From: Dimorphilus gyrociliatus
Lineage: Eukaryota; Animalia; Annelida
DNA: 64,000 nt
NCBI GenBank assembly: GCA_904063045.1
Contig: CAJFCJ010000005.1
Span: forward strand, 1,007,988-1,071,987
Direction of reading: 5' to 3'
Part shown: one piece after another, positions 1 through 64,000 of the stretch
Position numbering within the stretch: the stretch's first letter is position 1
How the letters are laid out: the number at the start of each line of letters is the position of its first letter
Notes under the pieces: generated by a model
Databases searched by the model: none
What the model saw: the letters and a program-made list of their open reading frames with translations, nothing else
What the model was told of the DNA's origin: nothing
Translations under genes and position numbers: made by a program

Positions 1-3000
1 GGTCATCTTCAGGTCGTTTTTGTCTATTTTAGTTTGTAAGATATAACAAATTTACTAAAGAAAAGTATATAAAATTTATACAGTATAGTTTAATAAGAAG
101 GCATGTTGGCATGTTTATATAAATTTTATGAAAGGATAAAATATCTACCTTGGTTTTCTCGATCCTTTATTGTTATTATTGCGATCATAAGGGGGTTCTG
201 ATTGGGTTGTTCTTTGAGTTTCTTCTGTTTGATTAGACGCGGCCGAATTATCAGACGTTCTAGCTCTCCTCGAATTAATGGGTGGTAGTTTTCTTAAAGA
301 AAGGAAAAAGGAAGAAATTAATTACGTTCACCAATATTAATATTTAAAGATATGAAACATTTAATCCTCGTTAAATTATTCTCTATAGAATAAAAAATTA
401 ATACGTTAATTAAACAATAAGGTATAATAAAAAACCTTTTTTGAAGTCTGGGAGATGTCGTAAACGGTGCGCTATCATGACTGCCATAATTGGCCATTTT
501 AAAGCCTTCTCTTCCAACAGCAACATATTTTTCGTTCATTTCTAGTTCCTGCATACCGTGTATAACAGATCCGTCTGTTCTGCATAATTTTAATACGGCT
601 CCTAAATTTAAAAAAAAAAATAAAAGAAAACAATAACAAATTATTAGAATATTAGAATAGTTCAAAGGAAATTACATAGATTCAACACTTCGTTGGTTCA
701 ATAATAATTAATTAGCCATAAAGCGATAGATGGCTCCAGTATCGTTTAAGCACGATAACAAGCTAATTTTATTACCTGTAACCAAATCGATTCTATCCGT
801 TATTTCACTCAAAACTGAAGTAAAATTACGCTTTAAATGCGAATTTACGTTGATTCTCTTCGCCGGTCTCCAGTCTTGACCATTCGTATAAACACTGTTG
901 TTAAAATCAAAAAAAAAAGCTATTGATTAGGATAACTAAGTCGATTTAAGCCATAATACAAACTATATAACGAGAATATCTATTGGTACTTTCCGACATC
1001 TTCCTGATACTTGTATCGAACGATTGTGTTCTACAGGCCTCACCTGTTTAATTAAAATATTAAATTAATGATGAAACTTTGGCTGTTCATCACGCTACTT
1101 GCGTTTGTTTGTGAGTAAAAACTGCATTACTTTACTCATAGATAATATATATCTTACATCCGGTTTTCCTTGGAAGTATATCCCACCCCATTGAAAGAAA
1201 AAAAATTAAAGTAATTCCCAATTTCCAGTAAAATGAACCAATCAGATCATAATTAAACCTTGACACAATCACATAAATAAATACAAATCATGTATATAAG
1301 AATGAACAGCAAATAAAAATCAAAAACAAAATAATGAAAAGAGATGACAAAAATCGACGAAAACAATGAGGTGTTAAAGAACAAAATGAACAAATGAACA
1401 AGAGAGAATCTGGTCAAGTTAAAAACACTTCTCCCTTTTAAAACGATTTGAAAATTGTTAAAAAAAAAATAAAATCAATCGTTTCGAAAACTTGGCTTTC
1501 AATAAATCGATAGACAATGAAACAACCTATAGGGAAGGAGGTTACAGCGTTTTTTTTTGTTTTTGTTTTTGTTGTTGTTATTGTTTAATACTAGTTTTAT
1601 AACAAATGAAAGCATTGGCTTTATTGATACAATTGTAAAAATGAATTTGGCCTTAGAAACTTGCGGGGCAATAACCCAACAGATTTACTCAATACAGGTT
1701 AAATTTGTTGTAAAACAAGATATGTTTTGAGTATTCAGTACGCCTCTTAATAGATCTCTCTTTCTCTCTCTCTCCTTCTTTCTTTCTTTTTTTCTTTCTA
1801 TCCTTCTCTTCTGTTATTTATGAACAGCTCTCTACATATTGGTTATTTTTAAAATTCTAGTAAATCACCTTTAAAAATAGAAAATATACTAAAGTTTGTT
1901 AAACTATTGACTTTAGGCTTATTTTGTTTTTAAATATTATCTATACTGTTTATATAAAATTTGTGAATAGAGGAGATAACAGCGACTGAGAGAGAAAGTT
2001 TAATTTTCAAATATAAGCCTATGAAATTAATGAAACAAGCATAACTAGACTTGAAGGTTTTAATAGAATTTGCTCTCATTTTCGAGTGTATTATATATGG
2101 CATTTAAAAATATTGAAACACAATTGAATGGAAGAGAAGAACATATTGGTTTATGGCTAAACCCTAAGACACTAAAGCACTGATTTTTGGTCACTCAATG
2201 ATCTAGATCCTGTTTATAGACTATATGCTGTATTATTTTTGCTTCTCTAGATCAAACAAAAATTGTTCAATAAAGCTTTCTATTAATTCTGAATGGCTAA
2301 TTGTGCTTCCATTTTTATTTTCAAGTTTCTTTTCTCACTCTGTGAAGAATATATCAAGGCATGAATCTTTATCAACATAAGAAAATATTTTCTGAGGAAA
2401 AACTTCAAATTTTCTAAGATTGGAAGTGGGCTTTGAACTTTAAATTGGTTAAATCACGCTGACGTACTACATTTTCCACTTAGAGTCGATCATAATCAAC
2501 CAAGTTTTAAAAATACAAGGACTTGAAAGATAACCGAGATTTGGATAGAATTTCATACAAATTATTTATATTCCTTATCATATTCAATATTTCTACAAAG
2601 AATAGATTATCATGTGATAAACTTCAATAGTTAGGTGAGATTACAGTAATATCGGCATCGTCTAGCAGCGTTTTTTCAGAAATTCATGGCTATCTTTTTA
2701 GTAGATAATCGAGTTAAAAAAAAATTAAAAAAGCTTAACAATTGGTCAAACAAGCAAAAAAAATCTGAATAGTTGAGCAGCCACTCCCTCAACGATAATT
2801 AACCCTTATGAATAATAAACGTGGGGCAGCTTTGTACGTCTTCAGAAATTTTAAGAGAGTGAGGGAAAAGACGCTTCTTAATTATAAAATACAAAAAAGG
2901 AACACTTTATCTATAAAAAAAATTCTCTTTATATCGATTAACTTTCTCAATTGTTATTCAATTGAATTTTATTAGTTAAGAAAATGAAGATGATAAAGAT

Positions 3001-6000
3001 GCTGACAATAATGATGACGATGAAGAAAAAAAGGCTTTGCATTCTCATAATTTAATTTTAAAACGTTTTGTTTGTTTGTTTCACAAGAGATAATAGAAAT
3101 ATTATTAAATTAATCAATTAAAAACAAAAAAAGAATAAAATCAGAAAATAATAAAGTATCATTAAGCAATTCCTTTCTCTCTTTAATCGACTGAATATCG
3201 GTTGGTATTTGCTTATTTAAGAAGAAAAAAGATTATAAAATTTGCAAGGCTAATTGATTTTTTTTTAAGATTACTTAAAATATTTATATTTTAAGAAAAT
3301 CCTATAAAAATTATCTGTATTGCAAAGGGGAAGAGAAGGGGAGGGAGGGAGAGAAAAGGGATAAAGTGCTAAATAAGCATATCTTTCTTTATTGCATATC
3401 ATTCCACTTTTGTACTTTGGACAAGCACTATCGATAGAGATTGTAATATTCAATTAAACTGTATTTACATTACTTTTTTTTTACTATCAATATTAAATCT
3501 TCTATATTTAATATATATTTAATGTACAGTATATTTTAATAACTGCAAACAAAAAAAAGGTTGCTTTAAAAAAAAAATGAAAAAAAAATGCCACTTTGGA
3601 CTATTGCTACTCCTACAATTTATTTAATTAGCCTTATCGACGAGATAACGTCACTAAGCGGTTTAAGAAACAATAAATTTTTTAAATTTTGATTAAAGAG
3701 ATGATAAATCATAAATGAAATATTAGTAATTAGCTGTTTTATATCATTCTAATTAAGTAAATTATTTTATAGATGAATAGAAAGAAAGAAAAATAAATAA
3801 AACGACATTTCAATGAAACGTTAATTCAAAATTATTAAAATGTAGATAAAGAGTGAAAATATCTTAAATATTTATTAATTTCTACATAGAAAACATGAAA
3901 ATAAACACTTATTTACATGAAAATAAATAGATTTATTAACTATTAAGATAATATCATTATCCTAAAAATAGATTATTACTATTATTATATCTATTAGCTA
4001 AAATATTCAAATGTATATATAAAGGACTATCCTTTTATTATTTTATAACTAATTTTTATATCCATTTTTGCCATTTATCAATACTTATAAATTCATTAAA
4101 TGCAAAAACAGACCTCTTTATCATTTTTTTCAGCTCATGGTTTCTTAATTAATAATTACATAAATTTTATGGTTAATATCACTTTCTATTTTTAAGTAGT
4201 CTTTCTTAATTCTATACTTGAAAAATATGTATATATATATTTTAACTTATTAATTAAAATAAAGAAAAGTTTTAGTGTTATTGTTAATCTATTATTGTGC
4301 ATGATCAGCAAATTTTTCTATAAGAATTAGGAGATAAATTTTTACAAAAGGTGCAAAAGAGTATATATATAATTGATAAATAATTTACATTTTCTGATTG
4401 GTCATGAGAAAAGAGTTTGAATAATTAACATATCAACTCAATTTGTACATAAAAATTATCAACAAACAAGGAGTGTTTAGGAGAATAGAAATATTTTTTT
4501 ACCCAAAAAACAAATAATGATATTATTGATAAAAGAATGTCAAGTTGGTAGAAATATCAACTTTTTTAAAAGTTGACGCTTTTAAAATATTCTTTAAACT
4601 GCCCACGTAAGAAATTTTTTAGCTTAAATGTACACTTATAGATAAAATGAAAGATAGTTATCTTACAAAAAATACTTGATAACATGTATATATTTTATCA
4701 GTATATACAGTTTATATATATATATATATATAGTATATATATATAGATATAGATATTTATCATATATTAATTTTTTTTCTCCTTCATTCCTTTTGAACGT
4801 TTCAATTTTGAACTGTTCAATTTTTTAAGATTCTTAACGAGTCTAAAGTTTATGACAAGCTGGGGTTGCTTAGAGACTAAGTACATCCCACGAAACAAAA
4901 GATTTTTTCTTCATAAAATAGTCACAAAATATCAATACAATTATTGAGTTTGTAGCTCTGTGAACAAACTACACTATCATTAAACCTCATTCCTCAACAT
5001 GAAAAGAGAAATTATTACAATCTATCAATAAAACTCACCTTGCTCGAAACCTTGTAAATAACAAACATAACAACATTCCGTTTTTTTTCCTTTTTTGAAT
5101 TAATTAATTAATTAGTTAGCTTTCATTTGTTAATCTTATTTCCTTTTTAATTCTTAATTTGGACAAGTTTGCTTTTCAATATTTTTTTAAATATATATAC
5201 TTTAGTGTAGATATTTTTTAAATAGATAAAGTACTGATCAGATCTATATTTCATAAATTAAAGGGGTACAAAAAATCCTTTGAAAAGTCTAAGTAAATGA
5301 CAAGTACAATCATGTCAACCTAGATTTCATTCAAAAGTGAACCTTTTCTCAATTTAAGTGAGCAGGACAAGAAAATCTAAAAATGGATATGATAAAGAAG
5401 TGTCTATTCCGGTAGTTACTTGTATGCTAAACAAGAGTTTTCAACTTAAACTTTTATATGGTTATGCTATTTGATATACTATTAAATCGCTTCTTTCATG
5501 TTAAATAAGCACATAAATTCAACATTAAATAAGTGAACAGACAAAAAATATCGTTGGTAGATTATCAAATAAACAATGTCAATTACAAAGCAAAGAGCAA
5601 GACAAATGTTTAGTCAGTAAGCTCTTTAAATTGATCGAACAAACGCGCCCTGTTTGAGTAAGACGGCATGATAAAGAACATTGTAATAATTATAATCTAC
5701 AATGAATTGATCTGGTAGATTTACGTAGGGAAAAAAACTTGTACAAACCTCAGTTGCTCTTGGAGAACGCTTAGGTGACGTGTCCGCTTTACCATATCTG
5801 AAGATCAAAAACTATTATTAAAATAACTGTTAAAAAAAAAACAAAACAATTTTATATACAGTATATATCCATATATTAAGTATATATGTATATATAAAAC
5901 CTCAGATATTACGAGAGGGGATTATCAAGTATTGGGATTGGTTTTTAGTGGATTGAACTTGGTATTAGTTTATTCAAAAATTCTATATTATGTATCGTCA

Positions 6001-7544
6001 TGTTTCTTTTGCATGTAAATACGTAAACTATGGAGTTTTCGAAATTTGTATACATTTCTATTCTCTCTTAACATTGCTTTGTTAAATAATTCAGTAGAAA
6101 AGAGTAATAGTTTACTCGTTAATTCACCATTCATATCAAACCGGATTATATGTAATAATAAACAAATAGGTAAAGGAGTTTAGAATTACGTCATAAAGGT
6201 GAAATACAACATTATGATTAAAGAACAAAACAGCAAGATTTCTTATCCAATCCTTCCCCTCCCCTCACAACCGCCACCACCACGACTATCACTGATTGAC
6301 GTAGACTTTTTAAAATTGTTCTCTCTTTTCCACTCTAAGGGTAATACAGTGTAAGAGACAAAATGTTTTCTTTCACTTAATCATATAGAAGAATACTCGT
6401 TTTGGTTACCTCCCGCTATCCTTCTCTTTTTACTAGTTTATCGTAATTGAATTTTTGAATTTAATCTGAATAAAAAGAGGAGTAAGGAGTGCAAAAGAAA
6501 CATTACGAAGAGCGTAATTATTCTCTTGGGTAATCTCCTCTAGAAAATATCGTTTTCAACTTATTGAAATTTCTCTATGAATAAGTAAATCTTATCTCTT
6601 TACGTAAATATCCAATTAGAAAGGATATATATATATATATATATATATACAGTATATTAACTTTTCACAATTTCAACTATAAACAGTAACGTTTATGTTA
6701 ATTTGGTTACTCTTTTTTTATTCTAATTGCTATCTTATCAGATCTAAAGATGAAAAAGTATTGAATAACGTTTTTTGATGATTACCATTCATTGAACAAA
6801 ATTTTCCTCGTATAAGGCGTTGTTAACCTCTTCGCTTACGGATTTACTAGTATAGAAAGAAATTTTTTTTCCCTTTAATATCAAAAGAATACTTAACAGC
6901 TACAGTTAATCGTTTAATAGAGTTAAGGAACTGTTGTGAAAAGCTTGCATTGTTAACCATATTCTAGATCACAACATGAAAATATACATTCCTACTATAT
7001 ACAGTAAGCAAATATACCCTTTTCTTTCCTCTTTATAATATTTAATTAGTATTTACAAGTTGTTAAATCACGGGAGGTATACTTTCATTGTTTTCTATCT
7101 TAATCGATTTTCTATTAAACGATATATGTATAACTAACACAACGGTATTTATATTTATGCTTAATGGAAATAGTATACTCAATGTTAGTTTATCTTGACT
7201 AAATTAATGGAACATTTATAAAAGTGACAAGAAAATTCTTTTAAAACTTACTCTATTCCTTTCCTGAATTTCTCTCCTCCCACTGCTACGTAGCTTTTTC
7301 CTGACGAAGCAAAATCTTCCAACTGATCCAAATCGGTTATGGTTGTTCCTCCGACGGGAGTTCGAATACTCCTTACGGCTACACGTGCGCTAATTGCTCC
7401 AGTTACGAAATTAAGGAATGAATCGAAATTCCGTGTTCGTCTCCGATTTATGACAACATTTTTTCCCATAAACCGCTTATCACCGTTGCGGAAGACGTGA
7501 ATTATCTTTGCTTTTTCTGGCTGAGAAAATATTGCAGAGTCCAT
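1..7544 (-). CDS. DCDC2: Doublecortin domain-containing protein 2-like (two DCX domains), 3' end runs off the window
   Basis: Exons 7252-7544, 5749-5797, 964-1043, 776-894, 436-601, 149-292, 1-23 join in frame with GT-AG sites. DCX1: KIIHVFRNGDKRF...YVAVGGEKFRKGIEY. Linker VRPVEHNRSIQVSGRCRK resembles the DCDC2 linker. DCX2: VYTNGQ...TGAVLKLCRTDG...YVAVGREGFK, followed by a KLPPI motif. Confidence 0.88.
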
Positions 7545-7665
7545 GGCTAGTTCGGATAGAGGAACGACAACGAACAGTTTTCGCGCGCTTCCTAAGGTCT
7601 ATTGGTCTAAACCTTTCTGCGTAGCGGTTGCTATTGTTTTAGAAACAAAATTGATTTATAATTTC

Positions 7666-7704
7666 AAAATGGCGGGTTTGAAACATTAATCCAACCGCCA
7701 TTTT
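7666..7704. promoter_or_regulatory. Inverted pair of YY1/Pho-type motifs upstream of DCDC2
   Basis: AAAATGGCGG (7666-7675) and its exact reverse complement CCGCCATTTT (7695-7704), 120-160 bp upstream of the ATG. Confidence 0.45.
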
Positions 7705-7755
7705 ATTAGTTTAATACATTAACTACAATACTTTGTGCTAATTTTGTAAATACAG

Positions 7756-7768
7756 GTAACCAAGCAAC
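7756..7768. promoter_or_regulatory. RFX X-box candidate
   Basis: GTAACC-A-AGCAAC matches GTNRCC(N0-3)RGYAAC, 212 bp upstream of the ATG of a ciliary-type gene. Confidence 0.5.
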
Positions 7769-10700
7769 TAAGATAAACTTCTAATGAAGATGATGAGAAA
7801 GAAACACACCTTAATAAAGTTTAGCTATTAAAGGCTAGCTATAAAGTTTAGCAAATGTAACAATTTTTCCCTTTTAATCTACAATTAAGTGTAACTTTTT
7901 GAAAAAACTTTGTCAGCATTTTAGAAGATTAGTAAAAGTTAACATAAAAAGACCATTTAACTTTTCATAAATAACTCAATAGCACATAAACAGATATGGA
8001 GATAACGTAGGAGAAATTCTTTATTTGACTGATAGATGTAAACTAGATATTATATATCTAATGTATATAGAAGATATTGATACTTTTGTTTTTAGTGCGC
8101 TTATTACGTCTATTTGATAATCATTTTATATTAATAGTTTTTAAAAAACTTATTATGCTATAGGTGTCACTAGCTGAAAAAGCCAACGGACGTCATATTG
8201 TACATTTAATTTGTAGTCTATATATTGATCAAATAGTATTGTCTGAATTGACTTGTATCCGGAAAATGATCATACGCCTATCATATTTCAGTTGTTTGTC
8301 GACATTTTCCGCAATAAAACACTTTTTATTTGGTAAATAAAGATTTATGAATATATATAGGTTTATACATATATATATATATGTTATAATAATATAATAA
8401 TCACAAATCAAAGATATTAGTTAAGAGAGGAAACATAAGAAAAGTATTAATGATATAGGGAAAGAAAACGAGGAAAGAGAATCAAGTCACTTTATTTATC
8501 AAAAAGCAACATCAACGAATCTTTTAGTATTCGGCCTTTAAAAACAATAAAATAGTAATAAAAAATTTACAGCTGTTGAAAATTTAAGCCAAGAGTTTCT
8601 CTACTTTTCTTGACTATGTTTTTATTATTGTTTTTAAAGTTTTAAGGTTGAAATTCAATAGATTTCTAGAGAAACGAATGACAATAACAAAACATAATAA
8701 TAGCAATTACATACAAACATATACAACTACTTACTATTCTTCGAGTACCGGAAATAAAGTATTTTATTCTAATATACGATATATAACTATACACGACCTC
8801 CCTTTACTACAAAATGATCACGACCTTATGAAAAGTAAGTTGTTAGTTTTATATGACACTCGATCGGTTGTATTTTGTATAGAAAGCGAAAATAACTTTC
8901 GTGTTATTGATTAAGCAAAATGTTCAACTAACAATGAAGAAAGTTAGAAATAGCAAATTTTTCTTAATAATCTACTTGGAATCAATAAGTTGTTGAAATA
9001 GATGATTTTATTTAATATTTAAAATAGCAATATACAGTTTATCTAATGTATAAGGATTATATAATATTTAATCTAGTTTGTCATATAATTAAAATTCAAC
9101 GGGGGTAGTTAATCGTTTAAAAATTGAATAGTAGTTTTATTGAATATATTGAAAGCTAGCCCTAAGGGTTAGGTCATTCTCTTTTTGGTTGAAACAACTT
9201 TTCTGTTTTCGTGAGGCTTTTAGTTCAACCTTGACTGACCTTGATTTTATGTTTTCAAATTATTTTTTTACTACTCTCTCTTCTTCTTCTTCTTCTTCGT
9301 AAATTTCAAACATACAATTAATTTGTTCATTTTACAACCAATTACAAAAGCAATGAAATAAAAGCGCCAAACTTGGAGCCTAATAAAAGATAAAGAATTC
9401 TTGTTTTCTTCAGTTTTATAGAGGTGATAATAAAAAGAAACTGCGCCGATATTCTTGGAAATTATAAAGAATAGAATTCACTTCGATGGTGATTCACTTC
9501 AAACTAATCAATAAATTAAATAGAAGGGATATATAAGGTAATTTTTATCAATATAACAGATAAATAGAACTTAAAGCTCTTTTGTAATATTAAATAAGAA
9601 ATTTAATAAATTTATTACTGATTACGTAATAGCAATATATTAATTTTATTAATTTAGTTGTTTATACTGATAGCAAATTAGTTTTGATAATGCCATCTGG
9701 ATTCTTTATAAACCATTGACTTTTTATAATACAAGTTCAAAAGGAAAGAGCTCAATTAAAATTAATCTATTCAATTAATTATTATAGATATGGCATAGTA
9801 CATGCATACTCGACTAGAGAATAGAAACCAAAGCACTCTTTCAGGGAGAGGAAAGCACGGGGGGAGGGGAGGGGAGGGGGGAGATGGAGAAAATTAACGT
9901 CGCACTCTGTGTTCAATTTAAAGATTGATAACTAAGGAAAAAAATCTTAATTGCTATTGTATTTTCTAATCGAATCGATAACTTAAACGACTACTCCCCT
10001 AATAATGGTCTCTCTTTATTAGTTGGTAAAGCTAAGCTCTTCAAACTATATAACTTTTTAATGGCGAACCTCTCGAGATTCATTCGCCCATTTTCCATCT
10101 TTATCTACTATTGTAATATAAAGACAATATACGTTTCCCTATCAACAGCGCAATTCTAAACTGAATCTTTGTTTTCGCTTGATTAATTTCAAACAGATTT
10201 TTTACCGTAATTAAGTTTTATTTAATTATAACCTATAAAGACATGATATATTCGATATTTTAATTGTTTGTCACGCGAATAAATATTAAATACCCCTAGT
10301 GATAAATAACTAAACAAGAAAACATGGATTAAACTGGCTAGGCTTAATAAAAAAGAAAGAATTAAATATAGACATCGTCTCGTCATAAATTAATAGGAAA
10401 CTACTTGAAAATAATCATAATTTTTCTTTCAATCAAGGATCAATCATGAAACATATTTAAAGTAGAACCGAAGTAAAAAGGTTAAAAGGAGATATAAATC
10501 AGAAAGAAATATTACGGGACCTGCTATGTTTACTCATTAATTATGCGAAAAGCACGTAGAACATATCGTTACGGCCTGTACATTTCTACATTTATGAACA
10601 TTCATATTTTACTAAACTACTCTCAAATGAAACTCTTCTCTGCGGGAGAGAAACATACTGAAATAGAGAATATTCTAATGAAACAATAATTTACTTGACA

Positions 10701-13700
10701 TTGACATGAAATTGAAACAGTTTACTTATTAATTACCTATGGCTTAAGTCAAAAACGTCAATTAAACCAATTAAATTACCGTAACTTAATAAAGAAACAA
10801 TAAGCCGTAGATTTTACATAATTTTCTTATCTAATTAGCATACTACTAAGCGTTTATTAAGATAATCGAACCAAAAAGAATATTTTTTACAGCTATTTTC
10901 ATTCAGAAAGTTATAAACAAAGAGTGACGTAGATGGAAAAGAATCTATAAATGTAACAGTTCCTTTCGGTGTTTAGTTGTATTCATTCTAAATAGAACAG
11001 TGCAAAAATAGGTGAGTATAGTCGTTCGATACACTTCCTCTTTAATTAAACTAAACGGCCTCAGGCTTTTTTAGGTTTATAAAGTTTTTTCTACAATGAC
11101 TTGTAATGCTTCTATTGTTTGTAACGTAAAAAACAGGGACCATTCTTTCTATTCCACAGTTTCCATATCGCTGAAATTCTTTCTTTATTTCTTTTTTAAT
11201 TTGGTGTCAGCTTTGAAAAAGATTAGTTAAAATATATGCGTCAGATGGCGTTTCGTTTTTATGTAGGTTGAGGATTATAGCTAAAAAAGAGATAAAAAAC
11301 TAGAAAATAAGTAAGATATACAGTTATAATCTGCTAGAGTTGCTATTCCTATATAGTAGGCCTATAGGTTATAAAACCTTATATTAACAGTTTGTAAACG
11401 AACCGTGTATGTTTATCTTTTAACTTATAAAAGAGAAAAGAAAGAAAGGAATGAAGCGGTCCAAGAAGAACTAGGCAAACTTTGATAGTCTTAAGGTAAA
11501 CGAAAACACATGTACGTATGTAAATTCCTGTTTTGTCATATTCTCCACGGAGCAGAAAATAGAATATACAAAGATTTTCTTTGTTCTTACATATCGACAG
11601 ATGGCGCATTACAAATTAAATTCTTAGCTTATTTATATATACATATAAGATAACTATATATTTAAGTAGATTGCGATAAATCGTAACTTTATAGCCGCTA
11701 AAATGAGAAGAATACTAATGAACTGTCTATTTACAAAAGTAATTCCAATGCACAAATATAAATCTAATTAATAAAGTAAGTTACAATTGGAAAATACCAA
11801 ACTTTACTCTAAACAATCTTAATCTGAACAAAAAGCTGCTAATCCGCTCTCCCTCCCCCCTCCTCCTTCTCCTCAACACAAAAGATAAACATACACCTCT
11901 CAAGCGCTAACTGGCATTTTAAAGTGTTACTTGTACAATCTACTCTTTTTGTCTGTATTGACAGTTTTATTTTTGGGTTCAAAAATAAAAAAAAAACACT
12001 TTATTTAATTATAGAAGGAAAAAAAACTTCAATGTGGCGCCATATTGAACTTTGAATAATGTTTTTCTTTAAAAATAGTTAAATTCTTATTATTATTTTA
12101 TTTATTTAAATAAGAAAAAGAAGAAGAAGAGGAAGAGAAAAGCAAATTTTTCTCCTTTTAATAAAAGTTTAAAAGGTTTTCTACTTTTTGATCTCATTGT
12201 AAGAACATTCCTACATGAATAGATCTGAAATAATTGCGTTCAAAAATGTAACCTATGCTCCCGAAGATGGCAGCACAATTCATTATTACCTGCTAGGCTA
12301 CGCCTCAAAAACGCCAGCTTTTTAGTATAAATCTACCCCCCAAAGCATTTAAGCTTCGTAATTTGATATTTATGAACCACATAACCTGCACGCAAAGCTC
12401 CATCAAAACTAACTACGCCCTTCACTTAAATAAAACAGATGTAGAATCCAGCTGTCACGTCCAACCGCTGCCCATTATCAATCAAGTAAGTTATTCATGC
12501 TTGAAAAGAAAATTGCCCTACGCTTGTTTACTGTGTCCAAGAAACTACTCTATTATTATTCCGCCTCATCTGTTACGCAATCGGTAAAAATAGGCCTAAT
12601 CAAACTGGCATTCAATCTAATGCCAATCTAGATAATCTCGAGTGGTCAGCAGGGAAGCGGCTTGATTGAGCTTTATCTCGAGAAGGGAGTCAAGAAGCTT
12701 TAGGAGGTCGCTATATTTCCCTAAGGGTAGCTATACACAGGCCCCGGTTTGCCCCAAACAAAATACTTTCTTCCAGACGTAATCAGTATAATAAAAAAAG
12801 ACTTATTACCCTAAATAAGTAAAGAGAAACGATAAAAAAAACTGTAACATATCAATGTTATTCTCTTCCTTTTCATACTTTTTTAAAAAGTTAACATTAA
12901 TAAATTTATAACAAAAAAAAATCTTTAAATGTCAAACAAATTAACATTCTAACTCATCTTTTTTTCCTCATTTTCAATTAATAATAATCTCTGTAAAACA
13001 AATAACGTATAAAATAACAAATAGGTTGACTTTCATCATTCGCATTCCTACAAATCGACTTCTTGAAGGAACTTTTCGAAAGGAAAAACACGAAACTCTT
13101 GAGTATTACAGGTACAGAATAAATAAATAATACAACTAACGGTTACGGAAGATTTGAATATGATACGAAGATAAAGACTCTATTTCTACTCAGGCGAACT
13201 ATTCTTAGGCCTAGAAGGATGTAAATAAAATATTTTCATAGCTTAACGAGCTTTTGTAAAGATATTGAATTACTTATACAGTTATATATACAGTATATAT
13301 ATTCCCTGGCAAACAGTAGACTTCAATCAATCATCCGCCTGTTTGTTGTTTGCATTAAATCCAAATATTAGATCAATAATGCAAACGCGACTAAGAGTTT
13401 GTCTATTCGTCCAATTTATTTCTCATTGTCCTGCTTAACTTATACTTTATTTGTCTGGTCAATTGGTTAAACAGTTTAAACACGGTTCTCTTCCATTTAA
13501 CATCTGAATTCATTAAACTCCAATAATCACTTAGCCTACTAATAAACATATATATTATCTATATTCCATATTATAGAGCTGTGTTTTTATTTTATCGCTC
13601 AATTCGCTTTATTTGTTCACTTGACTAAGTGAAGTGAAGAAGAAAAGAAAAGAAAGAAGACAGAGAGAGAGAGAGTGAGTGAGAGGGTGAGAGGGTGGAG

Positions 13701-15683
13701 GAAACCAAGTAAAAAAGTCTAGACGGAGAAGGCGCCAGAAAGGGAGAGCGAAGAAAGGTAAGGTAAGGGGGGAAAGGAATTAATAACTGAATAAGAGAAC
13801 TAGCAAAAGAGGAGGGAAATGAAACCAGATCAGGTAACTACTTAGCCCAAGTAAAAAAATCTCTAATTTCGATTAAGAGTTTTTTTTTAAAAAAAAAACA
13901 TTTTACTATTTATTTATTTATTATTAAAGAAAACTTTCTATAAAGTTTTATTTCGAGAATAAAATTAGGGTCAACAAAGTTTAATCAAGTTTCTTTTGAG
14001 TCTAAAAAAATAAACCCTTACCAAAAATCTTTCATTATAAGAAAATAAGTGTTTTGAATAGAATGAAAAAGAATTGATATCAGAGGGAAGGGAATGGAAG
14101 AAGAAGAAGAAGAAGAAGAAGGGTAGTAGCAGTAGTAGAGAAAGGCAGAAGAGGTTGTTGAGTTCGAAAAGAATTAAAGAATTACAAGGCGAAGAACGGC
14201 AGGTCGTGACTATTCAACAAGTAAAAATAAGAAGAGTATAAAGAAAGCACAATATTTATTTATATAGAGTTTTATTATGCTTAATAAAGAGATAATTTTT
14301 TGACAACAAATAGCGAAAACCAGTTGAATAGAAGGGAATAAATCTATAGACTGAACCAAAAAAAATGGCAGACCCGATAAGGACTCCCAAAGGATTGTAG
14401 TAAGCCCAGAATAGGTATATAAATATATCCTAAAGAATGGAATAAATAAGAAAACAAAGAATAATCACGAACAAAACCGTAATTTGAGTACGTATATGTT
14501 AATTCCTTTGTTACCAAAGTTACACTATGGTAACACTTTGTATGCCAGGTAGAAAAGAAGGTGAAAAAAATTAATCATATTTATGTTCTCAATATGCGGT
14601 AGTCATTAGTTTCAGTACGCTTTTTTTTGCAAATAGTTACTTAGGTGAGACGTATGCTGATAAAGACCGACCTCAAAGGTCGCTTACTTGAATTGATGTC
14701 GGTTCGATTTACGGTTTTTAATGTCTATTTTCAATTGCAATTCGTAATTTGATACTAGCGAATGAATTGCGAAAGTAATTCGTTAGCTGTCACAAGCTTT
14801 ATGGCATTTAGTCGAAATGGCCTACGATTTATCATAAATACTTTTATACAGTTTATAGAATGCTATTCAAGTTCTTTTTATCATTTTATTACTCTTTTTT
14901 TAAATTGAAAAAAATGTATTTGTAGATATTAAAATATAAAATTGAATAGTGTCAAGTTCATCTAGAATTTACGTGCTTTTCGACCATTGCTAATTGATAA
15001 ATCTTGTTCCTTCTCCTCCTTTCTACGATAATTTATCGCCACACGAAAGTATTATTTCCCTAGTAATCTCTTCCTTCTCCACCACTTACAACTCTGTTTC
15101 AAAACAACCCTATTTTCCTATATATATATATTCGTGGTAGTCCCCTTCTCCCTACCTCCTACCTACCTCTTTCTCTCTCTCTTTCCGCCCCCACTATCTA
15201 CATACAAAATCTCTCCGTCTATCTTTCGCTTTTGCACTCTTTTTTTTTTATCCCCCAACATTCTCTCTTTATCCCATTTATATACAATGTATATAAATCC
15301 TGGTGCAAACAACACTCGTAATAAATATTTAAAGATACAAATAGGATGGCAAAAGTCTTGTTGGAAAACGAAATATCGCTACATCGTATACGTAAAAGCA
15401 TTGGAATGCATCTGGTGGAAAACTATCCACTAATGTTCCCATTTTATTTCCTCTGTAGCAGGGGATGGACGACTGGCCATTGTAAAGTAAAAGAAAAAAG
15501 GGCTATAATTTTATCAAAACCTATCGCAAATAGTATCTTTGTGTTAAATCTGTCTGTTTAATGGATTTTATGAACGAACCATTAAACAGAAGCCGAAAAT
15601 AGTATGTATCTGCATATTTTATGACTAATAAGTACTGTTATCAAGGTGCAAAGTTAGTCAGCCACCAAAAAACTTTCACTTCT

Positions 15684-15722
<39 letters not shown>

Positions 15723-17970
15723 TCTCTGTACTCTCCCTGTCAAGTATGTCACCGTTATATATATTCACCTTATTTCAGCTTTTGACATATTAATTTCTTT
15801 CAAACTAATCGAAACCTCACGAAAGATTCTTTTAAATGGAAAAAGTCTGGCATATAGGGAAAAGGCATCGGCTAAATCTCTTTAGATTAGGGAGAGGGAA
15901 GAGAAGGGAATGTACCACTGTTTCCATTAACGTTCACTTTTTAGACCAAACTAATCAATTTACTTTCTTATCACTTTGGCAAATAAACCGCGTACGGTCC
16001 GGCGGACGACAAACGCCGAGGAAAAGTTTTATATAAACAGTACAGGCCTGGCGGACCTTAACTGTTGTCGATAGTTTACAAAATGGGTTTTTCAACGTTT
16101 CAACGAGCTTTTATCGAAGACTGTTGGGAATTATTTTTTTATCGCCATTTCATGAAAACAAACAGGCTTTTGCCAAATAAATTCGAGCGAGAAGAAGACA
16201 AACTACAAAACTACTCTTCACCAAACCAAAACTCTCATTTCGAATTACGAGAATTTACTTTCGTCATTCATCACTGCATAGCAACACAAAACTCTTCATT
16301 AAAACCAACACCGACATACCGGCCAAACACCGCCCGTCAATCATTCACCAAACAACTCTCCCCTAAGCGTTTTATAGTTTTTACAGACCACAAAAATTGT
16401 TTTTTATTTAGGCGGAAAGATGATATTCCCCTGCCACTTGAACCGTTGCGTGTCGTTGTCGACGGAAATACCTCATCTTTATAATCTGCATAAAGATGGA
16501 GAAGAATTCCATTTATAGAATATTATCGCCTCTATTGTTTAAAGTTTATTAAATTTTTACTCCCCATTTACATCTATAACAATTCTAACGAGAGTGTAGA
16601 ATTATCGGCTAAGAATCGGTTCCGTAATGAAATTTTCCCCTATCTTCCCCCATGCTACATCATTCCCCATCTGACTTTGGGTTTCGTTAAAGGTTATCCT
16701 TAATATAAGCGAACAGAAGAGGAGGGAAAAAAATAGGAAAAGCAAACAAATAACCGATTAAAAAAAGCTACAGTAATAAGGTAAAAGTACTTTTTCTCCT
16801 TTCTGACGGGTAATCCTAGCGCTGACAGTTATAATAGATTATTATGTATTTATTTTACGCTTTCATTAACATTGCCAATTCAAGTAAAAGTTTTTATTAC
16901 ATAATCGTCCGTTCCGTATTACTATAATTATTGTATTAACAGGGGAAGAAAGAACAAATATGAGTGAGAAAATGGAAGAGAAAAGAAAAGAAAAGAAAAA
17001 AAAAGTCGCTAACAAATAATTGAATAAAAAAGAAGGATGCTAAGAGGAAGAAAGAGGATATTTTATTTTATTTCAATATATTGAATTTACAGACATTAGT
17101 ATAGTCCTAAAGGAAATAATTGATTAAAAGAGAAATTAGATAAATCGTTAACGCTCCACTTTTCAGAGTTTATCATAAATTTTCGCCCTGTTAAGGGGAG
17201 GCTAAATAGTAGGGAAATTTCGCCCACTTAAAATGCCAACACCTTCTAACAAACTTTAAAGGTAGAAAAAGTCCAGATACTCACTACACAACAAGTAGGC
17301 TTTTTATCATCGTCTCTTTTTTCCTTCCCTTCTCAGTTCCTACTACTTAAGGATATGTATTCCCTTCACACCAATTCCCATGTTTCCTCTCTTCTCCTTC
17401 CGTTCTTTTACATACTAGATCCTGAATGATAATAAGCCTCTATATCAATTATATTATCCCCCTTCTAGCTTAAATCCTCTTTCGATTAGTTAGCCATGTT
17501 AATATGTTTTAATCCAGACTCTTGAAGACCATATTAACCTAATTTTCAAGAATTTCCTCCGTGATTAGTCAATCTTAAGGACATATATAGGTTACAGTAA
17601 AACATCATCAGCCTATGCGTAATACTTTTAAAGCATCATTGGAGTATATAGTTACATCTATAGGCGCGACATCTGCAAGAATGGGAAAGTCCTTCAAGAT
17701 GAAAGTGTCCCCTGTATCATATTGCTTCTATTTGAAGATATCGTTCGGAAGATGATATGTAATAAGACATACAGCGTATAAAGAAAATTTCGTTCTTTAT
17801 ACAGTTTCTTTTCGCAAAGAAATGGGCGTCTGCAGCAAAAGCAGTGCAACGACTGCAATTAGTTAAAAAAAATTCTTTGTCAAATGACGCCGCTGCCGCT
17901 GTGATATTCAGAAATAGGAAGACGCCAAGAAATTCTATACCTCTCACAAAGCCTATAATTACGACGCGTA

Positions 17971-18024
17971 GTCACGTGACAAGTACACGACTGCCACCGC
18001 GCATGCGCCACTCTAGTATATAAG
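17971..18024 (+). promoter_or_regulatory. Core promoter of the Ig/Cys-rich membrane protein gene
   Basis: GTCACGTGAC (17971-17980), NRF1-type palindrome GCGCATGCGC (17999-18008) and TATATAAG (18017-18024), ~60 bp before the ATG at 18083. Confidence 0.6.
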
Positions 18025-18082
18025 AGGCGGTCGCCGCCAGAACGTTTCAGGACGTCCAAGATGCCAGGTCGGATAACCGGCA

Positions 18083-18835
18083 ATGAAAATCGAATTGTTT
18101 ACCGTTTTGCTCTATTTGCTCTGTAAGTTTGTCACGTTTCCTATTTTTTTTATGTTTGATTTATGATATTTGCATGTTTTGGGAGGGGATGCAAATCCTA
18201 GAGGTAAATTTAGACTACCGGGTGTTCTCTTTGTTTTGAGTTATATATGAGTAAATCTATATAAAAAGCGTTGATACAAAAAATAAGAGGTAAAGATTGA
18301 TGGAAACAGAAAGAAATAGAGAGGAAAAGATGAGACGATGAGAAAGGTTGAGGGGATAAGAACGCAAATGTAAGAGAGATACCAGATACTTATTAGGTAC
18401 ATTTAATATTCATTATAGTTTGTCAAGTATATAGAATCATACTATTCTAAGCAGAGCGGATGAGTATGTGAAGCGGTTGAAAATGAATGAGTTATCTCTT
18501 AGTCTATATGCATGATGAGAAATTTACAAAAAGGCAATCTGCTGATTGTTAGATTCCCGCAGTTTTATTTATCGCTCGTAAATTATATCATTAGGATCCC
18601 TTTCAATTTTTTCTGGTTTGTTTATAGAGACTCCCTTCCGTTGCGGCAGCTTTCTGTCTATTTACGTGTTCTATTCTGCTTATAGGCCTTATCGGAAATG
18701 ATTCGATAACAGGAGTTTGAATTTTATTTGCCCTTAATAGATTAAATGAATGTTTGTATGACGATTTCCCTATTACAGACCCATTAGATTTGGGTCCGCG
18801 GTCGCTTAAACCAATAAACACTATTCAATTAGGTC

Positions 18836-18878
<43 letters not shown>

Positions 18879-21800
18879 TGTATTTAGGCATATAAAGAAG
18901 AGTACACGGATAGATAAACAGAACCTCTTGAACCCAGGATATTTAACAGTACATTACATAATATGACCGATGATTTTCTCGTTTACAAAACCTTTGAAAC
19001 GTTAGACATTTTTCGCGGATTCTTCTATGCAATAGACTCTATCAAATAGCTTTTATGAAAACAGACAGGTTTTTTTTTGTTATATTTTTCTTTACAAAGC
19101 CTTGTAGAGAAATAAAATATTTATGGAAGAGAAAATTAGGTGAATAGGAGACTTTAAGGAATTAAATCCTTCTAAATATCCACATATCTTAAACGTTTAA
19201 TAGACCGCTTCCCGATTATACGTTTAGCGGATATTCTTTTCTGGTTTGCATTAAGCGTCTGACCGCTTTTTAAAAGGCGCCAGCTAAGATTCGAACGTAA
19301 GATAAGGAAAAATAGAGGTGAAATAGAACTGTGGGCATAGACTCCCTTTTAGCAAGATGTCGCGATATTCGAATTTTTATTGTATAAGTTAAAAGCGCGC
19401 GGCACTTTAATTTCTTATCCAATTTTAGATCTATAAACTTCTATAGGGAAATTTTAGAAGGTTGAGAGATTCTTATCTGTCCTGATAAATTCTTTCTACC
19501 TGCCCTACGCCATTTAAAAAACAGTTTGGACGGCTATAAAACTTTTTTTCTCCATTAAAAACTTTATTTATCCAACACCGAAACATTTATAGAGAAAAAA
19601 AAGAGAGTATCCCCAAATTTTCCTCTTCTTACTCTTTGACTGATAAAAATTAGGTTGAAATGAAACAAAACTCATAAATTTCCTACTATTTGGATGGTCA
19701 TTGTCTATTTTTACTTTTGTATTTTGGCTGAAAGAAAATACAACCAGACTTTGGCTGCATAATTAAAAGCTCTTGAATATTGATTAGCTATCGACATCAT
19801 ATTGTTTGTCATCAGATCAGAGGCAATTTTTGTTATTCTTCAATTATTTTTCATTCGCTTCAAAAAACAACTGCATAATTAAACAAATTAATCTATTGTT
19901 TATTAAAGTTGGTTTTTGCTTATCTTCCGCCGCACTATCGTTCCTTTTTAACGTAGTATTGTATAGGGAATTTCTCTTTTTGGTTATTATTACATAATTA
20001 AAGTCTTGTAAATATACATTAGCCGAGTTATTCGCTTTGTTTGCTTGTCAGATCAAAGATTGATCAATGATTTGAAATGAGTTGTTTACAATAGAATTAT
20101 TTTGTGCATTGCGACGATTAGTAAGTTATTTATATCATAACACATACCCTTGATTTTTACTACTCTCCTTCTCTTTTTCCTTCATCAATTGCCTTAGCTT
20201 TCATCGGAAATCGTTTCGCCGATTGATCACACGAATCATAACAGTCATATTTATTAATAAACCCGCTGAAAGGCAGAAATACTATTTGTTATAAAACAAC
20301 GACTATATTACCTAGTCAATATTTCTGGGTGGCCCAAGAAATATACAGGCTGAATAGGCTCAATTCTTCCCTGGTTTCTTTAGGGAATTTCGAATGGAAT
20401 ATAATTCTTTTTTTATACGCCTACTTTTTATTCTTCGAAAGCCGATTTCTATCTCAATTTAGGCCCATAAACTACTCAAGAATCCAGAAAACAGCAGATA
20501 ATGCTAAAAAAAAATAGAGATCAAAACGAGTACATCTATTCCATTAATTATAGGCTCGACTCGTTCTCTTCAGGTAGAAGAGAGAAAAAGAGAGAAAGAG
20601 AATAAACAGCAAGCGAAATTAGCACCCATTCAAACCCGAATAGCGTTTCATTTACAGAGTTTCTTTACAAGGCCAGGTCTGTTATGTCAATAAAGACTGC
20701 TCATCCTCGTGTCACATTACCATATAAAAACAATGACTTCCTTACAGAGTCAATAAACAAGACCTAGGCCTATCTATGTTCATCTGTTTACGCAAGAAAC
20801 GTATAGCATCCGTTATCTGATACGAGAACATTTTTTTGTCGCGTTACCTTTTACAGAATGGAAATCGATAAACGCGTCCCTGACTCATTTTTTCACCTTT
20901 GTTTTTATATATAGGTCGCATAGATTTTTATATGTACGAGTGGTTAGAGTGGTGAACATGTACGCGTGTGTGCATATATATGTAGATGAATATAGATATG
21001 TGTCGGCGAATATACGTATGTGAGTCTGCCTATATTGGTTAGTACGTCTGTGTGTGTGTGTGTGTGTGTGTGTCTGTGCACATGCATATTACAGTTTCAT
21101 GCACTTGTTCAAGCTGATAAAAAGAAAGGAGAGAAAGAAAGAGAGATTGAATGAATGAATGAATGAATGAATGAATGAATGAGTGAGGGGGAGGGACGGA
21201 GGGAGGGAGGATTGAGGATAGATTGTCACGAAATTTGGTTATAAATTTTCAATTAATAATACTAGGTTGTACACGAAGGAAAAAAATCAATAGACATCGT
21301 ATGAACTGACTCATTCAACCAACTATACATATAATGCATGTATAGAGAAATCAATAAACAACTGAAAAATAAACAAATAGTCTGAATAATGCAAACAGTA
21401 AAGCATCAAAAAATGAGCTAAAGTAAACAAAGGGAGGAGCTTAAAAGCAAATTTTTAGCCCTTGGCATCATGTCTAAAGCTAGTCTTGAGTCGCAAGCTG
21501 GAAAAACAAGAGTTTGGCAAAAAACACGAGTTGTTTATCTGCGTTCTATTGACTCGGCTCGTTTCGGTAAATAGAACGTTTTATAAAAGGCGGACAAGAT
21601 AGCAGAACAGCTGCCGCCTCTTTTTAATGTTCCCGTTGGACGGCAATGTCTTTGATGTGAGGTTAATTCCAAGCGGTTATCGGTCGGGTTAATTAGGGGG
21701 GTCTGGGGTCTAACTTTTAACGTAGCAGAAACACTAATGAAAACCCCTTTAGACTAAATTTTCAAGTTCAGGGAATCGACCTCTTTGAGGTACTTTCGTG

Positions 21801-24800
21801 AGGTACCTCCGGTAATGCCCTGTAGGAATTAATCTCCGATTCTCACCCTATCCTCACTATCCTTAACGCCAACCCTTCCACGCCCCCTGCCCCCTTACCC
21901 CTATCTGACTCAGCAATGAACGACTAATTCTCAACTGATTATTCACTTTCGAAAAATTCGTTGATTGAGTTATGGATCTTCCCTCTTCTGTTAAGAAGAG
22001 TTTTTTTTTTAATAAAAAAACATTGTTTGTTAATTACACAACTTTAAAGATTTTATCCTCTTTCCCACTATACTTTTTGTTGACTAACCCTTTAAAAGAC
22101 CCACTTAAACTCAATAATATCATTTAGTGAACCCCATAAGGCTATGGGGCTCTAAATAAACAAAACGTAAAAAAAAGAAATATCCCTTGAATAATCTGCT
22201 TGCTTATTCATAACAAGAATTAATAATGCCAATTAGGTAATCCGTAAGGAAAATAATCCGAAAGTTTTGTAATATATAAGTTTTATTATTAAAAATAGCG
22301 ACAACGGGAGAAGAGTCAATACAAATATGGTAATGTCACGAGACAAATCCCTAAACAAACTTAACTTTTCATATTGATCTATCAACAATTCATCTATTAT
22401 TATATTTAAATAGTAATATGTAACTTATTATTGGGTAATTTTCTTCACTTTTTTGTGATATGCCAATGTAGAGAGCAGACAGAGATTTTATTATAAGTAA
22501 ATTCTGAATGAGAGCGTTGATACTTCATTCCTATTATATACATGATTGATTTGTACTTTGTGTCATTTTATCAAGTGCCATTCGAAGTTGAATTGAATAT
22601 GTTCGAGCGAGAACAAGCCGAGTCTATTGAACAGATACAAGATGAAATTTTCATTTAAAAAATCATTGGGAAGAAAACCGCTATATGAATTATATATGCT
22701 ATATATTTAGAATACGTCTCTACGCTAAATTATATAAGGAAACCCCTGTTGGTAGTTTTGTCACCTCTTCGTTAAAAAAAGAGAGCGTCTAACGACAATG
22801 ACGCTTTGTGTTCAAGTCGTCACCTGGCGTTTTTGGCAAAGTTTACAGGTGTTCCTTACCGTCATTTGACAAAGACGTAATTATTAAACCAGCTCTACTC
22901 GTCTAATTAGCATATTTCGTGTTGGCAACTGCCCAATTTTTTTTCAGAATGTCATTCAAATTACACTTAATACGGCCGCCGCTCAATTATCGTCTTTTTT
23001 CCCATGCCTTTATGTAACGTTCGTCCAGACATCGCGACGCCAGATCTCCTGTCGCCAGGTGGGGCTGATTGACGTCTTTTGTTTGCCATACTCGTGTAAG
23101 ATATGTGAAAAAAAGATGTCTCTTGTTCTCTGTTTAGTTGCGTTGCCTCTTAATGATTTCCAGAAATGCTTTTATTCCCCTTTGAATCCTTGTACTGTTG
23201 GCCAGCAAACTTGATTTCAATCTGTGGTCCAAGGGACGTGTGCCCTAGTTAAGAAAGACATAAATTTTTCAGATTTTGATGCAATAATTGTCCTCTCGAA
23301 AGAGATGTCGTGCTGAAATGATTAAATTATAATCAATTAATTTATAAAGTGACGGATTTATCCTTCCAAGCCTTCTCCTTAGGGAAGTGTACAAGTTTTA
23401 ATAGTTGAAATTCTTCCCTTTTCCATTCACTATTTGGAAAGCGGAAACTAAAAACGTCCGCTCGATCGCTATTCTAGCATACTTACAATTAGCAGAAGTC
23501 ACGTGAACGGCTGGTGCGCGTATAAAACCCTGGCGCCCAGACAACGACAAAGACTTGCACGGTTTTCTTCGTTCAACAAGTTTTAATTGTCCCTTAAATC
23601 TATCCCTCGACGACTGTTTCCCATAAATAACCCGTAAAAGACTAATAAAGCCCTCGACGTTGCATAATCTCAACAACCCAGCAATATGCTAATGCGTAAG
23701 AGTAGAATGCAATATAAAGGAAGAAATGGAATTTTTTCGACCCTAGTTCTATTCCGAATTGTAAGCGAATTATTATCCGACGTCAAATTATACTCCTCGT
23801 TACCACAATCCTCTACTGAGCGTTTATTCGTAATAAACGTAAAAAAAAACGCCCTAGTTCAGCGCTCCTGTATAATAATGTTGATGCTAAAAAAAGAAAA
23901 AAGAAGAAAAGCGACAATATGAGAGGAATAGTCGAGCAGAACAGCGGTTATTTCCTCTGTTGCCCTTTCATTCTTTGTAGTTGAAGGTATGGCGTCTCGT
24001 TGTCGACAAGGCGCTTGAAGGATTTTGTATACATAAACAGTATACAAATTTACTGTATACATTAAGCATACACCTTTTTTTATACTTTATCGTTACGTAA
24101 TGCGGAAACTGTATATATATATATAAGATAGGAATGTATACATTTATTCTCTATGTGTATATATATATATATAAATATTCTTTATATTTTACGAAAAGTC
24201 GAGTATACTTGGACTGGCGCCAGTCGGCACTCGACTGATTGAAGAGTAGCTATTGCTAACAAATTAAACAATGACTTCGTTACTAAGCAAACAAGAAATT
24301 GGCCCATCCTAACGTCGTATTCAGGCGATGAGAGATTATTCGAAAACTAGCGTTTGTTTGTACTCTGTAGATATTATCTAAAAAGTTTGTTATTCACGTA
24401 AGGATTAACGTAACCTTTCTTCCCCCTCCATTCTCCTATTGCTCACTTTCTCTCAATCGTTTTCTTCCTATATCCTACTTTGTTTCTTGCGTGTAGATGA
24501 CTGTTTTACTTGGTCGAATTGATGTGCGATGTTTACCGGACGATAATAAATCGGTAAACTTTGTCCACCTTTTAAAGCTCAAAAGGCCAATTACTTCATT
24601 TATGCCCCCATTTTAACGGGAGTGAACTTTGAAAGAATTGTAGAAAATTGGAAAAATAGCTGTAGAACTTATAGGGGTTAATAAAAAACAGATAGTTAAA
24701 AATAGATCTATATTGCTCGAGGGAGGGAAGAGAAGATACGAATACTTTGAAATTCTAGACTGAGTTTACCAAAGGAAAATTTTTATTCTATTTACTTTTT

Positions 24801-27800
24801 ATTGTTTCTATATTTTATGTTTTAAAGAAAAAGATTAAAGTAAAACATACAAGTTCAACGTTTATGAATGAAACGTAAAAACGTTAAATAGGTGCCAATC
24901 CCATTCATTTGATGAATTCAATTAACTTGAACTTTGAAAGAAGATGTGTTATAGAATTTATAGCACTTTTTTTTCATTACTAAAAAAATTTCAATTAAAT
25001 GCTGTGTTTCTTTCCGTTTCTCTTTGAACTTTATATCGAATTGTGATGTGAATGATAGAGGAAAGAAACTGAATGAGAATAGTTACATTTCAACGATTTT
25101 ATTAGTCAACAAAACTCTATTTGCATTTGTTTTTCATCTTATCAAGTCAAATAATTTGAAGAGCAGGCGTTTTCAAAATACTATTATGGCTTTAAAAGAT
25201 AAGAGAAATGAGAAGCCACCCCTTCTCTTCTTATTATCAGATAATGAAAACTCGAAGAGAAGATCTAAACCTTAATTCTACTATTTCCTCGAGATAAAGA
25301 TGATAAATTCATTTTCTGCTTTCCTCTTTGCCTAATCTCATTGTACAAACGTAAGGGAGGAGAGATGGAGAATTCCCCTACCAAATAGGCCTATAATTAA
25401 AAAATGTTTCCGTGAAAGGAAACGGCCTCTGCCCCCTGGGGAAGCGTTGACAGCGTAATTGTATACAAATTATATACAATTTTATCTGTAGGATAAGATA
25501 AAAATTTATCTCTATTCTTTGTTTTTAACTACTAATTTTTTGTATTCAAATCAGCAGGTGTTGTTAAAGCCCTCGATAAGGAGAAAGTTAACTTGGCAAA
25601 CTCTGAATCTTGCCCAATTTCTGCCCTTCAAGATCAATATAAGGATCAACTTGCAATAGTTTGTAAGCCCGAAATTGATGAGAATTTAGATAAATGCGAT
25701 CTGCCCACTTGGACTAAAGTGAATACCACTGGTATCTATAATATCAGCAATTCGAACAAATATAGAATTTGGAGTAGTCAAATTGGACAAAGACGATATC
25801 TCAGCGTCTTGAATATTCACGATTTGAATAGCTATGACATTGGAAAATATGATTGTAGATTAAACTGTAGAACTACACTGCCTTCTAAAGCTAAAGCTCC
25901 GAGTTTAGTGTACGGAGCTAGGATTTGTCAACCGATAAGTAAACATGGTAAGGAAAATATTTCTTTCTCTTCTCTTCTTTTCTTTCTTTCTTTCTTTCTT
26001 TCTTTCTTTCGCTCTCTTATCTGTAAATCCTATCTTAATTACTTCGTAAATAGCTTATGTTTAATCGTGAAATAGATAAGTTCCATTGTATACTTGAATA
26101 TTTTGATAATACTTTTGTCTGTTATTGATAACCTCCTAAATCCTTATTCTTTCTCTTCATTAAAAAAAAGGCTATATATATATGCTGTATATGTTGTAGA
26201 TATACTGTTGCGCCCCCTAGATTTATGTCCGTTCAAAACTTCCTCTCGGTAGATGGGGCTTTAGTTATGAATTAATTAAACTTAGCTAGATTATTTACTG
26301 AATATTTTAAATCAATTAATTTTTGTTACTCTTTTTTTCTCCTTCTAAAAATAGAACAAATTTGCTCGGCCAACATCAAAACCAGAGATTATAATTTCTG
26401 TTTTGAACAATTCAAAGATGGTACTTGCTCATTAAGCTGCAAATCTGATTTTCATTCTGATGGATTCGACTGCGTTAGGTCATCAGGGGATCAGTGTAAA
26501 GAAGCTTGTTTAAAACAATATCATAATGGCTTGTGTAAAAGGGGAAACACATGTCCAACTCCATCGAAATGCCAGAAGAAGAAATGCAACTCTAACATCA
26601 AGTTCTTTTCCGATTCGCTTGTCGTCAATTTTATAACAACACCATTGCCAATTTTTGCGATGAAGACCGTTCCCGAAAGATTGAGCAAGGCACTTCTGAC
26701 TCTAGTCACGCTAGACAATAATCGGCAAGATATCTATGGTGATGATGTAACCTTTTTCTATAAGGTTCAAAAGGGATACTCAAAATTTGGTAAACAGGAA
26801 ACTTTCGAAGAAATTGTAAATTATTTTGCTCTTCTGGAGTCGAGAGGACATCTTTACAGCTCCATTCGCAGTATCAGAAGTAAGTTATAAATTTTTTAAC
26901 TAAGGGAGTGAGTGAATGCGTGCGAGATAGAGACAGACAGAGAGAGAGAGAGAGAAGACAAGTAGGGAGTGGCCACGAGAAATACGAGCAAGAGGAGGTA
27001 TGAAATGGGAGAAATTGAGTATTAATGTATTACTGAGAAAGATAAATGAAAGCTATAAAAAATCTCTGACATTATTAGAAACTCAAAACCGACTGAATCT
27101 TGTTTTCTTTGTCACTCTATATTCAGCAATTTTTTCCATTAATTTAATCGAGCGTACCGAGTTACGAACCAATCTTTTCTAATTGGATCAAAAACCAAAT
27201 TCTTTATTAGACGCCATGAATATAAAATAAATAAACAAATCTCCAAGGAAATGCACTTTTTTTTTAATTCCTTACTATACAAGTCATCAAACGTCATTCG
27301 AGTACTATAGATTGTCAGTAGGAGAGAAGGTCAAGTACCATAGACGCTTCATTATGAAAGTTCAGCAGAGCTCCTTTCCGCTACCGACATTACTTACAAC
27401 GATGCTTATGTCATTAGTTACGTTAACAAAAGTGGCTAAATTTTTGCAGCTGATGATCATTTTTCTCCATTCTCTTTCTCTCTGATCCAATCTGTAGAGA
27501 GTATAATAAGGGTCAGAAGAAATAAATGAACCATTCCTTCGCTTTATCTTATCCTAACACTTTTTTAATCAAAACAGGAACGATGAACAGAGAAAAATCT
27601 TGCCAGCAGAACACCAAGTCATACTACAATATGATTGATTGGCATTCTCTTCAATCGATTAGCAGAAGCCATTCGAAAAGTCATTCGAGTTTCTGGCAAT
27701 TCGACAAATGGGTTCTCATCGCAGTGGGAACTGGTGCGCTTTGTTTCTTCATTCTTATCGTTGCTGCCGTTGTTCTCTGCAAAACAAGGCAAGCTTCACG

Positions 27801-27888
27801 CCGTAATAGGACTATGAATATGCATGAGTGTAGCGAACTAGAACGAATAAGGTTGGCAAAAGGTTTGGGACCTGGTGCTGAAATTTAG
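18083..27888 (+). CDS. Type I membrane protein: signal peptide, Ig-like domain, Cys-rich/EGF-like region, TM helix, short tail (~421 aa)
   Basis: Exons 18083-18122, 25558-25947, 26355-26879, 27578-27888; all junctions phase 1; 1266 nt total. Signal peptide MKIELFTVLLYLLCVVKA. Ig motifs C...W...DIGKYDC. EGF-like end CSLSCKSDFHSDGFDC. TM WVLIAVGTGALCFFILIVAAVVLC followed by basic KTRQASRR. Confidence 0.78.
21049..21078. repeat. (TG)n microsatellite
   Basis: Direct reading of the sequence. Confidence 0.9.
21149..21181. repeat. (TGAA)n microsatellite
   Basis: About 8 tandem TGAA units. Confidence 0.9.
23498..23695 (+). promoter_or_regulatory. Putative internal promoter and alternative first exon in intron 1 of the Ig/Cys-rich gene
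   Basis: GTCACGTG (23498-23505), TATAAAA (23521-23527), then ATG CTA ATG C|gtaag (23686-23695), a phase-1 donor compatible with the exon at 25558. Confidence 0.4.
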
Positions 27889-28109
27889 AGGTGTATATAC
27901 ATGTATTGTTTATACATATATGTACTACTTATATACAGTATATATATATATATATATAGTGTATATACTTATGTATATGTATAAACATAATCCTAAATAT
28001 AAAAAATATGCATATCTTACTTATATATACACATGTTATATATAAATAATTCTGAGAACTTTATTTCCAAGTCTGTTTTGTTTGTAATTTTTTTTTGTTT
28101 ATTCTACGC

Positions 28110-28215
28110 TCTACTCCTCCTTCTCCTCCTTCTCCTCCTTCTCCTCCTACTCCTACTTTTCATTATTATTATTATTATCATCATCATTATTATTATTATT
28201 ATCATCACTATCATC
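28110..28215. repeat. Compound trinucleotide low-complexity tract (CTC/CTT then ATT/ATC)
   Basis: Direct reading; explains the poly-L/poly-I and poly-Y/H spurious ORFs here. Confidence 0.85.
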
Positions 28216-28521
28216 AATGTCATTTTTTTTATCCTCTTGTTATTGTGTATATAAAGAGTTTTATCTTTTCTTCTTTTATCCAATTTTTTGCCATATGTGT
28301 TTCAATAGAGTTATTATTTAAGAAAAAAAGATGAAACAAAAGTTTATTAAAAGAACTTTCTCCCTTCCCTTTTCTCCTCTCTTCTCCCTCCCTTTTTATT
28401 CAATTTTATCTATTTCATATTTAATTGATAAATTTCTGAAATAACATTTTAGCAGCTTAAATAACAAAAAAGTAAAACCTGCTGCATATTTCTCACATAA
28501 GAAGAGAGGGATTGAGAGAGG

Positions 28522-28561
<40 letters not shown>

Positions 28562-29156
28562 AACAGATATATGGAGAGAAATATCTTTTAAACAGAGTTT
28601 CTTTTTCTATTGTGCAGGATATATTTCCCTAATTATTTTTTTCTTTTCAACAAAATACACAATGTTACTCTTTTCTCTTTTCCTAGAAACTCTCTTCATC
28701 ATGATTAATTTATTTACATATTTTAACGATTTTTAGTGATTAAAATACAGAAAAAAAGTCATTTTTCATAAAAGAAATTTATGGTAATATCTTAGTAAAA
28801 ACAATCTATTCATTATAGGTTTTTTTAGGACTTTAATCATTCTTTTCCCTTTTTTTTAAAAAAAAAAAGCAAAACGAACAAAAATGTTTTGATAAATTAT
28901 TCTAACTCTACACAGCGGTCATGTCAAAGATCATTTGGTATACATTAATTCACCATGTCCTAAAAGTCTTTCGCCCTGCTTTTCCCCCTTTTATCACCTT
29001 CCTTTTAGTAAATTGAACAACTTTTACCGTGAATTAAAACGTCTAATGTTGTTAAAGCGTGTGCGTTCGTATATGTGCTTTACACATATATATCAATCGA
29101 ACTTACACAGTTTCATCCTTTCTCTCTTTCCTCTTGTTCATTTTCTTCTTCATCTC

Positions 29157-29190
<34 letters not shown>

Positions 29191-29652
29191 GAAATTTCTT
29201 ATTCTTTCATTTTTTGTATTTAGTGAAAAAATCGACTTTGTAGATTGTTTTAACCGTGAGAAATGTTTACAAGTTTAATCTGTAAAATTCACTATTTTTG
29301 GCACTTTGTACATTTTGCAAATGATAATTTGTTTCTTTAAAAAAAAAAAGAAACAATTAAAGAGAACAAGTAAATAGAATAAATACATCTTTTTCTACAA
29401 TTATCAATGAAATAGTATAGTCTGAAATTATTTATTCCATTATCTGCTAGATGGCGCTTTGTCGAAGAAGGAACACCAAAATTTTATAAACACTCTTTCG
29501 AAACTCATAACTTTTCTATTCAAAGATAAGATAAATTGACTGATAGATACGTAAAATATGAGAATAAATTAAAAATTCAATAATATAAAACAGACTAGAT
29601 TCATAGATTAATCAGTTCTTTTTTAAGATTTGAAGAAAGATATAAAAAAATC

Positions 29653-30111
29653 TCATATGAACTCCCTTTGGTATGAAAAATCACAGTTTGTCACTTCTGA
29701 TAGAGATTCGATAAATTTTAGAGTTTCTTCGCTGCTCTCTAAGCTACTCAGATCAAAATTTTCGCTTTCGTCGCTATCGGAATGTCGTTTTTCGCACCAT
29801 TTTCCCAAACCAGGAGCATTTTCATCGATAAACATTTCACCGGTTGTGGTAAGCATTGTCGTTAAATGCTTTATATAAGCCGCTGCACCTCGTAATATTT
29901 TTTCTTTGGGTATCCTTTTTTCAGATCTCTTTAATAATGGAATTCTATTCTGAAGATCTTTAAAGGCTACATTTAAACCTTCCATTCTCTTCCTCTCTCT
30001 CTGATTTCTCCTAACCACGGATTTTTCAGGCCTCTCCGCATGAGGAATGTACGGACGACGAACCATTCTCTTATTATTCTTTTTTAAGATTTCTTCCGAA
30101 CAAGATAGCAT
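29653..30111 (-). CDS. Single-exon bHLH transcription factor, achaete-scute-related, divergent
   Basis: RRPYIPHAERPEKSVVRRNQRERKRMEGLNVAFKDLQNRIP...KRIPKEKILRGAAAYIKHL. Basic region RNxRERxR; the RPYIPH prefix resembles achaete-scute-like invertebrate bHLHs; acidic Ser-rich C-terminus. Confidence 0.82.
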   Translation of the reverse strand: MLSCSEEILKKNNKRMVRRPYIPHAERPEKSVVRRNQRERKRMEGLNVAFKDLQNRIPLLKRSEKRIPKEKILRGAAAYIKHLTTMLTTTGEMFIDENAPGLGKWCEKRHSDSDESENFDLSSLESSEETLKFIESLSEVTNCDFSYQREFI

Positions 30112-31885
30112 GACGACAACGACGATGATAATGATGATTGCAGCACGTGTCTTCTCAAATGGTCATTGTTCTATTACAAGTCATCGGTATTTGTACTAGC
30201 CGTAAGAGTAGGCGGAGCCTAAAGTCAATTACCTTTGAATGAAGAGCTAATTGCATAGTGCGAGCAGAATCTATAGAAAATTACATAAATTTTTGGGTTT
30301 ACTCTGCGGGTGAACTATAAGATGAAAGAGAGTTTTTGTTTTAAAAAAAAACGAGCTGAAAGAAAATACAAAGCCATTTTTTTCTATGGCTATATTATTT
30401 AAATTGCTATTTTCCCTTTATTTTTGATTAATAGATGGTATCCTTGGCCGGATTTGTGTGATAATAATTCTAATAAAAGATCTGGTCTATATTCTGAAAT
30501 TAATCAGCTCTCTCTCTCTCTCTCTCTCTCTCCCTTTTTTTGTCTATTCAATTATTCTTCAACAGCTTTTCGGTTCTTTTTTTTTATCTTCTCTCTTCTT
30601 GGTGAACTATTCTTCTTTGATTAAAATTAAGGATGAATTCTTATTTGATTATAGGCAAATGCCCCGATTTGAAAGACTTTTTGTAAAAGAGCAAAATTAG
30701 CAAATAAAAAAGACATTAACCTATATTGAGACGTAAGGACCACCTGCGGTGACCATCTGAACGTGTTCCTATGATTACGTCAGGTCCATGCTCCTTGATT
30801 AGAGCACGCTTCCGCCGCCAATCTCTCATCTTACCCCACTTGACCAAGCCTTTTTTCAACAAGATTTTGCGCAAGGACCTATATGGTACTAATTAAAGAT
30901 CCTTTGATTGTTAAGAAGGGTACAAAATATCACACTCCTCCTTATTTATTCTCCGGCTTTTACATTGTTGTTCACCTGCTGCGCGTCGGGCGCCTCCTAA
31001 ACAGAGAGGCGTCCGACTCGAATAAATCCCTTCTACTTAGAAGATAAGTAAATTAGTAGTAAGAGATAAATAAAAATCTTTGACATGAAACGATCTACTC
31101 GTGAATAGGCAACCTAACTATAGAAGATACTTTATCTTCCCTAAAGGTTAATTAATCAGCTACTTAATCTTCTGACTGTAACAATGTTCCTAAGTACATT
31201 CTCTCATTATCTTAAATTCTTCTAGTATTGAATATCATACGCTCCGTGTACTTGTATATACTTTACATAATACAAACTGCAATATATTGTGTATTTTTTA
31301 GTTTGTCCCTGTAAATTTACCTTTTAATTTTTCAAGAGTTTTTGATAAGAAAGAGATACGAAACCGTCCAAAAGTAAACAAAAGACGCCTTTTTTTAAAT
31401 ATAATTTTCTAATGATATATCAATAATTAGTTATTGTTTTTCTGTCTTCTTCATTGTTTTTGTTAAAGATCAAACATTATCCCTTAATTACAGTTCAGTT
31501 GAATGATGACGTCAATCAAATGTAATTATAAGATAAGGTAGCATTACATGTTCTTATAAGTTTTTAAGGAAGAAAACAATGAAAAAGTGAGAAATCAAGA
31601 GATGAAGATAAACAATAAGTACTTTGTTACTGCTGAATATGTTAAAAGAAGGAAAGAAGGAAAGATTAGTTTTAAGGTTTTTATTTAAAGTTTTTTTCAT
31701 CAAATGAAGTTACAATAATAATAATAATAATAATAAAAGTTACTGTCTTAACAGGAAGTGTAAGAATAGGAAGATTGCGAGAAGGCGATGAGAAGATATA
31801 TCATAGAAATTTGAAACATCATTCTCTTCAAGTTCTTCTTTATTATTCAAATGTAGCTTTCTGACAAAAAAATTCTGCAGCATAT

Positions 31886-34800
31886 TTAGATTTGATCCCC
31901 GTAGTTTCTCGACACAACGTTTGTATTAGAGTGTTCGTTTATCTTAATCATCAAGTAAGCCTTGTCTTGGGCTTCCCTTGCCATTTGTTCCCGGAGTACA
32001 ATAACTCTCTTTCGATTTAATTCATTCATCGTTGCATGATAATAAATTCCCAGGCTGTAATTTATTAAAAATGAAACAGATGTCTTATTCTTGATTATCT
32101 GTTGAAATTATTTCGTTATAATTACCATAAACAAACAAATATTAGAGCAACAACTCCAGCCGATCCGATAAACGTAAATATGGCGTCAAAAACTTTGGGA
32201 AAGCCGTCAATTGTTAATGAAACAATTTTAAACGCGCTTGAGTATAATCTGAATGGCCCACAGCCTTTTGATGGAGGAATTCTAAGCAAGGGAAATTAAA
32301 AAAAAAAATAAACGTTTAATAAATAATCCCCCATACACGGACGCCATCTATATGTATTTCGTTAATTTTCCAAATACTTACTGCCATATAATATAACCAA
32401 TTGGAATGCAGCACATTAGAAACGCTGACATTAGTACAACTGTGAAGAAAGTTTGAGATTTAGATGCTTTAACTAGTCTTGTTGATGGAGCGTAATTGAA
32501 TAGACAGGTGAACTGAAAGGTTAATGAAAACAGATTAAAGATATTTGTAAGTAAAACAATAAATTAGAAATGAAAAATATACTTTTTTAATATAAAATAA
32601 GAGGAATGTCTTCACAAATGCAATTGTAGGGATAAGCGGAGAAAAGTATGCTCCTAACCTGTCAGTTTTATAGTATAATCATTAATACGAGTTTTAATAT
32701 TGACTCTATTTAAATTATTATTACAAACCAGCAAAGAGTTTGACCATAAACCAGATCTAGAACGTTTTTGGATATCTCGAATTCTTGCTGACCAACTAGT
32801 TGACTTAATTTGCAGTTACATTTTGTTACGATCAATCTATAAAGATATGCAAGACAATCGATTAAAATGTATAAAAGACGGTGACAATAATTCAAAACAT
32901 ACTTTCTTGGCACTTCCACAAAGAATGTTATAAAAAAGGCGGCAATGAAATCGGTAAGTACAAGCTTATACAATTGCTGCCCAACGTACGATTCCCAGCA
33001 CTGAAATGGTAATGAAAAACCGCCGTAATTAAGGTATGTCACCTAGAACGAGATCTCACCCTTAGCACTGGACAATCGTCTTTCACTCCAACATTACAAT
33101 CATTTGCATCTTTCGGTGAGCATGTCACTTGGCCGTATAACGTTGCCAGGAGAACGGCAACAGAAGCTAGACGTAGAAATACTGTCCTATTTTCATTTCA
33201 AGGGATAGAGGGAGACAAGTGAGAAGAAAACAGAGAAAAATATTATAAAACTATAATCTTATTCAAAGACAAACCTGGCTAATGTCAGTAAAATTTCTGT
33301 ATCTTGTGTATAATTCTCAACAATTACCAGTTTTTGAAAAATCAGAGGTAGAAGCACATTTAGAAAGGTTATACTTAAAGATGGTAAAAATTCAAAGAGA
33401 AGCTTAATGAATTTATTCTTTTCCTCATAATTCGATTGTTCTTTAAGCTATATGATAAAAAAAAACAAGATATTTCTTAATATACCATTATAAACACAAA
33501 AATGAGGAGAGTCAATCTCTTATTATTAGGTTAGTGTGACTAATTAATATACACGTGTTCAAGTTTTATACTCTTTTATCTTTTAGCACTTATAAACTCT
33601 TAAACTATTAGTGATTGGGAATAAAAAAAAATAAAGGAAAGGGGGAAGATGGGGAGATGAGGATGGAATAAGAAATTCCAATATCACTTCATTCATCTGT
33701 AATACATATATCTTTAATCTTTATGATAAAAAGATTAAAGTTCAATTTCAAAACAAAGCACAAAAAAACGAAAAAAAATAAACCACAATCTGTAATATTA
33801 GAAAGCCCTTAACCTCTTTTTTTATATTAAAAAAGTGATATTTTTACTACTTTTTGTTTATTTACTTTTGGGTAATATTACTATATCATTATACTATCGT
33901 TAGGTGTGACCTTTCCGTGCTTTTACTTACGTTAAAGGGATCTTCCTGTGCTGTAATCTATTCGTCATGCATTTTTTAAATTAAGTTTGTCATTATCTTT
34001 TAGTTAATCGCCTATTTAAGTTTACACCTAATTAATCTCTTATAAAAACAAACCAAATATACTGTATAATAATACAATAGTACGCATGCTAACCTCTGTG
34101 GCCTTTGTCATACTGTAATAAATGAGGTATCCAGATCCAGCCAATAATCCAATAACTAAAAAGTTTGCCAGAAATCGAATGGTATAAAGTGCACATTTGG
34201 AAGTGTTCTCTCTCTTTAGTTTTCTTTCTCTCTCTTGGAACGAGGACTGATGAAGGGAAGATAAGATTCAAGATATTTTGTTACAAGCCCTCAATATACA
34301 GTAATTAGTTTGTTAGACACTTACGTTTAATTCGTGAAGTATGGATTTCCGTTTCAAGACTATAGCGTCATCGTCAGTTAAAGAGTAATCCCACGCAGAT
34401 AAGATTAAATTGCAGTACGGATAAAATTGATGTTCTTCACCCAATGCTGCAGTTTTCAATGCACTTGACGCCCTAAAAAATGGTTAAAGGAGAGTTATAT
34501 AGCTACAAGCATTATTATCGTATGACTTACTGTCTGGCCATTAAAATTAAACTCATTATCAAGTAAGCTATAACGACCATAATAAAAGCTAATGGAAGGT
34601 TGTAGGATTGTCCCGCCAATAGATTCTTATCCGAGTAATATCCATGGAAAAGGAGTGTTTTCTCCATCCAGCCCTGTGCAAACATCATAAAATGTTTGTC
34701 TAAGAAGTGGTTCGAGATTAATATAAAAAACTAACGGTTCCTTGAAGAAAATCCAAAACTAATTGAGCTGTATCATTTTTCATAACAACAACAGAATCCT

Positions 34801-36459
34801 TGTATCTTCGACTGCATACTGCAGTAGTACTAGTATCGGACGTTGAGTAATCAACTTTATCATTATAAATAATTTGCGGTATGATTATAAAGCAAAAGCT
34901 GATAAGGAAGATGTATAGATTAAGAAAGAAAAGCCATTTTAAGAAAGCGAAATAAGAAGAGACGGCTGGTCCAAATTGGCCTTCGATAGTTTTTATAGAA
35001 GCTCTCCATATTTCAAAACTTTGAGACACTTCCTTGTATCTGGTTCCAACTTTATTCCAAAACTATTGAACAAAATAGGGCTATTTATGAAATTGTAAAC
35101 GTTTTACACTGTTTATCGGACATTCTCCCTAAACCGAAAAAACGTCGTAAGTTATTAATAACAGCCTTTCATGACGGAATAAATGATGATATAATATTTA
35201 GGAACGTCTAAGCTGTTACTAGCCATATTAAATGCATATATATTCAAGCTAATGGACTGAACAGATGAATTTATTAATAAAGAGAGTTTATTTTGATATC
35301 GTCCAAACTTTAAATAAGTCTTTTACTAAATGACGTCGGCATTCTTTTTAAATATCTTACTAGGAAATGCTTAAAGTATAATTTCGTTTATACTTGTTTA
35401 GTAGCAAAGATAATAACTAGATTATTATCGCCTATGTCATCAAAAGTGCATAAGAAATACTAACCAATTTTTGTCTATTCTTAAAAGCGGCCCAACCTTT
35501 CAGCTTTTTCGAAGAGTCAGTTAACAAATGAGATCTATAAGGGAAAGTAGGAAATTTGGTTTTTTTTCAGGTAAATCGGTGGAGAAAGAGAAAAAAAATG
35601 TAATAAATATCCTAATTAAGTGAACGAAAGAATTTTGAGCGTTTCCCTCCTACGTCTCTACATTATTTATTAACCTGCTCGTTAAAGTAGATACTTTTTC
35701 CACTAGTTTCCCAAACATCTTATGTCTTCGAGTGTTTTTTTGTGAACAGAGAAGATGTTGAGTTTCATCATCCTCCATAGAGGAGAGTAGAGCGTATACT
35801 TTGTCATCGATATTAGTTGAAAATCTTTTCCCGTTGCCCAAAGTCATCAATTTCCTTTGGACATTCTTAAGTTTTGAATCTGTTCTTTTCCTAACTGGTA
35901 GAATCTTTGACGAACTATTTATCTGTGATGAAGAATTCCTCTCTTCTAAATTAATCGTTTCTACTCCATCAGTAGGCGCTGGAAGAACTACACGCGGAGT
36001 AGGAGAAATCCTATTATGATTACTCATTTTCAAGACAAGTTTCACTTCTGAATTCTCCAGCACTTCTGATCATGCAGATGTATAAAACTGCTTACGCAGA
36101 TCGATATCTACCACTACAGCTCACGTTTCTTATCAAGATAAATGGCAGTCCTATCAAAAAATTGTCGTGTTGACCGAACACAATAAGCGAGCATTTAAAA
36201 ACTATAAATTGAATTCATCTATCGATATATCAATATTTCGATTTAGAGTGGTTCTTTCTTAAATTCCTTTCCGCTATTCTATTGGTCTAAAGTAATAGAA
36301 TTTAAAAAAAAAAGCAGGAAAGTTAACCATACAATTTTTCCATTAACATTTATAATAAGTGAACAGTAAGATTAATGTAAAATTCATGTGCAAACCAATA
36401 CATTAATATTGTTTACATTCAAGCAAATAAGATAAATCTATATATGTATAGATATACAG

Positions 36460-36491
<32 letters not shown>

Positions 36492-36597
36492 TCTATAGAA
36501 TATGATCAGAAAGAGCTGGAAAAAGATCAGTAATTTTTCTGCCGTCAAAATCAATTTTTTTTTTATACTTTCATCTTTACCAATCTATTTTTATCCT

Positions 36598-36635
<38 letters not shown>

Positions 36636-38112
36636 TCATTCTCTCTGCTTTGTTTATTAGTTACCATACTACAACAACAAAAAAAATCTTTCAAGTACCA
36701 TATACAGTACAGTTATTTATTATCATGAAACTTATAATACAGTAAAATGTTATACATAGCATTATAATTTCTCTTCAAATATACATAGGATATTTCGTAG
36801 AAAAAATTACCATTAAGTAAATATAGAAGACAAAAATAGGAGAAATATTATAAGTAGATTACTTTACTAACAGTTTGTTAAACAGATTTTTCAATTCTTT
36901 TATTAAGTCAATAAATCAAAGTTTATTCTATAAAAGTAAAGAAAACGCGGCTGTATTATATCACAAAGAATAGTTCCTTATTCATTCACATATAGATATG
37001 TACTATATAATATACACTTTGTATATACGATTACAGTCTTTCTTCGTTTTTCTCTCTCAACACCATATCAGATTATGTAAACATTGACATAAAAATTATT
37101 TTCTTCCCTTTGCCATAGAAGAGAAAAGAATGAAAAGAATGAGGGAGGATGGGAAGGAGTGAGAGAGGGAGAGAGAGAGAGAGCGAGGAAAGAATAGAAA
37201 AATTGATAGTAATTGCATCACATGTAAAAAAAAACAATCAATGCGGAATTTTACATTCAGTATAGTTATTCTATTGTATATCAATTTTCCTATAAACAAT
37301 TAAGTACTTCATTTAAAAAAGAAAGTAACCGAATATATCAATAATGTATTATATATTCTTTATAAGTAATCATATTTTAACTATTTAAGTCTACTAAAGC
37401 AAAATCGTGCAAAAGATATTGGAAATGCACTTGAAAACGTGATAGTTTCTACCACAACTGTTTACATCAGTTTAACATGGAAACCTTAGAGGGATACAAA
37501 TATTTACGTGCTTTAATCATCGTCTCTACTACCCTTATATATTAGACAACCTTCTTTTCTCATTATTCCTAATATATATATATATATTCGTTATCATTGT
37601 CTATATTTTAATATTAAAGAATATTTACGCTGAACGATATTTTGATCAACGCCCAAAATTCTTCGATTATAAAGTATTGATTAGATCTGATAAAGTACTT
37701 GTTTTATAAATAGTTATAATATATTTAAAAAAGTAAGAGATAAGGTACTCTTTTCTCTGTTTTTTTTGTATTACTTGCATGACTAAGCGATGTTAATTAA
37801 TTAAAATATTCTTCTATATCGCTTTTTATCCAATTTTTTTTCACAATACAATATAATTTCACTCTTTGTCAAATAGATAAATCTTATCAGTTAGTAATAG
37901 CAATCTTACTTTAGTATTCTCTTATTGGCTAAAGTTGTTGGTGCACTTCGAACAGCATCGAGAACTTCCAAGTAGTCGGCTTTCCTTAATTTATCAATTT
38001 TCTTTGGATGAAAATACTTTTCGGAAAGTCCTGGACTAACTCTATCAATATCCATATCAATTTTATTCTTCGATTGCGGTCTAACTTGGTTTCTACTCAT
38101 CTTGTCTTGCAT
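31886..38112 (-). CDS. TMC: Transmembrane channel-like protein (probably TMC4-8/TMC7 group)
   Basis: Exons 37910-38112 and 35465-35534, then further exons down to the stop at 31886. Motifs: EIWRASIKTIEGQFGPAVSSYFAFLKWLFFLN, GWMEKTLLFHGYY, YNLPLAF, WDYSL, TMC signature [48 protein letters not shown]. Confidence 0.93.
35675..36027 (-). CDS. Putative alternative first coding exon of TMC (117 aa, MSNHNRISPTPR...LTSR)
   Basis: Open frame from the ATG at 36027 to a phase-2 donor AG|gttaat at 35675, the same phase as the 37910 donor. It splices in frame to exon 35465-35534. No in-frame phase-2 acceptor lies upstream, so it is not a cassette exon. Confidence 0.55.
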
Positions 38113-41044
38113 TTATCAGAGCTGTGCCGAGGACAGAGTTTTTTAATATAAGAATTATAAGATTAAAGTCTGTTTATGGGAATGTTATTGACCACGTAAT
38201 TGATTTGTTTTCTATATTAACCCTGAACTGATATACAATTCAACTAAGCTTTCAACCACTTTAATGTCATTCCTCTATAAATATGAACAATAGTTACAAA
38301 TAAGCCTACAATATAATGAATAAAATAGCTGAATATACGAGGGAAAAAAAGGAAAATCCTTCTATTGGAATTTGAGGGAATGCATTTAAGGTAAAGTTAT
38401 GTAAAAACAAAAATGAATATTCATTAGTAGTATTTAATCCTACTTTGCATAAAAATGAATTTGAATATCTTCTTTCAGAATACATTTTCTAGCATTCTTC
38501 TAATTTGTTTTCTTTCATCAAAATCAATCGATATTCGCCTTATATTTTGGAGAAATCGATTGTTCAGATTTCTGTAAAGCAAAAAACTAAATAATCCTTT
38601 CAGTTGTCATAAGATACTTGAGATTTGTTTTTTTTTTCTCTTAGACGTAAAAAAGCAAATTTGCTTGTCTATTGTTTGTCTATTGTTTAAGGAAGTAGTA
38701 GTTCTTTAATTACTATTACTATTATTATTCAACTTTTTTAAATAAGGAAAATATAAGTCTAAATAGAATGAGACAGTCATGCTATCGATATTCCTTTATA
38801 CAATAAATAACCAAAACAACAATACTAACAATAAATAACCACAGCGAAAGCTTCGCTCAAACACGCTCAGTCTTATATCGAAAGTATAAAATGTCCAAAA
38901 ATGTAAAAATTAGCAAGAACATAAAGAAAGAAGCCTTAATCAATATTAATAAAGTAAAAAATATGGTTTACTTCTTTTCTTGTAGCTTTTATCTTCTTTT
39001 CCGAATTAAAATAGATCAAAATCAATGTTTTTAAGTCTGAAATACACGTAATACACTTTTTCCAAGGCAGGACACGAAGTTGAGTCAAAAGTTCTGTTAG
39101 CTTTTCTCAAAGACTAACCAAGCTCCATACAGAGGGACGTTTTAGTTGACAATATACTGTATGTCTTTTTTGCAGTGCAGGTGAATGATTGATCTACTAA
39201 AATTAGAGCTTGGTGATCCCTACCCCCCACCCCCTTATCAACTATTGGACTAATAATTGCATACAAAAATAGTTTCTATTATATATTGTAACTATGAATA
39301 TTCTTCTCATACCGTTACATTTATCAAATGTTTACGTCTATTTCTCATATCAACGTCAACGTCACTTAATCATTCACAAGCAAACGTTCATTGTAGAGAT
39401 GATAAAGAAGATTATAAACTGCTTTGTCAGGAGAAAAAGTTTAATTCAATTAGTATTATATATTGAATACTACCTACGTAATTTGTTCTCTCACTTTATC
39501 ATGATAAATATGAGTTCTACAATTGAAAATGTAACTTTTAAACAAGTTTTTTAATTAGTTAAGATCTTCAATTTGAATAAAGAACTTTTTAAGTTTGTAG
39601 TTTGTTTGTCATGGGATTTTTAATGACAAAATAATTAGTAGAACGTTAATTTGTATGTAGATTACAAAATTGAAAGTGATGCAAAACTTTTCAAAGCAAC
39701 AAATCGATTAATATGTCTTATTCAATATTTATATATACTCTATATACAGTGTATTACTGCATATGTACAGTATATACATATAAATGTATACTGCATTTGT
39801 GTGTATTTGTATACATCTAATATATATATATATATAAACAGTATATACCTCTCACTCTTATAAAAGGAATATTTACAGTCAAAATAAATTAATATCGATA
39901 CAACCAATACAATATTGTGAACTGTTACGAATTCAATTTATTTAAAGTTTAAATTATTTGTTAACATCAATACCGTCTTTAATTATAGCTGATTATATAG
40001 AATCTATCAATTCATTCCCTATCATTCTTTCCTCCATTTTATATATTGCATAAACATTTATTACATTACGTATTAATAATTTCCAACGTTATTATTTTAT
40101 TATTATAAAGATAAGAAAATTATCTAATTAAGCCCCACCCTCTCTCTCTCTCTCTCTCTCTCTTTCTTTCTCTCTATGTTTATTTATTTATTTCTTGCTT
40201 TCCCTCTCTTTTCTCACAGTTTGCTGCATTAATTAACCTGTATTTGAATCATTCACCCCGTTATCGATTGGTCCTGATATAATACCTTTGATACTTAAAA
40301 ACAGGTTATTATTTAAAGTGTTTGATAGTAATTGTTGTCAATAAATAAGAAGCAATACTTGAGTATTTTGTTATTAAAGATTTCGTTAACAATTTAAGAT
40401 AATCTATTTGTTTTGCGGTTTTAAGAAATACAAGACATCTATCGTTAATTTACCGCCTTGAAAAAAGATAATGAATTAAGCTTTAGGCATTCGATTTTCT
40501 GATAAAATCAATTGAAATTATATTATTTAAGAGTCTCCTATCAATTTTCTCAAAAGCGTCAAATTTTTCTCTAAAACCTGTGCAATTTTCACATCTTCAT
40601 GTTGGCCTCCTTTACTTTTCGATATTTTCTTTTAGGCCATAAACTTTATTGGATTTCTGTATCTACAGTACACGTTTAAATCTATACGCCATCTACTGTT
40701 TTTAATATTATATATCATGAGATTTTCTCCAAAACAACTATTTCCCTCTGTCATGTCCATTAATCCCTTCAGAATTTATTTTATCTTTACAACAACCTTT
40801 TATGCACTCAATTAATAAAATACTTTTATGGTAAATAAGAAGGGAAAACATCCCATTTTTCTTATTTTCTAAATTAGTCATTGCTTCCTTATCGTCAACT
40901 GATAAGATAACAGTTCTAAACTACAGTTTGGGACATTCGATTAAATATGACGATTAAGGGAATATCAACTACAGCTTTAGGTTAGAGTTTAAGATCTGGA
41001 AAATTGTTAAATTGTTTCAGCTTTAATTTTCTATTTTCCTGCAG

Positions 41045-44000
41045 TATTAATCCTTTCAAGCCTTTTAGTCTCTTGTAAACAAATTATAGAAACGCCAGAT
41101 AGTTTCTCAGATTTCTCGTGTAATAGAGAGCAGGGCACTTGTCCGGAAAACTGGTTTGAACTCAGGGACTTTTGCTCTAGAGATATCTATATAGAAAATA
41201 AAAATTTTCGAAAATCTTGGAAATCTGCAGAAGAATACTGCCAGTTATGGAATTCTACGCTGGCTACTTTCCAAACTAAACAAGAGGCAATAGAATATGC
41301 AAAATGTTATCTCTCGTAAGTACTTTTCTCTTAAAATTACTAATTCAAATTTCCTATGTAAAATTTTAAATTATGATTATGAGTCATTTTTCTATCGGTT
41401 GTATCATTAGGGATCATGATGATAGAAATTTCTGGATCGGTTTGAAAAAAGATCAAGGAACATGTAAAAAATTCAAATGGTTAAATGGCAATGAATTAGA
41501 GCAAGCAGAAGCTAATTGGGAGAGTGGTCAACCAAAAAACACTGAAGATGAACAATGTGTATACTCTTCCGTAAAAGGAGGTAAATGGATTGCTGATAAA
41601 TGTACTGTTGAATTGAATTGGTTGTGTAAAGCAAATAAAAGTTAGTAGACTGAAAAATTTTTAGCAAAAAGAAATGAAATGATTACTTTTTTCGATTAGC
41701 CTTTATTCAAGACCCTCAGCTCCCTAATATCCCAGGTAATTACCCTTTTAAATATTTTATAAAATTAACAAAACTTCAAATTTTACAAAATATTTTTAAA
41801 TGTAAAATATTAAGATGAACCATGCAACAACGACAAATACAAAGATTGGAAACTCTATGAAGATTTTTGTTACAAATTTCCAACTGCAAATTCCGAAAAG
41901 AAAACATGGATTGCTGCAAACGCAGAATGTAATAAAGATAAGGGCACTTTAGTTACCCTTTCTGGAAATCTAACTAGTACATCTATTTTCTTGAAAAATC
42001 ATCTAAAGAAAATTCCTCTGAATGACGTCAACATATGGATTGGAGCGAGATATCTAATTTCAGAAAAACTTGTGTTAGTAAATACAAACATGTATTGGAA
42101 AATGTGTAGATATATATCATATATTATTTGTGTGCTTAACTATCTATTAGATGGATAGACAATTCGAGCCTTGAGGAGGAAAACTTTGAAAATCCTGTGC
42201 CAGAACCTCGAGACGGATTTTGTGTTGTGACAAAGGCAAATTCAAGTATATAGATAAGCATTTACTTATTTTTTAAGGTTGCTATACTACTTTTTTATTT
42301 GGACAGAATCCGACATGAAATGGACAAATTATCATTGCTCAAATAAATATCATTATATTTGCAAAAGGAAAAAGGACGCAGCCAATGTACCACCGTCTCC
42401 TCCTCCTATTCCAACTACTGGATTTTGTCCACACAATTATATTGAATTTGATAATCTCTGTTATAATTTTGTTGAAACTCCAAAACCTTATGCTAAGGCC
42501 TCGCGTGAATGTTTGTTAGCTGGAATTCATTCTAGGGAACAACAAGGTCAGCAATAATTATCTTTAATTTTCTCGAAAAATAAACTTTTCCCTTGATATT
42601 GTTGACATTATTAGTATAAATAATTAATAACTTCTTGATTTTCTTCAATGACAGAGTTTATTACTAGCCATATCAGAGATCGTCATCATAGTAACGAACG
42701 CTTTTGGATAGGATTAGAGGAAGAAACCGCAAACAATTTCTGGTGGAAGGATAATACTGACTATGGATTCGAAAATTGGAATAAACCTGCGGGAGATAAC
42801 CTTCAAGAGGTCTTTATCGAATATCATTAGAAGTAAAAGTATAATAAAGTTTAATTTTAGATGAGATGCACTTCAGTTCTGACGGATTCATCCAGAGCTG
42901 GAAAATGGTTTGCGGGAAATTGCACAGAAAAACACTCAAGTATTTGCGTGCAACCTAAAGGGAATCACACTGAAGTAGAAAGCAATTGTCCTCCTAATAC
43001 CGTCAAATATATAGACTCATGCTATAGAATTGTTACAAACAGAAAACTTAAATGGGCAGAGGCTGAAGAGGATTGCAGAAAAACCAGAGAATCTTTTATA
43101 AATTCTCACTTGACATCCATAAATAGCGTATATGAGCAAAGCTTTTTTTACAATTTCGTAAAAAGTGCTCCAAATTCAAATTCTCTCTGGTTAGGATTAA
43201 CCGATACAGGGGTAAGTATCTTATACAGTACGTATGACATACGAAACATTGCATAAATTTAGACCTAGCTTTAACTAACTCTAATTCAAAATGTTGAGCA
43301 TGTATTGATTGTTTGTTATACAGCATAATGGTACTTTTAAATGGACCGACTATCGTCCTTTTCACTATAAAAACTGGAAGTCAGGTCAGCCTCATAAAGA
43401 TCGGGAGGGTTGTGCTTCTATTACTGAAGGTGAACAATGGAGTCATGAAAAGTGCGACGAGGAAAAAGGATTCATCTGCAAAATGAACAACAACAGTAAG
43501 TGAATTTTAAAATATAGAGTTTTAAAAATATACTATCGGATTTTCAGCTTATACGACTGTCCCTCCTCCAAATGGCAATTGTCCGAATATCTCTCCAGGA
43601 ACTACTTGGTTTGATTATAATGGAAACTGTTTGCTCTTCCAAATGACCGAAGATAAATCGGAAACCTTCTCCGATGCTCAATCAGAATGTAAAAAATTCG
43701 AAAGCCTCTTATTAAGTATTACGAGCAGGGAAGAAGATAATTATATCTTTGAGTTCATACGGCAGCATTCAGCAAAAAAGTATATTTGGTTAGGCTTAGA
43801 AAGGAATGACACTTGGAGATGGTTAAATGGCGATGAATTGAACTATACAAATTTTCGAAAAGACCACGAGAAGAAGGGAAGATACGCAACTATATCTAAA
43901 TCAGATGGAAAGTGGGAGACTTTTGATAAAGAACCTGAAAAACTACCTTATATTTGCGAAACGAAAGGATCATCCTCATCGCCAACCTCCCAACCAACCT

Positions 44001-44275
44001 CCCAACCAACCACCCAACCAAGCTCAAAACCGCCCACATCTAAGGTACCTCCAAAGAAAAGCTCAGGAATGAGTCCCGGTGGAAAAGCAGCAATTGCTTT
44101 GGTTGTATTACTAATATTGGCTTTATGTGTAGTAGCTTTCCTACAATACCGCTACAGTGATTCTCCTGAAATAAGAGACATGAAAAATACAAATTATTCA
44201 TCGCCAGCCCAAAACACTTTCAACAATCCTATTGGAGGAGATTTAGCTTTTGACGATCGTTATGCCGTACCATAA
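41045..44275 (+). CDS. Multi-C-type-lectin type I membrane receptor (mannose receptor/DEC-205-like; five CTLDs); start codon not resolved
   Basis: Five repeats with C-P-x-x-W...W(I/L)G(L/A)...W...(I/L)C patterns at about 41130-41640, 41815-42370, 42420-42960, 42990-43490 and 43570-43970. Then a (SQPT)n stalk, TM AAIALVVLLILALCVVAFL and tail FNNPI...FDDRY. About ten short introns. Confidence 0.85.
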
Positions 44276-45078
44276 GCATCTTTAATTTAATCAAATGAAC
44301 TACATTTATATATCACAAATTGAAAGCTATATTATCAATAATTAAAGTATATAATAACATTATCGTACAAAAGCTTTCAATTGACATGAATAACTTTTTT
44401 CCTATTGTATAGAATATATGCCAAAGAAGCCGTTCTATTTAACTGTAACAATATATAATCTTTATAAATGTACTGCACAAAAATATTTAATTGTTTTATT
44501 ATTTTAAAAAGCACGTTGAAAGGCGAATTTCGTCAATAAAACCCAAATTTAACCAGTGGTTGGTTATGTGTTTAAATATCGATATGTCTATTTTTAAAGG
44601 AAAGGATTTTTATATAACTATTATTTAAATATGGCAAATTGTTATGATTAAAGCTGTTATCTTATTCTTATTTGATGTCAAAAAAATAGATCAATATTTT
44701 AGGAATTGTTCAATAATTATCGGTGTAGTTTGATATTGAGATTAAAAATATGTTTTATTTAGCTGGATATCTAGAGTTTTAATTGGCTGATACAAAAGAA
44801 TAAAAATTAAATATAGTGCTATTTACTGACATGTATAACATTCAGTATGTTTAGAACATACTTTTACTTATCATTATTTTGCTATATATTTTTGTTTTAG
44901 TTGAGAATTTTTTAAATATACTATTTAACGTATTTCATTTTTTCAATTATTTACTTCCAATGGAATTTGTATATATCTCCTAAATACCAAACAAACAATT
45001 CAAACTGCCCCGATATTGACGTATTTTCGCTCCAAGCTTGGACACCGAGAGTTAAAAAAATAATTCTTTCTGAAAAAA

Positions 45079-47348
45079 ATGGCGGCTTTTCTATCTGATA
45101 ATTCTAAAGATCCTTTACTACGACATATTCCATTACCATTCAAAAATGATCTAGTAAGTCAGTTTAGAAAGTAAAAGAGTAGTCTTTAAAACTTTAATCA
45201 GATTCGGACATCAGTTCATGTAATCTTGATACTAACGTTTTTTTTAAATTTTCACTTAGTTCTTTGTTTTCGATAAGCAACTAAATCGTTAATGCTTTTC
45301 AATTTAGGTTTTGAATATCGGTAGAGCCGAAGACAATGATATTAAACTGCAAAATTCTCATCATATTTCAAGATACCATGCGAAATTAATCTGTCAAAAT
45401 GACGATTGGTATATTATGGATTGCAAGGTAAATTCGAATTTCATTCAACGACAAGTAGCATTATTGTGTAATAAGTTAAACTTTTTTGCCAACGAATAGT
45501 CTAGCCTTACATCAGCTAATTATACTATTACATATATATATTACTAACACAGTTTCGTAACAACATTCGAATAAAGTTACACAACTCAAGAATGATTCCT
45601 TTTTTTTTCAGAGTTCTAATGGTGTGTTTATTAATGATGTAAAAATCGAACCTGCTCAAAAAACTGCTCTAAGAGATGGTGATAGCATTATTTTCGATTA
45701 TCAACCAAACAAAAATCCACGTTATAGTTTCAGATATAAAAATGAAAGAGAAGGTTAATTTATAATATTTTCTCTGAGTAGAAATTATTATATCAAATTA
45801 AACATTTTTCATCTTATTTGTAGATGATCCTCCCGATCAAAATGTATTTAAGAAACCTCGTTTAAATAGACTAGTCAAATGTGATAAAGATGACGTAAAT
45901 ATGTCGCTTGGTTGCTTTAAAAAATATAAATATACATTTAAATTTTTCCTCATAAGGAAAAAGAAGCGGAGATAAAAATAGCGGAAGAATTAAAAAGAAA
46001 TGAACTTGAAGAGTTACGAAAGAAACTTGAAGAAAAGGAAAAACTATTAAAGGTTTTAACAATAATAGCATATATAGTATTTAAATGCATATGTAACTCT
46101 AAGTATTCTTATCAATAATATGCTTTTTAATAACTTATAAATAGGAAAAGGAGGAGGAAAATGCCCGCAAAGTTGCGGAGCAAATAAAACAACGCGAAAT
46201 TCAGTTCGAAGAAGAGAAGAAAAAGCTGTTAGAAGAAATGCAAATCGAGAAACAAAAATCTGGACAAGTTGTTGCTGAAGTTCAGCGTGAATACGAAGAA
46301 AAAATTAAAGTTTGTTCTATTGATTTATGAGGGAATCACATCAAACAATCTGTTTTATATTTTTTACTCTAACAGAAACAAGAGAAGATATTCACAAATG
46401 AGATGCAAGAGATTGAGAGTAAAAAAATTAAGAGTGAGCAAGAACTGCAGAAAACTATTGCAGAAACTAAGGAAAAATTTCAAAACGAAAAAGAATGTAT
46501 GAAAAAAACTTTGGAAGAGCAGATAGAAAATACTTCAAAGATGCACGAAAAGGAGAAAGAGGAATTGAAAGCCGAACAAAGTCGAATGAAGCAAGAATTA
46601 GAAGATGTTACGAAACGAATGACTGCCCAAGCATCGACATCAGACAGTAAAGATAAAATGATAGACTTAATGGAGGAGGAACTCATTTGCTCAATTTGTT
46701 CGGAACTTTTTATTTGTGTACGACATCACTTACCCTCTTTTTAACTGTTAATGTTTACTAACGTTGATAATTTTTCAGCCTATGTCTCTTCAATGTACTC
46801 ATACTTTTTGCGCCTTATGTATTCATCAATGGATAAAAAGAAAAAACGAATGTCCTCAATGTCGGAATCCGATTACTTCAAAGGTATAGCTTTCTAAAAT
46901 GTCTATTGAATCTGCAATAGGTAGTCTTTACGAAAGCTTTCAAACGATTTCTTTTATAGAAACTATGTTTATATTTATACTTATAGATATTTATATTGTA
47001 TATGTTTTTATCATTTCTTTTTTAACCAAAGGCTAACTCACTTGCTATGCAAAATTACATTGACAAAGCCGTCACACTATTATCACCAGAGATGAGAGAG
47101 CGAAGAAGACGTCTCTTAATCGAAAGACGAGGTTGGAAAATTATTACTTAGCAGATTTTTTCTCTAATATAAAAAGTTGTTTTTTTTTTATTTGTACAGA
47201 GGAAACGGAAAAATTCAATCGACAAAATTCAGGAAGAGGTCGAACAAGAGCGAGTAGTAGAAATACTGTTGTGTATATTGCTCCAAGACATAATGCAGTC
47301 CAAGAAGTAATTGAAATAAGGCCAAGACCATCTAGAACACAAGTATGA
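45079..47348 (+). CDS. RNF8: E3 ubiquitin ligase RNF8-like (FHA, coiled coil, C3HC4 RING)
   Basis: FHA: IGRAEDNDI...ISRYHA...DCKSSNGVFIN. E/K-rich coiled-coil exons. RING: EELICSICSELFICPMSLQCTHTFCALCIHQWIKRKNECPQCR. ATG at 45079, stop at 47348. Confidence 0.9.
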
Positions 47349-48560
47349 TGACACAGTCAATTAATTACACTGTAACAATTTTTTTAAAAACTTATTGGAC
47401 AAAGAAACATTTTAATCAAGAATAAATCGTTTGGAAAAAAATCAAGATAAACTACGATTCGTATTGACATAATAATATATAATAATATATTTTAATTGTT
47501 TTTACATTAAAAAAAAAAAAGCATGCCATTTCTCATTCAGAAAAAATCTAATTTGAATAAATCTAAAAAATTGAAAATGCATGAAACTTTTATTGCAACT
47601 TGATATATTTTTTTTAAAAAAAATGTTTGAAGTAGATTACTATTACATAAAAAAAACACTTTTAATGAAAATTAACTTTTAATTTGTTTTCTACAGTTTA
47701 TCGATTTGACGCAAACGCCAAGACCTCGATTTGCTGTGCGGAGGGGAAGGGCTCGAGACGGACGCAATTAGTTACTGCTCTTGATCTATTTAATGGACTG
47801 GGTTATAAACTTCTTATTATCTTAAAAATAAACAGTTCCCTGTTTTTAAAACGTAATCGACCTACAAAGCGATAAAGTACTTACCCTATTCACTTGTAAA
47901 CTTCTCAACTGCTAATGAGATATAGAAAATTCTAAGAGTACTGTGTAAAATAAAATTTTACAAACTTATCGTTGAAGCATCTTTCAATGAACTTTCATGC
48001 TAAGACAATGATTTAAAGTATCTCTTTTAGAAGAAGATAATTTTTATTCTGGTACAATGTCACCTTAAACCTCTTTTTCTTACCAGAAAATATCTTTCAA
48101 AAGTATTAATAAAATGTTGAATTTGAAATTAAGCAATACCATCGCTAACATAATTAGATATGATTATCCTAATAAGTAAGTATATATTAATGTTAATATT
48201 GCCTTTAAGTGAGAACGGAATTCCTGATCAAATAAAAGTAATTAAAGGTTTGGTCGCTATATAATTTATTTTTGGCTTTGTTCCTGTTGTAGACCAATTT
48301 TTTAAAAAGTTTAACAATCTTAGATATCGGTTAACGTATGATAAAAAAAAAACTCATCAAGATATAAAGAAAATTGATTGCAACCCACGCGGATGATCGA
48401 CGGAAAAGCTACGGATACTACTATTATTCTCTTTTTGGAGACATCTACAAGAAACATATATAAATACTGCGCATGTACACTCTATGTTCTGACTTTTCGT
48501 ATCCAACTACTTTAGCATCTATTAAGCATACTTTAGATTAGAGATTCAGAAGAGAGCAAC

Positions 48561-48821
48561 ATGTTGTCTTGTGGTAAAGCTTTATTCTTGGCCTTTCTCG
48601 TCGCTCCACTTTTGAACGCCCTTCCACATAAGCAAAACAAAGAAATAAAGAGCGAACGTAATCTTTTACTAAAACTACAACAGCTAATTTTAATAAAACC
48701 GGCTCTGGATTTTTTTGCAATCTGCGGCAAATTGAATATGGACTCTAAACTTTGTAATAAAATTATCCATATTCTCAAACAATTGGAAAGGAACAAGATC
48801 CGAAACGTCAGGACTACGTGA
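48561..48821 (+). CDS. Putative small secreted protein (86 aa, basic, two Cys)
   Basis: Signal-peptide-like MLSCGKALFLAFLVAPLLNA, CAAC-ATG start context, TATATAAATA ~100 bp upstream. No family recognised. Confidence 0.45.
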   Translation: MLSCGKALFLAFLVAPLLNALPHKQNKEIKSERNLLLKLQQLILIKPALDFFAICGKLNMDSKLCNKIIHILKQLERNKIRNVRTT

Positions 48822-48983
48822 CTGTCTACCGTTTTAAAATTCGACTGTAGTGTTTTGAAGTGTTAAGTATCTGTATTTCCCTGCAGCACGTGCCGTAACA
48901 ATTAGCTATTTTGTCAATATCATGATATAGAATACAAGCAAAAATTGAAAATGAACCAGCTGTGTATATTCTAAATATTAAAT

Positions 48984-50140
48984 TTAACACGGATAAACTA
49001 CGTTTTTACTTTGAATCTCTTCACCACATTGAGGACAAACATCTATATTTTCAGCGCATTTACTACAATATATTAATTCTGAACATGGAAGGAAGATTGT
49101 GGTTCTATCATTCGTATGACATTTTTTACATTTTTTCTTCTCCTCTTCTAGTTGCACACTTTTTTCTAATTTTTCCTTTAAGTTGGCCATCTTCTTCTTT
49201 TTTCTATTTTTGCGCTTTTTGTTTCTCCTACGTTTCAATGTGCTTTCATTCTTTCCTTTACTAGTAGACTCAACGCAATGATTAAGATTTTCCTGTTCAA
49301 TTACAATTTCCTTTTTGTCATTTTCATCCACTCTTTCATTTTGTTCTGTAGTTGAATCTACGCCATTTTCATTGATTTTTTCTTCCATAATTTCTACTTT
49401 AGTTTCGAATTTTTCTATTTTGTTGGCGTTTTCAATGAATTCCCTTCCTTTCTCTTTCAACAAAAATTCACAATCAAATCCCGATAATTTAGCATGAAGT
49501 TTCCATACGTCGCCAATTATGTAGTCAATATTGACACTTTTAAAACACCAGAAACATATTACTGACTGATTTGGCCCTGAAGAAGATACATGTATTTATA
49601 TATTGTTGCTGTACGAATGGTTATGAAAAAGACTCACGTTTGACTAAGAATCCTGCTTTAGATAAATCTAACGGTTTGATAAGAGCTGAATCTGGCCAGT
49701 TATTATAAAATGTTTTCAATCTATCTTCCAAATTATCCTTATTAGTTGTTAGTAATTGAGGAGAATCTTTCAGCCCTATATCTAGAAATTCCTCAGAAAG
49801 AAATTCTAATACTTGCTTATCATTCTCAGAATGTTTCACTGTAACCAGAACTGATTCTTCACTGTTAGATGAACAATTGGAAAACCGTCTCTCTCGCTCA
49901 ATCATATGATCTTGATTCGGATTACAATTGTTGTCAGGATTGTCTGCATCAGACTGAACATTCTCCAAATTGCCTATAGCGGTTGTATGACATAAAATTT
50001 TCGCACATTTTATGACTTACTAATTCACCTGTCCCCAGATGTTCAACCAGAAATGGTCGTACTGGAATAGCGATAATTTCTACATTACTGGTTACGGTCA
50101 TGATTGTCCGAAGTTTCTCAACTAAAAGCCCAGCTGGCAT
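48984..50140 (-). CDS. Inhibitor-of-apoptosis-like protein: one BIR plus C-terminal RING (~346 aa)
   Basis: Exons 50029-50140, 49638-49973, 48984-49576 join in frame. BIR: RLKTFYNNWP...LSKAGF...CFWC-x16-H-x7-CEFLLKEKGREFI. RING: CKKC...IFLPCSELIYCSKCA...CPQC. Confidence 0.85.
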
Positions 50141-50391
50141 TGAATTCTAATATCCACTCATTTCGAAAGTAGAAAATACAGTGACTCATAGATTAAAATG
50201 AATTTTCGCTGGTTACTAGCTACGTTTTAAACAGAAAAAAACTTTTGCAGCATGCTGTGTATTTTCTAATTGGTAAAACGAAATATTTTAGGAAAAAGAA
50301 GAACTCAAACGAGAGGTGAAACATTTGTTTTACTACTAAATACATCAAAGCACAAATATGTATATTTTATTTTCCTCTAAAAATTTTTTAG

Positions 50392-52637
50392 CTATTCATC
50401 CTTATTCCAATCTTTCCATTCCCATTTGAGGACAAGACCAGATTGTTGTGGAATTCCAGCTAATTTTAGATCTACTTCGTCTCCAACTTTCTTCTCGCTG
50501 TTTTCCGTTGCAATTACAACAGTTGCCTTATCAGGTAATTGTTTGTTCTCTTGCTTAAGATTTATTGTTGCACGATGTTTAGGATCAATGTTGATAATAA
50601 CCACATATCCAGCGAAGCCAGTTGCTTGTCTAATAAAGACAATTACTTTATGATTTTCTGTTGCCTCTAATGTTATGGGACCCCATTGGAATGATGGTTC
50701 CTTTCTTATGTTTGCTAATTCCTGAAAGAATTTTAAAGGTGCTTTCTTCGCGGCCAATTGACAAGCCACACATTTTATCGAAATAGAGGCAGGTTCAATC
50801 TCTAACCATGGTTTTCCTTTCGTGAAACCACCATTAACTGTATCTTCCCACATCATTGGTGCTCTAAACTTATCTCTCTTCATATATTTATCTTTCTCAT
50901 TAGCTATGTTTGAATTCGTCATAGCCAGTTCATTTCCATAATAGACAATGCTGGTGCCTTTGAGCAATAAGCTTAGCACACTGCGGAGCTGCCAGATTGC
51001 AACATCATTCCCAAATCTGGAAGTATCTTCATTTCCTACATTCCAAGTTGGCCATCGCGAGTCAGTTTGATTTAAAGTTTTCTCGATTTTTTCAAATAGA
51101 TCTGCTTTAGAAGATGGCTGAGATTCTTGATATTCTAAGTTCAACGAATCAACCAAATTGACACCGCTCTCAAACAACTTGTTAACTTGTTCGTCAGAAG
51201 TTTCGACTTTTCCCAAATCAGCAATAAGAACTTTATCATCGTAAGTATTTAAAATTTTACTAATTTTCTTAAGAAATGTATAAGTTCCTTCAGTCAAGAT
51301 GCGATTCTCTTCTGTAATAGTTGCGTTACCCTCTACTAAATAAGCTGAGTGTGGTATACGGATTCCGTCAATACCAAGATCCAACCATTTCTTCAATGAA
51401 GTCTAAACAAACATACACAAATAACATTAATTACACATAATAATATATTAGAATGGAATAATATTTTCGTACCTCCACATATGAGAATACATCCTTATCC
51501 TCTAAAGCGAGATCAAGATGATCGGCACTTAAAGTACTATAATAGTAAGTATTATCTATTTTATTCCAGCTGTCCTTTTTGTATAATGATTCTAGGTTGC
51601 TTGGCTGGCTCGACCTCGAAACAAACTTGCTGGCTTCAGTCCATCGACCGCTGTCCTTATCGATATTATTCACGACGAAATCTAACACAACTTTGATGTT
51701 TTTTCCGTGAGCTTTCTTAATGAGAGATTTAAAATCCTCTGTTTTTCCAAATACCTCTTCATTTAGACTGTCAAGAGCCGTAACGTCAAAGCCAAGATCG
51801 TTGTATTTAGATTTGAAGATAGGTGTTAGAATAATTGCGTCAGAATGTACTTCATCGTGGATGTATGGGATCTTTGATTCCAAACCTTTACAAATAATTA
51901 ATGAAAAGATGAGAAAATATTAATTAAAGAAGAAAGAGATTTTTCTGATAAATAATTATAAATAGCAGGCGGGTTGTGACAGCTTTTGTAAAAAGGCCGA
52001 AAAGCTGTCACTATGTACAATCTGATGAAACTTTTTTTCAATTTTAAACCTCATTGTGTTTGGCATAATTAAAAAAATGAAATTTAAATTGAAATCTTTC
52101 GCTTAGGCCTTTTTTTTTTACAAATTTTTTTGCACTTAGCTATAGGATTACGATAAAGTACAATAGAATACAATACAAGGGCAATCCTCATTGTGACAAG
52201 TAATATTACACTCGCTAACCTTTGAAATCTCCATTTCCATCGCCATTACTATCTAGAAAAGTTCTTGGGCAAACTCTGTAAAATAAACTCTTTTGCCACC
52301 ATTTAAGTTTGGGTCGTTCTGGGCATTTTGGTGCCACGACAATAATGAGAATGGCAGCCAAGAGCATAGCAATCCAGGCAGCCCAAAATGCTATGAAAAG
52401 AATTAGCCTAACTTTCCTCCAGAAGGGATCATTAGCAAAATGTTGAAGTTCCTCTTTCGACAAGCCACAAAAGTCTGCTTGTTTCTCATTGGGATCTGTG
52501 ATCTTGACAGTTTCCCCGCCATTGACGGCTGATTTCTCATGATCTACAGTTGCTTCATTCGATGCCTCTGCACTCTTCAGAGCAATCTTCTCCTCACTCT
52601 TGTAACATCCCTTCTCAGCGTCTTTTTGATCTGACAT
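50392..52637 (-). CDS. SLC3A2: SLC3 heteromeric amino-acid transporter heavy chain (CD98hc/rBAT-like), inactive GH13 fold (~613 aa)
   Basis: Exons 52220-52637, 51473-51885, 50392-51402. SLC3A N-terminal motif GLSKEEL...DPFWRKVR...FWAAWIAML...APKC, then DSNGDGNGDFKG. The GH13 nucleophile motif reads DGIRIPH (Asp lost) and GNHD reads GNED. Confidence 0.9.
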
Positions 52638-52707
52638 TTTCGAATAGAAGAACTTTCAAGAATGCCGTTCGGAAACTCGCTTTTCTGATGCAAGAGAAGA
52701 TAATGCG

Positions 52708-52920
52708 GTCACGTGACGGCCACGTGCTACAAAAAGTGTAGGAGGAAAAGGCGTTGGGGTACTTGTCTTTCGTAAAACAAAATTGCTAAGATTCTCCTTG
52801 AAAATATTTTCTAAATAAATAAATGATTTTAAAGAGAGTCTTGATGTAGATAAGGTAAAATATAAATTGATGTTGAAGTCCATTTACTGCGATACACTAT
52901 TTCCGGTTGAATCACGTGAT
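52708..52920. promoter_or_regulatory. Bidirectional promoter of SLC3A and USPL1 with three CACGTG E-boxes
   Basis: Divergent ATGs 348 bp apart. GTCACGTGAC 52708-52717, CACGTG 52721-52726, ATCACGTGAT 52911-52920. Confidence 0.55.
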
Positions 52921-52985
52921 CGACCGCATGTTGAACGTACCAATAACGTCGAGAAAACGATTTAATATCGTTCCGAGCTTTCCTA

Positions 52986-55569
52986 ATGGAAGCACCCAGC
53001 TTACAGGTAACGAACGTTTCTATGGAGTTAAACTTATTTGAAAATTGCGATATTCTTAAAGGGATTTTAACTGAAAATTCGAATTTAACCCACTTTCAGA
53101 CTAAAGAGTTGTGCCGGCATTGCGGTTCTGAAGTCGTAGAATTTAAAAATCATCGTTTTAAGGACGAATCACTATTCAAGTTATGTTCTTCACCAATATG
53201 CGTTGCTGATGCATTTGATGACAGTTGGGCGGGTAATTTGCCATACGGAAACGATCAGCCAATTTTGGTACCTTTACCGATAAAACCATCTGTACCGTCT
53301 CAAAACAATGACTATCAAGATATTCTAGACGAGATGAATGGGTGTGTCACAGTTCCTCACCAAACAGAAAATACTTCAGACCTTTTACCGGTTGAGTCCA
53401 ACTTTGTTCCAATAAAAACTACTGAAAATTGTAAACTAAGTGAAGATTCTTCAGGAATAGATGTTCAATCTTGCTCTTCTTCTAATTCTGATAATAAAAT
53501 GAAGATGTCTAGTCAAAATGTATTTTTGAAGTTAAAAAATGAATTACCGGACAAATCTCAACTTGAAAAGAGATTCAAAGACGTGCAAAAATGGCCTCAT
53601 TGGAAAAATGAACATAATCTGTGCTGGTTAGACGTTTTACTCACAATTTTCGTCCATAATTCAGTTTTAAGAAGGCTTCTAAGGATGGAGGAGAATCATA
53701 GGACCACTTTACACCAATTAATAGCTACTTACGATGATATGATACTGCTATTGAATCCGCATTTAAGAAGAGTTTCGCCCGAAAGTGATATTGAGGGAAG
53801 ATATGAATTAGATAGTTCTTCGGTTGAGGATGTAGTGGAACAACATATGAATAATATTCGTTTCACAGTTCTTGACTCCTTAATACCTGATTTACGAAAT
53901 TATAAAATTGGTAATGCTGAAAGTCCAGTGAATGCCTTAAAACTACTCATGAAAAATTCTGCTAATATACGGCAATTTCTACAAGTTGAATTCACAAACA
54001 CAACTGTATGTCAAACATGTGGAGCGTCCGATACAACAAATTTAGTTAGAGACTTTGTCACAATACCATCTCCAACTAAAAACCTAAGCTTTAGAGCACC
54101 TACCTACCTTCGAAAGTGTCCTAATATCAAATGCAAAAACTTGGAAGCCCATAGCACTATAAAATGGAAAAATTTACCTCCCTGCTTTGCGTTTCTATTT
54201 CCAAACGGCTATAATCCTGAAAAATCAAGAATTGGCAATATATTGCAGTACCTAAATTTTGAATTTGAGCAGAAAATGTACAAGTTGAGAGCTGTTATTC
54301 AACTTGTTGAGAAGAAATTTAAAGGAGCAGTCAATCATTTTATAACTTGGATCAGGGATTACGAATGTAAGTATAATCTTGATTTTTTCGACTAGTAGTT
54401 TTTCCTAAATATTAGTCTATCTAAGTAACATGACGTCATAATGCAGAATATGCAAATACATGTGTAGGTAAAAATGTTTTAATGAACGAGTATTGAAAAC
54501 TAAGGTATGAGATTGTGTTTTATGACTAATTTGAGAACGTCACTGAGATCAAAGAATGTTATAATAGGCTTGTTTTTCGCTGTTCTTTCAGCAAGGACGA
54601 TTTAAAGGCTGACGGAGACAGATATCTGTCCTGCAGTCCTCAGCCTGAAGACGAATTCTGTTTAGAACGGTACGTTGTGATTGTTTTGCAAAAAGTGATA
54701 GTTCAATTCAAAATTCCTAAAATGCCTTTTTTTTAAATCTGTCTACTAAATGGAATATGAGGAAATTTGAATCGGACCTGATAAAAAGTAACATTAAGAA
54801 TTAAGCAACGATACCCTTTTTTCTCGCTGGTATCTGGGAAGAAAGAATTTACCAAACTTGGGGATTTCGATATAGTTGTACTCTCTTCTGAAATAACCTT
54901 TTTTGTTCTTCAGGTGGCCACTGGATGCGATGCGATGATTTATCGAATGCTGAACTACGTTTCCAGAAAAATACACCTCTGATCTATTCCACTGAAATTT
55001 CCATGCTATTTTTTGAAATTTCCGATGAAGATCCTGTAAACCTTAAACCTAGAGTGACCACACCAGTACGTACCAAACAAGCTCATGCAGCTATTCCGAA
55101 TCCTATTCAGCACAACTCTAATGGAAAATCAAAATTTGACTTCAGTTCTCTAAGTAGTTTTCCATCATATCAGAGAAAAATATCGCATTCATCACTTTCA
55201 TCCCCCGTTTCTGAACCTTCGGGAAGACGAAGGAAGCGAACGAGGGATAGCCTTAGTGTAACAAATGGGGTGACAGTGAATCTTATTCCTATATGTAAAA
55301 AGCCCAAAAAGTCGGTTAAAGAGACTCTAATTCCCGTAAGCGAAAACACTACGTCAAAAGTTGAACAGGTGCCATCCGAAATTAAGGAAGATGCAAGTGT
55401 CAATGCAGTGGATGAATCAGAATGTAAGAAAACAGAAGACAATGGAATGAGCGAACATGATATTACAAGAATAATTGATCCTTTGCTCCCAAACAACTTG
55501 AGTACTGATTATGATTTAATGAGAGCATTGAATGACGATATTCTATCGGGATTTCTAACTGAAACTTAA
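52986..55569 (+). CDS. USPL1: SUMO-specific isopeptidase USPL1 (peptidase C98), ~678 aa
   Basis: Exons 52986-54366 and 54914-55569 (phase 1). Catalytic motifs WKNEHNLCWLD (Cys codon 53622), NHFITW (His codon 54336) and WMRCDDL. Zn-finger pairs CQTC and CPNIKC. Confidence 0.88.
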
Positions 55570-56048
55570 TTTCGTTTATTGCAGTATTTATTTTTGTTAC
55601 TGAAAGCTTTAAGATTTCTATTGAATAAAATGGTTTTTAAAACTATCGTATATATTGTATTATTTTTATACTGCTGAATATATAAAAATTTGCCGTCTTT
55701 TTTCAACTTTTCTGCCCGCTGCCTCCTTTCCCGGATAATGAATTCATCACTGCCAACAGTCGAAGCGTCTTTCCACAATCATATCGTCCTAGAAAAATAT
55801 AGTAAGCGTTAACTCGCTGAGATAAGCATTAGCCCTTTTTGTCTGTACATTTACATATCAAGTTTCCTCTCTGAAAAACAAAAAAATCTCCAAAAAATAA
55901 CTGGAGCGTTGTTTAGTCAAAAGTTAGACGCAGCTCGTCGAGTAGCCCGACTCTAGTGTGAGTAGCTATTCTTGAGGGTCTTTAAATCTGTATTAAATAT
56001 TTAATACGATTGTTTTTTTTTTGCAGAGCTTATATATCACGTAATTTT

Positions 56049-59000
56049 ATGGATACCGTAGTCGCTGTTGGATTTCTCTTCTATTCCTTTTTAATACAAT
56101 CAGAAGCCGCTTGTAAGTTCTATAAGTGTTAGGAGGAAGGATGAATTTATTCCTGCTTGCATATTCGCAACTTTCTTATATAAAATTTTATATTAGATGT
56201 TAGCTCATCGTGTAAAAAACCATATTTCCCGTGCAAGAACTCAACTTCCGGTTCAAAGGTATGAAAAGTTAATTAAAATAGAAAAATGCAAATATTAGGA
56301 AATACTTTATGTACTGTATATGATTTTACATTCCTCAATGATCAATCAAGTACTGTCTTCACCAATTTTTCTGGTGCGATGGAAAAACTCACTGCATTGA
56401 TAATGCTGATGAAAAACGAGATCTGTGTGAAAGTAAGTTTACTATAATATGTTTTTTATTTGTATTTTTTATTATTTTTGTTTTTTTTTATACAAATCAC
56501 TAAGATATCTTACTTTTCGACGTACAGATGTTTATAGTTCGAAATCTCGAGCTCTGTCTAAAAATGTTAATTTCAAACTAGCCGCAAATTTCAACAATCG
56601 AAGAAATCTTTTTAGTTTCTTTCACAGTTGCAGTAAGTTGAAAAAATGTTTCTTTTTTTTCATCTTCTCTTTAATCTTTTAAAAATGTACGACGAATAGA
56701 ATTGAAGGTTTTACCTTCAAAGGGTCTTTGCAATTGTTATAGTAAGACGAAAATGATATGCGATGGAATGAATACTACTCTAGTTGGCGATGAATTCGAT
56801 AGAGATACAACAAAAATGTAAACGAAATCATATATAATAATAATTTCCCAAGAATAAATCAATGCTACTTTGTTTTTAAGTGTTATTCAAAATCCGAATA
56901 TAGAGCATTTGGATTTTAATTGGTGTCGGTTAAATATCTCCTATAAGAGCTTAACAGTTTTGTAAGTATGTTTTTTTTTAACGTTTCTTCCTATAAAACC
57001 AATCATTTTTTTGAGTAGATCTTTGAAGAATGTCAATCGATTAACCTTCAAGGAGTATTGTTTGTACAGGACGCTTCCAAATCTTAAATCAATGTAGGAA
57101 TATTTATAATTAAATGTGTGTAATAGGATCCTTATAAATATTGATTACATCGAAATCAGATTCATTAAGAACAGCGGATTTATGAGTATACGAAATGGAA
57201 CCTTTAGAAATCTCTACCACTTAATCAGGATGTAAGTAGGCAATTTTGAAGGGTTAATCAAACGACCGTCTCTTCCGTTTCAAACAGATTTGCGAATGAT
57301 AATAAGATATCGCTTTTGGACAAAGACGCTTTTTCCAACCTAATAAATCTTACTTGGATGTAGGAATTATAAAACAAAAAATCTCTTAAACGTTCTATTC
57401 TATTTTTAACTATTTAACATCTTTATTCATTTTGTTTAGACAAATGAATGGAAACGAACTAATCCTAAGCGAACCTTTCCCAGAAAGTTTGTCATTAACA
57501 ACGCTGTAAGAGAGTATCAATTCGTAATTCAACAATTGCATTTTCCCGCGTTATTATTTATAGATTTCTTCGAAACAATAGAATTACTAGGATATCATCA
57601 ACTACTTTTGCAAAAGTTCCCTCATTAACTTGGCTGTAAGTAAACTGTTGGTTAATAAATCAATGGAAGTAGTACAATCTATATCTTCGCCTTATATCAT
57701 TCTATTTAGTGACTTAAATGGTAATCTTATTAAGACAATAGAGAGAAGTTCTTTCGTTAATTTAAGACGGATTGAAATTATGTAAGTATACTTATATATA
57801 AAATTTATTACAAGAGGAAGGAAGGAAGCAAGCAAGGGAGAGAGAGACAGGAAGAATAAGATGATGAATGAGAGGAAGAAGAAAAAAAATGACTACTATT
57901 TTTTTCTTATCTTCTTTTCAGTGACTTATCAAAGAATTGTCTGAGAAAATTAAAATCGGAATATTTTATCGGCAAAAACCAAACAAGTATCGTCACTCAA
58001 TTTTCCATTGCGCACAATCCTTTAACACTGAGAAGAGGAGACGATTTCCTTAAAGGAATGAAACGATTAGAGACGCTGTAAGTCATTTGACATATATGAT
58101 TTACGTAGCTGCTTTTATCATTTTCATTCTTTGACATTTGTCCATTTTAGTAATCTCTCAGGAGTTGAGATAAACAGCATTAATCTCAGCGAAAACAAAC
58201 GTTTAAGACACGTCTATTTCAAAAAGTTTTCCTACTGTCAGTTTGCCCCTGAAGTTCAAGTTTGTCAGCCGAAAACCGACGGTCTATCGAGTGACAAGCA
58301 GTTAATTGATAATTTGAATCTACGTTATTTCGTATGGGTTATATCGATTCTGACAGTAATAAGTAACCTATTCGTCATGGCTTACAGAGTTGGCAGAGAG
58401 GATAGAAATTTTCATTCCATCTTTATATTTAATCTAAGTGGTAGATATTGTTGCTAGGCGTCTGCCTGAAAAAATTCAATTCTGATTTCTAATGATCACA
58501 TACAGCTGCCGATCTGATGGTTGGCTTGTATCTTTTAATGATAGCATCAAGAGATGTCATGTATAGAGATAAGTTTATTCATAGTATGCATCAGTGGGTT
58601 TACAGCAACTGGTGCCAAATTACGGGTTTCATAGCTATGGTATAAATTAAATAAATTTATAAAAAAAATAATCAATAAAAAGCATCTTTAACGCAATTTT
58701 TAAGCTGGGAAGCGAATCTTCTGTCATAATTTTGGCATTTATGTCCATTGAGAGATTTCTTACGATCTCTTACCCTTATAAGAAGTTCGTACGGACAAAG
58801 ATGCGAGCTCTTTTGTGCATGACTGTAATCTGGGTTATAGGAATAATTCTTTCAGCTATTCCCCTTTTTGTGTATGGTCGTTATTTCTACGGACAAAATG
58901 CGGTAATTATAGTATTTTACGTACTTATCCAACATAAATAGACTCGTACTGAATGATTATAGACACTATGCATAAATATCTTCTCTAAGACAAGTAAAAA

Positions 59001-59746
59001 GACTACCTCCCGCCGTTTTTATACTTTTTATTTCCAGGTTTGTCTTCCTTTGCATATTCATGATACGTTTATGACTGGATGGGAGTTTTCGGCCCTTGTT
59101 TTCATTGGAATAAATTTTGTAGCGTTCATGCTTATCGCTTCAACCTACTCAGCCATGTTTATCAATATTAGAAATACTAGAAAAGCTTCGGCCCAACCAA
59201 ACTCGGAAAAAAGTTTTGCAATTCGATTTTTCTTTATTGTTCTTACTGATGCTTGCTGCTGGATCCCTATTATCGTTCTGAAAATTCTTGCTTTCTGCGA
59301 TATCTTGATTGATCGTTGGTATTTGTGAGTTTAGTAATTTTACAAAAGCTGAGCTTTTCTTTTACATTTAGAGAGAGTTTATGGGTGGTTATCTATCTTA
59401 GTTCTTCCGATTAACAGTCTTATAAACCCACTGCTGTATAGTTTATCAACACCTGTATTTATTCGGCGGGCTGGAGATGTATCAAGATATCATTGGAGAA
59501 GAATTGTTCCTAAATCGCTCTCTCGTGAGTCGTTCAGAAATGAATTTGTGTTTATTAAATTGACAAATGAAATATCTCCTTATATCAGTTTCCCAGCCAC
59601 GGCGTTCGTCTGCTAAGACTTCTGCAATTACAGGAGCGCTTTCGTTAGAGAATAGGAAGAAATCGACAATAATACATTGTTCAAAACTCAATCAAACATC
59701 GAAGGGAAATGGAGATTGCAGGGAAGATGCTTCAGATTGTGTTTAG
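56049..59746 (+). CDS. Relaxin/INSL-type LGR receptor (type C1): signal peptide, one LDLa, LRRs, 7TM
   Basis: Signal peptide MDTVVAVGFLFYSFLIQSEA. LDLa CKKPYFPC...CLHQFFWCDGKTHCIDNADE. Multiple ~70-75 nt LRR exons. Hinge CQPKTDGLSS. TM motifs MSIERF, YGQNAVCLPLH, FFFIVLTDACCWIP, LPINSLINPLLY. A last intron 59526-59588 leads to the stop at 59746. Confidence 0.88.
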
Positions 59747-60085
59747 TCATTAATTAACTATTAAAATATTAATTATAAATAAGTTATCAACCCCTTTAAC
59801 CCGGAAACAATTTTCCATTTTTCTCTTATTCATTACTATTGTTCTTCCCCTTCTTTTGTTATCGCGTTTACGTAATAATCTTCAATAGTTTATCCCGGTA
59901 TCGCCATTAAATGTTCAGTTCAATCGGGATAGGCCTAATATTTATTGTTCTAACTGTGCTCATTAAGCGTTTGACAATCGCGTTTAACCAAACGACGTCA
60001 ACGGATATCAACGTTCGGTAGGCCGTTTATAGTTTAGTGGTGACATAAATGGGACACCAAATCGAAAGAGTACCTTAGTTTTAAT

Positions 60086-60787
60086 ATGTCTTTCGACGAC
60101 TTCTCATCATCTTACGAGCCTTCGATCCCATGGTTATGGATCAATTCCGGATTGTCCAACGATGTTATAATGGAGCAGCTAATTCCTGATATACAATTAC
60201 CTTGGGTACCACCACCGGTTATACCATGTCCAACTGGCCCAAAGAGTTCTTGTTCTCAAGCAGCAGAATACGAAATTAAAAAAGAGCCGAGTAACCAATT
60301 GAAAAATGCCTTATCTGATTTACAAAAAGCGGAGAGAGAATGTGAAATATTAGAACAAGAGTTTGAAACTGTTAAATCAAAGATAAAGAGAAGGAAGCCG
60401 GGACCAAGAGCTGGTGCGCGTAATATGATGTATAAAAAACCGGAAACATATGTTCAAATTGTCTCAAAAGCCATTCTCTCGAAACCTGAACGAAGAGCGT
60501 CATTAGCAGATATATACGAATATGTAGAATCAACAAAGTCATCAGTAACAGAAATTCCTTGTTCATCGTGGAAAAATACTGTTAGACACACACTAAGTAC
60601 TCATGAATTTTTCATAAGAGTTTCAAAAGCAGAGAACGGCCTTGGTTACGTATGGTCAATTCATCCAGATTGTGTACAAATGTTTGAAAGCGGAAACTTT
60701 GAAGTCCGACAGGCCAGAGTAACAGCTAAAATGAATCCTGTAAAGCAGTATTGTTGTTCGCGAAAACATAAGACTACAAATGTTTAA
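60086..60787 (+). CDS. foxQ2: Single-exon forkhead transcription factor, FoxQ2-like (233 aa)
   Basis: KKPETYVQIVSKAILS...LADIYEYV...SWKNTVRHTLS...NGLGYVWSIHPDC...FESGNF...R.AR. The WxIHPxCxxxFxxGxF..R.AR ending is typical of FoxQ2. Confidence 0.8.
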   Translation: MSFDDFSSSYEPSIPWLWINSGLSNDVIMEQLIPDIQLPWVPPPVIPCPTGPKSSCSQAAEYEIKKEPSNQLKNALSDLQKAERECEILEQEFETVKSKIKRRKPGPRAGARNMMYKKPETYVQIVSKAILSKPERRASLADIYEYVESTKSSVTEIPCSSWKNTVRHTLSTHEFFIRVSKAENGLGYVWSIHPDCVQMFESGNFEVRQARVTAKMNPVKQYCCSRKHKTTNV

Positions 60788-61066
60788 AATTATTTATTTA
60801 CCGTTTAATTTTAAATGTACATGTTTTTTTTTTCAATGGTCGTTAATTTCAATACAAATGAGACCCGCCAAAACTAATTGAGAATTTCCGGTTTTAGACT
60901 GGCAACCTAATCCGCTGCATTAAAAATCATTCATTAGGTCAGCTGGACAGTTAATCGGGTATATTTTTTGAATGTAGATGTGCCTTAACAACTTTCACAA
61001 AGTTGCCGAAATAAGCTTTCTTTGGATAACTATCTGTTTATAAGTATAACTCAAACAAATACGGAT

Positions 61067-62893
61067 ATGAATACGAGATCTAGAATGATAAAAATGGAAT
61101 GTGAAAGTTCATTTGAAGATTTGGGACTTTCAAATAACAAATATGACTCTCAAATTATCGCTCTCATTAATTATTTACAAAAAAAGAAATGTTTTGAATT
61201 CAAAGAAATACCTATTTTGAGAACAAATGGAAAAGCAAAACCACTTGATCAATTACTTATGATAATTCTACAAAGTAAGGAAATTTGGAAACATGTAACA
61301 CAATTTTCAACCGGTTCCCTTCTCTTTGAGCTATTTCTCTCATTCTATAAGGAAGTTGTTAGGGCCAATCCAAATTGTCTGAAATTTGGAAGTATTTTTG
61401 ACCACCAGAGCAGAACATTCTTTCTTTTAAAAGAATCCAAATTTATTGAAGAAATGGTTGAGCTAAAGCAGAGTATAACATCCATATTAGAGTCTGAGAA
61501 CCTTGCAAAGCGGCTCACAAACTGTGACGATTTCGTTATAGTGTTGAATAAACTATTGGGAGACGCCTGTGACCCAGTAACTTATTTTACGCAAACCGAC
61601 TGCGTAAGATGCGGAAGTTATCGGAAACATCACGAATGCAAAGAAAACATGGATTCTGTATCCATTTCGGGAGTCGTAAAAAATTTAGACATGTGTTTGC
61701 CTGTCTATTATGACAATTGCACAAAATGTAATTACTCGGATACCCCGCACTATATAGTATGGCATGAAATTCCTCAGTTTTTAATGGTTTCCTTCAAAGT
61801 TCCATACTCTTTTGAAAGTCATATGAGATTGGATGAAGTGGAGAAGAGTTTGAATTTTGAATTCAATTCAAAATCCTACGTACTCCATAGTATTACTTAC
61901 AAACGGGATAGAGAGGTTGTCGGCAGTTGGATTAAAAGTTTTGACAGTTGTTTTGCATACTTTTTCCTTAATACTTTAATTACATTAAATCTTTTAAATT
62001 CCTTTCAGGTGGACTTTGGTTGGAGACGAAACGATTTCGTTACTCGGGCAAATTGTCAAAATGTAATAATGAAAAGATAAGTTTGAAAAATATAAAGTTA
62101 ATTGTTTTCCAACGAAGTTATAAAGTGATGAAAAATAGTATATCCAATAGACCAGCTTGTTCAAAGCACGAAAGAAAGAATCAAAAGATACTGGAAAAGA
62201 AAAAATTCACTGCTATTTACACAGAGGAAATATATAATTTTCTTCGTTTACGAGAAAGTAAGAAAGCGGATCTTGAAGAAATCTATAATCACTTAAAAAC
62301 TGCAATTTCACGAGGAAGATTGAGGAAAAGAACAGCCTTATCGGTTATGCTTGAGTCGAATAAGTTTTGGAAATTGGAAACGGGTTATTGGACTATTAAA
62401 ACGGAATTCCTTCAAAGGTTCTCGTCAACATTTCGCACAAGCGATGTTAAAATAGAGAAATCGGAAGAGCCTGTGGTAAGATTCTCGAATAAATGATAAT
62501 AACAAATAAAATTAAAAGTAAGCAATGATCCTATAGGATTGTGATAGGAAAAACTGGGCACTGGAAGGAGAAAGCGACCAGGATGAAGCAACTCACGTTA
62601 ATGATTTAGAAGAGCAAGGGCATTTTGAGAAATACGTGGAAATTATTCTAAAAAGCATATTAAGAAATGAAAATCGCTTTACAACGACAAGAGAAATCTT
62701 TTGCAATTTAAATTCTTATTATGGAAATGTACCGCCGTACGGATGCAGACCCCTTGTCCTTCAAATTTTAAAAAAATCAAAATGTTTCGTGTGCAAGAAA
62801 TTTGGTCATTGGAATTTAACGAAGAGTTCTTACAGAGCCGTCAAATCCGGAATATTTGACCTTAGAACATTAGAAATTTTACTTAACAGTTAG
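61067..62893 (+). CDS. Chimeric protein: catalytically dead USPL1-like domain plus two degenerate forkhead-like domains (~567 aa)
   Basis: Exons 61067-61946, 62009-62475, 62537-62893; GT-AG introns of 62 and 61 nt; 1704 nt open frame. The N-part aligns by eye with the window's USPL1 (LDQLL/LDVLL, CVRCG/CQTCG, LNFEFNSKSY/LNFEFEQKMY, SWIKSFD|SGLW/TWIRDYE|CGHW). The C-part has two repeats that align with the window's FoxQ2. Confidence 0.72.
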
Positions 62894-64000
62894 CAGTTAG
62901 CTAATTTATATATATTTATATTTATATCTATATATATAAGATACTAGTGACATCTGTCTACTTGAGTTTAAAATACATTACATAAGTTTTCACCTTTAGG
63001 TCGTACTGTAGACTGTTTAGAAGCAAATGCTGCATTTTTTTTAAAGTTGATTTCTAAGAGCTTAGGGAGAAACTTCAGATTTTGAAACCCTGGGAAAATC
63101 AGTATTAAGTTTACACTCTCTTTAAAACTGAATTAGAAAGTAAAGCGATTTTTTTTATATTGATCGAACCTATCTATTTTGTTTGTACTTTTTCCCTTTT
63201 GATTTAGGAAGACATGCTCTTTGGTTTTTTTTTACTAAGATAAATATCAACAAATGTTATATCGCTAATGAGAAAAAAAAAGTAGTATTTTTTTTTTTAA
63301 AAAGAAAGAAAGAAACAGAAAATAAAAAAAATGTAACAGTTTACTTTAATATACATTTTTTCGTCTGGAAAAAGTTCAATAAATTTGCATTCTTAATGGT
63401 AACGTTTACATACAGCTGCCGAGATATACATAATTTAAATATTTAAACTTTTTATATCGAAAAAGAAAAGGATAAATTAGCTCTTCCATATCCTATGCAT
63501 ACATTCATTAATAATATAGACTAGTCGGAAGATGAGAAAGATGATTTTCTCACGTTGACAAGGTACAAAAAAAAACAACTTTCTACGCAATTGAAACTTA
63601 GATTTTAAGGCGCCAGTTAAACTTTTTTATTTTTTTTATTAGGTCAACCGTATGTTATCAATAATATATGTGCTACTTTCGTAACACATAAAGTGCAAAC
63701 TTAAGTCTTTGAATATATGCGTGCCAGTAAGTTAAAGTGTCCAATAAAGAAGTTTAAAGGTATAATTATCTCGGTCTTGAAAAGACTATTGATATACATT
63801 TTTTTCTTTCTCTCCAAGCTATCGCAATCGTTCAAAGGTTTAGCGAATATTTTAGTGCTTTCGGTGCTATTAATGTTATGATTTTATTGAACATTAATAA
63901 AAATAAGAATAAGAATACAGATTTGACAAATGAAAAGGCTTGTGGGTGGGAGATCACAGCGTGTGGGAGAAGTAAAGGATTAACAGCACTAAGAAACTAA

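Follow-up and report, generated by a model that had tools for sequence, protein, structure and literature searches.

An expressed chimeric gene of Dimorphilus gyrociliatus joining a USPL1-like pseudo-protease domain to a probable forkhead-type winged helix

The locus, its transcript and its neighbours

The locus at positions 61067–62893 of the window (the whole 64-kb stretch of DNA analysed here) is a spliced, transcribed, protein-coding gene in Dimorphilus gyrociliatus, and is carried in the database annotation as the uncharacterised DgyrCDS3314. Its three coding pieces, 61067–61946, 62009–62475 and 62537–62893, join into 1704 nucleotides, that is, 567 codons plus a stop with zero internal stops, and encode a basic protein (pI 9.1). 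Four RNA runs (X1, X3, X4 and X5), which come from two studies, each contain one long RNA contig that carries both splice joints, 61946>62009 and 62475>62537 (the latter is listed in the contig placement as 62474>62536, cut +1), and each joint is flanked by >255 letters on either side without mismatches. The frame of about 567 aa that a preliminary description had assembled from three open-reading-frame fragments is thereby confirmed, as are the exact positions of its two introns (phase 1 and phase 0), each joint being present in spliced contigs. Because approximately 7–8% of random codons are stops at the G+C content of 31.6%, an open frame of 567 codons is not attainable by chance. The gene model and the two neighbours that we presume to be its parents are as follows.

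60942..63265, + strand: mature transcript, from RNA contigs (5' ends at 60942–60979, the X4 contig starting at 60942; 3' end at or beyond 63265, X1 contig)
61067..61946, + strand: coding exon 1, aa 1–293 and the first base of codon 294
61947..62008, + strand: intron 1, 62 nt, GT..AG, phase 1; joint in four runs
62009..62475, + strand: coding exon 2, aa 294–449 (end of the C98-like domain, basic linker, candidate first winged helix)
62097..62150, + strand: 54-nt in-frame stretch, an intron in DgyrCDS3314, retained in the four RNA contig sets
62476..62536, + strand: intron 2, 61 nt, GTAAGA..TATAG, phase 0; joint in four runs
62537..62893, + strand: coding exon 3, aa 450–567 and the stop (acidic linker, forkhead-like winged helix)
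52986..55569, + strand: USPL1 gene (DgyrCDS3312), probable parent 1, exons 52986–54366 and 54914–55569; catalytic Cys, His and Asp intact
60086..60787, + strand: Fox gene, probable parent 2, single exon, divergent

The transcript is distinct from the contigs of the adjoining Fox gene, whose ends fall near 60830, and its contig depth is at least that of Fox in the four runs. AATAAA signals lie at 63321 and 63378, 3' of the transcript extent seen. The database protein (P0001, 549 aa) equals our 567-aa model minus 62097–62150. The joint that this would require is absent from all four RNA contig sets, and these 54 nt, which specify the final beta-strand of the USP fold, have remained coding sequence in the orthologue from a second species (P0002, see below). 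The RNA contigs thus favour the 567-aa frame, and the database model appears to drop a real coding segment.

The two neighbours lie where they had been reported, USPL1 8 kb upstream (Pfam Peptidase_C98, E 5e-37) and Fox ending at 60787, 280 bp upstream of the target ATG (Pfam Forkhead, E 2.4e-19), both on the same strand as the target; the order USPL1 then Fox is also the order of the two corresponding domains in the target. USPL1 matches the human USPL1 structure 7P99 with E 4e-17, no Pfam domain is found in its C-terminal exon, and a search with it returned only three dinophilid-like sequences. A USPL1 transcript of a third species (L004, run SRR31837527) was also seen. The Fox neighbour had been called FoxQ2-like, a label that is not supported: among solved structures it is closest to FOXL2, FOXC2 and FOXA. 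A word-based search with it returned only itself. Genes in the window are generally spaced a few hundred bases apart.

The USPL1-like domain and the candidate winged helices

Within the encoded protein we delimit the following elements, all on the + strand.

61199..62121, + strand: C98/USPL1-like pseudo-protease domain, aa 45 to about 331, split by intron 1 (hhalign, BLASTP, tblastn)
61238..61240, + strand: Lys58, at the catalytic-Cys position of USPL1
61601..61729, + strand: zinc-ribbon fingers; Cys179, Cys182, Cys218 and Cys221 invariant and aligned to the USPL1 CxxC...CxxxxC
62197..62421, + strand: candidate winged helix 1 (WH1), aa 357–431, pI about 10; putative
62609..62878, + strand: winged helix 2 (WH2), aa 474–563, predicted forkhead-type fold, pI 9.7 (AF2, Foldseek, VIA, hhalign)

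The likeness of the first ~330 aa to USPL1, initially seen by eye, is borne out by profile alignment: hhalign of the target and its orthologue against two USPL1s gives a probability of 98% and E 1.5e-13 over 244 columns, target residues 45–295 corresponding to USPL1 195–457, and BLASTP gives E 6e-9. In tblastn against the window, USPL1 is the best non-self match for both orthologues (E 3e-6, and 1.8e-9 for that of the second species). The homology spans the full catalytic domain, which has the right-hand fold of USPs, including thumb, fingers, palm and final strand. Intron 1 falls in the same column and the same phase 1 as the USPL1 intron (54367–54913 in the window), after W-I-R-D-Y-E, and this holds in both species, the phase of the USPL1 intron on the second-species contig L001 being equal as well. 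The Pfam profile PF15499 (Peptidase_C98), with which the two bona fide USPL1 genes score 113–128 bits, has no match up to E 10 in the exons, P0001 or P0002. An Atlas feature search with the whole protein pointed to UCH/USP, a lead only at scores <0.9.

The catalytic triad of human USPL1 is Cys236-His456-Asp472, and its zinc site has also been defined (PMC8983731). We transferred these positions to the target through the alignment of the local USPL1 with the human structure. At the catalytic cysteine, N-L-C-W-L-D of USPL1 has become K-A-K-P-L-D, placing Lys58 there, where the orthologue has Gln; a deletion has removed the His box; and Asp-Asp is replaced by Glu-Thr in the target and Ser-Gln in the orthologue. 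Since the whole Cys-His-Asp triad is lost, the domain should be incapable of SUMO isopeptidase activity, in agreement with the pseudo-deSUMOylase nature originally proposed for it. The position of the SUMO2-contacting Asn398 is likewise occupied by Thr or Pro. Besides the four zinc ligands, the orthologues have no cysteine in common but Cys191, which belongs to a conserved RKHH-x-C insertion (His188, His189, Cys191) after the first CxxC of the fingers; by sliding identity between the two orthologues, the fingers are the best-conserved block of the protein (47–53%, vs 31% overall). Judged by its sequence, the N-terminal ~330 aa is a diverged USPL1/C98 paralogue that lacks the triad and keeps the zinc cysteines, and hence a predicted USP-fold pseudo-enzyme, with the scaffold retained, the catalytic residues lost and the frame conserved between species.

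For the C-terminal half, an AF2 structure model built from a three-row alignment has a mean pLDDT of 61, and its exon 3 portion reaches 70–82 with the topology H-S-H-H-S-S. When WH2 was searched with Foldseek (3Di plus residues), the top 36 among 350,000 PDB chains were all forkhead domains (TMt up to 0.75), and the top 30 among 550,000 Swiss-Prot AFDB models were all Fox proteins. VIA-align superposes WH2 on FOXN1 with Z 9.0 over 82 of 84 residues; forkheads as a group score 8.5–9.0, vs 8.5–8.7 for ZBP1 Z-alpha and 7.9–8.0 for cullin WHB, and geometry alone does not discriminate among them. At the sequence level, hhalign of exon 3 against the adjoining Fox gives E 3.4e-4, a score reached by none of 200 column shuffles, and the similarity runs the full length of the forkhead domain, taking in helix 1 (E-x-Y-V-x-I-x-x-K-x-I-L) as well as the S-G-x-F-x-x-R motif of clade-I wing 2. 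Exon 3 is nearer to this gene than to the Pfam Forkhead consensus, and in tblastn against the window the Fox forkhead region is the best match for exon 3 from both orthologues independently.

A Pfam scan of all exons, P0001 and the orthologue found no family at threshold, so that in the Forkhead and Peptidase_C98 profile check suggested earlier no part of the gene reached threshold, and PF00250 (gathering threshold 27 bits) has no match in the D. gyrociliatus exon 3. The sole sub-threshold Forkhead match is in exon 3 of the orthologue, for which Forkhead outranks all others of the 24,736 Pfam families (16.4 bits, E 0.01, profile positions 6–41 only). Of the recognition-helix signature W-x-N-S-I-R-H-N-L-S, Asn, Arg and His are replaced by Pro, Leu and Gln in D. 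gyrociliatus and by Met, Gln and Gln in the orthologue, and Ser by Lys and Asn, respectively; because of these four replacements, exon 3 is unlikely to read canonical forkhead sites. Two-row profiles of exons 2 and 3 retrieved no forkhead chains from PDB; the matches that they gave to Cas12c1, vitamin D receptor, AIMP1 and CHMP1B were dismissed as spurious, and a zf-CCHC match in exon 3 (E 0.18–0.46) was rejected, as the final Cys of the motif is missing and the orthologue has not kept the motif. Taken together, models and profile comparisons support a winged helix of forkhead type in exon 3, with the adjoining Fox as its closest match.

The preliminary description had proposed tandem forkhead-like domains, which stands for exon 3, on the fold, Foldseek and hhalign results, and not for exon 2, where the evidence is marginal. 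In the full-length single-sequence AlphaFold model WH1 shows H-H-H-E-E at pLDDT 54–66 (range for the exon 2 domain, 50–66), and a second model has three helices and no hairpin. WH1 aligns with WH2 in register (hhalign E 0.087), a score reached by 13 of 200 shuffles, and the score of WH1 against the adjoining Fox is reached by 5 of 200. A fold search with WH1 found no match, and tblastn of the target against the whole 64-kb window found no further paralogous piece and no parent for WH1. Atlas features for the C-terminal half and WH1 gave WHD_RNase_R, HARE-HTH and DUF3860 as leads only (scores <0.9). A sequence search of PDB with P0001 found nothing; taken as a whole, the full-length single-sequence model (pLDDT 35) was of insufficient quality, and a wide fold search with it gave a best Z of 6.1 and mixed helical matches for residues 343–426. 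The basic helical module of exon 2 may be a winged helix.

Distribution and rate of evolution

An exhaustive HMMER search of 1.8 billion representative proteins returned one true relative, P0002; the third match, P0003, is a bacterial repeat protein and was rejected as a spurious low-complexity match. On contig L001, which encodes P0002, the gene order is SLC3A, USPL1, Fox, target, and the three-exon layout is the same, making P0002 a syntenic orthologue. Its start keeps the exon 1 motif M-x-x-RSRM; its intron 1 has two candidate donors in the genomic sequence alone, and V-I-N-H, a remnant of the His box that may be coding, is present in the second species. The claim that the gene is lineage-specific therefore stands in that the architecture is found nowhere else among the 1.8e9 representatives, and fails in that the gene is not unique to D. 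gyrociliatus. Since a syntenic orthologue exists, the fusion is older than the split of the two species.

The orthologues are 33, 27 and 36% identical in exons 1, 2 and 3, vs 91% for Fox and 74–78% for the C98 domain of USPL1. The target dN is 0.64–0.91, vs 0.13 and 0.05 for its USPL1 and Fox neighbours, and its protein divergence is 5–7 times that of USPL1. Synonymous sites are saturated between the two species (dS ~1.1 to 2.5 or failing by NG86/LWL85; YN00 fails), and the dN/dS of ~0.33–0.36 (NG86) that the suggested comparison yields is below 1 but unreliable for that reason. The case made here for purifying selection relies chiefly on the retention of frame and splice layout, not on omega. 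The gene is known from two related species only, and it evolves fast with its frame preserved. The helix 1 of WH2, at 50–53% identity, is conserved well above the average of the protein.

Origin, function and comparison with known systems

Our preferred explanation, to which we assign a probability of about 0.7, is that this is an expressed chimeric gene in which a dead USPL1 domain, a basic helical module and a forkhead-type winged helix were brought together by local duplication, and which acts non-catalytically. A local-duplication origin is likely; the exact route, and the descent of exon 3 from the adjoining Fox specifically, we infer. Most likely, a block running from USPL1 to Fox was duplicated in tandem at the DNA level, with the copy placed directly 3' of Fox; a deletion inside the copy would then have joined the USPL1 catalytic domain to the Fox-derived domain, the fusion being complete before the two known species split. 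The intron position common to target and USPL1 points to duplication of DNA rather than retroposition. A common intron position also fits duplication of USPL1 from anywhere, if the intron is ancient.

A less probable account, and in our estimate an unlikely one, takes the N-terminus as a dead USPL1 paralogue and the C-terminal modules as generic winged-helix or helical domains (HARE-HTH-, linker-histone- or Z-alpha-like) that adjoin Fox by coincidence in a very compact genome. Adjacency is indeed cheap where genes lie so close together, and ZBP1 Z-alpha, cullin WHB, LmrR and H1/H5 all come within 1 Z unit of forkhead domains in VIA-align; the Atlas leads do not include Forkhead, the Pfam Forkhead match is sub-threshold and confined to the orthologue, and the recognition-helix residues are missing. 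However, a generic winged helix would lack the helix 1 and wing-2 motifs covered by the match to the adjoining Fox, which beats all 200 shuffles; both Foldseek lists are forkhead throughout their top 36 and top 30, Forkhead ranks first among the Pfam families for the orthologue exon 3, and both orthologues pick the Fox forkhead region as their top match in the window.

Two further explanations seem to us very improbable. The gene might be a transcribed, decaying relic of USPL1 and Fox copies, functionless and under relaxed constraint, its long frame a mere leftover; the loss of all catalytic and DNA-reading residues, the 5–7-fold divergence, the lack of any Pfam match and the restriction of relatives to one other species are what such decay would leave. 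Yet with dS >1, and with stops so frequent among random codons, a frame of ~567 codons is open in both species, together with the same three exons, a conserved start, and conserved blocks in the zinc fingers and WH2 helix 1, and the transcript is cleanly spliced in four runs at a contig depth not below that of Fox. Alternatively, it could belong to an older and wider family of USPL1-like pseudo-proteases with winged-helix tails, not assembled locally, whose members are too diverged or too poorly sampled to be seen. Few meiofaunal annelid genomes are in the databases, and at ~31% identity where Fox retains 91%, HMMER would miss orthologues from other annelid families. An origin elsewhere hardly accounts, however, for a target on the same strand as, and 8 kb and 280 bp from, genes whose order matches its domains, for the intron position held in common with USPL1, for an exon 3 nearer to the adjoining Fox than to the Pfam consensus, or for the absence of the architecture from all other representatives searched.

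As to function under the chimeric-gene explanation, the dead protease scaffold could serve as a reader or decoy that binds SUMO, a SUMOylated protein or a partner of USPL1, and the basic winged helices could make non-sequence-specific contacts with nucleic acid, chromatin or protein. USPL1 is known to have essential functions independent of catalysis, and pseudo-enzymes make up ~13% of DUBs (PMC10919355). We infer that the protein would read SUMO or act as a decoy, with the basic winged helices as its tether; neither the SUMO-contact Asn398 nor the forkhead base-contact residues are conserved. The more specific proposal of a young gene in which a dead reader of SUMO or SUMO conjugates is fused to winged helices of forkhead descent, themselves no longer able to read forkhead sites, we regard as doubtful. 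If true, the protein would be a factor of a new type, either recruiting SUMOylated proteins to chromatin or RNA or working against USPL1; an arms race, or a part in reproduction in a species whose sexual dimorphism is extreme, could lie behind its fast evolution.

Compared with USPL1 (C98; human 7P99), the target is homologous over the whole catalytic domain, with the four-Cys zinc site and the final strand, and has an intron position in common with the local gene. It differs in lacking the triad, a Pfam C98 match and both ends of USPL1 (an N-terminal region of ~200 aa and a disordered C-terminal tail), and in having the inserted, conserved RKHH-x-C, a 5–7 times faster evolution and fused winged-helix modules. 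With the target one can ask whether a USPL1 scaffold is able to read SUMO once catalysis is gone, a question relevant to the little-understood roles that USPL1 has outside catalysis. PAN2, and pseudo-DUBs in general, have been discussed previously (PMC10919355). The target, too, keeps a USP scaffold without catalytic residues. In USP39 and PAN2/USP52, a USP scaffold without catalytic residues is reused for binding or scaffolding, often beside nucleic-acid-related domains. Those proteins, however, are ancient, conserved and of the ubiquitin lineage, whereas the target comes from the SUMO-specific USPL1 branch, is confined to a single small lineage of annelids and has a forkhead-type domain attached. 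No other pseudo-enzyme is known to us that derives from USPL1, the SUMO-specific branch of the USP fold, and none came up in the papers that a literature search found.

Like the clade I forkheads (FOXL2/FOXC2/FOXA-like) and the adjoining Fox, exon 3 has the predicted topology H1-S1-H2-H3-S2-W1-S3 over 82–86 residues of the solved domains and a basic charge, and its helix-1 and wing-2 S-G-x-F-x-x-R motifs match those of the adjoining Fox. In contrast to them it is below the Pfam threshold, has its recognition residues replaced and forms the C-terminal end of a protease-like protein. Neither domain of the target is picked up by standard domain scans, a point of note for annotation. Annelids have fast-evolving orphan Fox genes, among them fox orphan-3 of Owenia fusiformis, which carries RING and RAWUL domains and is confirmed by RNA-seq (PMC9539403). 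Both genes combine a divergent annelid forkhead with a domain of a ubiquitin-like modification system; in Owenia, however, the forkhead is intact and its partners are RING and RAWUL, whereas in the target little is left of the forkhead signature, and it is a dead SUMO protease that the domain is joined to.

Jingwei-type genes of Drosophila are chimeric new genes formed through tandem duplication and fusion. As in those, the target forms a new frame from parts of two genes and then evolves rapidly in sequence. It makes an unusually clean case of new-gene origination, with the presumed parents next door and the junctions validated by RNA, and the second species indicates that the fusion, for all its very fast evolution, has outlasted the saturation of synonymous sites. 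Unlike the jingwei-type genes, the target has both presumed parents still adjacent on the same strand, and its intron position indicates duplication at the DNA level, not retroposition.

A chimeric gene and its transcripts

The DNA contains a chimeric gene that is real and expressed. It is known from two related species only and lies on the same strand as and directly downstream of a Fox gene, with a USPL1 gene about 8 kb upstream. The G+C content of the window is 31.6%. The features are as follows.

Features of the locus
52986-54366 and 54914-55569, + strand: bona fide USPL1 gene (Pfam Peptidase_C98, E 5e-37; human USPL1 structure 7P99, E 4e-17)
60086-60787, + strand: single-exon Fox gene (Pfam Forkhead, E 2.4e-19)
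61067-61946, 62009-62475 and 62537-62893, + strand: three exons of the chimeric gene
61946 to 62009, + strand: intron 1 joint (GT..AG, 62 nt), in RNA contigs of four runs
62475 to 62537, + strand: intron 2 joint (GT..AG, 61 nt), in RNA contigs of four runs

Joining the three exons gives a frame of 567 codons without a stop. Contigs from four public RNA runs (two studies) were aligned to 59800-63500, and in each run one long contig showed exactly two joints and zero mismatches; the RNA is therefore spliced, and the three open reading frame fragments joined in the preliminary description do form one frame of about 567 amino acids. These contigs start at 60942-60979, extend to at least 63265, and are distinct from those of the Fox gene.

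The database protein DgyrCDS3314 (uncharacterised, 549 amino acids, from the annelid Dimorphilus gyrociliatus) is 100% identical at its N-terminus to exon 1, and its model also splices out 62097-62150 (54 nt, in frame). The joint that would remove this segment is absent from all four RNA contig sets, in which the segment is retained; in alignment it corresponds to the final USP-fold strand of USPL1, and the orthologue conserves it as coding sequence. For these reasons the 567-residue form is the better model, and the public annotation probably cuts out real coding sequence. A minor 549-residue isoform alongside it is possible and compatible with the contigs.

Between the end of the Fox gene and the chimeric gene's start codon lie 280 bp. 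A search of a 5.8-billion-protein collection found no five-residue word common to the Fox gene and any other protein, and the solved structures most closely related to it are those of FOXL2, FOXC2 and FOXA; it is therefore an orphan, lineage-restricted Fox, and the earlier label "FoxQ2-like" was not borne out. One run (X1) yielded an unspliced contig of 3268 nt that begins left of 59800, crosses the Fox gene and stops at 60830. Its length implies window positions 57563-60830, so that it probably also covers GPCR-like open reading frames at 58131-59328. Its source could be RNA, either unspliced or read-through, or else carried-over DNA. Contigs of two other runs (X4 and X5) in the region 60561-60877 carry a 64-nt joint corresponding to a minus-strand intron, 60738-60801, whose ends are CT..AC on the plus strand and GT..AG on the minus strand. 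Since the skipped part holds the Fox stop codon, this is not an intron of the Fox mRNA. Its appearance is that of a spliced antisense RNA, which would begin within the 280-bp spacer, point away from the promoter of the chimeric gene and run on into the Fox coding region.

The USPL1-like domain

No Pfam model was significant on the N-terminal domain. When exon 1 was compared with the adjacent USPL1 by BLASTP, the match had E 6e-9 and lay in the C-terminal half, and a profile of the protein and its orthologue matched a profile of two USPL1 proteins with a probability of 98% (E 1.5e-13, 244 columns), residues 45-295 corresponding to USPL1 195-457, the entire C98 domain. USPL1 was also the top non-self match when either orthologue was searched by tblastn against the six frames of the window (E 3e-6 and 1.8e-9), and the alignment carries on into exon 2, to about residue 331. 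Intron 1 is in phase 1 right after W-I-K-S-F-D, and the USPL1 intron is in phase 1 right after W-I-R-D-Y-E, likewise in the second species. The proposed alignment of the first 330 or so residues with USPL1 is thus upheld, and the common intron position and phase fit duplication at the DNA level, not retroposition. The USPL1 counterpart of this intron (54367-54913) is about 547 nt long, against 61-64 nt for introns elsewhere in the stretch.

Human USPL1 has the triad Cys236-His456-Asp472 and a fingers zinc held by four cysteines (PMC8983731). Mapped by alignment, the position of the catalytic Cys holds Lys58 here and Gln in the orthologue, a deletion takes out the His box, and Asp-Asp has become Glu-Thr. 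The only cysteines invariant between the two orthologues are the zinc ligands 179, 182, 218 and 221, and Cys191 in a conserved inserted RKHH-x-C. The zinc-finger region is the most conserved stretch of the protein (47-53% identity versus 31% overall). Because the triad is lost while the zinc cysteines and this region are kept, the domain is, as read from its residues, a dead USPL1 paralogue, a pseudo-protease whose fingers subdomain has been maintained, as the term "pseudo-deSUMOylase" had anticipated. At 61601-61639 is encoded a strictly conserved C-V-R-C-G-S-[YF]-R-K-H-H-[ED]-C, containing the first zinc CxxC; USPL1 lacks the additional His-His-x-Cys that comes after it, and these residues might make up a second metal site or an altered one.

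The C-terminal winged helix and a candidate in exon 2

AlphaFold2, run on a three-row alignment, predicted H-S-H-H-S-S for residues 474-560 (pLDDT 70-82). In Foldseek searches with this exon 3 model, forkhead domains made up all 36 of the top PDB matches, the best being FOXN1 (TM 0.75 by target, rmsd 2.6 Å), and all of the top 30 in the Swiss-Prot AlphaFold set were Fox proteins matched through their forkhead domains. The highest VIA-align Z was 9.0, over 82 of 84 FOXN1 residues; in the re-ranking and in an independent wide search, ZBP1 Z-alpha, cullin WHB, LmrR and H1/H5 came within 1 Z unit of forkhead. The modelled fold is certainly a winged helix, and its assignment as forkhead-type is based on the Foldseek combined score and sequence evidence, since VIA-align Z puts other winged helices close. 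For exon 3 of the orthologue, Forkhead ranks first among Pfam families, though below threshold (E 0.01). Against the neighbouring Fox, exon 3 gave E 0.003 by BLASTP and E 3.4e-4 by hhalign (positions 9-100 of the 101-residue forkhead-region alignment), a score of 26.9 that none of 200 column shuffles reached (11.0 ± 2.4). The match takes in unusual helix-1 wording common to both and, after wing 1, S-G-x-F-x-x-R, which is the wing-2 motif of clade-I Fox proteins. Neither species keeps the helix 3 Asn, Arg and His that contact bases.

The exon 2 module (residues 357-431) is basic, with a pI of about 10 in either species, and is predicted as three helices, with a hairpin in just one low-confidence model. 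Its in-register alignment with exon 3 (E 0.087) was equalled by 13 of 200 shuffles and its score with Fox by 5 of 200; a fold search with the module returned no match, its Atlas features gave weak winged-helix leads only, and tblastn found no parent for it within the window. The odds that it is a winged helix are about even. Of the tandem forkhead repeats proposed earlier, the one in exon 3 is supported and the one in exon 2 is a candidate winged helix.

Distribution, origin and relatives

An HMMER search of 1.8 billion representative proteins turned up a single true relative, the orthologue P0002 (E 2.8e-40, 34% identity). It is encoded on a 24.9-kb contig (L001, run SRR23372228) with the same order as here: SLC3A-type gene, USPL1, Fox, orthologue. 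Its exon 2 and exon 3 frames are open, and the layout matches. Public assemblies contain at least two more related species: that of L001, and a third (L004, Logan SRR31837527) with a USPL1 (P0008) 85% identical to that of L001 (Logan SRR23372228) and 79% to that of D. gyrociliatus. The two would permit a three-species test of the chimeric gene.

Identity between the two species
Fox: 91%
USPL1 C98 domain: 74-78%
USPL1 tail: 53%
Chimeric gene, exon 1: 33%
Chimeric gene, exon 2: 27%
Chimeric gene, exon 3: 36%

The dN between the two species is 0.64-0.91 for the chimeric gene, versus 0.13 for USPL1 and 0.05 for Fox. Its omega is about 0.33-0.36 (NG86), indicative only as dS is saturated. The frame of about 567 codons is open in both species despite the saturated silent sites; open frames, conserved blocks and clean splicing speak against a relic and in favour of a functional protein that is partly constrained.

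The domain order, USPL1-like then Fox-like, is the chromosomal order of USPL1 and Fox. The simplest route would be tandem duplication of the USPL1...Fox block, after which an internal deletion would have fused the duplicated copies.

Judged by its residues, the protein cannot be an active isopeptidase. Some essential roles of USPL1 are independent of catalysis, and pseudo-DUBs commonly serve as binding scaffolds (PMC10919355); the USPL1 zinc-finger subdomain touches the SUMO2 β1-β2 hairpin (PMC8983731). By analogy, the maintained zinc-finger subdomain would fit a retained partner-binding surface. The Asn398 position of USPL1 is not conserved. An acidic linker sets apart the basic winged helix of exon 3 and the basic exon 2 candidate, and together these suggest non-specific nucleic-acid, chromatin or protein contacts. 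That the protein acts as a SUMO reader or decoy has perhaps one chance in four or five.

The gene is moderately interesting, the tandem forkhead and functional claims being only partly supported. No other case of a C98-derived pseudo-enzyme with a forkhead-type domain appeared in the searches run here. The kinds behind it are already known: the pseudo-USP, and gene fusion after tandem duplication. USPL1 is the homologue of its N-terminal domain, from which it differs in having no catalytic triad. Also among its nearest known relatives are USP-fold pseudo-DUBs and the rapidly evolving annelid orphan Fox genes; an Owenia member of the latter bears RING and RAWUL domains (PMC9539403).
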